Positions 1 through 64,000 of a DNA stretch of 64,000 bases are shown in pieces. The translations under genes were made by a program, and so were the position numbers. The number at the start of each line of letters is the position of its first letter. Within the stretch, counting starts at the first letter, position 1. The DNA is taken from the NCBI GenBank assembly GCA_030248215.1, contig JASANG010003494.1, positions 186,001-250,000 on the forward strand, in the 5' to 3' direction. The notes beneath the pieces are model-generated. The model ran no database searches. It was not told the origin of the DNA and worked only from the letters and a program-made list of their open reading frames with translations. This DNA is from Enoplolaimus lenunculus (taxonomy: Eukaryota).

Positions 1-248
1 GAACCGTTCGTCTAAAATTATAATCGTTTATGATGGTTAGGGTTTAAGTCTTCATATAATGATGTAATGTAGTATCCTATCTGTTTATTAAGCATGGTGT
101 ACTAAAGTTGGAATCGGCATCGGAAAAAATTTTGGTATCGGCACAGCACATCCCTAACTATGATTTGGCAAACTTTTATTATAATGTATTGTATACATAT
201 GATAAAATTACGCGATCGGAACAGTAATTTTTCACCATACAACCTAGC

Positions 249-993
249 CAGGGTGCACCCGGAATTCCGGTTCCGGCAAATTGTTACCGGAATTAGAAAT
301 TCCGGTATAATATATATATATTAAATTTTGAACGTTGAAAATTAAACATTTTACTAAAAAATGATGATAAAATAAAATAGATTTCAGTAGTAGAGTAGAT
401 GATAAACCATGACAATCACCGAAAATAAACCAATGGTAGATTTCGCTTCCATGGCAGGGTGCAACCGGAATTCCGGTTCCGGTTCCGGCATTTTTTCACC
501 TTCCGGTTCCGGTTCCGGTAAATTTTTACCGGATTTAAAAATTCCGGTATTATAATTTGGCCGTTTTCTTAACTTTGTTAATTTTTAAGAATGTCTTTTG
601 AAAGCCACTTGTACTCCGAATATAAGCCATTGATGGTGGATTTCACTTCAGTCGATGATGAAAATCTAAAATACAACAAATAAAGTAAATACCTATGTTC
701 GACTACGGTTATTTCACAAATAATAGAGCAAAAAATAAGATTAAAATGAAATTTTTGGTGAAATGCATTTTTCACTTTCCGGTTCCGGTTCCGGTTCCGG
801 CAAAATTTTCAAATTCCGGTTCCGGTAAATTGTAATTCCGGTTGCACCCTGTTCCATGGATAATGAAAATATAAAATACAGCAGATTAAGTATTTTTCGC
901 CGGCAACTTTGCATTTCCAGTTCCGTTTCCGGTAATATTTTCGAATTCCGGTCCCGGTGGGTGGCGGCCAATTGTAATTCCGATTGCTCTCTC
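249..993. mobile_element. Older related hAT-like MITE hosting the 455-851 copy
   Basis: CAGGGTGCACCCGGAATT left end, degenerate right end, TSD AACCTAGC/AACCTAAC. Confidence 0.75.
455..851. mobile_element. hAT-like MITE with CCGGTT subterminal repeats
   Basis: TIR CAGGGTGCAACCGGAATT, perfect 8-bp TSD TTCCATGG at 447-454 and 852-859. Confidence 0.9.
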
Positions 994-2376
994 AACCTAA
1001 CCTGTATTATTCCACTTATACGAGAATTTTGTCTGCAGTTCTATGTTTCCTAACAACCGGTACTTATAGAAATTCTCTGCTCACATTTCGTATATATACG
1101 GCATGAAAATTATCATAGAAACATGAATAACTTGCACTGTGCAACAAGATATATTGATTTAGTGCACACTTGCATTTAATTGACCATATGGCCTGCAGGC
1201 GGCTAACAATTATCACAAAGAATCTTACCATACGCCAATTGACTCTTTAAATTAGATCGGCAAAACACCAATTTTTTACAAAGTTTAGTCAAATTCTTAG
1301 ATTTCGTTACCGTCGTGATCCTACTAAATTGCACGAAACCAAAAAAAACTTCGTCAATTTCCCTCAACTTAATGTTTGAAAACAAAATTATTACAACCGA
1401 GAATAATACAGGGGGTCAATACAGGAACCGTGGATCTCCCTACCGGAACCGGAATTTCTACTGCACCGTGTTCCACAACCATTTGTGATCGCACCACGAA
1501 AATCAACTGAGCTGGTTTTGAGATCTAAATACGACCGATATCAACCACTACATCGTGCAAGCTGTAATTTTCGGATCCTCGCTGCAACTATAATAAGCCA
1601 CTGAGACACCGCCGACCTGCGTAGTTTGAACTGCGTTTAGTAATTTTCGAATCCTCGCTGCAACTATAATAAGCCACTAAGACTCCGCCGACCTGCGCAG
1701 TTTGAACTGCGTGTAAACCTTTACAACACAGCAGATATAACCCTAGTTGATTTCTCAGTTCAACAACCTCAACTGAACTATTCTTTTGGTCAATCCGAGC
1801 TAGAACAACCACATATATATACTGCTGAGGGATTAAACTCACTGGCCACTGACATTCATCACAGACACACACACTACCAGATTGATAGTAGCCTTACAAC
1901 AGGATATATGCGAGCTATTCGCGAGCCAGCACGCGTGCGTACAACTCTAGTCACGGCCAACTTGCGCGCACGCAAGTATGTCCACTATTCTATCACCAAT
2001 ATATATATACATTCATCTGTACACTACATTTATATGTGTATAAATATAAATAAACATACATGTTCGAACGCACATAACTATACAAGCATATATATCTACA
2101 GACGTGCTCCCCAAACGCTATTATAATCCCGTACAAGTTGCAATAAAGCGATATATAATATAGATACAGCCAGCCACCCTCGTCGCCCATGTGCATTTGG
2201 AAAATTAGATGACATCAAAAGTTTTCCCTAATATGAATATCCATCTTCTGACAAACTGAACGGTGAACAATAACCAAGCATGGTTTAGATGTTAGAAGAA
2301 ACGGAAAACAATCACACAGCCTGGCTCGTCACGAGTATAGTTACATACTTCTTTACAGAACTGATCAGAACGTTTC

Positions 2377-2410
<34 letters not shown>

Positions 2411-2417
2411 ACACAAC
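2377..2417. repeat. (CAA)n microsatellite
   Basis: Direct reading. (TTG)n also occurs at 19321-19347. Confidence 0.9.
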
Positions 2418-5400
2418 ATCAATGTTAAAGTACCGTTTTCATTTTTAAAACGAACCTCCACCCTTAAAACGTCCTATTTTTTTTATTTTTCGACGCTACA
2501 CAAAAAACGAGCGTAGATGATATTATGTTTATCCTGGTTGACAGAAAAAAGACTTCTTTTCTACATTTACGACTCCCGGACTAAACAAAATTTCAATCAG
2601 CGAACTCTGTTCTGTTGGTGTTCGGCCCCATTAGAAAATTTACTACTATTTGGCACGCCCCGCGTAAGCGTTTTGACATCTGAACACGCCGTGATCCAAA
2701 ATAACGACGTATAAATACACAGGACATTTAGAAGGTAAGGTAGCATCAATAGCAATACATGGAACCATACCCAGCTGCAATTTTTACTGAGTTCAAATCC
2801 ATTAAAAATTCTGATCGCTGTAAGTGTTTATTACTGGCATCGTCAGACAGCTCAACAGGTCGGATCAGGCTTGGTCTGCCGTCATTCTCCTCCTGCTGAT
2901 GAGGACAAAACTTACTGAAATCCGATTGCCAGTTATACGCATACGAAAAGATTTTCAAAAGTAGAATTAGCAAAACCATAATAAAGACCATGCCAAAAAA
3001 ACCAAAATACAAAATCAATATTCTCTCTATGTTAATTCTTGCTCAATTTCAAATCCCAAACCAAACATCTGAATTTTTGGCCATTTTTGAAACGCTACAG
3101 CTGAAATTTAGCTAGCATCTATAGTTGTCACGGCTTGACGAAGATCCAGGGCGCTCACGTGCTACTTATCCGAATTAAATCAAATACTCCGACAGAAAAG
3201 AAATTAACTGCACGCAAAGATGACTTGCAAATACATACGTATTTAAGTATAAGTACAAATGAAGGCCATTCTACTATACACGCCAGATGGCAGATGTTTC
3301 CGGGACCCTAAAATTATACGCATGCACTCTGCATTTTAAATTGTGCATTATACTTATCCAGCGCACTCAAGTACTGACTCGTGCATATGGAAATGCTGCA
3401 AACTACACACGGTATACGTATTATATATGTATATACACTAAACACTACCCATATTATAGTACTCATTAGTAAACGACACACTTCCATTAGCATAAAGTCA
3501 CAATTAACACACGTCGATGGAGCGTACATGCACGTCAAAATGCATGCTTCTATATAACGACACAAATTCTAAACCGATACTGAGGGAAAATTAGAAATTT
3601 AAAGAATTTAAAACTGGAAATCTAACTCGATCAATCTAACTTCCGTCGCTTCTATTTCGATCACTGACAGATGTTTTACACAAACGCTGTGCTATTAATA
3701 AGTCTAATTTTAACAAATATAGGGCAGACATAGGTACATTTCTGTTGTGCTTTACAGGCGCTAGTGTACATGTTAGCCAATTAAAATCATCTGGAGTAAT
3801 ACTTCGGTAGCATTGCAATTATATTCAACGAAGTAATTAAAGTTAACCTTACATTTCTAACTAAGTGTATATGTAAATTCCCACCTCAAATAACTCGTCT
3901 TTATCAAGTCAAAGTATTCAATTGTGCAAATCTTAAATTAATATTGTGCGAGAAGAGTGACGAAGCCTTTGTTGAACAACACTAACTTTACTTTGTTTGT
4001 GGACCCTTACAATCCACAGTATTCATACAAAAAAACTGAACACACCGAGTCTCACTGGGCAAGAAAATCCCCCAAAGTATAACATGTTAGCTGTCACTCA
4101 GGGTCCAAGCGGAATTCCGTTTCAAAACGAGTTCCGATTCCGATATAATCCAGTTCTCCTTTGCAACCTGGTGTCGGGGTAACAAGAGTTGTCACAAAGT
4201 TATTCGAAAACAGTATTAATTGTTAACATGATACCCAAGAAGTCGTCTTCGGTGTTAAATAAGTTACGATCTCAGGTCAGCAAAGCAGTTTTTCAATTGA
4301 TGCACACTGGTCACTGGTCACATAAGCACGAACAACTCTAATCAGTAAAAGATGGCGGTTGGTTTCGGCTAAATTTTCGCAAAAACCTATGTCGTTCGTT
4401 TTATCAATAAAGAAACGTACGTAAGCATTACATTACCTAGTTATAAACGCGAAGACTTAAAACCTAACATCCATAAACGACTACAAAATATTTTGTGAAA
4501 TACAAAGGCAATAGACATGCACATGACATTTTCATGACCAGGAAGAGGCAATGCTAAACGTCAGTAAGTGAAGATGAAAGCATTGCAACTCACTGTATAT
4601 AAATGCTAAAATTATCTGCAAAGAATCGACAATTTTTTGCACTTCCAATAGCGACACTCCCATGGATAATGCCGATTATTACCGGTGCCGCCGATTGACA
4701 CTTCCCTAATTAAAGGTCCGTTTATTGGTTTAAAAAATTCTGGGCCATGAACATGTTTCAATATTAGAACGTACAACTTTACTACAATCACACATCTGGC
4801 TGCTAAACTCGCCGCAAGGATTACACTCCATGCCGTTTAAAAATTCAAAATGATTCGGGATGTGCCAATTAATCGGCATCGGTAATAATTGGCACTTTCC
4901 GCGAATATTGGCATCGGCACTGCAAAAACATTGCAGATTGTTATCTCTCATGCGTCTATATTTGAAAAAATTAATTGAAAAGAACCGTTCTGACAGCCAG
5001 TCTAAGGTGATGTTTCTGTTTCCTGTTGCAACCAGCAATTTTTTTTAAAAAATTGCGGTTTTTTGGGAGGTCAAATTTGGTCTCTCCGGAAAGTCACTTT
5101 TTAAAAAGCAAAAATTCCACACTTTCTTTACAAATACAGCAAAAATTCCGAAGGGTGATCAATGATCATAGATGATCCCCAGAATCGCACGTTTCGAATT
5201 ACAGCACAAGATACGTATATATGTGTTGATTCTATCCCTCAAGTGAATTCCTGATCCGGCCGGAATTCCTGCAAAGCTTCAATTCCTGTTCTGGTTCGTT
5301 ATTCAAAGATGCAGGAAACGGCATTTTTATGGTTTTGTACCAAATTAATTCTAATCATTTAATATTGGAAACTTTGCCTTTTAAAAATTGTTATTTCGAC

Positions 5401-5483
5401 ATGAGTGTTTTTAAAATTACTTCAGTTCTGTTAGTAAACTTATGTCTTCACAAAGATTGATGATGAAATAACTAAAAATTCGC

Positions 5484-5896
5484 CAGGGTGCAAAGCGGAA
5501 CTAGATTATATACGTATATACCGGAATCGGAACAGCAAATATATGCCGGAATCGGAACTACAAAATTTGTGACTATGCGGACAATTTGTATTAACAACAT
5601 ACAATATTGATTTAGAATTCTATTGGCTAGCAAGATTCTCAAAGAAGTCACATGAACAAACTGGCAATAATATTTTGGCTCTGTAAAGCTGAACAACAAT
5701 CAATTATTGATAAGTTAACATGTCGAAAATAATTTAATACATAAATGATACAGAATATTTATACAACATAACACAACAAGTAGGCCTAAAATTAAAATGT
5801 GGAAATTCCGATACCGATTTATTGATTGTGCAATCGGAATCGGAACTCGTTTTTAATTGGAATTCTAATCGGAATCGGAATTCCGATTGCACCCTG
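5484..5896. mobile_element. hAT-like MITE
   Basis: CAGGGTGCAA..TTGCACCCTG, perfect 8-bp TSD AAATTCGC, ATCGGA repeats. Confidence 0.88.
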
Positions 5897-6502
5897 AAAT
5901 TCGCTTAAGCCATTTTTTGGCAAGTTTTCTAATACAAATTCCGGTTCCTGAACAGAAATTCAAATTCCTCGTTGCAACCGGAATTTAATAACAAATATCT
6001 AATTTTGGCATGCATTTCTTCCACAATGGATAGTTTGAAATAACTCCTACCAAAAATGTATATTAAAAATGTGTCATGTCAATTAATCGGCATCGGTAAA
6101 TATCGGAACTCTTTGTCAGCTTCAAACGCCATCGCCACTGCAAAAAGTATCGACATCGGCAAAAATTGCGGTATCCGCACATCACAGGTATACATACGTA
6201 ATATTTAGTGCAATGTGACTGAAAATGTGTCCCCCGTATGGCCTTTTCAAAGATTTGTAATATCGATAAGACATCAATAACTGTGTCAAGAAACCCAGTT
6301 AATACTAAGATTCGAGAATAAACAAGATTATAACCTATATACTATGGCAACTAATACTAAATTACGGTACTTAAGTTTAACATTTTGTTGCACTATGCAC
6401 TTAAATATCTGGCTCCGGCAACTGCCAGAGCCGAATATTGAAGATTCGGCTTCGGCATTGTTTGGTATCAGGTTGAACCATGGCAAATACCTATATTCAA
6501 CG

Positions 6503-6864
6503 CAGTGCGGCAACAAAGGTTCGGATTCGGATTCGGCAAAAATTTGAGGTCCGGATTCGGTTGTGGAAAAGCCGAATCCAACAATGTTCGGCAATATGTT
6601 TTTTCATTTTCAAGCAATAAAATTTTTAAATACCTTGCTATAAAAATCAATATTTTTTATTTCAGGTGAGAAATCTCAGAACTATCGTCGGGACGAAATA
6701 TATTACCGTATTAATAGTTATACGGCTGGCATTGCGTTGATATTCTGAAACAAATTATAAATATATCTGAAATTTGCATAATGCAGGATTCGGATTCGGT
6801 TTCGGATTCGGCAAATTAGCACTGGATTCGGATTCGGTCAAATCGTGGATTCGGTGCCACCCTG
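6503..6864. mobile_element. hAT-like MITE with TTCGGA repeats
   Basis: CAG..CTG termini, perfect 8-bp TSD ATTCAACG. Confidence 0.85.
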
Positions 6865-6958
6865 ATTCAACGTATTATAATACGTACATAAGGTTCCGTG
6901 CTAGTATATTAGAATATAAATAGGACAGTTTTTCCCGGTTTAAGATGTCGTTGGTTAG

Positions 6959-7901
6959 TGTAAGCATGTAAGACATGCTTGTCCGTTATGTGGACAATGC
7001 ACATGCAGTATAGTGCAGCGCACTGTATGAATGCTTGCTGGCAGCATACGGTCGACACATATAGTCGTCGAAAAACAGTTGGAGAGGAGGGCTGCGTGGC
7101 CCAGTGGTAGAGTGTTCGCTTAAGGATCCGTAGGCTCTTTTACAGCTGCTGAGTAGAAATGTCTCAAGTCCCGATTCCTACCAAGACTGACATAGGGGCT
7201 ACTCCGTGGACGCAATGGCAAATTGCCGAGCTATGAACACGGTATCCAGTCGAACATAGGGTGGACGGTCAAGGGACGACCTTATTAAAGGTTAGGGCAT
7301 GTAAGCATGTGAGACAATGAAATTCACATTGTGTTGTATGCTTGCTGAAACAGCATACTGACAACACATATAGTCGACGAAAACTGCAGCTGTAGAGGCG
7401 GGCTGCGTGGCGCAGTGGCAGAGTGTTCGCTTACGGATCCGTAGACTGAGAGTTCGAGCCCCACTCCGGAAGCCGCTTTTCCAGCTGCTTGGTAGAAATG
7501 TCTGATGTCCCTCGCCTCCTACCTAGACTGACATGAGAGCTACACCGTCAGCGCAATGGTAAACTGCCGCGCTATGAACACGGTATCCAGTCGAAAATAG
7601 AATGGACGGTAAAGGGACGACCTCGTTGAAAATAAGGGCATGTAAGCATGTGAGACATGCTTGTCCGTTATGTGCACATGCAATATAGTGCAGTGCACTG
7701 TATATATGCTTGCTAACAGCACGCGATCGACACATAGTCGACGAAAAACAGTTGGAAAGGCGGGCTGCGTGGCCCAGTGATAGAGTATTCGCTTAAGGAT
7801 CCGTAGGCTGAGAGTTCAATCCCCGCAGTGGATGTGGATTCCCCTTTTTCAAGCTGCTTAATTAAAAAGGTCGGAAGTCCCGGTTCCAGCCTAGACTAAC
7901 A
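6959..7901 (+). mobile_element. Miniature non-autonomous LTR retroelement (TRIM), LTR-I-LTR-I-LTR array with tRNA-like sequence in the LTRs
   Basis: Three TG..CA repeats (6959-7192, 7300-7533, 7641-7901) and two 107-bp internal segments with a PBS-like start and purine-rich end. Perfect 5-bp TSD GTTAG at 6954-6958 and 7902-7906. Confidence 0.9.
7401..7480 (+). pseudogene. tRNA-like Pol III unit in LTR2 (related copies at 7763-7849, and at 7090 with box B deleted)
   Basis: Box A TGGCGCAGTGG 7408-7418, box B GTTCGAGCC 7452-7460, TTTT 7477-7480. Confidence 0.75.
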
Positions 7902-10900
7902 GTTAGTCTGTAATTTCGTCATTGTGTCACTTACGTATTTTTAAAACATAATTTTCAAATTCAGAATCAGCAATTTTAGTCGAAAAGGTTATGTCATGAA
8001 TACACAACGCACATTGTTTAAAGAATTGTATCTAAATGTATGCTTTGCTCTGTCATACCAATGACATCGCACGAATCCTGAATGCGCTTCTAGCAGGTAA
8101 TTAAAATTTTCATGAAACGACGGACAACATTCCGTCAAACGGTTGGTTTTACAAAAAATGAAAAAGATTCCCGAATTTGGAAAACAACCACACAAACCGA
8201 TCTGTAGCTAAACAAAGAAATTCGCGGAAAAACATTTAACCTAGCTAAGTAAATATCGTTTCTAAAACATTTTGTGAACAATTAAATGCATATCAAAATA
8301 TAACCAGCACAAAACGATCATTACTTACACTTGTACGTTCGAAATAATAAATTTTCCAGCAAGTGCTTAACTTCCCAAGCCAGAGTCTGTCTAGGGAACT
8401 AGTTGAAAAGATCTGATTCATACGAGTTCAAAACAATCATTTTTGAAACTAGCATACTGGGCTTCAATTTTAATGTATGATACACTATATCTCAAAAACA
8501 GTGCAGATTTTATGATTGTTATTAACACTGGAAAAAGTAAAGTGTTTTTGACAGTGTCCAATTGCTCCTTTTTTCGATTTCAGCGAACACTGATATGCAG
8601 GTCTTATCAAGAACGCGGCATTTACCCTATTTCGTTTCGGAACCGAAGTTGGTTGTGCTGGAAACGCTGCAAAAATGAAAATCCGATAGTTTGGGGTTGC
8701 CATCTGTTCAGTAGGATCAAAGGGCAGGCTTAAGGGTAAACGCCGGAAGTTTGCCTCAAGGTCCGACTCTTCCGAAATATCGACCTTCGGCTCTGCGTAC
8801 GGTCGAATTTTTGCAGGTTTCGTAAATTTTAATAATAGATTTTTTGTACTTTCAAAAAAGTAGTATCAGCGAGTAGTGTTGCAGCGTTGGAATAGTTTTG
8901 AGCGGTATACAACAATATGATTTGCAAATTATGGTTGAAATACGCATCATGTCCAACTCTTACACGCTTCGGCAAATTTTAAATACCGTTTTATCTCCTT
9001 ACTGTACCATCATGATAGGCTTGATAGGCTTTAATATTATCAAAACAAAAACGTAAATAATTCAACGGTGTTAATACGTTTTATGCATGATTAGTACACA
9101 ACAGCAGTCATGTTGGTGATTGGTCTGCTAACATTGAATGCAGTCAAGACTGAGTCTCAAAATTCAGCACTTTTTTCGCACATATTTGCTCTACACATGT
9201 GCCAATTTTGAGTTTAACAACTACAATTGTTAGTTAATAGTTTAGAAACCCATTACTAAACTGAAGGTAGTTGCACACTTTGAGAATATGGTGGGCCCTT
9301 ATACATTTTTTACGCTTTCCAAATGTAGCAAAATATTATATTTATATTTGATATTTGTTTTGGCCATCTTGCGTGCTGTAGTTACTCGCATAACAGGGGT
9401 ACTGAGAGGGTCACCATTTTGAGTCAGCCGGTAAGCGGATAGTCCATAAACCGCAAGGAGTCCACAAAAATGTCAATTTTATCCCTTATTATAGTGCATA
9501 AATGACTAGGATCTAATAAAGTTGAGTTCGAAACTTTAAACCATGAGTACTTAAGTTTTGAAAGTACATTCCTAAGTATAACGTAGCATATCGTTCAAAC
9601 TTTATATACTATACAAATAAACGTTCAGTTCAACGGATAGTTAAAATACCGGATATATATCAGTATTAACGAAGTGTGGCAGATGGCAGGTTGGAAATAA
9701 ACAACAGTACGTAACCAAATAACGGGTGGTACTCTCTGAAGCGGTCAAATAATGTCAGTCTTCCCCTCTTATTCGAGTCACTACAGTAAATCAATGAAAT
9801 GATGTTGTCTATGGTTGCAAAAAGCAATGTTTCAAAATCGCACAAAAATTCATGCGGGAAGAAATACTGGAGGAAACTCTTACACATAGCAAACGCAGCG
9901 ACGTTATCAAATCCTGCGATGACAAAAAACTCATAACCCCTCAGAGGTGGTATTTAAATATAATTGCCTGCTAATCGCCGGTTTCCTTCCATCATTACTT
10001 AAAGCCATGTAGGGGCGGAACGCTTTTCTGTGTGACTGCAATAGTGTAAGCTAAACCTTTAGACTAATTTTTTGCTTGGCTTAGGCTTAGGCTTAGGCTT
10101 AGGCTTAGGCTTAGTAATAAACTCATTCTTACGCTTAGGCTAGGCTTACGCTTAGGAATAAACTCATTCTTATGCTTAGGAATAGACTCATTCTTACGCT
10201 TAGGCTTAGGAATAAACTCATTCTTACGCTTAGGCTTTAGGCTTAGACTTATAGGCTTAGGCTTAGGCTTAAGAGTATGCTTATAATACTGTTCCGCCCC
10301 TATTCTTTACGTTGGCCAATACTTCTAAAAGTCTAACAAGCATGCAAGCTAACACTTTATACAAAAAGCTTGAATAATAGGACGTACTTTATTCAACACA
10401 AACATTTGAAACCTCTATTAAATGAGACACAACATTTTTACAGAAACAATTTATTAGCAATAATTAAAAGTAATCATTTTCCGTTTACTTCTCTGATTTT
10501 CCTCTGGTTTTGAGAAACAAAAAATGTCAAATCAGTTGTGATTGACCAATCATCATAGACCGGCCATAGTTATATGCTTTTTCCCCTGTTTCTGATAATT
10601 AGCAACTTCCAATCGTTTTCTAATTTAGTTTTCAATAAAGGCACAGTTTGGTCGAGCTAAAATACTGCAGGTCATAGCGGTTTATTGTTCAAGCCGGTAA
10701 ATTATAAATGGTTTTGCCAAAAATACCATGCCTGATTGCAGAAAAAATATTAATATTAAATAACTGACAGTTTGAATATTAAACATTCGTACATTATTTG
10801 AGAAGTAATTATTTCTACAGGAAACAATATGTAAAATACGCTTTTATCTTTTTAATCATGGGTTAAACAACAATCAGGGTACAGGAAAATATTATAACCT

Positions 10901-13191
10901 AAACTGTCTGGGGCAGGATGTATATAACCTGTAACTTAGATAATTTTGTTTCAGTAGCAGTTCAAAAACACTAAACATCATTACGCAATTATATATATGC
11001 GAGAGTGCAAGGTGGCGTTGTGCTTTCAGCCAATTTGTAGAACAGGGCTGTAAATACTAGAGGATGCAAAGGGGGGCGGAGTACACTCCAACAACTGAGA
11101 AATTTTTTGTGATAAAATGGTAAGGTTTCTGTACTTTACAAGCTGCAACTGGCGTGTAGGTACAATTTTGTGCGGTTCGTAGACACTATTAATTGTCCCG
11201 ACGCTGTCCGAAGGGAGTCGGGACAAAAGGTAAAAAAATTAAGCAAAATCAATATTAATTATATATGTGTTGTTGTTGTTATGTATGTTTGCGATGCTAC
11301 TTATATGAACACAGTGCAATATGTCTTTACCTCGCCGTTAAGGACTTCCGGACATTATAATGGCCTCGTAATAGAGTGTGTTAAAACGACGTCGGACCTT
11401 GCTCAGACTCAGACATTTTTTGCTGTAGCGCGTGCTATGACGTGGATGTTCCATGAACAATGTGCTGAATTTCGGACCTCACCATACCCTGGATCCGTTA
11501 CAGGACATATCGCTAATTATACGTGGTACGCACGATTGAGAATACGGGCTCTAGGGTCAACCGTTCTATTCAAATAGCCTTTGGTTTAAATAACGACTTG
11601 GTCGGCTAAAACCTATTTACGAAACATAAAAAACGTGTGGAAAATTCTGATTCCGACATCTGTTTAGTGTTCGAATGCTTCGGCGTTTGAGTTTGAGATA
11701 AATTATAGGTTTACTTAAGATGGCGCTATATCTTTGGTGACGTCCGGAGCTGTCCGTCACGGTACGGCACTGTACCGCAAAGCATATAAATTTTCAACAT
11801 GGCTTCGCATAATTCATAAACAAAATTTTTTAACTGCGGTGCTGTACGGCGTCGGACGTTGTCGCACCACAAAAATAGCGCCACCCTACAGGAATGTGGT
11901 TTAATCCGGCGGATATCCGGATATTCGGATATCCAGTGCCCATCTATAGTGCTAACTGTTAACATGCATAGCTTATAGTTGTTCCGTTTACACAATAAAC
12001 AGTTTCGCTCGTTTGATGGAAAAAGACGTCTTCCTTTACAGTCTTGGTTCTCTTATAAGCAAAAGTAATTAAAAAATTAAGAGTAAATTAGGTGGGCTAT
12101 AACCAGTCATCTATTACGTAAAAATGCCGCAATTCAACTCAGCTCGCCGCTTATAAACAGTATTTATGAGAAAATATAGATTTCCAGTACTATTGAAAAT
12201 ACAATTTTGGTTCCGCAGTAGTCGATATAAAAGATCGCGAAAGCGAAAAGATATAATCAAGTTTTAAAAAATTGAAATTTAATTGAAATTATTTGGGGAG
12301 GTTCTGAGGAGCAATTCAGCATAATGTTCTAATATACTACGACAAGAGCGGGTCCTGAACATTTGGATCAATACTTTTAGCAATGTAACAACCAAAACAT
12401 ATTTCTAAATTTAAGCCGCTTCAGCTAAATCTAAAACAAAGCCTAAGCCTAAGCCCAAGCAAAAAATAGTCTAAAATTTAGCGTGAGAAAGCGGACACTA
12501 GCGGAAGCAACCTTAAAATTGTTAACCCTTAGAATTTTTTTGAAAAAATGATAAGGCCCAATTTACAATTTTCCACTCAGAAAATTTTGGTAAAAATTTG
12601 CGTTTCGCAACATTTGCCATTCCTCCCAAGTCAAAAATTTCTGGATCCGCCGCTGAAAGCGGGGCACAACTAAAAGTAACAATTGGCTGAGGTTTGTAGA
12701 ATTTAGCGAGGCAAACCAAATAAACTCTATCTCTGGTGGCTAACGCAAGCATTTATTAGTCACTAGCAATCTTATAAACCTAATACGCAGCAATATTGAA
12801 GAAGTTACATAATAAATAACTATTTTAGAATTGTTTGTTTTACGCTCATAACAATCAGCTCGTTGGTCAGGTTTGCTTTCCTTAAAGCATGAACCTAAAA
12901 CAAGTGCTTAAGAACGAAAATTGAGGTTAGAAAACCGAAAAAAACGCAAAGAAAATTTAATGTTAGAATCCGGGAACCCGGATAAATTTCCGGCAGGACT
13001 TGTCGAATAGAAGTTTATAGGATGTGATCTATATAGTTTCTACAACATTTTTAAACAACTGTTCGCAAACTTTGCAACTCGAAAGGCGTTAACTATTCAC
13101 TAAATGTCTTCGTCCAGGATCTGCCCTAGGACTACAGCTCGCGTGGAAAATGTGGCAGAGATTCAGGCAATCTAGGCAGTGAAACTTTTTA

Positions 13192-13463
13192 GCCCTATTC
13201 ACACGTGCAAGTTTTTGCTGCGAGAACTTATAGCTGCAAATTGCACACAGAACTTTCATTTTTCACCAAGAAATGAGATAGCGGATGCAATAAATTCATT
13301 GAACTTTCACAGTTAATCACAAATGTGAACTAAATTCATAGCTATGACTTTTAATGATTTTTTCGCAGCTGAAAGTTTTTCGAACTTGATTTTGGACAAA
13401 ACTTGCAAGTATAAGTTGCAGCGGCAAATTCTCGCAGCAAAAACTTGCACGTGTGAATAGGAT
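13192..13463. mobile_element. PIF/Harbinger-like palindromic MITE
   Basis: Long TIR CCTATTCACACGTGCAAGTTTTTGCTGCGAGAA, TTA-like flanks. Confidence 0.75.
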
Positions 13464-13693
13464 TTTACGTCCGCTTTTACAAAACGCCTGTTAATCTATA
13501 CGCAAATTCAACAATATATCAAGTATGCCTAAATTTGTATAACCTCAGGCTCCGATTTTGGCTGTGGTAAAATTAGTTGGCCATGATTACCAGTACTTTT
13601 CATCTATAGTTGCCTGCAAAACACAGATTGGATCAGTACCTGTAGGTATTGCACAATTTGCGTAGAAATATCACATGGCAAGTTTATAAGATA

Positions 13694-14036
13694 CAGGGTG
13701 CAACCGGGGATGAAAAATACCGGAACCGGAGGTGAGGCGAAATTTAGTAAAAAATCACGATTAATTAATTAATTTTAGACAATATCTGAAATATTTTGTT
13801 AAAGTTGTTAGGTTTCACGCTAATTTCCTGCGAAATTTCGGAAATTTTTTTCGTTAAAATTGTGACAAAACTAAAACGAAACGCGATAAACAGATAAAGT
13901 TTGCAAAATTATGCAAAATTTTTACTACCGAAATTGCCAGAACCTCCGGCAAAAATTCTACAGTAGCCGGAACCGGATCCGGAGGCCGATTTTCTGCAGA
14001 AGCCGGAACCGGAGACAGACCTCCGGTTGTACCCTG
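13694..14036. mobile_element. hAT-like MITE (CAGGGTGCAACCGG family)
   Basis: TIR CAGGGTGCAACCGG / CCGGTTGTACCCTG. TSD not preserved. Confidence 0.75.
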
Positions 14037-15250
14037 ATACTTATATATTAGAGATGTCCCGTAGCAAAGATTTCACTCGGAGTCGGAGCCGGAGCCGGGA
14101 CCCGGACCCCGGTAACAGGGCCGGGCCCATGCAAATACGCTAAACTTTAAATTTCATGTACCTTTTGCTTAAGCGTGTGCCTGACAGTGGCCCGGCGACC
14201 GACCCCGGGACATTATTAATTTTATACCAGATAAAACTTGCAGCTTTTTAAAATTCAAACTTTATTCAGTGCATTTCGACTGCATATTTTAAGGTTTATG
14301 CCCCAGGCCTGAGCCACAGATTACATGATTGCGCTATTTGGTGTTCGGTAACGACGGTAGACGGTAAGAAAATGCGGCGCCCACGAGCAGGGGCACAGAA
14401 AGTGGTCTATAAACGACAACGGCCACGTACCGGGGATTGCAGTAATAATGAAATGCACCTTGCAAGCGAAGTGAGCAATATGCCAAACTGCAATTTTAAC
14501 AATTTGTTAGGCAGGATAGGGAGGTTATACTTAAACTACAGACAACGTTACTAACTATTCCTCGTTCTATGGTAAATTAGTCGCAAGGGACTGCAAGCGA
14601 ATTTGTTTAAATCCCGTAAAAAGGTTTGACTCATGTATTGAACAGGGCCGGATCGTTTTCCGGACGTGCTATAATAGGGTGAGTTTAAGCTTTAGACTAG
14701 TTTCTTTGCTTAGGCTTAGGCTTAGGCTTAGGCTTAGGCATAGGAATAGGCTCATCCATACAGTTAGGCTTAGGCTTAGGCTTAGTAATATGCTTATACT
14801 ACAGTTCCGGCCCTTTCTATACATGGGCCTGAGATTTGGGACAATAGGAAGTAGTTGAACATTTTTTGCGAACTGAGAAACTATGCTCTGTACACCTATC
14901 ACCTGTTACTTGTTTAGCGATAGGTTTTTAAACTGACGAACTCCTGCAACTGCGGCCTCTCAATTGGAACAAAACTTGTTCAAATCAAATACTAAAAATT
15001 CGCTAAATTTTTATCCTCACCATTCACAATTTTACAAAATAATTATTTCAGTATAATCAGTTTACTACCATTGCTGATAGGTGCGCTATGTTAGCAGGAA
15101 CCCACAGCTGATTGGTTGGTTGAGCAGTGTCCGAGACTAGCCATTAGTGTAACTCGAGTAGTTGCTTTGTGATTGGTCATAATCTTGCTTTTATGCTTAT
15201 ATCAAGTGTTACATTTCTGTTACCAAGTTTTCATGATATGAATGTAAGTA

Positions 15251-15514
15251 CTGTAGTGACCCGAATAAGAGAGGGACTGATATTTATGTATTGGGCTTCT
15301 CCATAGGGTTCCCTGCTGTTATTCGGTTACGGATTGTTATTTATTTGTAACCAGCCCTTTGTTACTGATATCAAGCCGGTAATGGACTCCAATTACGGTT
15401 TAGGGACTCTATCCGCTTACGGACTCTTATTACGGATACGGACTCCCATTGATTGGGACTCAAAATGGGCATTCCCTCTTATTACCCTCTCTTATTCGGG
15501 TCGGGTCACTACAG
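15251..15514. mobile_element. Tc1/mariner-like MITE
   Basis: TA|CTGTAGTGACCCGAATAAGAGAGGG..CCCTCTCTTATTCGGGTC(GGGTC)ACTACAG|TA. A related end lies at about 9765-9788. Confidence 0.8.
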
Positions 15515-17373
15515 TAGTTGGTATTATTTAATTTGGTTCTATTTGAGCCACCTGTAAAAAAACTTTTTATCTGTCTTTATAAAGCCAGCCATAAAAACTG
15601 ACGAAATTAGTTTCGACTTTGGACCATTAAACTGAGTAAAAGTGTGTAATTTTAAGGTCCAGGGATTATAGAACGATTCCGCCAAACGACTCCTGTAAAA
15701 AACCATTTCGAAAACTCACGTTTGCAACCCGCCATAATTTTAATGGCCAATGTTACTTTAAGGGACGTAACAGTAGATTATGCGAGTTCCTATTCCTAAG
15801 CCTAAGCGTAAGCGTTGCAAGAATGTGATGCTAAGCCTAAGCGTAAGCCTAAGCCAAATAATGTAATTAAAATCTAAACTTACTGGTTTATAAGCTCATC
15901 AGAAACCTGGACGCCCCTTTAAGTAACATGGGCAGTTTTAATACAGCGCTATTGCTTATACCAGTACGAATGTGTTGGGTTTATGCGAACCGTTTGGCTC
16001 CACACCGTCACTGTTGTGGCCAATTGTTTGGTGCTCAAGACCAAACAGAAATTTCACGATACGCCCACCAGTCGTCTAACCAGCAATCGATCCTTATGTC
16101 TAAACCTAAGCCTAAGCCAAGCCTAAATCAGAATGATATGAGTGAAACTAAAAGTTCTAACCTTCAAAATATTAACCAAAAGCGATCACAAGATTTGGTT
16201 CTCTTGAACAATCTCCGTCCTAAAATTTCCCTGACGGGCAATCTTCCCCCGGAATTTTCGTCATGGTCACGTACAATCTGTCCCCAAACCCCCTCCCACG
16301 GACAATCTCCCCAAATCCGTCTCACGAACAATTTCTCTCCCCCCAGAGTTTTGCTCTCATTGACAACCCCGCAAGCTGTGCCAAGATATCACTTCGGCAG
16401 AGTATAACCTCAAGTAAAGTTAAATTTTTTTGACCACTATGATCTAGCAGGTCATTCGAAAGCATGTCAAAACTGGTGTTCTATTTTTAAGCAGTCTCGA
16501 GGGACGCCCCTGCTGTCGGCTTGTCACCCCACCTGTTTCGGCTACCGCTTCCGCACACTTTCACAGGCTTATGCACTTTTGCCGACACCATTTTTAAAAC
16601 ATTCCTTAATGAACAACGCAAGTTTCAGCGAAAAATGTCCACTAGAAAAATCAATTTCCATTTCAGAACCACGGTAAACTCTGTAATGTTTTTCAATTTC
16701 AATTTGCTATCAAAAGACTGTTTAGTTTTGGGGTACTTTGTAGCAGCTGCGGTGTAGTTTCTTTCTTTCTCAACCACTGCGGTGTGTGTGTGTGTGAAAT
16801 ATTGCTGTTTAGAAATCGCACAAATTGCACTTTTATGCAAACAACGCACGCATGCTGCAATTATGAAAATTGCAATGAAAAGCATTTCACAGCTTTGTGT
16901 TCTTACGATTTGCTTGTAGAACAGTAGAAATTTATTAGACGCTGAGAAATATGCTTCGCAAACGAACTAATTTGTCTTTTGAGAAGTTTTAAGTTCCTAT
17001 TATATTTATGGTTAAAGGTTAGGCTTGGGTTCTATCAAAGGCTTAGGCAAAGGATTGACATTTTTATAAACGTTTTAAGATTCTAAGTCTAACCCAAATG
17101 CTACCCAGAGCGAACTCAGAGATGACTTTGAACCACAACTAGCAGTCGTGCTAAACTGGTTCGTATGGGCTACGCGATCCGCAAAATACTGCAAAATATT
17201 AAATTTTGGTAACAAATTTTGGCCCATGTTAAGAAGCACACTCACTGGCAGACAGGACGCGACTGGGACACTTGAAGACTGGCTAACTCAGGCTTAGTCT
17301 TAGGCTTAGTATTAGGCTTAGGTTTATGCTTACGCCTTTAGTAAGCAGGCACCTCGTAAAAGTTACAGATTAA

Positions 17374-17567
17374 GGCCAATGTATAGAAGAACATGAGCGG
17401 AGCAGTAGTACAAGCATATGCCTAAGCCCAAAGCCTAAGCATAAGAATGAGCTTATACCTAAGCCTATTAAACATAAGTCTACGCCAAAAAAATTAGTCT
17501 AATGCTTAAAGGTTACTCTATGTCAGTCCCACGAAATTACGTTCCGCCTTTGATCTTAACACGGGCC
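17374..17567. mobile_element. TTAGGC-containing MITE family A (Merlin-like), representative copy
   Basis: GGCCAATGT..ACACGGGCC termini, perfect 8-bp TSD CAGATTAA. Other full or partial copies near 10004, 14630, 19482, 19700, 21926, 32028, 48224, 48979, 52432 and 57131. Confidence 0.85.
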
Positions 17568-17691
17568 CAGATTAAGTATATGCAAAATAAGCCACGTTTA
17601 CATCGAATTCACGTTGACACCAAGTATAATATCCTTTCGATCTTTAATCCTTTTATAACACTCGCTTACAACAAATTTGACAAACGAATTT

Positions 17692-18290
17692 CAACACATT
17701 TTCGGCTTAGTTTTGAAACCAAATATTACATCTTTAAACCAAAAAAAAATTCTGGATCTGATAATTTTGTAGGTTCCGTTTTACGATTGCAAAATATTTA
17801 ATTTTGACAAAATTTGAACATATTTTCGGTTTAGTTTTGAAACCAAATATTATATCTTTAAACCAAAAAAATTCTGGATCTGATAATATTGTAGGTTCCG
17901 TTTTACGATTGCAAAATATTTAATTTTGACAAAATTTGAACATATTTTCGGTTTAGTTTTGAAACCAAATATTATATCTTTAAACCAAAAAAATTCTGGA
18001 TCTGATAATTTTGTAGGTTCCGTCTTACGATTGCAAAATATTTAATTTTGACAAAATTTCAACATATTTTCGGCTTATTTTTGAAACCAAATATTACATC
18101 TTTAAACCAAAAAAAATTCTGGACCTGATAATTTTGTAGGTTCCGTCTTACGATTGCAAAATATTTAATTTTGACAAAATTTTCAACATATTTTCGGCTT
18201 AGTTTTGAAACCAGATACATCCATAAACCAAAAATTTCTGGATCTGATAATTTTCTAGGTTCTGTTTTACGGTGCAAAATATTCAATTTT
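17692..18290. repeat. Tandem repeat, 122-124 bp x about 5
   Basis: Unit starts recur at about 17692, 17816, 17938, 18060 and 18184. Confidence 0.95.
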
Positions 18291-21200
18291 AACTTCTTCA
18301 TCGATTCGACGACTCTGTTTAATCGCTCTTAAAATCTGTCGCGTGCGTTTTGAACCAATCTTGAAAGTTCCACCCAGAAACTTATCGCTGCCGTGCTGTT
18401 TATCGGTTGACTTTCGTCGTTTATAGTAGTCTAAAGATTACCACTTTGACCCACCCCCGAAGATGTAGCGTATCTAGAAATTTGAACTGGGGGAGACCGA
18501 ATCTGCCAAACCCACGGCCGGCTATCAAATTAGCGTTTGCTCATTGTTCAGCTGATTAATTCGACACACAATGCGTGTATCGACAAAGGAATTTGAATTC
18601 TGTCGCGTTCTCACACCCCTGCACCGTCTGCCCAGACCCTAGCGGTCAGAAACCTACACTGCAAGATTTGATCAGGGCCAAGCAAGTATAATGGTATTAT
18701 ATCTAAAGACGAACTGATACCACACAGCTTTTAGACCAAAGAAAACTTTTAGCGTTCCGTCCGCAACCATGTTTGGCGTTTGCTGTTTAATCCCTCTTGC
18801 CCGCAAAGCTATGGGCCCGTAGCCAGCGGGGCATGGCAGGGCTCGGCACCGCTGAAAACATTTTGACCATCTCTAGAAAATTGTCAACCTTTGTTGTACG
18901 TTAACGAAAACCCTTGTATGTCCCTCACTGAATAATTTTTATCTCCCCCCTAGAAAGGTGAGCTGGCTACTAGTGTGCTAAGCTAAAATAGTTGACACCG
19001 CGAGAAACATGAGATGACTTTATTTTATAAATGCTCACCAAACGACTTTCTAAAATATTTCCAACTAAACCTATTCTCAGTCACGAGCCGTAGGGGGCTT
19101 AGGGTGCCCGAACCCCCTCTTATTAAAATATCGTTACGACGTCTTGAAATAGTTATACCATATTTACATAAAATCTGAAAGATTGAAAATTTTTAAGTCT
19201 TAATCGAAAATCAACCTCTGGTTCTGGTTCAATTTGTTCTGCTGGTGCCGTTTAAAATATTTGGTTCGGTTCTCTGGTTCAGGCTTTCTATGATCAAAAA
19301 CTTGATGCGCGTTGCTTAAATTGTTGTTGTTGTTGTTGTTGTTGTTGGATTTAGGAACCATAATTCTTTAATAAATCGGTGTGTTTTTGAATGGTTTTGC
19401 CTAGTTTTGGCTATAAACCCAAAAACACAGTTGAAGAATATTTTATTTCGAGTTCGGCTAAATTGAAATGTTTGGAAATACGGCCCATAGAACAGAGTCT
19501 GTTCGTTTTCCGATGGGGCTGTAATAGAGTAAGTGTAAGCTTTTGACTAACTTCTTTTGCTTAGGCTTAGGCATAGGCTTAGGCTTACGAATAGGCTCAT
19601 CCTTACTCTTAGGCTTACGCTTAATAATATGCTTATACTACTGTTCCGGTCCTGTTCTCTACTTTGGCCGAAAATACTGTTAAAGTATATAAATATAGGA
19701 GCCAATGTATTGAACAGGGCCATAACAGTAGTATGAGCATTTTCCAAAATCTAAGCCAAATCCAAAACCAAAGCGCGAGAATGAGGTCATACCTATGCCT
19801 AAACCTAAGTAGAAAACCTTACTCTATTGCAGTCCCCCAGAAAAACGTTCCGCCCACCCAACCTAAACAAGTTTATTAACAAAAATTTTGAAAAATATTT
19901 TAATCATCGCACAATGACCCCACATCGGAATCTTCTGCTCCGCTACTGGCCCTTAATTTGCAGTGGTAGCTGCCCCCCAATACACACAAATTGAGTAACT
20001 AAGTTTCGTTTGACAACATTTCGTTTTCTTGTTATTTGTTTAGTATAGTGAGCATTAAGATACAATATACTTAAAGTTAAGAAAGGAATAAAAATACAAT
20101 AACAGCAGACGCCATAAACTTAATTCCAGACCGAGATCTTATTTCGACTAATATTTTACCTAAATTCGGTTTAAATAATAAAAACCATTAGCTAACAAAA
20201 TCAGCTAATCTGAATATGTTTGCTATAAGACTGTCTATCTGGCTCCGGACAGGGCTAGCGTTAGTACAGCGGCCTCCTTCGAAACAGGTTTGAGGGAAGT
20301 CACTAAAATGTTTCGCAGACCTATAACTTCGTAGTCCGCAGGCCCTTAGCCAGCTCACATTGCTAAGGGGGCTAAAAAATTTTAGAAGGGTCACTGAAGG
20401 GTTTTCAATGAGTTACAAGCAAGGTTGAAAATTCTCTATGGGGCAAAAACATTTCCAGAGGGATGAACACCACCTTGCCGCCCCCATTGGCTACAAGCTC
20501 GTTGGTTCGCGAAAAAAGTTTCTTATTCCAAGACGGGCCCACAGAAGTCGGGGCCCCACCCTATCGAGTGGTTTTGTCGGCGCTTCCGCCGGCACTGGCT
20601 CCTGAGATTTATTTATAGCAAATAGACAATTTCACAACTGATCTGATAATCTGAATAGTTGCTACGAACACTGGATCGACTTGAAAAGTCAAGTACAGTT
20701 TTACTCTCAGATTGCGACACAGAGGGGATTTGCCGCTCAAACATACTTGAATATTTCAAACAGTGGCATTGAAATTAGAACTGTATATTACTTAAGAATA
20801 GGTTGTAAACCGATGAATGAAATATTAGTTCAACTCGCGGTAATTACCGGATTTTAGTCACTGTATGTCACACGGTAGGAGTATGTTTGGCTGTTGTTGA
20901 GTTATATGTCGGGGGTGAACAATCTTCAACTTTCCGGCTACAAACATTTTACAGTTAGACTGTGTTTCTTAGCCAATGTATAGAACAGGTGCGGAACAGT
21001 AGTACTAGCAGATCCCTGAATCTAAACCTAAAAACGTAAGAATGAGCTGATTCATCACGGTGTACCCGGCTGTCCGGCTCCGGCAATAAGTTGGTATCCG
21101 GTTCGGGTATTTTTTCTTGCCGGATATTTGGTTAAAAATTTAAAAAAATGTAACTGGTTGACTTAGATTGTATTGCAGTTAGGACTTTTTTGCAACTAAA

Positions 21201-23031
21201 AATTTGTTGAAGGTAAATGAACTTGTAGGATAATAAATACGGCCAGTCAAACGTTCAGTTTCGTACCTTGCTTGTTCATTTTTTGCTGGGTTCACGTTAT
21301 AAATGAGGCAACTCGGGTCACGCTTTGTCACATTCTATATATTGGGTAACATTTTGTCTACGATGTTATCGAATATCCCAAAAACAGTAGTTGTTTGCTA
21401 ATGGTTCACTAACCTAGAAAACAACTATAATGGAATACGACATTAAATAAAATCAACGAATTAACTATCCGGTTCCGGCCGGTAATGAAACGCAGGAAAA
21501 TTGAAATTTTCTAAACGAGGTCCATGTTATGAATTGCCAGTATTTCTCCGTTGCGCTAACATCCGATGGCTTTTAAGCATTTTTTACGGACAAATTTTCC
21601 CCGTCTAACTGGAATTCGTTGGTACGGGGGAATTTTGTCTATTATAATGGGCATTGTTCACGAATAAAGACGACTGTTGCGCTTCAAATCATTTTACTCT
21701 AATCGCAAGGCGTTGCAATTGTTGTAAAAAATATTGAACTATCAAAATTTTGAACGGATTGAACCGTATACCTAGCGTTGACTATACAACTAGAACGTGG
21801 GTGTCATAACCCGGTAGATAGCTTAATCTATTACGAAAGAATCGAAACTTAACACGAAGATATGCAAACATTTCGTGCAAACTACTAGTGAGTCTAAAAC
21901 TTTTCATAAAATCCATAAATTTTTTGGCCCATGTAAGGATCAGGGGCGTAGGGTTTTTCTGTGGGACTCTAAAATAGAGTAAGCTTAAGCTTTGACCAAT
22001 TTTTTTTGCTCGGCTTAGACTCAGGAATATTCTCATTCTTTAGGTTTCGGGTTAGGCTTAGGAATATGCTTAAAATACTATTCCGTTCGTGTTCTTTTTA
22101 CATTGGCCAAATTTTTGATGAGCAGAAAGATACTAAGCCATCTGCCTATTTCTTCCTGATTGGCCACCGACCTTGAGGTTCATATTTCCATTGAATCAAC
22201 CGTTCTTACCTACTCCTGCGACATCACAACCACAAAATAGCCAATCAGATTGTGAAACTATGTAATCGACTGTAGAATTTTATTTAGAAACAATTTTGTT
22301 GAAATTTGTGTTTCTAAATTTCTTCACAGACCACAATCTATTTCTATAGTTTTCGTTTTGCGGCGTTATAAACGTTTTAGGGTACACAGTGCACACGACT
22401 GTATTTATGTTTGTGATAATTAGTTCTTCGTTACATTTTAGTTTCATGCTGACAGGCCGAGTGAATAATATCAGTCAATCATTTTGCAGTTAGTAATGTC
22501 TCGATGTATCTCTGTATCAAAATGTGAACTACTTGAGAATTGTCGGTCCATTTAAAGAACAGAGGCGGAACAGTATCATAAACATATGCCTAAGTCTAAG
22601 CCTAAGCCTAAAGCGTAAAAATGAACATATATGTGCAAAATGTTTGAATTTTGGTTTTTAACCTCGCCATATTTTTCACCTATATCCGTTTTCTGGATCC
22701 GCCACTAGGCATCAAATTGAAAAGCACGTCTTAAGCCTAAGCCTAAGGATCAAATTAGTCCAAAAACCTAATCCTATTCTAAAGCTGTCCTTCAAAAAAT
22801 ACGGGACACCCGAAAAAGTAACATTGGACCTGCAACTGTATGCTTGCATAGTTACTTTCTGGGTTAAATCTGAATTTTCAATTATTCAACGCTGTTTCCT
22901 CCAGCTTTTAAATAGAAATGCTAGTAAAATTTGAGTTGAACGTGAGATTAAGAACTTGAACTTAAGTTGAAAACCGTGTTTAACAACGAATTGCAGCGGA
23001 AGTAAGATATTTGCATATCTGTCGGTTTAAG

Positions 23032-23366
23032 CAAGAGTGGATGATCACTCTAACAAGAGTGTGCAACTACCGAAACTTGTGTGGTACAAAATGTACCATC
23101 GGGCGTCGCATTTTTGACCGACCCCCCTTATTTAGAGGGGGGTAGGTGATGTTTGAAATGTAGAATGCGCATGTTTTTAAAATTATAAACGGAGTTAGCT
23201 TAAAACTGCAATATTTCAACATGTAATATTGGAAAAATCGTCAAACTTGACCCCCCCTTAAATTAGGGTGGGGGCAGACCACTAACGCAACGCGTGCCGG
23301 TTACATTGTTTTGTACACAGAATGTACCCAGTTGCACACTCTTGTTATAGTGATCATCCACGCTTG
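23032..23366. mobile_element. P-like MITE
   Basis: TIR CAAGAGTGGATGATCACT, near-TSD GTTTAAG/GTTTTAG. Second copy at 47518-47862. Confidence 0.75.
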
Positions 23367-26267
23367 GTTTTAGTAATTATGGAAATAACTGTGAATACGA
23401 AGAATACTGTTTACACTATGACTTTCTGGTATCAAGAGTGGATAATGCAAACCTCGACAAAACATGTAACTATACTTATTTTACGTAGAAAAGAATGTAC
23501 CCGGCACGCGTTGCGTTTTACTGATAGTAAACACAATGAAAACATGAACTGTTTATATGGTTAAACTTACGAATATTTCTTTCACTTCTCACAACACTGT
23601 TGCCTGTTGGCCCATGTTACTTTAAGAGGTGTCCAGGTTTCTGGTGGATCTATAAAAGAGTAGGTTCAGATTCTAGATTTGCATGCTTCTGCTTAGGCTT
23701 AGGCTTATGCGTAGGAACGCATTTTTGCAACGCTTAGGCTTAGGAATACGCTTAATCTACTGTTACGCCCCTTAAAGTATGACATTGGCCACACTGCTAA
23801 TAGCTTCAAAAGAACAATTTGCGTCATAAAACTACCAGCACAAGACTGGCGAGATGAAACGTGCAATCCGTGAGAATCCGCAATCGAATCAATCCAAGCA
23901 TTCATGACTTTACAGACATCACAAATTCATTTCAAAGTATCCTTTTGAAAACTCAATATTCATGTGCGAATTTTGACCAATATTTTCAATTTGCTCATTA
24001 AATCGTCTTTATTCATCTCGCCATGCGGTCTTCGCCTCTCAAAGGCACGGGCCGAACAAGCGACCCACTGCCTTTAATTATTGTCTGGTTGAGAGGTTTC
24101 ATAAACGTTTTTGCGTTTACACCGCACTTGACTAGGATAATAGACGACAAATTGTAGGGATAACGTTAGCCCTCTTGCTGGGAATGGAAATGATATATTA
24201 CATATGTGAAATTAAGTCAAAATAACGCAAGGCAAGAAGTTTATTTGGATCGAACGCACAAAGAAATATATTAACATATATACTCGCAATGTAATAATAC
24301 GTTAGCAGAATCTTATATGGTGATTTGCTTAAATTTTCATGGATTTGAGCCACTTGGAATTTCCTGGGAGTCATCCTTTAAATTTTTTTTGATTTCGTAC
24401 AAAATATGGGAATTTTATGGACAATCTTAACGCAGTACACTCAGTTTTACGGGGGAATAGTCGATACACAGGTAAATTGCGATGAATTGATCAATCAACT
24501 CAGAAAAAGAATAAGTCATTTTTTGGTCAGTTCTGACTTTACTAACTCACTCCGAGCGGATTTAATTGTAGGTTAGTTGATTAATTAACTCAGAATGAGC
24601 TCAATCAAATCAGAGTTTTGAGTTCTTAAAGGCCTAATTCAGACCTCTGAGTAGATTCAACTCATTTTGAGTTAAAATCAACTCACTGAAATTTACCGTG
24701 TGACAGAAATTTCGGCGTTAGTTAGATTGTTTATGAGAAGTACTTTGAGGGGAAGATTGTAAATAAAATCGAATTACTCGAGTAAGTCATGCTAAGCCGG
24801 TTTCGAAAACATTTTTCAAAATCTGTTGACGTGCCGAACTGTGGAAACTTCCTGAGTAAAAAAAGATTTAGATTTATAGGTTGGGTCCAAAACACTTAAA
24901 AGTTGTCTTTTAAATTTCGAACCTGTTAAACCAATTATAATGGCACATTTTAGCGGTTTATATGCGGTTCACTGGAGGATTGAAGGATGGAAATTCAGGT
25001 AGGGGCGTTCTAAGAGGACTTAAAACGATTTGTATTAAGATTTAGCACTAAAATTGCATTTGACTTCAAGCCGCTTCATCGGGTTGGTTTTGGTTTGTAT
25101 TTCGCTTATCGCGTGACTCCCAGTGAGACATCTTTAGATCCGTCATTGATGCTTTTTAAAACGACGGATTGAGCAGGACGGTTTAGCTGTTGAAAGTTAT
25201 AAGAGTACGATATCCGTATTTTTAGTTTTCGTTAAACAGAGCGTTGTTATGTTGTCAGACACATTATAAGGCCGGGAGCGTAGTCAGAGAGTTTCAGGAT
25301 TTGCTCAGGTTTCCTCAAAAATTTTGACTCCGGCTAGAATATTTTCAACCTTGCTTGCGAAGTCATCGAAAACCATTGTGCACCCATCCTGAGAAATTTT
25401 TAGTCTCCTGGCAAGGTGAACTGGCTACGGGCTTGATTCGGGCAACATAACGTGTCCTAATTCTGGTACTGCGTTAACTTAGAATTGCTTAGCCTTATCG
25501 GTTAGCAAACTTGGGAGACACTCTCTAGCACGCAAGCATCACTGAAATGCTGTAAATTTTTTGTTATATACCTGCTATTTTCGTTAACCATTTGAGAGGC
25601 CGTCCAACTTGCAATGTAGCCGTAACGTAGCGCCCTAGAGCAAAGGCGGCGAATCAAAACGCGATTAACTTAGAAGCGTTTTCCCAGTCGTTTTGCCAAT
25701 TTTTTCGTCAATTTCAGCTCACAGAAATTTATTCTTGTTATCGAAAAAGCCCAAATCTTCCACTGCCCTAAACAAACAAATACTTCCGCAACAACATACT
25801 TTTCGCTTCCAATCTCTTTCAACTCGACGAATAAAATTTCAACAGACAGCAGGTGATAAGCGGATACTACTTGACGAATTAGTTACAAACGATTTGAACT
25901 GGAATTGAAATTGGTTTTGAATTTTAATATCGGTTCGTTTCAATGAAACGTTCAACGTTGAGTTCAGTTCTTGACTTTTCGGAAACATGATAATTTTGAA
26001 ATTGTCGCATGGTTTAATTTTACGTTTTAATTGAGATTTGTGTGACTTTTGTGCTGGTGGCTTATAGATACAGGATTTGGGTTAAGGTTCCGTTGCGGAA
26101 ATAAAAAAAATGTTTTTAGGCATAAAAGTGGTAATTATTTTGATGACATCTATATGATTAAAGCTGGAATACCCCACATACGTATTTTGGACACGTGTCC
26201 AGTTTACTTTGTAATACAGTTTCATTGCACAAAGACGTAATTTTTTCTATAGTTAAAAAATTGCATA

Positions 26268-26488
26268 CACTGCAAAAAATGATGAGTCAAATTTACTCTC
26301 TCCGAAGTAGGCTTTTCGTGACAACACAAACTGAGTCGAATTCGACTCTGCCAGAGTCAAATTCGACTCACTGAACGAACTCGGGTGAGTCGAATTTGAC
26401 CCTGGTTGATTCGAATTTGGCTCAGTTTGTGTACTCCGGACAAGCCTACTTCGGAGAGAGTCAATTTGACTGACCATTTATTGCAGTG
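26268..26488. mobile_element. CMC-like MITE with GAGTC/GACTC repeats
   Basis: TA|CACTGCAA..TTGCAGTG|TA. A related copy lies at about 56200-56370. Confidence 0.78.
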
Positions 26489-27048
26489 TACAGATTATTA
26501 TGCATTCGCTAAACACTTTTGCACATTGCGCAAAACAGGACTGGTAATAAGATTGGATGATAGTGGAAACTTTGAAAACTGTTCATGCGTTTGTTTTATT
26601 TTCAAGAAAAGTTGTGTTTGACTTTAGCTGGCGGTTTCAGATACACAATCTCTTTGAAATTGCGCTGTTGAAATATCCGAAAATTAGTCAAGTTTGAGGA
26701 GCAGTTTAAATATACGTAGGGCATGTCGTCTTGCTAGCTTTACTTTTATTTGGGTGTATTCCACACATCATTCAATGATTATGACAACTTGGCTTTATCG
26801 CTTGTACTAAATGTATATTTTACCTCGTACTGTCGATCCAAATAAACTTCTCGTTTTTTGTCTTGTCTTGTAATACCCGAAGTTACAGACCGAAGCCTGA
26901 TCTGACCTGTTGAGCTGTCTGACGATGCCAGTAATAAACACTTACTTACTTACTTACTTTGATTTTCGTACAGTTGTGTTTTCTGGAATCACTGATTGAC
27001 AACCATGAGACGACCAACGTTTAACATACAACATGAGTGATATCGGTA

Positions 27049-27300
27049 CACTGTAAATTCCAATGAGTTGATTACTCAATTCAGCTAGCGAGTTGGTTAA
27101 TTCTGAATTCATTTCAGTAAACATTAACTCACTCTGAGTTGAGTTGATTGGTACTCTGAGTTGAATCGACGCAGGGTGAGTTGGTTAATTAACTCAGAAT
27201 GAATTGAATCAACTCAAATTCCGTAGTTCTGATAGTCCTAACGCAGACTGAGTGATTCAACTCATTCTGAGTTAAAATCAACTCACTGAAATTTACAGTG
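27049..27300. mobile_element. CMC/EnSpm-Mirage-like MITE with GAGTT repeats
   Basis: CACTGTAAAT..ATTTACAGTG, 2-bp TSD TA. Sister copies at 57546-57797 (TSD CA) and 24467-24700, partial copy at about 30520-30720. Confidence 0.8.
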
Positions 27301-28607
27301 TATCAGTATTGCACCCTAAAATCAGAGATTTGTTTTATGCTACACTGATAAACGTATGGTTTTTTGTGGACTGGAACGTCACCATGACGTCATTCTAGGA
27401 GCGGATCACCACGTCTCGGTTTTGCACCAGCGACAGTGTAGCGAGCGAGAAAATTTTCTGTCGTCTGCCGATTATACTACGGACTGTAAAAGTTTCGTTT
27501 TCGAGGTTTTCCACAAATTTTAGGTGATATTCTTTTCCTATCCTGATGTGGTTTGCGGATTTGGTTTCGGAACACGTTTAGGCTTTTATATCGGACGTTT
27601 TGTAATATTAGTGTGGGTCAATGTTACTTTAAGGCGTGCAACAGTAAATTATGCGTGTTCCTAAGCCTAATCCTAAACCCAAGCTAAAAATGTAATCTAG
27701 AATCTAAACCTACACTTTTATAGACCAACCAGCGACCTGGACGCTTCTTAAAGTAACATGGGCCATAATTGTGGATGATTTAATGTTAAAAGATGCTTAA
27801 TCAAACGGTGACGGTCAGGTGTGACGTTTGCTGATGATTTAAGATGCTGAAACAGTTTCAGTTCCGTCGTTGAGCAAAGGCAATTTTCTCTGCTGCTTAA
27901 GCTCCAGGGCAGATAATTTTTAAAATTTGTAGTTTAGGCTTATAGTTGTAAGTAAAAATTTCAAGTTGTTCAAGCAGTGCCATATAGAGTTCTTTACGAA
28001 AATTAGATGCGGTGGGGCTAGAGATTTTTAATTCACGAGCGGATCCAGGGGGGGGGGACGGCCGCCCCTTCTTTAGAAAATGTTTTGTCATAATATGGTA
28101 ACGTCGTATCTTACAATTTTTTCCAACATTTTCACATATTTGGCATACAGTAAAAAAATTGCGTTTTATTACTTTTGCCAGCCCGGTTAACTGTCTGAAA
28201 TTTCTGTATTAGCCGCTGCTTTAATTGTATATTTAGTGTTCAGGTTAATTTTGGTTTTCAGGTTTCAAAGTACATGATTTTTAAAATTGGGTTAGGCTTA
28301 AGGTTGTACGATTCAAAATCCTAAATGGTGGTTAAGCTAAGGAAGATTATAATTTGGTTTCAGTTTCGCTGCTGAACCGATGCGATTGGTTTTACTACAG
28401 GAAGAACGGCCCGTAGGCAGCTCACCTTGCTGGAATGGGCTAAAATGTTTTAGTAGCGGCAAACAAGAGTTTTCTTTGACTTAGAGCAAAGTTGAAATTT
28501 TTCTAGTGGGGGCCAAGATTTTCCAAGGGTGGTCGCTGGGCCGCCTACCCACCATGTAGGTTTTTGAAAACATTGCAGATAATTGGCTGTTGGGCTGAAT
28601 TAGTTAT

Positions 28608-28823
28608 GTAAGTAAGTAAGTAAGTAAGTGTTTATTACTGGCATCGTCAGACAGCTCAACAGGTCAGATCAGGCTTCGGTCTGCCATCATTGTCCTCCTG
28701 CTGACGAGGACAAAGTTTACTAAGATCCGATTGCCAGTTATACGCATACGAAAAGATATTCAAAAGTAGAAATAGCAAAACCATAATAAAGACCATGGCA
28801 AAAAAGAACAAAAATGCAAAATC
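28608..28823 (-). mobile_element. 3' tail of 5'-truncated non-LTR retroposon
   Basis: On the minus strand it ends AATAAACA(CTTA)n. Homologous copies at 2821-3017(-) and 26887-26958(+) share the 3' end and differ at the 5' end. Confidence 0.7.
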
Positions 28824-29808
28824 AGTAGCAAATGTTAACACGTGTTTTAATTTTAAAATATATTGAATATATTTTTTATTTCTTCATTTTCACTAAGTTC
28901 AACTTTCTGTCACGATATCTCGAACGTCTTTGATTGGTCATATTTTAAGCGTTTAAAAATTGCGATTCCAGTGTTGCTGTAACAAATTAATAATTGTGAA
29001 ATAAAGATTTATCGTTAATATAAAATATTTAAAAATACAACCGACTTTTCGATAGGGTAAGACAGGAGCCAATGTGGGGCCCAGAGGGACTCACACCCCT
29101 CCCTGGAATGATTTGGACTCTTCCTAGATAATTTTCAACCTTGCTTGTAAGTTAACAAAAACCGTTGTATGCATCTTCTGAAAATTTTTTAGCCCCTCTA
29201 GTAAAGTGAACGAGCTACGTGCCTCTAAACAACCTTTGAGACATCATTGTTAATCTTTGAATTCGTGTCTGTTATTCATAGGAAGGCGCCTTTATTGCAC
29301 AGGCCAATGTATAACTGAGGTTCTGGTGTCAGTTACCATTGGTGAGCCAGTTATTATCAGGTAAGTTTAAGCTTAAACTACCAGCCACAGGTAGAAATCA
29401 AATAAATTTAAGCAAAAAAAGCAAACTAAGCTCAAACATACGCCTTAAGCCAGTAAGACGAATGCAGATATTTCTGCCAGAGTTGTCGCACGATACCAGT
29501 GATAAAAGCTCGCTAGCAAAGTGAACAAGAAGCCAGACGCAATTGTAAGCCTAAATCTTAATGATAACATTTTGTTTTCAATTTCCTTTTCACAGAATAT
29601 TTCACTTTTTTAAGCAGAACTGAATTGCTGCTCTCAAATTTCGGCTAATAATTTTATTTTAAATTTGAGCAATTTTTGAAGGTCTGCTATAGAACCAGCC
29701 ATCAAAACTTTGTAAATGTTTAAACACTCATTAGAAAATGGTACAGTTTAATTTTTGTTCTCATTAACGGACCCACAGAGAGAGAGAGCAGACATGTAAT
29801 ACGACACT

Positions 29809-30173
29809 GTTCATTTTGGAATTCGTAACCAGGGGTGAGGGCAAGCAACTTCGTGCGTGACGCCCCCTGACAATTTAATGCTTCTGAGATCAATCCGATA
29901 CCGTTCGTTTTGGAATTTGTAACCAGGGGTGAGGGCAAGCAACTTCGGGTGTGACGCCCCATGACAATTTAATGCTTCTGAGATCAATCCGATACTGTTC
30001 ATTTTGGAATTCGTAACCAGGGGTGAGGGCAAGCAACTTCGTGCGTGACGCCCCCTGACAATTTAATGCTTCTGAGATCAATCCGATACCGTTCATTTTG
30101 GAATTCGTAACCAGGGGTGAGGGCAAGCAACTTGGGTGTGTCGCCCCCTACCAATTTAATGCTTGTGAGATCA
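29809..30173. repeat. Tandem repeat, 94 bp x about 4
   Basis: GTTC(A/G)TTTTGGAATT recurs at 29809, 29903, 29997 and 30091. Confidence 0.95.
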
Positions 30174-31689
30174 AATGACTTAACGGTGACGAATTGTCTT
30201 GGTTTAATTTTAAGGCAGCACGAAATGTAATTTTTGGATTCTGGGACGGTGTTTGAAGCAACTAAGCGTGAAATATTTCAAATTTTGATTTAATGCTGAA
30301 TGGCCGAATGTAAAGATCAGAGGCGGAACGTTTGTCTGCGGATTACAATATGAGTATATAAGCTCGAGCTTTAGACTAATTTTTTTGCTTAGACTTTTAA
30401 GTATAAGCTCATTCTTATATTTCTTTTTAACCCGCCCTCCGCCACCTTTCGTTACTGATATATATCCGGTATTGCAACTATCCGTTCAATTAAACAGTTT
30501 GTCTTGTGTCAATAGTTTCAGCGCTGAGTTCTGAATTAGGTCTTTCAGAACTCATCAGAATTCTAAATTGATTGAACACATTCTGAATATATTAATCAAC
30601 TAACGGACAAATAAATCAGCTCAGAGTAAGTTAATGTTTACTGTTATTAACTCAGAAATAACCAGAAATAACCAATTATAAGTCTGAGTTGATTATTCAA
30701 CTCATAGGAATTTACTGTATAAGTATTAAGAATTGTAAGTTGGTTTTAACGTTTATACGTTGTTTCGTTTTTTACCTACCACATTAAATTTTTCGGTATC
30801 ACTACCATTGGTCGCCTGACAACTCGTCGTCCGACAACTTGTATTTTGGAATTTTATTGACTCGACAATTCGTTAGCCATCATTATGCTTACGGTTAGGA
30901 TTGCGCTTAGGATTATGCTTACATTAATCATAAGCTTTGGGACACTGTTGAGCGACACGTTGTCGGGCGACGAATTGTATTAAATTAAAAATTTTCAAGT
31001 CTGAATAATAATAATCACTTTTGCTCCGACCTCTGGCTTCTATAACAAATTTCAGTATACAGTATACTACTTATAGGTGTTTCCACCAGTCATGTGTTTC
31101 GCCATCCAAATTCAACGTTTTCAGATATAAATCAAATTTACTAAATTAATTCTGTACTGTATTTCAATTCAAGCCTAGCTTGTTATTAATTACCCTCATC
31201 GCGATTACCATCTGACCATCGGACAGGATCAACATCAACTGTTCGCCCGTGATTAATTGAACCTGTTTCAATACCTCTATGCTTTGACCCTGGAACCTAC
31301 ACAGAGTTGAAATCAATTTTAAAAATTTTAAAATTCCTAGTCTCAGTTTCGCTATATTCTACCACAAATTGCATTTTTGTTTCATAGAACGATTGTGTTA
31401 TATTTTACACATTTCAGTTTTGGTTTTATCTCATCGTCATGCTACAGCTACTATTTGCCTACTATTCCTCCAACTGAGGTTGATAGAATTTAAGCTTGAA
31501 TAATAATCGATTTATTAATATACTATAACAGATGTTGATGTTAACACATTTACTAATACTAAAACAGTCGACACTACTACAAGGCATCACCGTCATCCGA
31601 ATTGTTGGTTTTTGTTGAAGTAACGGATATTTCTGTAATTATTGCTCTTAATTATAACACAATTCGTCAGTTTGAGTCAATTTTACACA

Positions 31690-31946
31690 ATGACATCACC
31701 AAAACTTTATTTCAAATTAGTGGTAATTCAGTTATATGCTTGTTTTGCTACTCGAACGCTGCTTAAGTGTGCCAATTTTCGGACTGGAAACACTTGGTTG
31801 GTATGGTTCTGGTTACTATTGGCTGCGTTGATGTGTCCTAAATTGGTGATTGGTCGATTGCATAATTCTCACACCGCCGGTAACGATTTGCATCGATATA
31901 AGTGGACCGATGACGAACGGATTGATGTGAAGCTTAAGGAAGGAGA
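31690..31946 (+). CDS. MEGF6: MEGF6-like gene, probable exon 1 (signal peptide region)
   Basis: In-frame ATG at 31690, hydrophobic stretch WLVWFWLLLAALM, GTAAGT donor at 31947. The phase-2 end joins the next exon (GA+G = Glu). The true start codon is uncertain. Confidence 0.7.
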
Positions 31947-32861
31947 GTAAGTGACGATTACAAGCGTGAATAAACCGGTTGAATCGTTGAGGTCGAAAAC
32001 GGTTTGACCCCCAGTTCGCTCGCTAGGGCCAATGTATTGAACAGGGCCGCAACAGTAGTATAAGCATATTCCTAAGCCTAAGCCTAAGCCTAAGCGTAAG
32101 GATGAGCCTATTTCTAAGCCTAAGCCTAAGCGTAAGGGTGAGCCTATTTCTAAGCCTAAGCCTAAGCGTAAGGCCTATATCTGAGCCTAAGCCTAAGCGT
32201 ACGCCTAAGCCTAAGCAAAAAAGTTAGTCTAAGATCCTGTCTACGTCCCACTATGTATGATTTTCAGTAAGTATTGGGATACAATTTTAACAAAACGCGT
32301 CTATACGACACTTTCCAGGGTGCACCGTTCTAAACGTAGTTTTTTCGGAGCTAACATAGCGAGAGAGACAAAAAATGCCTTGACCTGTGCAATCCTGAAT
32401 GATATCCTAAAGCGTGATAACAGTGCTTCTTGTAATCTGCTGAAATTTTGGGAACGGATATATCTTTCTTATACCCTGTTGTATGTGGGCCCCAAAGACC
32501 TGTGTTTGCATACTGATGCAGGATATTTGTAGAGCATTAGCTTACTATATTCATTTTTGTCTTTGGAAACAGAAACGCCCGCTTTAATTAACTGTTAGAA
32601 TGCACTAAAATATTGAAGTTGTCCAGCTGAACGCAATTATAATGTGTCGGACCACTTAGAAAAGCTGAAATTTTCAAAGACAACACTGGTGTAAAATAGA
32701 CGTTTAAAAGTTTTACAAGTGTTTAAATTTCTAAAAATAAAATTTGAAAATATTTTCTCAAAACAAATGCTTACAATCGATTTTGCACCTGTTTGCCGCT
32801 GTGAACTTCCTCGATAGCCGTCAATAGTTGCTGTTTTTGGTGGTTGATTTGCAAAATTGCG

Positions 32862-33474
32862 TTAATTGCAAAAATTATAAAATTGCACAAATTGCGAAAA
32901 TCATACGTATATAGAGGCCCATGGTAGGCTTAGATTCTTGATTACATTTTTTTGCTTAGGCTTAGGCTTAGGCTTAATAACACGTTTTTGTAACGCTTAT
33001 GCTTAATTGCAAAATTATAAAATTGCACAAATTGCGAAAATCATACGTATATAGAGGCCCATGGTAGGCTTAGATTCTTGATTGCATTTTTTTGCTTTGG
33101 CTTAGGCTTAGGCTTAATAACACGTTTTTGTAACGCTTATGCTTAATTGCAAAATTATAAAATTGCACAAATTGCGAAAATCATACGTATATAGAGGCCC
33201 ATGGTAGGCTTAGATTCTTGATTACATTTTTTTGCTTAGGCTTAGACTTAGGCTTAATAACACGTTTTTGTAACGCTTATGCTTAATTGCAAAATTATAA
33301 AATTGCACAAATTGCGAAAATCATACGTATATAGGCGCATAGTAGGTTTAGATTCTTGATTACATTTTTTGCTTAGGCTTAGGCTTATGTTTAATAACAC
33401 CTTTTTGTAACGTTTATGCTTAGGCTTAGGAATACGCTTAATCTACAGTTACGTCCCTTAAAGTAACATTGGCC
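32862..33474. repeat. Tandem repeat, 140 bp x 4, derived from a MITE junction
   Basis: TTAATTGCAAAATTATAAAATTGCAC recurs at about 32862, 33003, 33143 and 33283. Each unit holds flank plus part of a TTAGGC MITE. Confidence 0.93.
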
Positions 33475-33858
33475 CGTATATATTACAAATTGGCAACTTT
33501 TAGACGATCATAGTTAAACACTGCAACTGCAGTGATCCAGACAGGGCAAAACAAGACTTACACGTTGGTTGTACACTTCTCCTCAACGTTTGAGGTTAAG
33601 GCTTAGGCTTACGCTCAGGTGTAGGTTCCGTAAAAGGATTACCTACGCCGGCGCGTAAGCCTAATCCTTTGCCTAAGCATAAACCTAAGCCTAAACCTTT
33701 GCCTAAGCTTAAACACAAGCGTGAAGCCTAAGTCTTTACCTAAACCTAAATCACAACAGCAAATGTAGGGAAAAATGTATACAAACACCGTTTGTGTTCG
33801 TCCGTCCTACCACAACGACCCTGTGCGTTAATGTTAACTCGAACATTTTTCGTTTTAG

Positions 33859-33996
33859 GCCAAATGTGTGTCCGTTTGAATCAGTTGAAACGGTAACAGT
33901 ACAAGAACCGTGTATGCAAGCGTTTACCAAATACGTTCGTCATTGGAAACCGAACTGTCAAACCGAAAAGCGATGGTGTGTTGTACGAAAACCAAA
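33859..33996 (+). CDS. MEGF6: MEGF6-like exon 2, N-half of EMI domain
   Basis: TTTTAG acceptor, GTAAG donor. Encodes PNVCPFESVETVTVQEPCMQAFTKYVRHWKPNCQTEKRWCVVRKPK, with EMI Cys/Trp spacing as in MEGF6. Phase 2-2. Confidence 0.92.
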
Positions 33997-34036
33997 GTAA
34001 GCTAAAAATTGACGGACTAACAACATGTTCCTATTC

Positions 34037-34718
34037 TATAAAAACTTAAACTTAAATTATAGCTTAACTAAACTTGAATATCAGTTTAAGTAAAACTTCA
34101 ATGGCTGGACGGACTAACTAAACTAGAATTTTAAGCTCTACTTAAACTAACGTGTTTTTAAGTTTAACACAAATTTAAGTAAACTTATTTTTAGATTATG
34201 GAACACGTGCAGCCGAGAAATTATGCGTATCAAAGAGTTCACTAAGTTTAGCTTAAACTAAAAATACGTAAGATTTTAAATTAGTTTAAGCGTGAGCCTA
34301 CCCGTTGGTTCAGTTATTCTAGAAACTTAGTTTAATACTGCTGGATTAGCTTGGTTCAAGTTAGTTAAAGCTAGAGGCCCCGTTAAACTAACTCGACTTA
34401 AGCTTAAGCTAATTATATAGTATTAAACTAACTTTCTAGATTAATTAAATTAATTTGTAGGTTAAACGTGAACCCACTACAAATTTGACATATTTTTTAA
34501 TTAAATCTAAACGTAATGAATTCTAAAAACGACATAGTTTGTGAGCAGCACTTATGATTTACATTGAAAATAAGTTGAGCTTAAACACACCTTAAACATA
34601 GAAATACGTTAGATTAAGTTAAACTAAAATTCTAGTTTAGTTAGTCCATCCAGCCATTTAAGTTTTACTTAAACTCATATTCAAGTTTAGTTAAATAATT
34701 AAGTTTAAGTTTTTAGAG
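34037..34718. repeat. AT-rich foldback element in intron 2
   Basis: Inverted arms of more than 100 bp (e.g. TGGCTGGACGGACTAACTAAACTAGAATTTTA vs TAAAATTCTAGTTTAGTTAGTCCATCCAGCCA). Confidence 0.75.
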
Positions 34719-35347
34719 GCCAAAACGAAGGCAGGTTGTGGTGAATAGCGCAAATGGTTTTGAAAACTTTACTTCGGTGAACGAATATTGTTAGCTGAGC
34801 AATAGTTGAATTCAACGCAGATCTTTTACAGACACACAAATCCTAGCGGTACTCATGGTTTCAAACCACAAGCATAGTTTTTAAGTAAAAATGTGAAAAT
34901 AGCTGAATATACATACTAAACAATATTTAAAGTGCAAAACGATAATGTCTCTACCTTACCATTTTTCCCCTAAGAAAACTTGTTGGTGATAAAATGATAA
35001 GGTCCTTGCTTTACAATTTTTGCATTTCATTACATTTGCCAGCCCGCCCCTCCCGTCATAAAATTTTGAATCTGCCTCTGGTTGATTTTAACGATGCAAA
35101 CCATACTGGGAAATTTTTAAATTGTGATAATCTGTTGCTGTTAGCACTTGTTTTAAGACGTATTAGGCAGCCCATTTTGTGCGATGCGCAAAAACGTTAG
35201 CGAATACCTATAAATCTGTATACAAATTTTCTTATTACAACAATTATTTGTATGTATGTGCTATGAAAACTATTGTAAAGCTGGAAACTTGTCCAAAACA
35301 CGTATGTGACGTATTCCAGCTTTAATTATATAGATGTTTTATTTCAG

Positions 35348-35457
35348 AACGGTATATTATCGAACAACAAAGAAAGTTCGCCGAAATGTACGGAGTACAA
35401 AATACGACTGCTGTCATGGGTGGAGCAAAATCCCAGGGACGCCTGGATGTGTTAAAG
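35348..35457 (+). CDS. MEGF6: MEGF6-like exon 3, C-half of EMI domain
   Basis: TTTCAG acceptor, GT donor. Encodes TVYYRTTKKVRRNVRSTKYDCCHGWSKIPGTPGCVK with the EMI CCxGW motif. Phase 2-1. Confidence 0.93.
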
Positions 35458-36261
35458 GTATCGTAATTTTGATCCATGTTAATTGTAGACGTCTGCTACT
35501 AATGGACTAGCAATACTGGACCACTTAGACTGGAAGAGAAAAGCTTATGATTAGGCTTTTGTAATTTAGGCTTGTGCTTTAGGCTTAAGTTTAGGTTTAG
35601 CTTTTGGTATAGGCTTGATGGGCAGTTGTCGTACCATAATGTTCTCTCGCTTTTTCGTCTCCGTTATATTTTCCGCTGTTATATTTTCTTTGCCCCGTTT
35701 ACATTTTCTCATTGTCATAGCCAGGGTAAGATCCGATGTCAGATTCAGGACACCAGAATAAGGGTCGGATAGTGAAGTTTCTATAGGATTCAAAACCGGG
35801 TGTCAACCAAACAGACAGTTTAGAATGGTCAGTTGGCTGAAACAAGCGATGAGTATATAATATTTTTTCATATCCGGATATCCGAAATTAAGTTTTGTGT
35901 TTTTAAGGTTTAGAACCATTGTTTTTGTTATGTAAGTACTTGTGTTATAACACATAGCACTTACATTAGTTCTGAGACCAAGGGGATCCAGGGGGGCACC
36001 CCGCCCGCCGCCCCAACAGCATCAAAAAAAAAAAACAAAAATTTTTGAATTTTGGCCCTCCCTCATTTTGAGACTCATGGATCCCCACTGTCTAATTAAT
36101 AACCTTATTTTTATTGTAAAGTTGAGTGATTTCTCTGATACCTGCAGGGTAAACTTGCCTAATATGGTCAATTTTAACATACATAGCTTTATCTAAACAA
36201 TGTTACTGCGCTTTGAGTATATGGACACTTTATCAATTTTATACGGACATTGCCTTGAATA

Positions 36262-36634
36262 TATATGTCGTAGCCCAAGTCCTAATTCAGCCCAGATCCG
36301 AATTGGGCTAGTCCAAAGCGGAATTACGACTTGGGCTAGCATAAGGCGGAATCATGTCTGATATAGCAGCGCGTTTTCTAATTGGTTACTTGATAGTCGT
36401 AATGCTGTTTGATTTCACCTTTCTTAGTAAAACAGTTTGATAGCCAGCAGGTGGCGATTACTTAACCAATCGGAAAAGAGTATTCACAACAACCAATAGT
36501 ATTTGAGTATGGCCTGAAGGTAGTAACCACTCACAAGGCGTTAATACGCCATGGGCTAGCCCAAGTCGTAATTACGCCGTTGGGCTAGCCCAATTAGGAA
36601 TCGGGCTAAATTACGACCTGGGCTACGACATATA
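36262..36634. mobile_element. Palindromic MITE with TAGCCC/GGGCTA repeats
   Basis: TIR TATATGTCGTAGCCCA / TGGGCTACGACATATA extending for about 90 bp. Confidence 0.8.
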
Positions 36635-36997
36635 CACTTGATAATTAGAATTTAGACATCATTGAACACATAAGCAAAGTGTCCATAATAAGCAAGCGTA
36701 CCCTACATAAGCGTATAGAACATTACTACAGGGAACGGAACATATTTGACTAATAAATAATAGTTTCAAATGAATACGTATCAATATCAAATTGTTGGTT
36801 TGTGCCAAAACTCCTGTAATTTTTTCACTCTTGGCACTGCTCAAAACAGTATACTTGCAGTTTTTGGACTCAGTAATGCTTAAAATTAAGTAAAACTGTT
36901 GCCGAACTAAGTGTACGTTTACGTAATTTTAAGCAAACAAAATTCTTAGTTGTAGATTTTTTAGTTAATGAGCAAATGACAGCACGAGTTATACTTA

Positions 36998-37051
36998 TCT
37001 ATATATTAAAGCTGGAACGCCTCACATACGTATTTTGGGCAGCGTTCCAGC
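36998..37051 (+). mobile_element. Helitron-like 5' terminus (4 copies)
   Basis: A|TCTATATATTAAAGCTGGAA..TTCCAGC. Copies at 26149(+), 42654(+) and 35334(-), each preceded by A and starting TC. 3' ends were not located. Confidence 0.55.
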
Positions 37052-38742
37052 ATAGTCACAATATGCAAATTAATACAAGTTTGCAAAGACATAAAACTGT
37101 TGGTTTGATTTTCTTAGTAAACATTGCAGGTTTGATGTTTTGTGTTTTGTTCTCTTGGACAAATGCAGTTTGCTTTGGTGTATTGATAGAATATTTATAT
37201 GTTGTCTTTAGCTATGTTCAAGTTTCCAAGTGTATTTTCCACTACAGAATGGAATCCCGGGTTTAGTCTTAAATCAATTACCCCGTCGTATACATTAAAA
37301 GTGATGATTTGGTTGTTTGAGTTGTCACTTAAGCGTCAAAGCTTAGGCAAAACCTGCTTAAAAACAAATACTCTTGAACAAAGTCCAAAACCTAGTATAA
37401 TAGGAGAGTTGCACATATTTGCAACTGTGGATTACTAATTTACATTATTTCAACAAAGATTTACTCAATATTTAGGACACTTAAAAAGTTAGTGAAATAT
37501 AACTAAAGTATTTTAAGTAGAGTGTTTTTATAGAACCTGTTGCAATCTATCAATCAGGATTTATGCTTAAGATGTTTTACTGTTGGCTGGTTATAAACGC
37601 TATTAACAATTTGAAAACAATTCATGGTCTACCGTGAAACAAAAACTGCAACTTCGAGTTACAATGCCTCAATATTGTCTTGTTTTGTTGAGTATAAAAT
37701 AACACAATTTATTTGCAATTTTAAGCAATTTTTTTCGTTAAAAATCGCAGGATTTTAGGCAGGCTGACGATGCTTTATTACTGTAATCAAAAATATTGAC
37801 GAATATTTGAAGAAAATACAAAACAATTACTAGCAGTTTTGTTTACATATTTACGAAAAAAATTATTCTGTGGTGGGTACAGAGGAAGTTTCGTTCCATT
37901 TTTTGTTACAAAAATACATTCTATCATAATTGTGTGAAATTGTTTTCAGGGTCGCTGAAAAATATTTGTGATTCATTATAGTAGTAAAAGCGTCACCGTG
38001 ACGGGTTCAGGAGTGGACCTTTGTTTTGTGATTTCGCCCAGAAATTTTGGGCATCATCCTCATTCGAAATTTTTATAAAACAACGTAAACTAGCCTTTCT
38101 ATTAATATCCTGGCTTCGAGCCTGTCGCCAAGGCGGGCATGGTACTTAGCCCGTCGTGCAATAATTATGACTGTCGTGGAAAAATTTGCGCGCGCCCCTA
38201 GAAAATTTTTAACCTTGATTGTAGGTCATCGAAAATCCTTTGTATGCCTCTCCTGAAAAATGTTTAGTCCCGTATCAAGGTGACACGGCTACTGGCCTGT
38301 TCTGAAGTGACACAATTTATAGACATATTTTTATACAGCAAAGCTCGACATTTCGCTCTTCCACGCACACTAAAATATTCAATCAGGGTGGGGAAAAATT
38401 AGAATTGTTTGGGGTCCGGCCTCAGAACAGAACTTGAAGATTGCCACTTCTTACACGTATCGATTGAAATTTGGGTCTCACTTCCGCCTGAACTTATTTC
38501 GAAGGCAGCGTTAATTGGTTCTTTTTACGGTATCATGACAATTCGTCGCCTGACAACTTATAATCGAAAATTTCATCGACTCGACCATTCGTCGCCCATC
38601 ATTATTGCTTAGGCTTAGGATCACGCTTAAATTTATGCTTTGATTGATTGATAGGCTTTATTACACTGTTGGGCACGGCCGGTGCAACCACCCCCCACAC
38701 TCCTCATTTTTGGGCCCCCAGCCCTAAAAAGGCCCCCACCCT

Positions 38743-41700
38743 TGTAGGTGGCTGTGCCACACTTAAACCTATTTCAAACTAAAAACTAAAACTAAAATAA
38801 AACCCTATATCTAAACCACACCTTAAGGGAGTTCCTGGCTCCACCTAGTCTCTCTTAGAACTTAAGTTAGGCTTAGGCGTTGCTACAAGGCGTAGAAATT
38901 GGTAAATCTATGCTATGGCGGCTGTGTCCGCAATGTAAACTTACCTGGGGCCCTGCGTGGCCATAGAATGGATTGATTAATGGTGCATATCGAGATGGCT
39001 ATAATTGCGTTTAACGACATAGCTAGGCTATGTCAGCACCAAAAATGGTGCTTAATATTGTGTGTCTCCGGCATGGTTGTTGTTGTTGTTGTAGTACCGG
39101 TTGGGTGGCTCTCGACCTCGACCGCATTGCGGACACCCAGTGGTGTGTGTCGGCAAAAATGCAAATGAGGTCGAGATGCCGATATGGGTAGCCAGGACCG
39201 GAATCAGTCTTGGTTGAGTTTTTCTACAAATCGGTTGGCGTTTTATTTGGTTGGCGGCGAGCGTTTATTTTTACATTGCTTCTTGAATTTTGGTTTGCGT
39301 TTGGAAATTTTACTAAGTAAGGTCGAACGGATTTAAGTTTAAGTTTGTCACGGTGGCTTAACATGTGAAGGAAAGCAGGCATCACGGATTTAATTGGTGT
39401 TGCGCAGGGCGCAGAAATTACCCAGTATTGGATACTGGTGTCATGTGCTAAAGGAACTTGGGATATTAAAGGAAACCTGGGGAAAAGTAGTCTAGTAAAT
39501 CTAACGGGGTTAGATCAAAAAAAAAGAAAAAACAAAAAAAAAAAAAAAAAAAAAAACAAAAAAAAAAAACAAAACAAACCCCCCACCAAGACGCAAGGAA
39601 AAGGGCAATGGCCCAGAGGGCGCGCGTTAGTCCGAAGGGATCAACGGGCGGATATGTACGACCGGCTGCGGGGTCGGTGGTAAGTAGAATCGGACCGAGG
39701 CAGGCGAATCCGGTGTACAGTGCATCGGCTGTGCGATCACAGACAGCGCCTGGGTACCGAGGATCCGGAGCAGTAACGCAGAGGGTGGTTATTAGTCCAC
39801 CAGCTGGGTCGGCAAGGGTACGGCCACCAGTCCGGCAAACGTCGGGCGAGCGGTACCCTGTACGAGTTGGCGGTCATATGGGACAGTCGCAAGTGGCGCC
39901 GGCACGTGGTTATTACAATCAGCAAGTGGAGGACGTACGGCAGGCGATGCGAGAAAGTCGTCAAGTGGAACGACAGCAGCAGCAACAACGGGCGTCGCGA
40001 TCAGTGGCGCGCGATAATCAGTGGGTGACGCAGGAAGAATTGGACGCCTATTATGCGGACGTCCCTCGTGAACTGCGTCGAAAACGCTTTTGATGGATCG
40101 GTAATAGACGTTATGGTGATTATTAGTTCGGTAATGCTGCGGGGTGCTGGGGGTTGTACTGGTACGCCGGGTCGTTGGAATGGAATCTTGGGGAGTGACG
40201 TTATTTGGGCTGTTCTGGGGCTGTTAATGTGGTAATGGTTGTCGGGGGTAATGTTGAACGGGTGCTGGGGGTGCGCTGGTACGCGGTTTCGTTATTTGGG
40301 TTTTATTGGACGCATTGGCAACATTGTCGTGGGTCGTTAGTGGTTTGTTATCGTTATTCGGCGGAAAAGACAAAAACTTTAAAAATAAATAAAAAGCAAT
40401 ATAAAAGAAAGAAAATGATGAAAAATTGTTGTTGTTATTGTTGTTAAGTTTGTTATTGTGGATTTACGCTTTTTAGCGACGGCAAAAAAGGCAGTAAATA
40501 GGGCCATAAAATTTTGTTCGATGCCAGGGTCGGCATCTGTGCCGAAGGGGGGATGTAGGTGGCTGTGCCACACTTAAACCTATTTCAAACTAAAAACTAA
40601 AACTAAAATAAAACCCTATATCAAAACCACACCTTAAGGGAGTTCCTGGCTCCACCTAGTCTCTCTTAGAACTTAAGTTAGGCTTAGGCGTTGCTACAAG
40701 GCGTAGAAATTGGTAAATCGATGCTATGGCGGCTGTGTCCGCAATGTAAACTTACCTGGGGCCCTGCGTGGCCATAGAATGGATTGATTAATAGTTTATA
40801 TTGTGCTGGCCTAAATTGCGTTTAACGACATAGCTAGGCTATGTCAGCACCAAAAATGGTGCTTAATATTGTGTGTCTCCGGCATGGTTGTTGTTGTTGT
40901 TGTAGTACCGGTTGGGTGGCTCTCGACCTCGACCGCATTGCGGACACCCAGTTGTGTGTGTCGGCAAAAATGCAAATGAGGTCGAGATGCCGATATGGGT
41001 AGCCAGGACCGGAATCAGTCTTGGTTTAGTTTTTCTACAAATCGGTTGGCGTTTATTGGTTGGCGGTGAGCGTTTATTTTTACATTGCTTCTTGAATTTT
41101 GGCTTGCGTTTGGAAATTTTAATAAGTAAGGTCGAACGGATTTAAATTTAAGATTGTCACGGTGGCTTAACATGTGAAGGAAAGCAGGCATCACGGATTT
41201 AATCGGCGTTGCGCAGGGCGCAGAAATTACCCAGTATTGGATACTGGTGTCATGTGCTAAAGGAACTTGGGATATTAAAGGAAACCTGGGGAAAAGTAGT
41301 CTAGTAAATCTAACGGGGTTAGATTTATTATTCTACAACGGCTGGGCCAAATCTAACGGGGTTAGATTGGTCGGAAATTTGGTGTAACTCTAACGGGGTT
41401 AGAGTACACGGTTTAACGGGGTGTAATTCTAACGGGGTTAGAATTGCACGGATTCTGGAAAACGGCAAAAGTATTTGGTACGGTAAAGCCAGTGGCTGGA
41501 TTAAATCAGATTCAGACGTCGGCTTTAAGGATTCCGGCTCGGGTTACCAGTTAAATTACATAACCTGTGATTTGCTGGCCTTTAATTTGGGTATTTCGTG
41601 TCTTACGGTTCGGGTACCAGTAAATTACATAACCTGTGATTTGCTGGCCTTAATTTCGGTTGTTTTGTGTCCCACAGGTCGCGGGTACCAGTTAAATTAC

Positions 41701-41840
41701 ATAACCTGTGATTTGCTGGCCTTAAATTTGGGTATTTTGTGTGTCATACGGGTTGCGGGTTGGGATTTATAATAAACATTTACCGGCCGCGTTTTACTAA
41801 ATCAGAGCGAATAGCATACATCGAGAAAAGAACTATACAG
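38743..41840 (+). mobile_element. Internally deleted LTR-retrotransposon-like element in MEGF6-like intron 3
   Basis: About 770-bp near-identical direct repeats (38743-39515, 40554-41324), both starting TGTAGG. Polypurine tract GAAGGGGGGA directly before the second copy, AATAAA at 41771. The 3' end is approximate and no TSD was found. Confidence 0.65.
39608..40093 (+). CDS. Arg/Gln/Ser-rich orphan ORF (161 aa) inside LTR-like element
   Basis: Longest single ORF in the window, GC-rich, ends RRKRF, frame open upstream into an A-rich tract. No domain recognised. Confidence 0.4.
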   Translation: MAQRARVSPKGSTGGYVRPAAGSVVSRIGPRQANPVYSASAVRSQTAPGYRGSGAVTQRVVISPPAGSARVRPPVRQTSGERYPVRVGGHMGQSQVAPARGYYNQQVEDVRQAMRESRQVERQQQQQRASRSVARDNQWVTQEELDAYYADVPRELRRKRF

Positions 41841-44800
41841 GCGATACAGGATACAGGCTTAAGTCAAAATCACGAACTTCTCACACAAAGCTGAACAATT
41901 TTGTACGAGAGGGGGTAAAATATTACCAAGGGCGGCAGAGATCCGCTAGCCCCCTTTGGTTATGGGCCCGCTTAAACGTCGTTGCAAAACTAGAATCCAA
42001 ACCTGCAAAAGTGTCGGTTTCTTGTCTCTAGAAATTACAGGGGCTTGCAGTGTACCCTTGTATGAATGGGTTTTTCGGTCATTCTCTTCCCAACCTTGGT
42101 TTGCCAAAAAATCGTATTCATTTCAAAAAAATTTTTTTACATATTTGAGCTTCTCATTACGTCCCGTAATTATGCCGCGCCAAAACATGGACTTTTGAAA
42201 AATTCGGATTTTTGTAGGTCCCAAGGCCCCCCTTGAAACCTGAAATTCATGACAAGCTCCATATATGCAATACTTTTCAAAATTCATCCTTATTTCGGTA
42301 AATCCCGGCTGGGGCAAGGATAACCGAAAAGACCCGAATTAATTGAGTGTTATTTCTTAACTGCTCATGCTTAAAATCGTTAGAATTAGCTTGGCTTAAA
42401 AGCATATGTAAATTGTAATTGATCATGCACATAGCTTATACTCAGTGAACAAATATTGCGAGCGCAGCGAACAAGAAGCCAAACGCAATTTCAGTACTGT
42501 CTTATGTGTAAAAATTTGGTTACGTTTTCTGTTTGGGGTTTGCTTGGGTGCCTCCGTCTTGGATCCGCCGATGGTTTGCCTGGAGTAAGAATATGCGGTT
42601 CGTTTATCACTCACTTTAGCTGGGGCTGCTAATATATTTTAGCAACCGAATAATCTATACATTAAAGTTGCAATGCCCTACATACGTATTTTGGGCAATG
42701 TTTCAGCATTGCTTTGCTTACAATGAATTCTTTTTATAACATAAACTTGATCGTTCTATGGAAAGAAAATCTGCATGAAGATGTTTGTACATTCCCTCAC
42801 TTTTGCGCATTGCTCAAAATCGGCTGCCTAAGTTTATATAAAAATCAATATGAGGCTTTATTTTCAAAAAAGCATCTGAACGTTAATAATTCGTAGTGAA
42901 AACTTGTCTGATTTTTTATAGAACATAAATTTAGACTTTTCCTAATGGATTTCTTCGCTGGTTAGAGTTTATTTTGGAATTCAGATTGACGTTTGAATAG
43001 TTGTGAGTATATTGTATTTTATCAATGGCGTTTTTTAGCTAAAATCATTTCGCTATTTAAGTAAAACAAAATTTCAAACTGGAAGCGTGCTGGTGAAAGT
43101 TATGAAACGCAATTTTTACTGTATGTTATATACGTGTGCAATGAGCAACGAAAAGATAAGGGACCTTATCATTTTATCACAAAAAATTTCCTGACGGACG
43201 GCGTACGCCATTTCCGCCAACCTCTGAACCCGCTAATGTACGTACATACAATTGTACGATAACGTCCATGTTTAGATTAGATGCAAAATAAGGTTTAGGG
43301 GCATCCTGTAAAACACAAAATGATCACAATTTAGCAATTGGTAATTATCTGTAGAGGGGGCGAGACCATTTCTACCCCAGGCAAAAAAAAACGGTTCCGA
43401 ATAAATATTTTAATGCTGTTCAAAAAGTTTTCGACCAAAGGTGCTAGAGATACGGGTCGAAGTCAGGTCAGTGTGCCTTCGTTGGCTCTATTTGTTGTCG
43501 TGGTTTTGGGGACAGAATCTACGGTTTAAACAGCAATGCAATGCACAACCTATGCGCGTAGTAAGAGGATGCGCTATATTTTACTGCGCCAAGGTCGTCA
43601 CGCGTCGCCAGACGCCACCCTGCGCCGTCAGACGCCGCCGATCGCAAATATGGACAGAATCTATTTTGGTGGCGTGGCACAGGTGGGTGTTTATAAACCA
43701 ACTTTACCGCGCTGGCTAGTGGCGCACCGCGACTGTCCATGCCGCGCGGCACGTATAGTGCAACCCTAAAAATTGTGAACCAAGTGTTTTACAGTAAAAC
43801 CGTTAACACTAACAGGTTCAAGATTTTTGAACAATGGGCCGATGAATATATTATTAATAAATATTCATTCATAACATAGAAAATTAAACGTATGACAGAC
43901 GATTTAAGCTCGATTTAGGGGGTTGTTCTACGGGGGCTGTCCGACGGGGGGCACGGCGTTTCCGCCGGATCGCCTGTCACGCAAAGGTATAAAGGAAACA
44001 AAACTCGTTACATCGAAATGTATATGTGGTTACGATAATCTTCGACAATTTATTTGATGCTGTGTTGAGTATCCGGTTCCGGTGTTTATTCGTTGACAAG
44101 TCAACAAAATTTTAACATATGTTCAAAGTAAAATTTAAATATTGTCAGTAGTTCAAAAATCACGCACAGTTTTAAACGACTTTTCTCAACTTAAATCGGT
44201 GTTTGCTTAATATTTCATTGTAATAATCCGATTTACAAGTGACCACCGATCATCAAAAGATGTTGACATTTAAATTCTCTTTCGTGCTCTCGACAGGGGC
44301 AGCGAGTTTAAACGCGACAGCGGTCCGAGTCGGTCAAAAGTTTACTCAGCAATTGAACAGCGACGTTCAGTATTGAATTATTTCGTGTTGCTTGCTCAGA
44401 TATATTAAACAGGGGCCGATAAATCGTATGGTGTTCGTTCAGTGGACAAAATGAAATTGTTATTCTGGTTTGTTATTCTGGTTAGAATTCCGGTTGAAAT
44501 AAAGTTTCGATTGCGGTATAGTATGAATTTAGCTTTCAATGATAATGTGAAAATATGCAAACTGCTGACGTTGGATCTAAAGGTTTATAGTTCAGATATG
44601 GTGCTGGCAAATAGTAAAATTAACGATCAAGCTCGAATAGTTTGGTGATCAAGACGGGGTAGCTGATTCGAATATTTAGCCATATTTTTCAAAAATTTCC
44701 CATTCAGATCTGAAAATGTTTGGTTATACGAACTCTGCATCATGTCACTAGCATTGCCTTACACAAGTTACTATTGTAAATTAGCTGTTGTTGATTGGGC

Positions 44801-47517
44801 TATTAGCGGAAACCTAGGCGTTAAACAGATATTTGGAATAACGAATAGTTAAGGCGTTGTTGAGAACTAACCAGCCATGTCCTTATCAGAGAATGTTAGT
44901 TTTCAAACGGGCCTATGCCAATATGAATTGTTCAATTGAATTTCCGCCTACTGTCGTAACATAACACACCGCATATGCTTTATGGGTATTTTCTGACAGC
45001 TCCTTTCGGACCCGGTGTGTCTCCCATATGCGCCCTGCCCAAAAGTCAACTTGGTGGTCAATGACCAACGTGCAATGACGACCATCATTGAATCTAAGGG
45101 TAAATGTTTCAATGGTAAATTAGGAAAATAGGTAATTTAGTACCACTCTCCGTGCAACTAACTTAATGCCACTGGGAGAAAATGGAAAAAATAATGTCGG
45201 AAACATGAATACTTTGAGATTTAACCTAACAGGTTAAGCTTATCAACTTTAGGCTGCAGTGAAGCAGGCCTGTAGCCAGCTTACATTGCTATGGACGCTA
45301 AAAATTGGCCAGAAGCCGCATTCAAGAGTTTTCAATGACATACAAGTAAGCGTTGAAAATTTTCGAGCGGGACCAAAATTTTTCCACGGAGGGCTAAGAC
45401 CCTTTGGCCCCTTTTGCCTACGCGTCCGCAAAGAAATTGAATATTTACCTTAATCTGTGTCTACGAAAAGATAATGGAAATTGTCAAAATTTTCACAGTT
45501 ATCGGCGTAAAGTTTAACCTCATTCTCAGATGCGTTGAATATTGATTTATCCCAGCCTAACATCAGTCGTGTATCAAATATTCATTATCATTGTTTCTGA
45601 TAAACGTTTATCTGATTCACAAAATGTCGTTTGTGAGTATATAATTTTGACTCGTTTAAAGTCTTTACCCATCATTAATCTTAAACAGTATTTCAAAGTT
45701 TGCTAATCAATTAATGAAATCTTTCAATTTGAGCTGTCAGGGTAAGGAGATAATTGAGTGATAAACTCGACCCTACGGCATCTAAACTCATCTCGATGGG
45801 GAACGACTCAAGAGGTGCGCAGGTAAACGCATGAGGGGAGGCTGGGCTACACTCTGGCTCGTATAATCAAGATGACCATCGGGTCGCAGATTTTAAGAAA
45901 TTTTTTTTCTAATGTGGAAAATTTTGACTCTCGGACTGTCAGACTTTTTAAAGCATCGTATGGGTCTGCGGCGCCCTTAAAACACGAGTAATAAAGGTCA
46001 TCAAAACCGAAAATTATGTATATATTTCTAGATTTAGTGGAAATATTGGAATCGCTTTGGGTAGCAACCCGGAAATGAGCCAAGTCCGTTGGTTTCAGAA
46101 ACGTTTTCAATTTCTAAATTTCATTCTGAATGTTCGGTTCAGTTTATCGATAAAATATCGTCAAACCACATCGGTTTGGCCGTTAGATTTTATCTCATGT
46201 CAAGCCTGTAGCCAGCTAACCTACTTGGAAGGCTAAAATATTATTCAGCAGAAGCATACAAGGGTTTTCGTTGATATACAAGCAAGGTTTAAAATTTTCT
46301 AAGGGGGAGGGTTACAAACGAGGCAGAACCCCCTTGGGTACGAGCCGGTTCATTTCTGAAACAAATTTAAACTTTACAATATTAAAATATTAATGATTAC
46401 AGGGATTGACTGGATTTGATAAACGATGGCTATGAGTTGAAAATATCCGATTTTCAGCATTGTTGGTCTTATCAAATTCAAAGCAGCAACCGGTATGGCG
46501 CAAATGGTGTCAAATTATCTGTCCAAGCTTTGACGTCTGCGGCATACCTTTTTTCCTCAGTTATCGAAATTTTCTTAATTTTGCTTAAGATTATTGTTAG
46601 GCTTAGGATTACGATTAGGGCTGAGCTTTTAGAGGATACACAAGTGCCACTTCGACTGATTCACGAAGCGGTGTCGAGGAACAACGATCTGCAAGCGACC
46701 GGCCGTCGCAGCTGTGATTCCAGTATCGTCGTTGAATTTCGCCAACCTTGATTTGGTTTAGACGCTAAGAGGTCGCGCCTTTGCGGGGGACCGTGGGAAC
46801 CGGGTCCGTGTCGGCAAACCTCTTTCATCCCGATCCCAAGTTTTTGCGTCCGTGCCGACAGAATTGTGTGTAACTCCTGGTATACTCAACTTGGTTGCTG
46901 TGCCGATGGTTTAAAAGGAATTGCAGATTCCAGCAGACGAATCGTGTTTAATACCGCAAATATTTCCTATTTTCTACACTTTCAAGTGCTCTCGTAACCC
47001 ATGTTGTTCAGGAACGCTTTTCAATTCAATTTTCAAAATTCCATTTTCTGATGCGCCATTGACTGTGACCACAACGATTTCTTTTCTACGTTGCCGTGTC
47101 TGTCTAAGTTGTTTTCAAATACGCCACAATAGAGTAGTAGCAAAGGACAACGCCGTTTGAGCCATTGTTGTTTACCGGAAAACCCAAAACCTTTGGGAGT
47201 TCCAGCGGAAACCGTATTTTGAAACGGGATAGAAATATTATTATGCCTAAAGTTGTTTCTTAAGGGGCTGTGCTGAAAATATCAGATCACAACTGAAAAT
47301 ATCAAAAAAGCAAGAGGTGGTTGAAATTAAAATAGGGATATTGCAGGCATGCAGCCAGCTCACCTATCTGCGAGGGCTAAACATTTTTCAGGACGGGCAT
47401 ACAAGAGTTTTCGATGACTTTCTCAAGCAAGGTTGAAAATATTCTACGGAAGGCGGAAATTTGTTCCGAGAAACTCCTAACCGATCTCTGGCTACAGACC
47501 AGAATAATGAGTTATAT

Positions 47518-47862
47518 CAAGAGTGAATGATCAGTCTAACAAGAGTGTGCAACTACCGAAATTTGTGTGGCACAAAATGTACCGTCGGACGTTGCATTTT
47601 TGGCCGACCCCCCTTATTTACAGGGGGGCAGTTGATGTTTGAAACGTAGAATGCGCATGGTTTTAAAATTATAAACGTAGTTAGTCTTCAACTGCAATAT
47701 TTCAACGTGTAAAATTAAAAAATGGTCAAACTTGACCCCCCCCTTAAATAAAGAGAGGGAGGGGTAGGTCAAAACCGCAACGCGTACAGGGTACATTCTT
47801 TTGTACACAGAATGCACTCAGTTGCACACTTTTGTTATACGGAGTGATCACATCCACTCTTG
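47518..47862. mobile_element. P-like MITE, second copy
   Basis: Colinear with 23032-23366, same TIRs. Confidence 0.75.
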
Positions 47863-48662
47863 GTTTATATTCACCTTATAAGTGCATTCATTTACGTAAC
47901 CAAGTTTTAACTTGAAAAAAGAGTAGTTATTCAAAAATTTATCTTATATATCTTATGTTGTTCAACCCAAACCAAAAGGCGCAATGTTTTTATTCATAAA
48001 ACTGACCGGAAAAGTAAATATTCGTCGATGAGCCCCAAGATGATATTTATGCCATAGTTTTAAAGATTCAAAGATTTGGCTGAAATCAAGTAACCCAATA
48101 CTAAACGTCAATTTGAAAAATGTTTGCCAGAAATAGTTCGGACAGGTTTCGAACGCAAGTTTGAACTGAAACGGCAAATGTTGCGCGTTATTCAAGCAAG
48201 CTTAAGAACAGAGTCAACGGCTGGGCCTATGTAACGATTAGGGGCGGAACGTTTTTCTGTGGGTCTAGAAAAGAGTAAGTTTAAGCTTTGGACTAACTTT
48301 TTTTGTTTGGTTTAGGTTTAGGCTTAGGTTTTTACGCTTAGGAATATGTTCATTCTTACGCTTAGGCTTAGGCTTAGGCTATTGTTCCGCCCCTGTTCTT
48401 TACATTGGCCAACGGTTGAGACGGTCCGTTTGAAGAGATTTGCTCGTTATAAATTTACTTCAATTGAAAGAAAACTGTTTCACTCAACAATTAAGCCCAA
48501 TAGCTTAAAACGTGTAATTGCAACTTTTTGTCTGGATGAACTCAACTCGGTTTCTTATAAACATATGTAAAATCGTTTTTTAGCTAAATATGCAACTAAG
48601 CCACATTTTGTGATCTTTTCAAAGCTGTACTATTTCTAACCTTGTATGTACCGTTGTGCCTA

Positions 48663-48812
48663 AGGGTGGCGCTATACTTGATGGGCGGCGCCGTCCGGCG
48701 CTCTACGTCACCATGCGGTATCGTTGGTGAGTATATTCACGTACGATACCGCACGATGACAGGACGGTGACGAAGAGCACCGGACGCCATCATATGTATA
48801 GCGCAGTCCCTA
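48663..48812. mobile_element. GC-rich palindromic MITE
   Basis: AGGGTGGCGCTATA..TATAGCGCAGTCCCT. Relatives at about 11720-11889 and 43563-43768. Confidence 0.6.
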
Positions 48813-50149
48813 GCTCTTATCCGAAACTGACTGATCGGGTTCGTAAGTTAAGCGGGACCATACAAGAGCCATTGACGAAAATTTTTTGGCTTCGGATGCG
48901 GTGAAGCTTGCACCCGCGGCTACAGATTACCGTTATCGATGCTTAAACCACTGGAAACCTATACAATTCCAAATTTCGGCTCATGTAAAGATCAGGGGCG
49001 GAACGTTTTTCTGTGGGACAGCAATAGAGTAAGCTTAAGTTTTAAAATATTTTTTTGCTTGGCTTAGGTTTAGGTTTAGCAATAATACTGTTCAGCCCCT
49101 GTTCTTTACATTGGCCAAAATTTCATATGTCCAACTGTGTCCACGCCCTATTCAAAACTGGTTGCACAGGTTTGTAACTTTCAACCCAGTACACAAAATT
49201 CACGAAAAAATTTACGCGTTTCCCAGTTCAAGTTGGAAATATTTTAGCCGCATAAATGCATTAATTGTACTTTTGAGTGCAACTTGCGTTGCCGACGGGT
49301 GATAGGTGCTAAATAGTCATTTATGATGCCAGGCTTATCGAACAATTTATTAAAATTTAACGCCGTTTAAGCCTCGAAATGTATCGCGGATTTTAAAACG
49401 ACAAATAAAACAGCAAATTTGTAATTATTAAATAATTTATTGTTATGTCGGCTTAAAAGTGTAAATTTTCGCTGATATACCAGTGTTATAATGTGTTATA
49501 TATATATATATGTATATATATTATATGTATATATGTATATATAAACATGAATAAAATGGACCATTGTGGTCTTTAAGAATGACCGATAGTAAGAGTGTAT
49601 ATTTTGAGGATTACAGAGGGACCACATACACTAGTAAATTCAATGGTTGAACGGGAAGGGAACGTAGGGACCTTCCATGACTGTGACGTAAAATTTAATA
49701 GGACTTAAAGATTCAAAAATAAAAGTTACGTTCAAACCAATTTTTTGCAATATTCTACCTGAAAATTATCACTGAAATTAGCTGGTTTATGAGTATGCTT
49801 ATAATACTGTTCCGCCCCGGGTCTTTACGTTGGCCATTACTTGTATATGTATTGCGTACTTTACTCCGTTAAAACAACATCAGGGTTAGACCTGGGCTTA
49901 GGTTCCAGCTTGTAAGTTAACTTTTTTCATATTGCGAGTGAAATGGTTTACGTACAACAGTGTTTATGTGAATAATTCTTGCTGGAAACGGTTATCAAAT
50001 TCAACAAATATGTACCTCCCTAGGGCTTTTAACTAAAAACTGCTACATAAGGTATACACAGCTTCAGAAAATTTGAATTACGTACAATTACAAACCAATT
50101 TTACGCACAACGTTCCTACGGAAAGTTGTTACAAAGTTTAGCATTTTTT

Positions 50150-50785
50150 TATTACGTATTTTCTCAATTTGAAGCTAATTTGGCAGATTTTTTGCGCAAT
50201 ATTTTCACAATTTCCGAAAAATTGGCAAGTTTATTATAAAATATTTTCCACAATTTCAGCAATTTTGGCAAATTTTATATTAAACATTTTCACAAATTTC
50301 GCAAAATTGGCAAATTTTTTGTTTTAATATTTTTTACAATTTCAGCTAATCTAGCAAGTTATTGCGTATGTATTTTTACAATTTAAGCAAATTTGACCAT
50401 TTATTTGTTAAATATTTACACAATTGTAGAAAATTTGTGGTAAACTTTAATAAATATTTTTACAATTTCGGCAAATTTGGCCAATTTATCGGTAATTATT
50501 TTCACAATTTCAGCAATTTTGGCAAATTGTTAATTAGATATTTTTATAATTTCAGGTTTTTGTTAACTATTTTCACAATTTCGGTTTTTTACTAACTATT
50601 TTCACAATTACAGCGAATTTGGCAATTTTTTTATTAAATATTTTCACAATTGCAGCGAATTTGGCAATTTTTTTTATTGAATATTTTCACAATTACAGCG
50701 AATTTGGCAATTTTTTTATTAAATATTTTCACAATTACAGCGAATTTGGCAATTCTTTTATTAAATATTTTCACAATTTCAGCAA
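50150..50785. repeat. 42-43 bp minisatellite abutting exon 4
   Basis: TTCACAAT recurs at 50601, 50643, 50686, 50728 and 50770, and degenerates upstream. Confidence 0.9.
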
Positions 50786-51001
50786 ACTGCACGAAAGATC
50801 TTTGCTACAATGGAGGCGAATGTATGTCAAACGCAGCCCCGCGGATCAAACGTGCCGCATGGCAATCCGACGACCCAGAAAACGTTGGAAATCCTCTAGA
50901 TCCAACTGGCACCAACGTAACCGAAAACCGCCCTGAACCTGGAAAAGGGACATCGTTATGCGCGTGTCCTAATGGGTTTCAAGGTGGCCGCTGTCAGTAT
51001 G
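50783..51001 (+). CDS. MEGF6: MEGF6-like exon 4, EGF1 with long inserted loop
   Basis: TTTCAG acceptor, GTAAGT donor. ANCTKDLCYNGGEC..(45 aa)..CACPNGFQGGRCQY. 219 bp, phase 1-1. Confidence 0.92.
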
Positions 51002-52542
51002 GTAAGTAACATCGACCAAACAGACACGCAGCCAAAGAGTGACCGTTTGAATTTTCAGCTAATTCTAGAAAATGTTTGTCTTCCGTTCTAAGAATGCAGA
51101 GGTGGAGTGGCGACCTGGCTTGCAAGTCAAGTGCCCAATGTACCCCGGTTGAAATTTGAACAGACCAAGAAAAAATTTTGATTATTTAACTATTTCTCTA
51201 AATTGTCCAGCCGATTTGTAGCGCCTCTCAGGTCCTGCAAGAAAACGCTCTGCTTATGACCTTCCTGGGACTAATTTGGCACTCGCTGAATTTAGTATTT
51301 AGCTGAATTTGCATTCGTTGAAAACGATAGCGGTTTATCATTGAGAAAGGATTATTTACATTTAAAATTAATATCCTATCATGCGATTTCACGTGTTAAA
51401 ATGATTTATTAGTTGGCGTGGTTTCAAGTATGCTCAAGAGTTTGAAAGCTGACCACGAATAGCAAATAATTGTAAGGAGGCTTAAGGGGATTTGAGGGGA
51501 TGTATATTCTGCTACTTAACAGCGTCGCTGGGAGCATAGAGAGGATGGCCAGTGTTACTTCTAGGGCTGTAACACGAGATTAAGCGTATTCCTAAGCCAA
51601 AGCCTACGACTAAGGGTTGCAAAAGCGTATTCCTAAGTCTAAGCCTAAGCTTAGGCCTACGCCTAAGTCAAAGCAAATATGTGGTCTGAAATATAAGCCT
51701 ACTCTTTTGCAGACGCACCAGAAACCAGGCCGACCCTAAAAGTAACATGGGCCGTAAGGGCCAATTATTTAAATTTTACAGTTTTTTGCGTGTTTTGAGG
51801 CAAGAACATTTAATCAAGATACAAATAATTTGAAAGGATACTCAGAACGCATCTTGTCAAAGTATTAGTTGCTTTAAAATACCGTTAAGTTTCTGTAAGA
51901 ACCGTATTAATCTTCATATGCACTCAAAATGTTATCTAAATGCGGATAAAAAAGTATTGGTAGCATCAAATTGAAAACTAATCACTGAAATTAAGACAAT
52001 TTAGGATAACTGAAAAATACTCATAGGAAAGAAAACCTACGAACTGAAATTTAAAACATTTTTTCCAAAATAAAAGAAAAAATACTCATTTTGAAAGGAA
52101 ACTACGTACTGAAATTAAAAAAATGTTTTAGCAGCGATTAGTGTATGTACGTACGTGTATGTATGTATGTCTATACAAGAAATAATATTTGACGGGTAAT
52201 AATTGAATAAACTTTGACCAAATTACGTTCCGCCGGAAGAAGAATTTTGGTGTTAATCTATTATTATTCCGGTTTAAACACTACACATGTTCTCAATGTC
52301 ACTGTTAATCCACTATGAATTAATAGATTTAAAATGATGCAGTCAGTCGTTTAATTACAAAGGGTCACAAATCAACGCATGGTTGAACCGAAACAATTAA
52401 AATTGAATGACAAAATGAGGCAAATCTTTTTGGCCCATGTATAAAACACGGCCGGATCGTTTTCCGGAGGGGCTATAATTGAGGCAGTTTAAACTTTAGG
52501 CTGATTTTGTGTTTGGCTTAGGCTTAGGAATATGATCATTGT

Positions 52543-52776
52543 TGTCAGTCTAGGTAGGATCCGGGACATCAGACCTTTCAACTAAGCAGCTGGAAAAGCG
52601 GGCTACAGCGAATCGAACTCTTTGCCTATGGATCCTAAGCGAATACTCTACCACTGCGTCACGTAGCCCGCCTGTCCAACTGCATTTTTCATTGACTATA
52701 TGTGTCGACCGTACAACACAATGTGCATTGCATTTATTGCATATGCACCAGCACAAGCATATCTCACATGCTTACA
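52543..52776 (-). mobile_element. Solo LTR of the same tRNA-bearing TRIM
   Basis: Reverse-complement match to the 7-kb LTRs from end to end, TG..CA termini, perfect TSD ATTGT at 52538-52542 and 52777-52781. It interrupts a TTAGGC MITE. Confidence 0.9.
52600..52668 (-). pseudogene. tRNA-Pro(AGG)-like Pol III unit within solo LTR
   Basis: GGCTACG/TGTAGCC acceptor stem, C discriminator, box A TGACGCAGTGG, box B GTTCGATTC, TT-AGG loop, TTTT terminator 2 nt downstream. The anticodon stem does not pair, so it is not a functional tRNA. Confidence 0.75.
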
Positions 52777-53196
52777 ATTGTTACGCTTGCGTTTAGGCTT
52801 AGGCTCAGGAATATGGTTATGCTACTGTTCCGGCCCTGTTCTATACATGGGCCATCTTTGTTTTCAAAATTTTACTCAAAGTTGATCTCAGTAGTTTTCT
52901 ACTTTACGACCAAAATTTTTAATCAGTGTAAACGGAGTTACTCTTCTGATACTACAGTTTGTTATATTATTTATCCAGTGAATTATTTTAACGCTCGGGT
53001 CTAAAAGTAAACAATTTCAAATTGCAATTGTAGGAGGCCGCCAAATAAGATTTTCTGCGGACACCCCTGACTGTTATTTCGTTCATAATTAACTTGTGCA
53101 ATAAAACATACATTTGCAAACTTTCGCAATTTCTAATAAAATATTGCTGCAAGAATTCTTATATGGAGCAGAGTCAAAGTGACCCATTGTTATTTC

Positions 53197-53296
53197 GGCC
53201 CATGTTACTTTCAGGGGCATCCAGGTATATGGCGGGTCCATAAAAGAGCAGGTTTAGATTCTAGATTACATTTTTTGCTTAGGCTTAACATTGGCC
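53197..53296. mobile_element. TTAGGC-containing MITE family B (Merlin-like), representative copy
   Basis: GGCCCATGTTA..TAACATTGGCC, perfect 8-bp TSD GTTATTTC. Other copies near 15745, 23610, 27616, 33334, 51547 and 58309. Confidence 0.85.
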
Positions 53297-56200
53297 GTTA
53301 TTTCTGTCATAGAAATATTTAGACTCGTGGTATCAGATGCGGCTTTAAACAGCTTTTCAAAAGCGAAACTAACGACATTACATACCTGTACTTAAAACGC
53401 TTCAATTTCTATATATTTTAATTTGCACATTTTTGCAATATTCAAAGCTATAATAATTGCATAACGTGCGCACAGATGTTACAATGCTTATTCTGCATTT
53501 ATAACGCGCAGCGTATATTAACATATTCACCATGGATCGCTCATTTTAGCCATTGTTCTGTTGTATCAAAACTGGCGTGCAATTTTGCAATTTAAACCCA
53601 AGATGCGATGATATAACGCAATGCTAAACGGATTGTTTAATGCAAAATGTCATTTATGTAAACGTTTGGTGCAGGATTGGGGCTAACAGGAGGGGACGTT
53701 TGCTTAACCAAGGATGTACACTGTATCCATTGTCTTGTGTTATTGTTAATTTTATGAATTTGGATTGTCAGTGATAAGTTGAAGCTTGGTAGTATCAGTG
53801 CTGAAATGTAGGTGGTAAATTTGGCTATATTTGCAGGGATTTGAAATGGTTATTTTTGCCAGAGTTGTTTTGTTACATCTGGTCCCTTAGACGATATGTA
53901 AATTGGAAGTAAAAGGGGTCTGGATGTATAGTAATTAAGGTAGTCGCCTAATGTGTTGTCAAAACGTTTTTGGCTCTTTGAACCAGAAATGTTCGAGTCC
54001 GTTTTGTACCGGTGCAGTTTAAACTTTATCAACTCTTGTTTTTCGGTTTAATCTTGTAAATAGTTCTAGCCAGTTTTCTAGGCACTTTTGTAGCCCCCCC
54101 CCCCACAGTAGAATAGTTTTGTTTGGTTCAGGCTTAGTTATACTGTTAAAGGCTTTAGGCTTGCAATGTGTTTATACTAACGACCCTCAGCTATATGGGT
54201 GTTGTGTGGGGAGAAAACATTGTTTTATACTTCAGGGTGGAAATGTTCCGATTTCTATTGGGTCCGTATCTTTTAATATGTATGTATATTATAAGATATA
54301 ATACATATCTCCATTATCACTTTCTCTAAGGCTCACCAGGGAAATTTAGGTCATGGGAGATTCGAGGGGGTTCCTTCGCTACCGGTGAAACCCATTTGCA
54401 ATTAGCAAAAAGATTCTGTCAAAAATCGAACAATTGTTCTAGTCGGACAACGTCATTCGACTGCATGCATTGAAGTATCGTTTCGGTTCGGTGAATCCGA
54501 ACCTGTGAACCTCACTGAAGATTGGCCTACTGAGTTACCCCCAGTTTAGACATAGAAACCGTTTAGATCTGCGTTCAGACTTGAGGTTGAAGTCAAATTG
54601 AATCAACCAGACAATGGTTAAATATCATTAGCAATTGTACCTGTTGATTGTTACCATTTGGGCTTAAGTGCTGAAACTAATCGCCGTGATAGTTATTACT
54701 TATCTTTGAGTACATTTGATCAGAGATTAATTTGGTACCAGACATCGTCCAGCCTAATATTTGCCTATGACCCCCGTTAGAATAGCAAAGTCTCGTAGCG
54801 AAATTTAAGGCAACTTTTGAAATATTGTGATTTAGGGACTCGCATACGTACATAATGCATATATGTCAGAGCTGCACGTTTACGCGCGGGTAAGAAACTT
54901 TTGATGCGGGTATACACGCGGGTAAAGAATTTCAAAGTGCGGGTAAAAATTTGTTAATCTTTACTCACCTAAAATTTTTCATAAGAATATTGAAACCTGA
55001 TAATGATGGAAAACTTGAATTTTTAAACTGTTTTTACCGTATGAGTGAAAAATAAGTAGCGAATACTGAGAGCAGATTTAAATCTACAGTTAATAAAGGA
55101 TCAAACTTTTTTGTTGTGTACGATGTGAAAGGTTGTTAGATGCTAACAGACCGCAAGGCCTTTGGTACCGACAACCGAGGTCGCTATATGATTGGCTGTC
55201 GGAAATAATCATTAAAAATATTTCAAGCGTACAAAATTATTGCATCCACGCTTTTAAAACTAGCCCTACCAGCTTTAAATGGGACTAAAATTTTTAGGAA
55301 CGGCATACTAAATGGTATTTAGTTTATAAGCTTGGTCAAAAATTGTCCGGGGAGATGGAAATTTTTCAAGGAACCAGATGCGGATCCAGCCATTTGACGG
55401 GCTGGCAAAACATATGCGATTGGCAGCGAAAAATTGTACATTTGGCTTATCGCTTTCTCCCCAAAAAACTTTCTGAAGAGAAAAATTGTACGCTAAGGAA
55501 CTTTACCATTGTATCACAAAAAATCTGACGAACAGGGCTAAACACATTATGCTTATCTTGACTTCATACACAGAAAACTGCAAATTTCATATCAACTCTT
55601 CGAAAACTGAGTTAAGCTTACTTAGATATGCATTCCAATATCTGTAAGCTAAATTTTAAACACGGGAATATTGCAAACACGTACATATCTTTTGTCACAA
55701 GGGAACGTTTAAGGACGCAGAAATGAGGAAGCAATTAGGGCACTTGCCTTGGTTACACCACCGTTTGACTGTTGCGGCACTGTGGAGTGTGTGTTTTCTC
55801 CAGCTTGTGCACGCCCGTTGCCAGGTCACTTGGCTAGGAAGGCTAAACATTTTTCAGGAGGGGCATTAAAGTTCTTCCAAAGGGGCTGATCCCTTCAGGG
55901 CTGGCCCCCTCTGGCTACGGGTTAGAGCCCGTGCCTCAAACTTCCAAGTTTTTTCAATATATATCAAATTAGTAGTTATAACCCCCCATAAATTAAGCTA
56001 AGTTTTCTAAATTTGATTTCTTTTAAGGAAGTCAATGTGGTGTTCCCTAAAATCTGTTTGAGCGGCCGTTCTCAAAAGAGTTCGGTTTTTTTGGCTGCGT
56101 CATTTGTCCGGTATCGCGACAATTCGTTGCCCGAAAACTGGTCACGTGGCAACTTGCAATCCAAAATTTCATCGACTCGACAATTCGTGATCCATCATTA

Positions 56201-56689
56201 CACTGCAACGGACTACACAAACTGCGTCAAAATTCGACTCCGCCAGATTCAAATTTGACACACTAAGCAGCACATTCGACTCTGGCGGAGTCGAATTTTG
56301 ACACAGTTTGTGTAGTCAGCAAAAGCCTATTTCAGAGAAAGTCAATTTGACTCACCATTTTTTTGCCGTGTAGGCTGAGTTTAGATTTATTCATAGGCTT
56401 TAGGACACTGCTGGGCGACAAGTTGTGCGGCGACGAATTGTTGCAGATTTGTTGTTGCAAATACGGCCAAAACTAACAGACGTTTGCAAACAACGTATTT
56501 GCATTTAACAAAGAAACTTGAACCAGTATTTTCAGCGCTGTGTCTAGTACCACAATTTAGCTTCAGTTTAAAATCCTTTCATTTAAATCTTGAGATTACT
56601 CCAAAACTGTTATCATTGATAATTTGTCTATTCTTCAAATACACGACAACGTAGATGGGTGATTTTATTTTTAATTTTTAAATTTTCAG

Positions 56690-56812
56690 ATAAAAACGAA
56701 TGTTTAATACGAAATGGAGGCTGTCATCATGACTGTTGCAATACGATTGGAACGTACTATTGCCGATGCTGGCCAGGATTTCAATTGGCTGCCGATAAAA
56801 AGCGATGTATAG
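56690..56812 (+). CDS. MEGF6: MEGF6-like exon 5, calcium-binding EGF
   Basis: TTTCAG/GTATGT. DKNECLIRNGGCHHDCCNTIGTYYCRCWPGFQLAADKKRCI. 123 bp, phase 1-1. Confidence 0.95.
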
Positions 56813-57360
56813 GTATGTTTGTGATTGGTTGATTTAATTTCTCGCATTTTGTAATTGGTCAATGATACTTTGAAAAGCTCAAGCGCCGCAACTACAGGGG
56901 TTGTCGCGCCGATTACGGACGGCTTCACCCCTGTCAGAAAAAATTTTATACAAACATTTCCTCATTACGGAGCTGAGAAGTTTCCATTGAGCATATGCTT
57001 GTTGTTTAGAATAAATCTAAGATTAAGTCTAAGCCTAAGCCTACTGTGGAACTGACAGCAGAAATACGGGATACACATGAAAATAAAAATAGACCTGGTG
57101 TCGTTTTTTGCTAAATATATTCGAATTTACGGCCAATGTATAGAACAGGTTAGTTACAGTAGTATCATGCATATTCCTAAGCCTAAGCGTAAGAATGACC
57201 TTTACCTAAGCCTAAGCCTAACCGCCAGCTTAAGCATGAAATAGTCTAAAGCTTAAACTTACTTTATTGCAGTCCCGCAAAAAACGTTCCGCTCCTGTTC
57301 TTTACATGAGCCGAGTTCATGAAGAATGTTTCAAATTTGAGACATTTGTTATTCTTTTAG

Positions 57361-57483
57361 ATGTCGACGAATGTGCTGTTCACAACGGTGGCTGCGAGTA
57401 CAAATGTGTCAACAAAGCAGGAGGGTTCAGATGTGAATGCCCCCCTGGTAAGGTTCTTCATCCTGACGGCCGACAATGTTTTG
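57361..57483 (+). CDS. MEGF6: MEGF6-like exon 6, calcium-binding EGF
   Basis: TTTTAG/GTATGT. DVDECAVHNGGCEYKCVNKAGGFRCECPPGKVLHPDGRQCF. 123 bp. Confidence 0.95.
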
Positions 57484-57545
57484 GTATGTGTGATTATTTA
57501 GATAATTATAGGGGGCCTATAGTGCCGTGTTGTGATCGGATACCA

Positions 57546-57797
57546 CACTGTAAATTTCAATGAGTTGGATAATCAATTCAGCGAGCGAGTTAGTTATTTC
57601 TGAATTAATATCAGTAAGCATTAATTCACTCTCAGTTGTGTTAATTCTCACTGTGAGTTGAGTTGACTCTGGGTGAGTTTTATAATTAACTCAGAATGAA
57701 TTGAATCAACTCAAAACTCTGAGTTCTGGTAGTCCTAACTCAGACTGAGTGATTCAACTCATTCTGAGTTAAAATCAACTCACTAAAATTTACAGTG
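57546..57797. mobile_element. CMC-like MITE, same family as 27049-27300
   Basis: CACTGTAAATTT..AATTTACAGTG, TSD CA. Confidence 0.8.
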
Positions 57798-59156
57798 CAC
57801 GATAATATCCTTTTGTAGGTGATGTCCAAAATGGTGCAGATACGTCTCGACTAAATTTCCTAAGAATATTGTTATATTTGAAGGTATACAGTACACGGTA
57901 CAATCGGTGGTCTGTATCCAGCTCCGGGAGAAAATCGACCTCCGGCTCAGCTTGAATTTGAGGTTCCGGCACAACCGACAGTGAATTTTTTCATATTTTC
58001 TAAAAATTATCATTCGCTCGATTAACTCTTGGCACAATTTTGAGGAATAAAATTGTATTGGTTTGGTAAAGTATGAACCTAAACTATATTTTTGATAACA
58101 CTTTAGAGATAGTTGTTATAGTTAGCAATTTGTTTCACTCGATCTCCGGTTGCGGCAAATTTTGTTAATCTTGCTCCGGTATTTTTCACATCTGGTTATA
58201 AAACGTTTTGCTTAAACACCTACTTGCTCGGCTAATTCATTATGGAGGCGTTTGCGATGACAGCGCTATTTGTTGTACATTTTAAGAATTCTTTCTGTTT
58301 AGTCTTAGGGCCAATGTTGCTTTAAGGAGCGTAACAGTAGATTAAGCGTATTCCTAAGCGTAAGCCTAAGCCTAAGCGTTGCAAAAATGTGTTCTTAAGC
58401 CTGAGCCTAAGCTTAAGCGTAAGCCTAAGCGTAAGCCTAAGCCTAAGCCTAAGCCTAAGCGTTGCAAAAATGTGTTCCTAAGCCTAAGCCTAAGCCTAAG
58501 CCTAAGCAAAAAATGTAATCTAGAATCTAAACCAACTCATTTTATGGACCCACCAGAAACCTGGACGCCCCTTAACGTAACATACGCCAGTCCTCGTCTT
58601 AGGCTTAGGTTCTTGTTTATAGCTTAGCCATTTTTAGTTATCAGCAGCTTTTTAAACCAGAAGCCTGCAGTTGTAACAAACTTGAAATATCATTTGAAGC
58701 ACTTTTAATTGCAAAATGCAAGTCAGTATAAGCTGCAACCGTTATCAGGGTACTATTCGCGTATCCAGAATTTTCTGTCTTGTAGGGGTATACAAAATGA
58801 CACATGATTGAAAAATGGTAGCGAGGGGACCTTACCATTTTTGACCAATGATTTTTAGACATAAATAAGCGGCGTATATGACCACGGCCGGCTGATAAGG
58901 GTTTTTGGCTTCGAAAAATTACAGGTCCATTTTTCGTTGATTTCAAAAAAATTATGTTAAAAGTTTGTCATATTTGCAAATTGTTTCTATTAGTTAAGCA
59001 AGTGCGGTACGCTGTGTTTTTTTTTGGTATCCCGACAATTCGTCACCCGACAACTTGTAATCCGACACTGCATCAACTTGACAATTTGTCGCCCATCGTT
59101 TACGCTCCGACTTAGGCTCAGAATTACGCTTAGTATTATGGTTAGATTTGTTTATG

Positions 59157-59358
59157 GACACTGGTGACCGACAAGCTGTCGGGCTTCAAATACTGTTGAC
59201 CGACAAGCTGTCGGGCGACAAATACTGTTGACCGACAAGCTGTCGGGCGACAAATACTGTTGACCGACAAGCTGTCGGGCGACAAATACTGTTGACCGAC
59301 AAGCTGTCGGGCGACAAATACTGTTGACCGACAAGCTGTCGGCCGACAAATTGTCGGC
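59157..59358. repeat. 32-bp tandem repeat x 6 with internal palindrome
   Basis: Unit AAATACTGTTGACCGACAAGCTGTCGGGCGAC. Confidence 0.95.
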
Positions 59359-60160
59359 AGATTCGTTTTTTTAATTTATGTTTTAGACGAAAATACATGC
59401 TCAATCAGCAATGGTGGATGTCATCACGTTTGCGAAGAAGAAGATGGTAAATTCACTCGTTGTCGGTGCAATTACGGATACAAGCTGGCACCGGATAAAC
59501 GAACCTGTTATGGTAAATTCCGGAATTATTGTGACTTCAACATATCGCAAAATATCCGCCCCCTCATTGAATAATTGCGTTAATAAGAAAACATTAACGG
59601 TTTAGGCATAGTCGTTGGCTTTCGGATTTGAAAATAATATAATGGCTAGGATTAGGTCTAGGTGTAGTGTTTGACTTTAGGCTATAAACTGTAATGTTGG
59701 AGATTTAACGTTATCCAATTAACATCAGTGGGGGAAGTTTTAGATGCAGTGCGCAGCGGATGAATTCTATCTACTATATTTTCGGGTTATATATGTAGTA
59801 CGCTTTTTTGAACCTGAATACTCAAAATAGCATTAGATGCTGTGACCTCGTAGAATTAAGCAGTTGATCAACGGACGTTCCTAGGATTTCAATTTAGTAG
59901 GATTATAAAAGAAATCGTGTAACCTCTAGAAGACAAGAAAGTTATTCTAGGTCCAGTTAAAAATTTGTTTTTTTTTGTCTCTCTTATGGTTTAGGGATCG
60001 GATATATGCCCTCATCCTGTTATTTTGCATACAACTTGCGGTGATTGAAACCCCGAAAATATATTAATATCGCAAAGAATTTAGAGCTTAGCTAAGTAAT
60101 TTTGTAAAATTTGTTGCTGTAATCACATTTTTATGTAATTATTTTTGTTTATGTTTTCAG

Positions 60161-60283
60161 CGTTTGATCCGTGTGAAGATAACAAAGGCGGATGTGAGCA
60201 TCATTGCGTTAATGATAATGGCCGAGCAAATTGCCAATGTTACCCAGGATATCAACTGGCTCCGGATCGTTTGTCTTGCGTTG
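60161..60283 (+). CDS. MEGF6: MEGF6-like exon 7, EGF
   Basis: TTTCAG/GTAAGT. AFDPCEDNKGGCEHHCVNDNGRANCQCYPGYQLAPDRLSCV. 123 bp. Confidence 0.95.
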
Positions 60284-60807
60284 GTAAGTTCGCTGAATCG
60301 GTGGGGAAAATAGCAAATGAGTTATGATTGCCTTTGGTCTCCAGGGATTGCTTTTAAATGGTACGATTAATGTTTTAAACTCTGGACGGGTTTCAATTTG
60401 CCTACATTCCGCAACCACGGGGGGTGGCGAAGGCGGTGCGTTCCCTAGGAGAGCTTTGTCTCCCATGGCCGAAAATTATTTCCGCTGTATTAAAATAATT
60501 CTATTTTTGGAAAATTTAGTTTGCTCACCCTATGAAAACTTTGCCCTTCCACTATTAACGATTCCTAGTTGCATGGCTGTATATACTTGACTACAACGAA
60601 TGGTAAATTTCAAAGCTTAGCACACGTTTTGCATTTGATTTGGGCGACGGTGCGAACCAAGATTCAGGTTTAGCATCTGCTACACAGTTTGCTGATTTGA
60701 AAACCTATCATTGACGGACAATAGATGCTACATACATTTGAAAATATTGGTGTAAGACCAAGCGTAACGCAAAGAAATTTAGTCAACTTGAATTTAATTA
60801 ATTTTAG

Positions 60808-60933
60808 ATTTTGACGAATGTTCTGAACTGTATCGAGGTGGATGTCAATATCGATGTATCAATACTCAAGGATCGTTTAGGTGCGCTTGCTCAGATGGCT
60901 ACGAACTCGGGACGAATGGGAAATCGTGCCAAA
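60808..60933 (+). CDS. MEGF6: MEGF6-like exon 8, calcium-binding EGF
   Basis: [54 protein letters not shown]. 126 bp. Confidence 0.95.
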
Positions 60934-61074
60934 GTGAGTTCGCCTTTTTAACTTTATACTTTCAGGCGTAGCCAGAGGGGGGGCGAGGTGGCTAATACCC
61001 CCTCCAATGACGTTGACTAATATAGTTATGGGAATAACTAAATGCTAGGTGAAACAAAAAAAGTAAGAAACTGA

Positions 61075-61160
61075 ATATATATACGTATATATATGTATAT
61101 ATATTATATATACATATATACATATATATATTATATATACATACATACATACATACGTAC
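61075..61160. repeat. (TA)n/(TACA)n microsatellite
   Basis: Direct reading. A similar tract lies at 49497-49543. Confidence 0.9.
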
Positions 61161-61186
61161 ACTTAAGTAATAGGCGCGGCTCAGCA

Positions 61187-61341
61187 CAGGCCCGTAGCCA
61201 GCTTGCATTGCTAGGGGGAGCTTAAAAATTTTCAGAAGGGACATACAAGGGTTTTCGTTGACTTACAAGCAAAGTTGAAAATTTTCTAGGGGGCCAAAAC
61301 TTTTTCAGCGGAGACTGACCCCTCTGCCACGCTTAGCTACT
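61187..61341. mobile_element. CAGGCCCGTAGCCAG MITE family (hAT-like), representative copy
   Basis: Shared core CAAGCAAGGTTGAAAATTTTCTAG. Copies near 18813, 20339, 25271, 28408, 29065, 38118, 45265, 46201, 47344, 55812 and 63516. Confidence 0.75.
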
Positions 61342-61437
61342 TAGTAAACGTTTTACTTGAGACGTTCAGGTAGAAAAAATTAGCAGAAGTTTATGGATTG
61401 TGGCTGTTGCAATATTTACTAATTTATGATTTTGCAG

Positions 61438-61563
61438 AAATCAAAGAATCTTGCGCTGTCAATAACGGCAAATGTCAACACAATTGTAAAGATGTGAAGA
61501 ATGGAGTGAACTGCAGTTGCTATAAAGGATACAAGCTTGCCGAAGACAGAAAGTCATGTTACG
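61438..61563 (+). CDS. MEGF6: MEGF6-like exon 9, EGF
   Basis: TTGCAG/GTACGT. KIKESCAVNNGKCQHNCKDVKNGVNCSCYKGYKLAEDRKSCY. 126 bp. Confidence 0.95.
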
Positions 61564-61955
61564 GTACGTGACCACACTATCGGATCCAGAGCGGGGGCGC
61601 ATAAGCCCCCGTGAGAAATTTTTTTGGGATAAAATGGTAAGGTCGTTACCATACAATTTGTGCTTCCTCATAAAATTGGCACTGCATACAGTAAAAGTTG
61701 CGTTTCCTAACTTTTGACTGCTCGCCTCACCTGTCACAAATTTCTAGACCCACCGCTGCGTGCTCGTATCCGCTAAAGGGATGAGCAGAAAACACTATTC
61801 CCCATATGAAAAATTTTGGTTTCTCTGGAAAAGTTTCAGTTTGGTTAAAAATGGTAATATTGGGGCATTTTACAAATTTTCACTGTTGTGCGATTAAAAT
61901 TATGTTTGGCTTTTCGTTCGCTTCGTTCGCCATTTTCAAATTGTCACTATTTCAG

Positions 61956-62078
61956 ATATTGACGAATGTGCTTCGAGCAACGGCGGATGCGATCACGGAT
62001 GTGAGAATTTAGACGGAAGACATCGGTGTTACTGCCGCGCTGGGTATAGGCTTAAACCGGATGGCCTGGCTTGTCAAG
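61956..62078 (+). CDS. MEGF6: MEGF6-like exon 10, calcium-binding EGF
   Basis: [49 protein letters not shown]. 123 bp. Confidence 0.95.
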
Positions 62079-62495
62079 GTTCAGTTACATTTGATTTAAA
62101 ACAATGGAGTTTATTTTGTTAATATTATATCTTCATCTGTCATCAGTTAGTGATAGGTTTTCACACAGACGAACTAAATGTTGTAATAAAAAGTTGTACA
62201 CAGTTTTGTATTAACGAAAGTTACATGTGTTAACAGACTTTGATAACACATGATTGAGATGTTAAAAATGTTAACCACCTGATTGCACAATCAATCGGAA
62301 TCGGAATTTTAAAATTTTAATTTTAATCTTACTTGTTGTGATACGTAGTGGCCAGTAACCCGAACAATCTATGTTTATGCTCTGGTGGCTGATCCTCGAT
62401 TCTCTATTGGTAGACGCTACTTTTTGGTTTTCCAAAATTTAAATTTTTAAAATGCGGGTTCAGAAGACATTTAATTATTAATTTATAATATATAC

Positions 62496-62832
62496 AGATA
62501 CGGATCCAAACCTTTTTGACAGAGGGGGCGGGCTGGGCAAAAGTTATGAAACGCAAAAATTGTAAAGTCGAGAGCTTATCATTTTATCACCAAAAACTTT
62601 TCTGACGGCGAAAAATTGTAAGCTGGGAACGTTACCATTTTATCAAAAAAATTCTGCGGGGAAAAATTGTGTTTTTTACAAAAAAATTTTGTGCGGGAAA
62701 AAATTGTGTTTTTTTACACAAACAAAAATTTCTGTGGGGAAAAATAGTGAGGTGGGGACCTTACCATTTTAACACAAAAAAATTCTGACCGGAGGCGTAC
62801 GCCCCTCCCCGCCTTCCCTTTGGATCCGCTAG
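62496..62832. mobile_element. CGGATCCA-terminal MITE with internal ACCATTTTATC repeats
   Basis: CGGATCCA..TGGATCCG ends. Related sequence near 11100, 34950, 43090, 55380 and 61580. Confidence 0.6.
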
Positions 62833-62865
62833 TGTATATGTATCATATTCAACTTGTGCTTTCAG

Positions 62866-62988
62866 ATATCGATGAATGTATTGAAGGCGTTGCGTCATGT
62901 TCACACGAATGCATTAATACGCCTGGTTCATTTCGATGTGAATGTAAACCAGGATTCGTTATCCGATCGGACGCAACTGACTGTAAAG
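62866..62988 (+). CDS. MEGF6: MEGF6-like exon 11, calcium-binding EGF (gene continues past window)
   Basis: TTTCAG/GTATCA. DIDECIEGVASCSHECINTPGSFRCECKPGFVIRSDATDCK. 123 bp, no stop codon. Confidence 0.95.
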
Positions 62989-64000
62989 GTATCATTTTAG
63001 CCGGCGGGGGGCTGGGATATTGGACAAGGATGGATGCGTTCTATTTAAATTTTCGAACCGGAGTTTCGTGTGTTGCATGCTAATACCATGTCTATAACCC
63101 CCTGAACAATAATCATAGGTGGAACGGCGCCTGAAACCCTTTCTGGCTTGAAACCATTTCTGGCTACGTCCTTGTAAAAGGCGTGCGGTCAGTCGTCTGC
63201 CCTGAGACTCAGACCTGTCTGGGGTTTTATTAATACCGGCTTCCTAATCGTTGTTCAGCGTTTTTTAATATTAACAAATCTGATTAATTTTTGTAATGTT
63301 TTCATTTACAATCTACGGATAAGAATGGGTGTAGCTACAGGTTTCGGTTTGCAGGTGGTCATAGCAAACGTATAAGGTTTTCTGATTTGGCCCTGAACCA
63401 ATTGGTTAATTTTCTCGAAAGCGTTGAAGGTGGCCACGGACCACTAGGCTCCCTGCCGGGCCACGCCCTTGAACATAAGCTACTTTGTTTATCAATAAGG
63501 TCTCCTGCAGCCATTCAGGCACGTAGCCAAGGGTGGGCTATAGGGACCCAGCATTCCCTGCCACAATTTCACCCCCTTGAAACTTTTCAACGTTGCCTTG
63601 AGTCAGCGAATACTCTTGTATTCCCCTCATAAAATACTTTAACCCCAAACAAGGAGAGCTGGCTACTGGCTTCTGGCAATTAAGCATAAATTTTAAATTC
63701 AAATTTTAATTAACTATGCACCAGGGTCGCATCTGAGTTGAAAGGACAAGAACTGTAGTAGCAGATTACCTTACTTGCTCATATAATAGCCAAATGTTTG
63801 TGCCGCTTGGTATTTGATTTGAAAGATAGGCTAAAGAATACGTCTGGATTACCTTCTTGCAATGAATGAGACCAACGAAATTTGAGGCAAATGCCTCAAC
63901 TGCCGTTCTGCTGAGTTCACGACAATATTTAAAATGGAAAAACTTACAATTACAGGCTTTAACAGAGAAATTTTCAATTACTGGGTGTTTAATTGAAAAA

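Follow-up and report, generated by a model that had tools for sequence, protein, structure and literature searches.

The array at positions 6954-7906 of the window (the whole 64,000-nucleotide stretch of DNA that was analysed) is read here as a member of a TRIM family whose LTRs carry a tRNA-like unit. In the preferred interpretation, which we rate at roughly 60%, the element would be transcribed by Pol III and copied by a Cer1-like Gypsy element from a proline-type primer, and the LTR unit would itself derive from that primer. Taken singly, Pol III transcription of the element is likely on sequence grounds, mobilisation by an autonomous helper LTR retrotransposon of the Cer1-like Gypsy kind is probable, and so is descent of the LTR unit from a proline-type primer tRNA. 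Arrays of this kind and tRNA-bearing LTRs are already published. New here is a putative tRNA-Pro-type primer-binding site (PBS) that abuts the LTR and mirrors the acceptor end of the tRNA-like unit in a solo LTR of the family.

The array consists of three TG..CA LTRs interleaved with two internal segments of 107 bp, all within a single outer 5-bp TSD, GTTAG, and the coordinates bear out the first-pass annotation in each of these respects. On the forward strand, the left TSD (6954-6958) is followed by LTR1 (6959-7192, 234 bp), internal segment 1 (7193-7299), LTR2 (7300-7533, 234 bp, shorter in its upstream portion), internal segment 2 (7534-7640), LTR3 (7641-7901, 261 bp) and the right TSD (7902-7906). 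An LTR-internal-LTR unit is short (234+107+234 bp, or 575 bp) and non-coding. The LTRs are 79-87% identical to one another, and the internal segments are alike at 87 of 107 positions (81%). Each internal segment opens with a PBS that adjoins the preceding LTR without a gap (7193-7208, where a tRNA-Pro-type frame can be made out, and 7534-7549), and both copies are decayed; the 64-kb window holds no third PBS-bearing copy. The terminal 16 nt of each internal segment form a weak purine tract, with 11/16 and 12/16 purines upstream of the two 3' LTRs compared with 0.60-0.62 across the whole internal segment. The start of the LTR agrees with TGTNR, a pattern of Gypsy termini as given in PMC2836005.

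A search for solo LTRs, which had been proposed earlier, found one on the reverse strand at 52543-52776 (234 bp, TG..CA) with a 5-bp TSD of its own, ACAAT on the element strand. TSDs of 5 bp flank both insertions in the window (2/2), and the TSD statistics concern these two only. For the array, the flanks fit a length of 5 bp and neither 4 nor 6 bp. A 5-bp match would arise by chance with a probability of ~1.3e-3 at one insertion and ~1.6e-6 at both.

Other copies were examined in contigs from three public DNA runs of one study. No contig among them spans the whole array, and one agrees with its right junction with 0 differences. Contigs leaving the LTR start (7641) enter heterogeneous sequence in 166, 180 and 105 cases (agreement 0.35-0.37), as do 55, 50 and 33 contigs leaving the LTR end (7533). 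Summed depth is ~1e4-1e5 on conserved parts versus 14-38 on unique flank (runs X1 and X2), figures that do not represent copy number. The family is high-copy; the ends of its LTRs are fixed, and the flanks of its copies are unrelated. The first-pass annotation had argued against a SINE and had set the ends of other copies as the test; since those ends are constant and the flanks unrelated, the family is not a SINE.

The tRNA-like unit begins 132, 102 and 123 nt inside LTR1, LTR2 and LTR3, respectively. In LTR1 it runs from 7090, with box A at 7097-7107 and a T-run at 7138-7141; box B and the 3' half of the unit are deleted. The LTR2 unit starts at 7401 (box A 7408-7418, box B 7452-7460, T-run 7477-7480) and that of LTR3 at 7763 (box A 7770-7780, box B 7814-7822, T-run 7845-7849). 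With the solo LTR included, whose unit (52668-52600, reverse strand) is the best preserved of the four, box A occurs in 4/4 copies and box B in 3/4; a run of 4-5 T follows the unit in 3/3 array LTRs. The unit described earlier, with box A, box B (lost from LTR1) and T-run, is confirmed in its parts; by standard tools its likeness to tRNA is weak. ARAGORN at default settings reports 0 tRNA genes, Rfam gives no tRNA match at E<=1 in 6500-8400, and at the gathering score Rfam matches nothing anywhere in the window. The solo unit does align to the full tRNA model of Rfam, scoring 14.6 bits where the cut-off is 29 (E 2.8 when 4227 families are searched; by division, ~7e-4 for the tRNA model alone). 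Relaxed ARAGORN types this unit as tRNA-Leu. In isotype the unit is ambiguous, the four copies having AAG, ACG, AAG and AGG at the anticodon position. ARAGORN predictions at 80-85% thresholds were numerous and mutually incompatible and were disregarded; Rfam matches to snoZ223 (E 0.26) and UPD-PK2 were put down to chance.

The unit is surrounded by a predicted 15-bp stem whose downstream arm includes the T-run. On the forward strand, its arms lie at 7075-7089 and 7135-7149 in LTR1, at 7386-7400 and 7474-7488 in LTR2 (unit plus arms, 7386-7488), and at 7748-7762 and 7843-7857 in LTR3. The arms, which lie outside the tRNA body, pair in 4/4 LTRs with shuffle p values of 0.0078, 0.0006, 0.048 and 0.0004, for arms chosen by eye in four copies that are related to one another. 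Folding of the solo unit gives z -5.1 with the arm and z -1.1 if the sequence is cut within the T-run. In LTR2 and LTR3, folding of the whole unit does not reach significance (z -0.8 and z -1.4, respectively).

The PBS can be read more clearly from the contigs than from the decayed local copies. In run X1, G replaces the local A in 94% of the depth at 7194, 98% at 7536, 97% at 7538 and 94% at 7544. Because most contigs carry G at those sites, the PBS of the family begins TGG, the complement of the tRNA CCA, and its frame is TGGGGGC-N4-CCG. That frame, together with direct contact with the LTR, is shared with the tRNA-Pro PBS of Cer1 as described in PMC3315495 and PMC10309623, and the complement of Aplysia tRNA-Pro also has it (PMC10886601, Fig. 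S2). Judged by this frame against the published tRNA-Pro ends, the PBS is likely to be complementary to a proline-type tRNA; its middle four nucleotides are unlike both of those ends. PBS nucleotides 4-11 also equal the complement of the acceptor end of the solo unit at 7/8 positions in both internal segments, where the best score elsewhere in the internals is 5/8 and the background 3.5e-4. Against the LTR2 and LTR3 units of the array itself, the PBS forms only 7-9 pairs of 16. Nucleotides 12-14 follow the host-type tRNA-Pro frame and not the T-stem of the LTR unit, which points to a primer from outside the element. The simplest explanation of the mirrored acceptor end would be that the primer tRNA was captured long ago and that the unit descends from it.

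In the mechanism we propose, Pol III would recognise boxes A and B and start ~15 nt 5' of the tRNA-like unit. The run of four T would act as a leaky terminator that is read through in the 5' LTR and ends transcription in a later LTR, giving a genomic RNA with the tRNA-like unit as its terminal repeat. The enclosing stem could form only once transcription has passed the T-run. A helper would package this RNA, a primer of tRNA-Pro type would pair with the PBS, the second strand would be primed from the weak purine tract, and the helper integrase would leave the 5-bp TSD. Solo LTRs would result from LTR-LTR recombination, and the three-LTR array from template switching or from recombination of unlike copies.

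The primer could instead come from the element. Short Pol III transcripts of the same TRIM that stop at the T-run might be trimmed, receive CCA and anneal to its own PBS, an idea that we regard as unlikely. It would account for the 7/8 match to the acceptor end of the solo unit, which with CCA added forms 11/16 pairs even though the local PBS copies are decayed. In many contigs, the 3' half of the unit has the canonical tRNA length, and loose ends just before 7473 finish in TAGC in all three runs (60, 47 and 47 contigs; agreement 0.52-0.53). By hand count, copies of the TAGC type pair with the common PBS at least about as well as the two published tRNA-Pro ends do. The terminator also lies 2 nt past the discriminator, the arrangement of genuine tRNA genes. 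The LTR cassette might then be promoter and primer gene in one, where a stop at the leaky T-run yields primer and read-through into the stem yields genomic RNA; this extension is equally doubtful. Every cycle copies the PBS anew from the primer, so a self-primed PBS should mirror the T-stem of the unit as well, and it fails to do so. Within the LTR, the 3' half of the unit varies most (17-22 matches per 26-30 aligned nt; 559 distinct joints in the contigs), and another common form, 3 nt longer at 7826 (58, 45 and 32 contigs), pairs less well with the PBS. The cloverleaf is poor, and pairing of leader with trailer may impede trimming. In the published account of Helenus, moreover, Kojima saw no such complementarity (PMC10886601).

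Another candidate is a Bel/Pao helper that mobilises the same TRIM and encodes the tRNA-like RNA that primes it, the LTR unit being a relic of that RNA; we hold this to be improbable. Caenorhabditis elegans Cer7 reportedly encodes its own tRNA primer, but the literature searched contained no text in support of this. Bel/Pao elements produce TSDs of 5 bp. The 5-bp TSDs seen here, set against the 4 bp listed for Gypsy-dependent animal Helenus in PMC10886601, speak for such a helper, as do the four middle PBS nucleotides; the PBS frame and zero spacing are those of the Cer1 family (PMC3315495, PMC10309623) and speak against it. An animal Gypsy element with a 5-bp TSD exists (PMC12801901). The literature search found no printed TSD length for nematode Gypsy or Bel/Pao elements. 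Since both groups can give 5 bp, this length cannot tell one from the other.

An ordinary Pol II-driven TRIM might carry the tRNA-like unit as a passenger that stems from an old insertion of a SINE or tRNA and has no promoter role; we consider this very unlikely. Scores under the tRNA thresholds speak for it, as does the loss of box B from LTR1, whose joined form (7136 to 7473) recurs in 3, 2 and 1 other contigs. Yet the 61-nt head, box A included, is better conserved than any other ungapped part of the LTR (84-93%), three of four copies retain box B, and among the best-supported joints, those ranking ahead of 425 further ones, there is no class of contigs without the entire unit. A tRNA-derived SINE or local tandem repeat with accidental TG..CA ends, suggested by the tRNA-like head, box A/B and T-run, can practically be dismissed, a possible minor class among further loose ends aside. 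In hundreds of contigs the ends are fixed, 90-130 nt upstream and ~55 nt downstream of the unit; both TSDs are exact at 5 bp; a solo LTR and a PBS are present; and there is none of the tRNA-head 5' end, simple-repeat tail or variable TSD of tRNA SINEs.

The host is a probable nematode, judged only from TTAGGC telomere-type arrays. Proteins did not narrow this down: Pfam searches of window reading frames (7; 144 of 184; 32 of 37) gave calcium-binding EGF exons and weak EMI and cuticlin matches, and homologue and atlas searches led to animals from many phyla. No helper element was found. In viral contigs the tRNA-head motif had 0 matches and the LTR-end/PBS motif 4, none similar over >26 nt. Among metagenome contigs, a 20-nt motif from the internal segment matched once, in bacterial-gene-like DNA with no further similarity, and this match was put down to chance. 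The solo LTR, the tRNA-Pro-type PBS, its match to the unit and the enclosing stem had not figured in the first-pass annotation.

With this element, the range of tRNA-bearing TRIMs grows by what is probably a seventh animal phylum. The acceptor end shared by the PBS and the LTR unit offers capture of a packaged primer tRNA as an alternative to an origin by SINE insertion. With many copies in one genome, two questions become testable: by what means a Pol III TRIM gets beyond the terminator that its 5' LTR contains, and whether it can supply its own primer. The element would also raise tRNA gene counts in the host genome.

Among known systems, the element fits by its structure the definition of Helenus (TRIMp3), the TRIMs with a tRNA-derived LTR described by Kojima in 2024; the group is a structural one and is considered to have several origins (PMC10886601). 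The first-pass annotation was right that tRNA-bearing equivalents have been named Helenus, and its suggestion that such an element might be undescribed in nematodes agrees with the Helenus tables of that paper, which list no nematode. Shared features in the published account are an LTR tRNA-like unit with boxes A and B, an LTR-adjacent PBS, a short non-coding unit, solo LTRs with TSDs, high copy number, and lengths of LTR and internal segment that fall in the published range; tandem arrays are published for zebrafish LTR-11_DR, and a tRNA-Pro PBS for one bivalve family (PMC10886601). The TSDs here, 5 bp at 2/2 insertions, lie within the fixed 4-6 bp of Helenus. However, the animal Helenus with a TSD length in Table S1 all have 4 bp, a difference which implies that the present element arose independently and with another helper. 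The 7/8 match between PBS and solo unit contrasts with the lack of LTR-tRNA/PBS complementarity noted by Kojima, and an enclosing stem is not described in that account (PMC10886601).

Cassandra, as the first-pass annotation had also stated, carries 5S rRNA in its LTRs and forms like arrays (PMC4079214, PMC4717578). The two share a small-RNA unit of Pol III type within their LTRs, TSDs of 5 bp and three-LTR/two-internal arrays within one TSD; in pear, according to these papers, such arrays make up 182 of 1,175 intact TSD-flanked copies. Cassandra differs in being a plant element with 5S rRNA, of which Rfam finds no match in the LTRs or the window. Ajax is an animal TRIMp3 that likewise has 5-bp TSDs, but its promoter is 5S-derived, its hosts are nemerteans and its PBS is of the tRNA-Leu type (PMC10886601). 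The PBS of the Cer1 family, Gypsy elements of Caenorhabditis, agrees with the present one at nucleotides 1-7 and 12-14 and differs at 8-11 (PMC3315495, PMC10309623). Cer1 is autonomous and protein-coding, and represents the candidate kind of helper, with no relatedness to the TRIM implied.

The array at 6954-7906 consists of three LTRs on the forward strand, each bounded by TG..CA (LTR1, 6959-7192, 234 bp; LTR2, 7300-7533, 234 bp; LTR3, 7641-7901, 261 bp), interleaved with two 107-bp internal segments that are identical at 87/107 positions. The LTRs are 79-87% alike in pairs, and GTTAG stands on both sides of the entire array as a 5-bp target-site duplication (TSD). A tRNA-like unit begins 102-132 nt inside each LTR. 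All three units have box A and a run of 4-5 T; box B is confined to LTR2 and LTR3. This architecture, including the single TSD and the lack of box B in LTR1, had been described in the first-pass annotation and is borne out by the window sequence. None of the array units is called as a tRNA by standard tools (ARAGORN at default settings, Rfam).

Self-comparison of the window found a solo LTR of the same family on the reverse strand (52543-52776). It is 82-85% like the array LTRs and has its own exact 5-bp duplication; the chance of both duplications together is about 1.6e-6. The best tRNA-like unit is that of the solo LTR: aligned over the full length of the Rfam tRNA model, it has an acceptor stem of 7 bp and scores 14.6 bits, below the cut-off of 29. 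The solo LTR sits within a dispersed repeat bearing TTAGGC units (52429-52800), a kind of repeat present many times in the window.

The array is a mosaic. LTR1 is nearest LTR3 upstream (96/107) and in the tRNA head (57/61), and the two have a rare box A letter in common; beyond the T-run, LTR1 is nearer LTR2 (47/55) than LTR3 (43/55). This pattern is consistent with unlike copies having recombined or with template switching between them, both of which are discussed as routes for Cassandra arrays (PMC4079214). Other family copies were surveyed in contigs from three public DNA runs containing this stretch (one study, at most two samples). The LTR1-type joint without box B, 7136/7473, is found in 3, 2 and 1 contigs of these runs, so copying of this form, or its repeated origin at a short repeat, is possible.

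The primer-binding site (PBS) opening each internal segment directly adjoins the LTR, with zero spacer. Both array copies are decayed. Contigs mostly have G at 7194, 7536, 7538 and 7544 (94-98% of the depth in run X1), so the PBS opens with TGG. It has the frame TGGGGGC-N4-CCG in common with the Cer1 PBS, a complement of C. elegans tRNA-Pro that lies immediately next to the LTR (PMC3315495, PMC10309623), and with the Aplysia tRNA-Pro end (Kojima 2024, Fig. S2, PMC10886601). The middle four letters are unlike both published tRNA-Pro sequences and instead match the tRNA-like unit of the element itself, in its acceptor stem. In the window copies, PBS nt 4-11 of both internal segments agree at 7/8 positions with the complemented final 8 nt of the solo unit, against 5/8 at the next-best offset (background 3.5e-4). 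This match would favor self-priming, where a short Pol III transcript of the LTR unit serves as primer at the PBS. Self-priming is nonetheless unlikely: the PBS pairs with the array's own LTR2 and LTR3 at only 7-9/16, no part of the LTR varies more than the 3' half of the tRNA-like unit, and PBS nt 12-14 track the host tRNA-Pro frame rather than the unit's T-stem. Since each cycle writes a PBS anew from its primer, we favor a primer that would come from outside, with the LTR unit probably an old captured copy of it. For comparison, Cer7 of C. elegans may encode its own tRNA primer.

In the proposed mechanism, Pol III would initiate just upstream of the tRNA-like unit, the 4-T run of the 5' LTR would be partly read through, and termination would occur in a later LTR. 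The RNA would then be packaged by a helper, an autonomous element supplying enzymes, and primed with a tRNA-Pro-type RNA; the helper would integrate the copy, leaving a 5-bp duplication. Duplications of 5 bp are also made by Bel/Pao elements. The PBS frame and a Gypsy-type terminus, judged by the published Gypsy end pattern (PMC2836005), point to a putative Cer1-like helper; 5-bp duplications are known for at least one animal Gypsy (PMC12801901). No candidate helper was found in the window or in motif searches of metagenome and viral contigs. A second, unrelated-looking LTR-type element occupies 38743-41337. Its 773-bp direct repeats (38743-39515 and 40554-41324) are 97% alike and start with TG; the first ends at an A-rich run, and the second, preceded by a clean purine tract, apparently ends with CA at 41337. 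Neither a PBS nor a TSD was seen for it, and its 1-kb interior has no Pfam match.

The tRNA-like unit may also be enclosed by a stem. In 4/4 LTRs the 15 nt upstream of the unit pair with 15 nt downstream, the downstream arm taking in the T-run plus 8 nt past it (shuffle p = 0.0078, 0.0006, 0.048 and 0.0004). The solo LTR folds with z -5.1 when this arm is included and -1.1 if cut within the T-run; array values are -2.1 (LTR1), -0.8 (LTR2) and -1.4 (LTR3). The stem is only suggestive because the arms were chosen by eye and the copies are related. If real, it belongs to RNA transcribed past the terminator, as a Pol III TRIM needs for its genomic RNA.

The contigs show that the family is very abundant. 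Those placed on 6800-8060 number 8957, 6519 and 3721 pieces in the three runs, a neighboring repeat ending at 6864 included, and those on 7395-7580 number 1335, 991 and 666. Summed depth, which is not copy number, is of order 1e4-1e5 over conserved parts versus 14-38 over unique flank (X1 and a second run, X2). The LTR start is joined by 166, 180 and 105 contigs whose flanks are unrelated (agreement 0.35-0.37). The LTR end is left by 55, 50 and 33 contigs for unrelated sequence, and by another 100, 94 and 62 that first pass through the same terminal motif. These fixed ends, with no boundary at the tRNA head and no simple-repeat tail among the loose ends listed, which rank above 2088 and 340 weaker rows, rule out SINE and satellite readings, and the earlier claim that the element is not a SINE holds. 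No contig placed on 6800-8060 spans the whole array. The neighboring repeat (about 6500-6864), also very high-copy, stops 90 bp short of the array on its left side, and 217, 221 and 122 contigs depart at 6864 into unrelated sequence.

The host is probably a nematode. TTAGGC, the nematode telomere unit, or its complement forms 25 tandem runs across the window, and TTAGGG and TTAGG form none; protein searches indicate an animal without discriminating the phylum. Pfam matches on the forward strand, namely calcium-binding EGF exons at 57240, 59296, 60798, 61898 and 62751 and a weak EMI match at 35334, suggest a single gene over 35334-63080, presumably MEGF6-like, in which case the solo LTR would be intronic. 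A tRNA-Asp call at 4568-4662 (reverse strand; ARAGORN, relaxed threshold) and a weak cuticlin match at 27320-27520 (forward strand; E 0.0097) may be due to chance.

Helenus, named in the first-pass annotation, is indeed defined as TRIMs with tRNA-derived sequence in the LTR (Kojima 2024, PMC10886601). The present element conforms to that definition; the purine tract ahead of the downstream LTR is no more than a weak candidate (11-12/16 purines in the two internal segments). Three-LTR arrays are common among plant TRIMs (PMC4717578, PMC4079214) and are also reported for one zebrafish Helenus (PMC10886601). Nematode TRIMs are mentioned in PMC4717578 as unpublished, with no detail there. No nematode Helenus was found in searches of the open literature, later papers included (Repbase, Dfam and subscription journals lay outside this search), and the string 'nematod' does not occur in the Kojima text and supplement as available (PMC10886601). 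In that source, all animal Helenus with a stated value have a 4-bp TSD, in contrast to 5 bp here, and no complementarity was found between LTR tRNA and PBS, whereas here the PBS matches the solo unit. The element is a real, abundant Helenus-type TRIM, and it is new relative to published Helenus in its probable host, its TSD length and its primer-site match.

Follow-up and report, generated by a model that had tools for sequence, protein, structure and literature searches.

Helenus elements (Kojima 2024, PMC10886601) are TRIMs that carry a tRNA-derived sequence in their LTRs, and tandem arrays as well as PBSs of the tRNA-Pro type have been reported for them; their Pol III transcription is unproven. 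In Fig. S2 of that paper, the Helenus PBSs often depart from the tRNA after ~8-13 nt, and Helenus-1_TeGr and Gypsy-13_CGi have the same TGGGGGCT PBS start, which is assigned there to tRNA-Pro. Kojima tested whether Helenus primes itself and, in the families treated there, found no LTR unit complementary to the PBS (PMC10886601). In bivalves, TRIM arrays are described that follow the pattern LTR(x)-internal(x-1) (PMC6934838), and 5-bp target-site duplications are known from Mag-lineage Gypsy elements (PMC3286476) as well as from Ajax and fungal Helenus (PMC10886601). Tf1 is named as a self-priming LTR element in PMC6934838, while PMC13570524, in its part considered here, merely cites Helenus.

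In the window, by which we mean the whole 64,000-nt stretch of DNA analysed, we found a three-LTR tandem array (6959-7901) with two 107-bp internal regions between the LTRs and a fourth LTR that stands alone on the minus strand (Table 1). The locus is a true TRIM, a non-coding LTR retrotransposon whose full unit comprises 234 + 107 + 234 = 575 bp, below 1000 bp, with two TG...CA LTRs. All four LTRs start with TG and end with CA, both insertions are flanked by 5-bp target-site duplications (GTTAG at the array, ACAAT at the solo LTR), and a PBS and a purine tract are present at the ends of the internal regions. With its size, LTRs, PBS and PPT, its box A and box B, and a duplication of 5 bp within the 4-6 bp allowed, the element falls under the definition of Helenus (TRIMp3).

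Table 1 Features of the TRIM array and the solo LTR (positions in the window).
Feature	Position	Strand	Remark
5' target-site duplication GTTAG of the array	6954..6958	+	identical 5-mer at 7902-7906
LTR1, 234 bp, TG...CA	6959..7192	+	cassette from 7090; T run at 7138
PBS 1, tRNA-Pro type, abuts LTR1	7193..7210	+	pattern compared with Fig. S2 of PMC10886601
Internal region 1, 107 bp, non-coding	7193..7299	+	
Purine-rich tract 1 (PPT-like), 2 nt upstream of LTR2	7287..7297	+	putative function, from position
LTR2, 234 bp	7300..7533	+	
tRNA-like cassette of LTR2	7401..7480	+	box A 7408-7420, box B 7452-7460, long 3' end, T4 at 7477
PBS 2, decayed	7534..7551	+	two G-to-A changes relative to the TGGGGGC start
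Internal region 2, 107 bp	7534..7640	+	
Purine-rich tract 2 (PPT-like)	7628..7638	+	from sequence
LTR3, 261 bp	7641..7901	+	cassette from 7763, box A 7770-7782, box B 7814-7822
3' target-site duplication GTTAG of the array	7902..7906	+	
Solo LTR, 234 bp	52543..52776	-	ACAAT duplication at 52781-52777 and 52542-52538
tRNA-like cassette of the solo LTR, 69 nt	52600..52668	-	box A 52661-52649, box B 52618-52610
Long closing helix of the solo LTR, ~20 bp, predicted	52586..52683	-	extends the acceptor stem, takes in the T run 52597-52594

Because the LTR pairs are only 81-88% identical and the internal regions agree at 87 of 107 positions, both the array and the solo copy are old, and no further full copy of the TRIM was found within the 64-kb window. 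The three array LTRs share one pair of target duplications, yet they are 12-19% divergent, and LTR2 is missing ~37 nt close to its 5' end and carries a different cassette end. The LTR divergence and the peculiarities of LTR2 suggest that the array joined different subfamilies through recombination or template switching. The cassettes differ: that of LTR1 has lost box B and its 3' end, that of LTR3 has a rearranged 3' end with a T5 at 7845, and that of the solo LTR, which is inserted within a TTAGGC-rich repeat, has a paired acceptor stem and a T arm that is 2 nt short.

Like Helenus / TRIMp3 (PMC10886601), the element is a TRIM of less than 1 kb with two LTRs, a PBS, a PPT, solo LTRs and tandem arrays; its box A/B unit in the LTR is not a working tRNA, and its PBS is of the tRNA-Pro type, as in Helenus-1_TeGr. 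In contrast, every animal Helenus row of Table S1 that holds a value has a 4-bp duplication, whereas the duplications here are 5 bp long (PMC10886601); therefore, we did not file the element in the described animal, Gypsy-mobilised Helenus lineages. Its box B reads AGTTC instead of GGTTC, and its cassette end is partly complementary to the PBS, a feature not reported for Helenus in the parts of PMC10886601 considered here. Two LTR motifs gave no match in the text of the supplement of that paper, in which line breaks can hide motifs. The plant TRIM Cassandra resembles the element in its LTR-borne Pol III promoter and terminator, LTR-internal-LTR tandem arrays, read-through transcripts, self-complementary LTR and PBS for a host tRNA, but differs from it in the 5S rRNA-derived unit, the tRNA-iMet-type PBS motif and the plant host (PMC7215508, PMC10886601). 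Ajax of nemerteans is likewise an animal TRIMp3 with 5-bp duplications, although its unit is 5S-derived and its PBS is of the tRNA-Leu type (PMC10886601). As best read, the locus represents a further Helenus-type family of animals, present in high copy number and with duplications of 5 bp, the length of which points to an independent origin or to an autonomous partner other than that of the 4-bp lineages.

We examined the family outside the window by aligning public contigs on the solo LTR; they stem from three DNA runs on two samples of a single study, and these runs may include the source of the window itself. Contig depth is not copy number and favours reference-like copies, and all shares given below are therefore rough. 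In the three runs, 5207, 3474 and 2105 contigs were placed on the solo LTR. The match ended exactly at 52543 in 228, 221 and 162 of them and at 52776 in 143, 159 and 102, and the flanks beyond were unlike. Since many contigs stop at both LTR ends with unlike flanks, the family is present in high copy number and the LTR ends are correct. Single contigs in one run (X2) join an LTR end to an LTR start over very short internal regions, one of them of 28 nt with remnants of the PBS and the tract, indicating that smaller tandem derivatives exist. Motifs of the family occurred in no stretch of the metagenome contigs searched and in two stretches of viral contigs, where no tRNA was called.

Each LTR contains a cassette that starts with GGCT(A/G)CG and has a box A-like sequence (4/4 copies), a box B-like sequence (3/4, deleted in LTR1) and a run of four to five T (4/4). 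As judged from ARAGORN, Rfam and the T stem, the cassette is tRNA-like but is no tRNA. ARAGORN called no tRNA gene in the window. The Rfam tRNA model aligned end to end on exactly 52668-52600 at 14.6 bits (E 2.1) against a cut-off of 29 bits; for LTR3 it returned no tRNA row up to an E of 10, and none of the 15 Rfam rows for the whole window was a tRNA. In LTR2 and LTR3, three of the five T-stem pairs form and the two mismatches are shared; in the solo LTR the T stem lacks 2 nt, and in LTR1 it is deleted. We accordingly rejected a functional tRNA-Pro(AGG) gene, given the absence of ARAGORN calls, the T stem with 3/5 pairs or 2 nt too few, and the Rfam score below the cut-off. The AGG anticodon seen in the earlier note did not hold up either: the loop has 7 nt only in the solo copy, three of the four window copies being one base longer, and the flanking arm is unpaired as an anticodon stem. 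Instead, the middle of the cassette forms a short hairpin around GATC, which is not an AGG anticodon arm, and both loop states, with the solo length and with one base more, occur among the contigs. The family is a source of tRNA-like false calls.

The acceptor stem of the solo cassette has all seven pairs, with C at position 73. On its own, the 70-nt solo cassette folds no better than its shuffles (z = 0.02); together with its flanks, it forms the ~20-bp helix (z = -4.35), while the matching stretches of LTR2 and LTR3 reach z = -0.42 and -0.90. All four copies are predicted to have a shorter form of the closing helix. In the helix of LTR1, C-G is replaced by A-T; we considered this change as compensatory and rejected it, since it falls on the deletion joint and could be due to chance. 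We also rejected the T4 as a sign of a small-RNA function. An early TTTT had been taken to favour a small RNA product, but it does not discriminate, because Cassandra has Pol III terminators in its LTR and still yields read-through (PMC7215508).

As the earlier note had it, the internal segments begin with TAGGGGCTACTCCG (7193) and TGAGAGCTACACCG (7534). Each lies directly 3' of the CA end of an LTR. A third PBS, in the one contig with the 28-nt internal region (run X2), reads TGGGGGC followed by C-A-C, so that the TGGGGGC start is seen directly; the PBS letters are known from three copies only. Positions 9-10 are AC in all three. The solo unit does end in TGTAGCC-C (52607-52600), after which come GC and four T, and from this end an 11-nt match to the PBS had been derived. 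The letters of this match are right; however, three of the 11 are an assumed CCA, the PBS is a two-copy consensus, and each real PBS matches at 9 of 11 positions. Seven of the eight templated letters match in a fixed register, with a naive P of 0.0004, but granting the five of them that also occur in the 3' end of tRNA-Pro (PMC10886601) leaves a P of ~0.06-0.16 for the extra match. Without the assumed CCA and register, none of eight LTR-PBS pairs beats dinucleotide shuffles (best 26/300).

The earlier note had cautioned that the match rests on one copy, and the contigs bear this out. Only roughly 1-3% of the covering depth (3.2%, 1.4% and 1.0% in the three runs) retains the solo letter at 52606, the base of pair 10. 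With another letter, as in a rough 96.8%, 98.6% and 99.0% of the depth, the match run ends at position 9 and the acceptor pair 6-67 is broken. In addition, 59-68% of the depth, again a rough share, departs from the solo sequence at 52603 (83, 68 and 57 contigs, compared with 60, 56 and 44 that have the other letter) and continues with a longer, LTR2-like end. The 11-nt match is therefore the property of a rare variant, and the same solo variant also perfects the hairpin of the cassette itself.

The two common cassette ends complement different parts of the PBS, the short end positions 8-9 (a TA pair) and the long end positions 11-14, as in LTR2, where 7467-7470 is complementary to positions 11-14 of PBS 1. 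This partial complementarity of both common ends argues for a shared origin of the PBS and the cassette end more than for chance. A copy with both features would match the PBS over 14 nt, and the few contigs that match the solo LTR up to 52606 and then diverge, as expected of such a copy, could be examples of it. Neither common end would template the AC at PBS positions 9-10. At its other end, the cassette shares letters with the PBS in the same sense: PBS positions 4-10 are identical to the 5' arm GGGCTAC (52669-52663).

Whether a host tRNA-Pro fits the PBS better than the cassette does had been proposed as one half of a refuting test. Over 18 nt and two PBS copies, the standard animal tRNA-Pro, which is a stand-in and not the host's own, matches as well as the solo cassette but not better (22/36 each). 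The two differ in where they match. At positions 9-11, the solo cassette has 5/6 and the standard tRNA-Pro 1/6 over the two copies, while at positions 12-18 the tRNA-Pro end of Fig. S2 (PMC10886601) has 8/14 and the solo cassette 4/14 (4/7 and 2/7 per copy). Within this latter part, the tRNA-Pro end of that figure matches positions 12-14 fully in both copies, whereas the solo cassette has 2/3 and fails at position 12 (PMC10886601). The duplexes predicted with the two PBS copies have energies of -23.2 and -7.2 kcal/mol for the standard tRNA-Pro and of -20.0 and -10.0 kcal/mol for the solo cassette.

From these observations, we consider that the element is probably a Helenus-type TRIM that uses a host primer of the tRNA-Pro type, with the cassette serving as an internal Pol III promoter. 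In the scheme that we infer, which involves Pol III transcription, an autonomous partner and a particular primer, Pol III would start near the first G of the cassette in the 5' LTR; some transcripts would pass the weak T4 and stop at the T4 of the 3' LTR, giving a genome-length RNA in which the cassette is the R region. This RNA would be packaged and copied by an autonomous LTR element that generates 5-bp duplications, with a host tRNA pairing with the PBS at positions 1-8 and 12-14 at least. The overlap between the cassette end and the PBS might then have arisen because both go back to a tRNA with one and the same acceptor end, GGCT...AGCC-C. A host primer is favoured because the PBS holds the tRNA register into the T stem (positions 12-14), because the solo letter at 52606 is rare and most of the depth leaves the solo sequence at 52603, and, together with the promoter role, because box A and box B are kept while the tRNA fold is not.

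Retroviruses copy their PBS anew from the primer, and an altered PBS returns to the primer sequence (PMC13191261). If the same holds here, the primer must template AC at positions 9-10 and CCG at positions 12-14, which neither common cassette end does. Some observations stand against a host tRNA-Pro as well. In both PBS copies, positions 9-10 are mismatched to the standard animal tRNA-Pro; without AC in the standard tRNA-Pro, either the host would have a tRNA-Pro that starts with GGCTAC, or the PBS would be only partly paired, as is seen in many Helenus and Gypsy rows of Fig. S2 (PMC10886601). In addition, cassette position 5 is A in ~83-85% of the depth, a share biased towards the reference, and the cassette start is then GGCTAC, identical to PBS positions 5-10. 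A search for a tRNA 3' end fitting the PBS (GGCTAC-type) gave one match in metagenome contigs, a poor sample of animals, which was not a tRNA, and none in viral contigs.

An unlikely alternative to the host-primer reading is that a host tRNA primes while the cassette acts in cis, its 3' strand exchanging its own 5' strand for the PBS ~60 nt downstream and so masking or presenting the PBS. The identity of PBS positions 4-10 to the cassette 5' arm would let the 3' strand pair with either, and selection on such a strand switch would maintain partial complementarity, some of which is present in both common cassette ends. However, the predicted folds of two real cassette-to-PBS stretches, both from decayed copies, do not contain pairing between the cassette 3' end and the PBS, and pairing within the local helix is much stronger (-39.5 kcal/mol for the solo LTR).

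The earlier note had left two options, a primer made by the element itself or a PBS and a cassette that both trace to the host's tRNA-Pro; the second fits, with a host primer of the tRNA-Pro type, and the first is weakened by the rarity of the matching end, the unpaired or short T arm and PBS positions 12-14. That a short Pol III RNA is stopped at the T4 of the LTR, trimmed, CCA-tailed and then primes the read-through RNA strikes us as quite improbable. We give equally little credence to the version in which one promoter yields both a tRNA-mimic primer, through the T4 stop, and the genome, through read-through, with the cassette end of a rare active subfamily matching the PBS in full. A T run in every copy leads one to expect short products, the solo acceptor stem is fully paired with C at 73, and at PBS positions 9-11 the solo cassette (2-3/3) fits better than the standard tRNA-Pro (0-1/3); the separate PBS parts matched by the two common ends (8-9 and 11-14) and the few contigs that diverge after 52606, as a copy with both features would, also agree with a self-supplied primer. 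Nevertheless, the PBS-matching end is a rare variant, the T arm needed by processing enzymes is unpaired or short in all copies, and the predicted long closing helix does not leave the discriminator free. Moreover, neither common cassette end templates the PBS, no LTR-PBS pair exceeds shuffles unless CCA is assumed, and no such case is found among the Helenus families published in PMC10886601. If a self-supplied primer were real, it would overturn the published view that the tRNA-like unit of the Helenus LTR has no priming role, and the retroelement would be independent of the host tRNA pool.

The idea that the primer comes from the LTR of the element itself is shared with Tf1-type self-priming. 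In that mode, it is the transcript's 5' end that pairs with the PBS, and a CCA is not required, whereas here the complement lies at the 3' end of the cassette and the PBS begins with TGG in tRNA register. With a start at the first G of the cassette, the 5' end of the transcript would have the sense of the PBS itself, and no stretch of the LTR is complementary to the PBS beyond the level of shuffles. The BEL element Cer7 of C. elegans is reportedly proposed to encode its own tRNA primer; it resembles a self-supplied primer in this respect but is said to be autonomous, with the tRNA-like gene outside the LTR. A literature search whose coverage lay largely outside subscription journals found no LTR-encoded tRNA primer and likewise no record of the Cer7 precedent.

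Hardly likely is a primer supplied in trans by another host Pol III RNA, such as the SINE or tRNA-like gene from which the cassette came, that preserved the initial 3' end as the LTR copies diverged in two directions: it would account for the difference from tRNA-Pro at PBS positions 9-10, for the tRNA register to at least position 14 and for the parts common to both cassette ends, and a SINE insertion has been proposed as the origin of such cassettes (Kojima, PMC10886601), but no such RNA was seen, no further related copy exists in the window, and this explanation collapses into the host-primer reading if the donor is the host's tRNA-Pro.

The window also contains a second, unrelated LTR-like element (38743-41300) with two ~296-bp repeats that start with TGTAGG (38743 and 40554) and are identical at 285 of 296 positions. 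A G-rich tract precedes the second repeat, the same internal start follows both repeats, as in a tandem form, and a putative PBS lies after a 7-nt spacer. A basic, low-complexity frame of 200 codons at 39491-40093 had no Pfam hit, and nine of the 11 long ORFs of the window were scanned, none of them with a hit.

The TTAGGC-rich repeat that harbours the solo LTR is interspersed at many sites between 10066 and 59140 and is MITE-like with GGCC-type ends. TTAGGC is the nematode telomere repeat; in the window, however, it is interspersed and is no marker of the clade, and the hexamer occurs 138 times, against 25 for TTAGGG. EGF-like exons of a long-intron gene lie on the plus strand at 50785-51001, 57360-57483, 59386-59512, 61955-62080 and 62865-62990 (the ends of the last two are approximate); they have AG acceptors and mark the host as an animal, and one carries an insert with a RIKR motif. 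A homologue search with this exon found none. Finally, a palindrome with 106-bp arms and several tandem arrays (periods 32, 122, 140 and 42) were observed at 26266-26490, 59128-59383, 17743-18238, 32871-33334 and 50149-50824.
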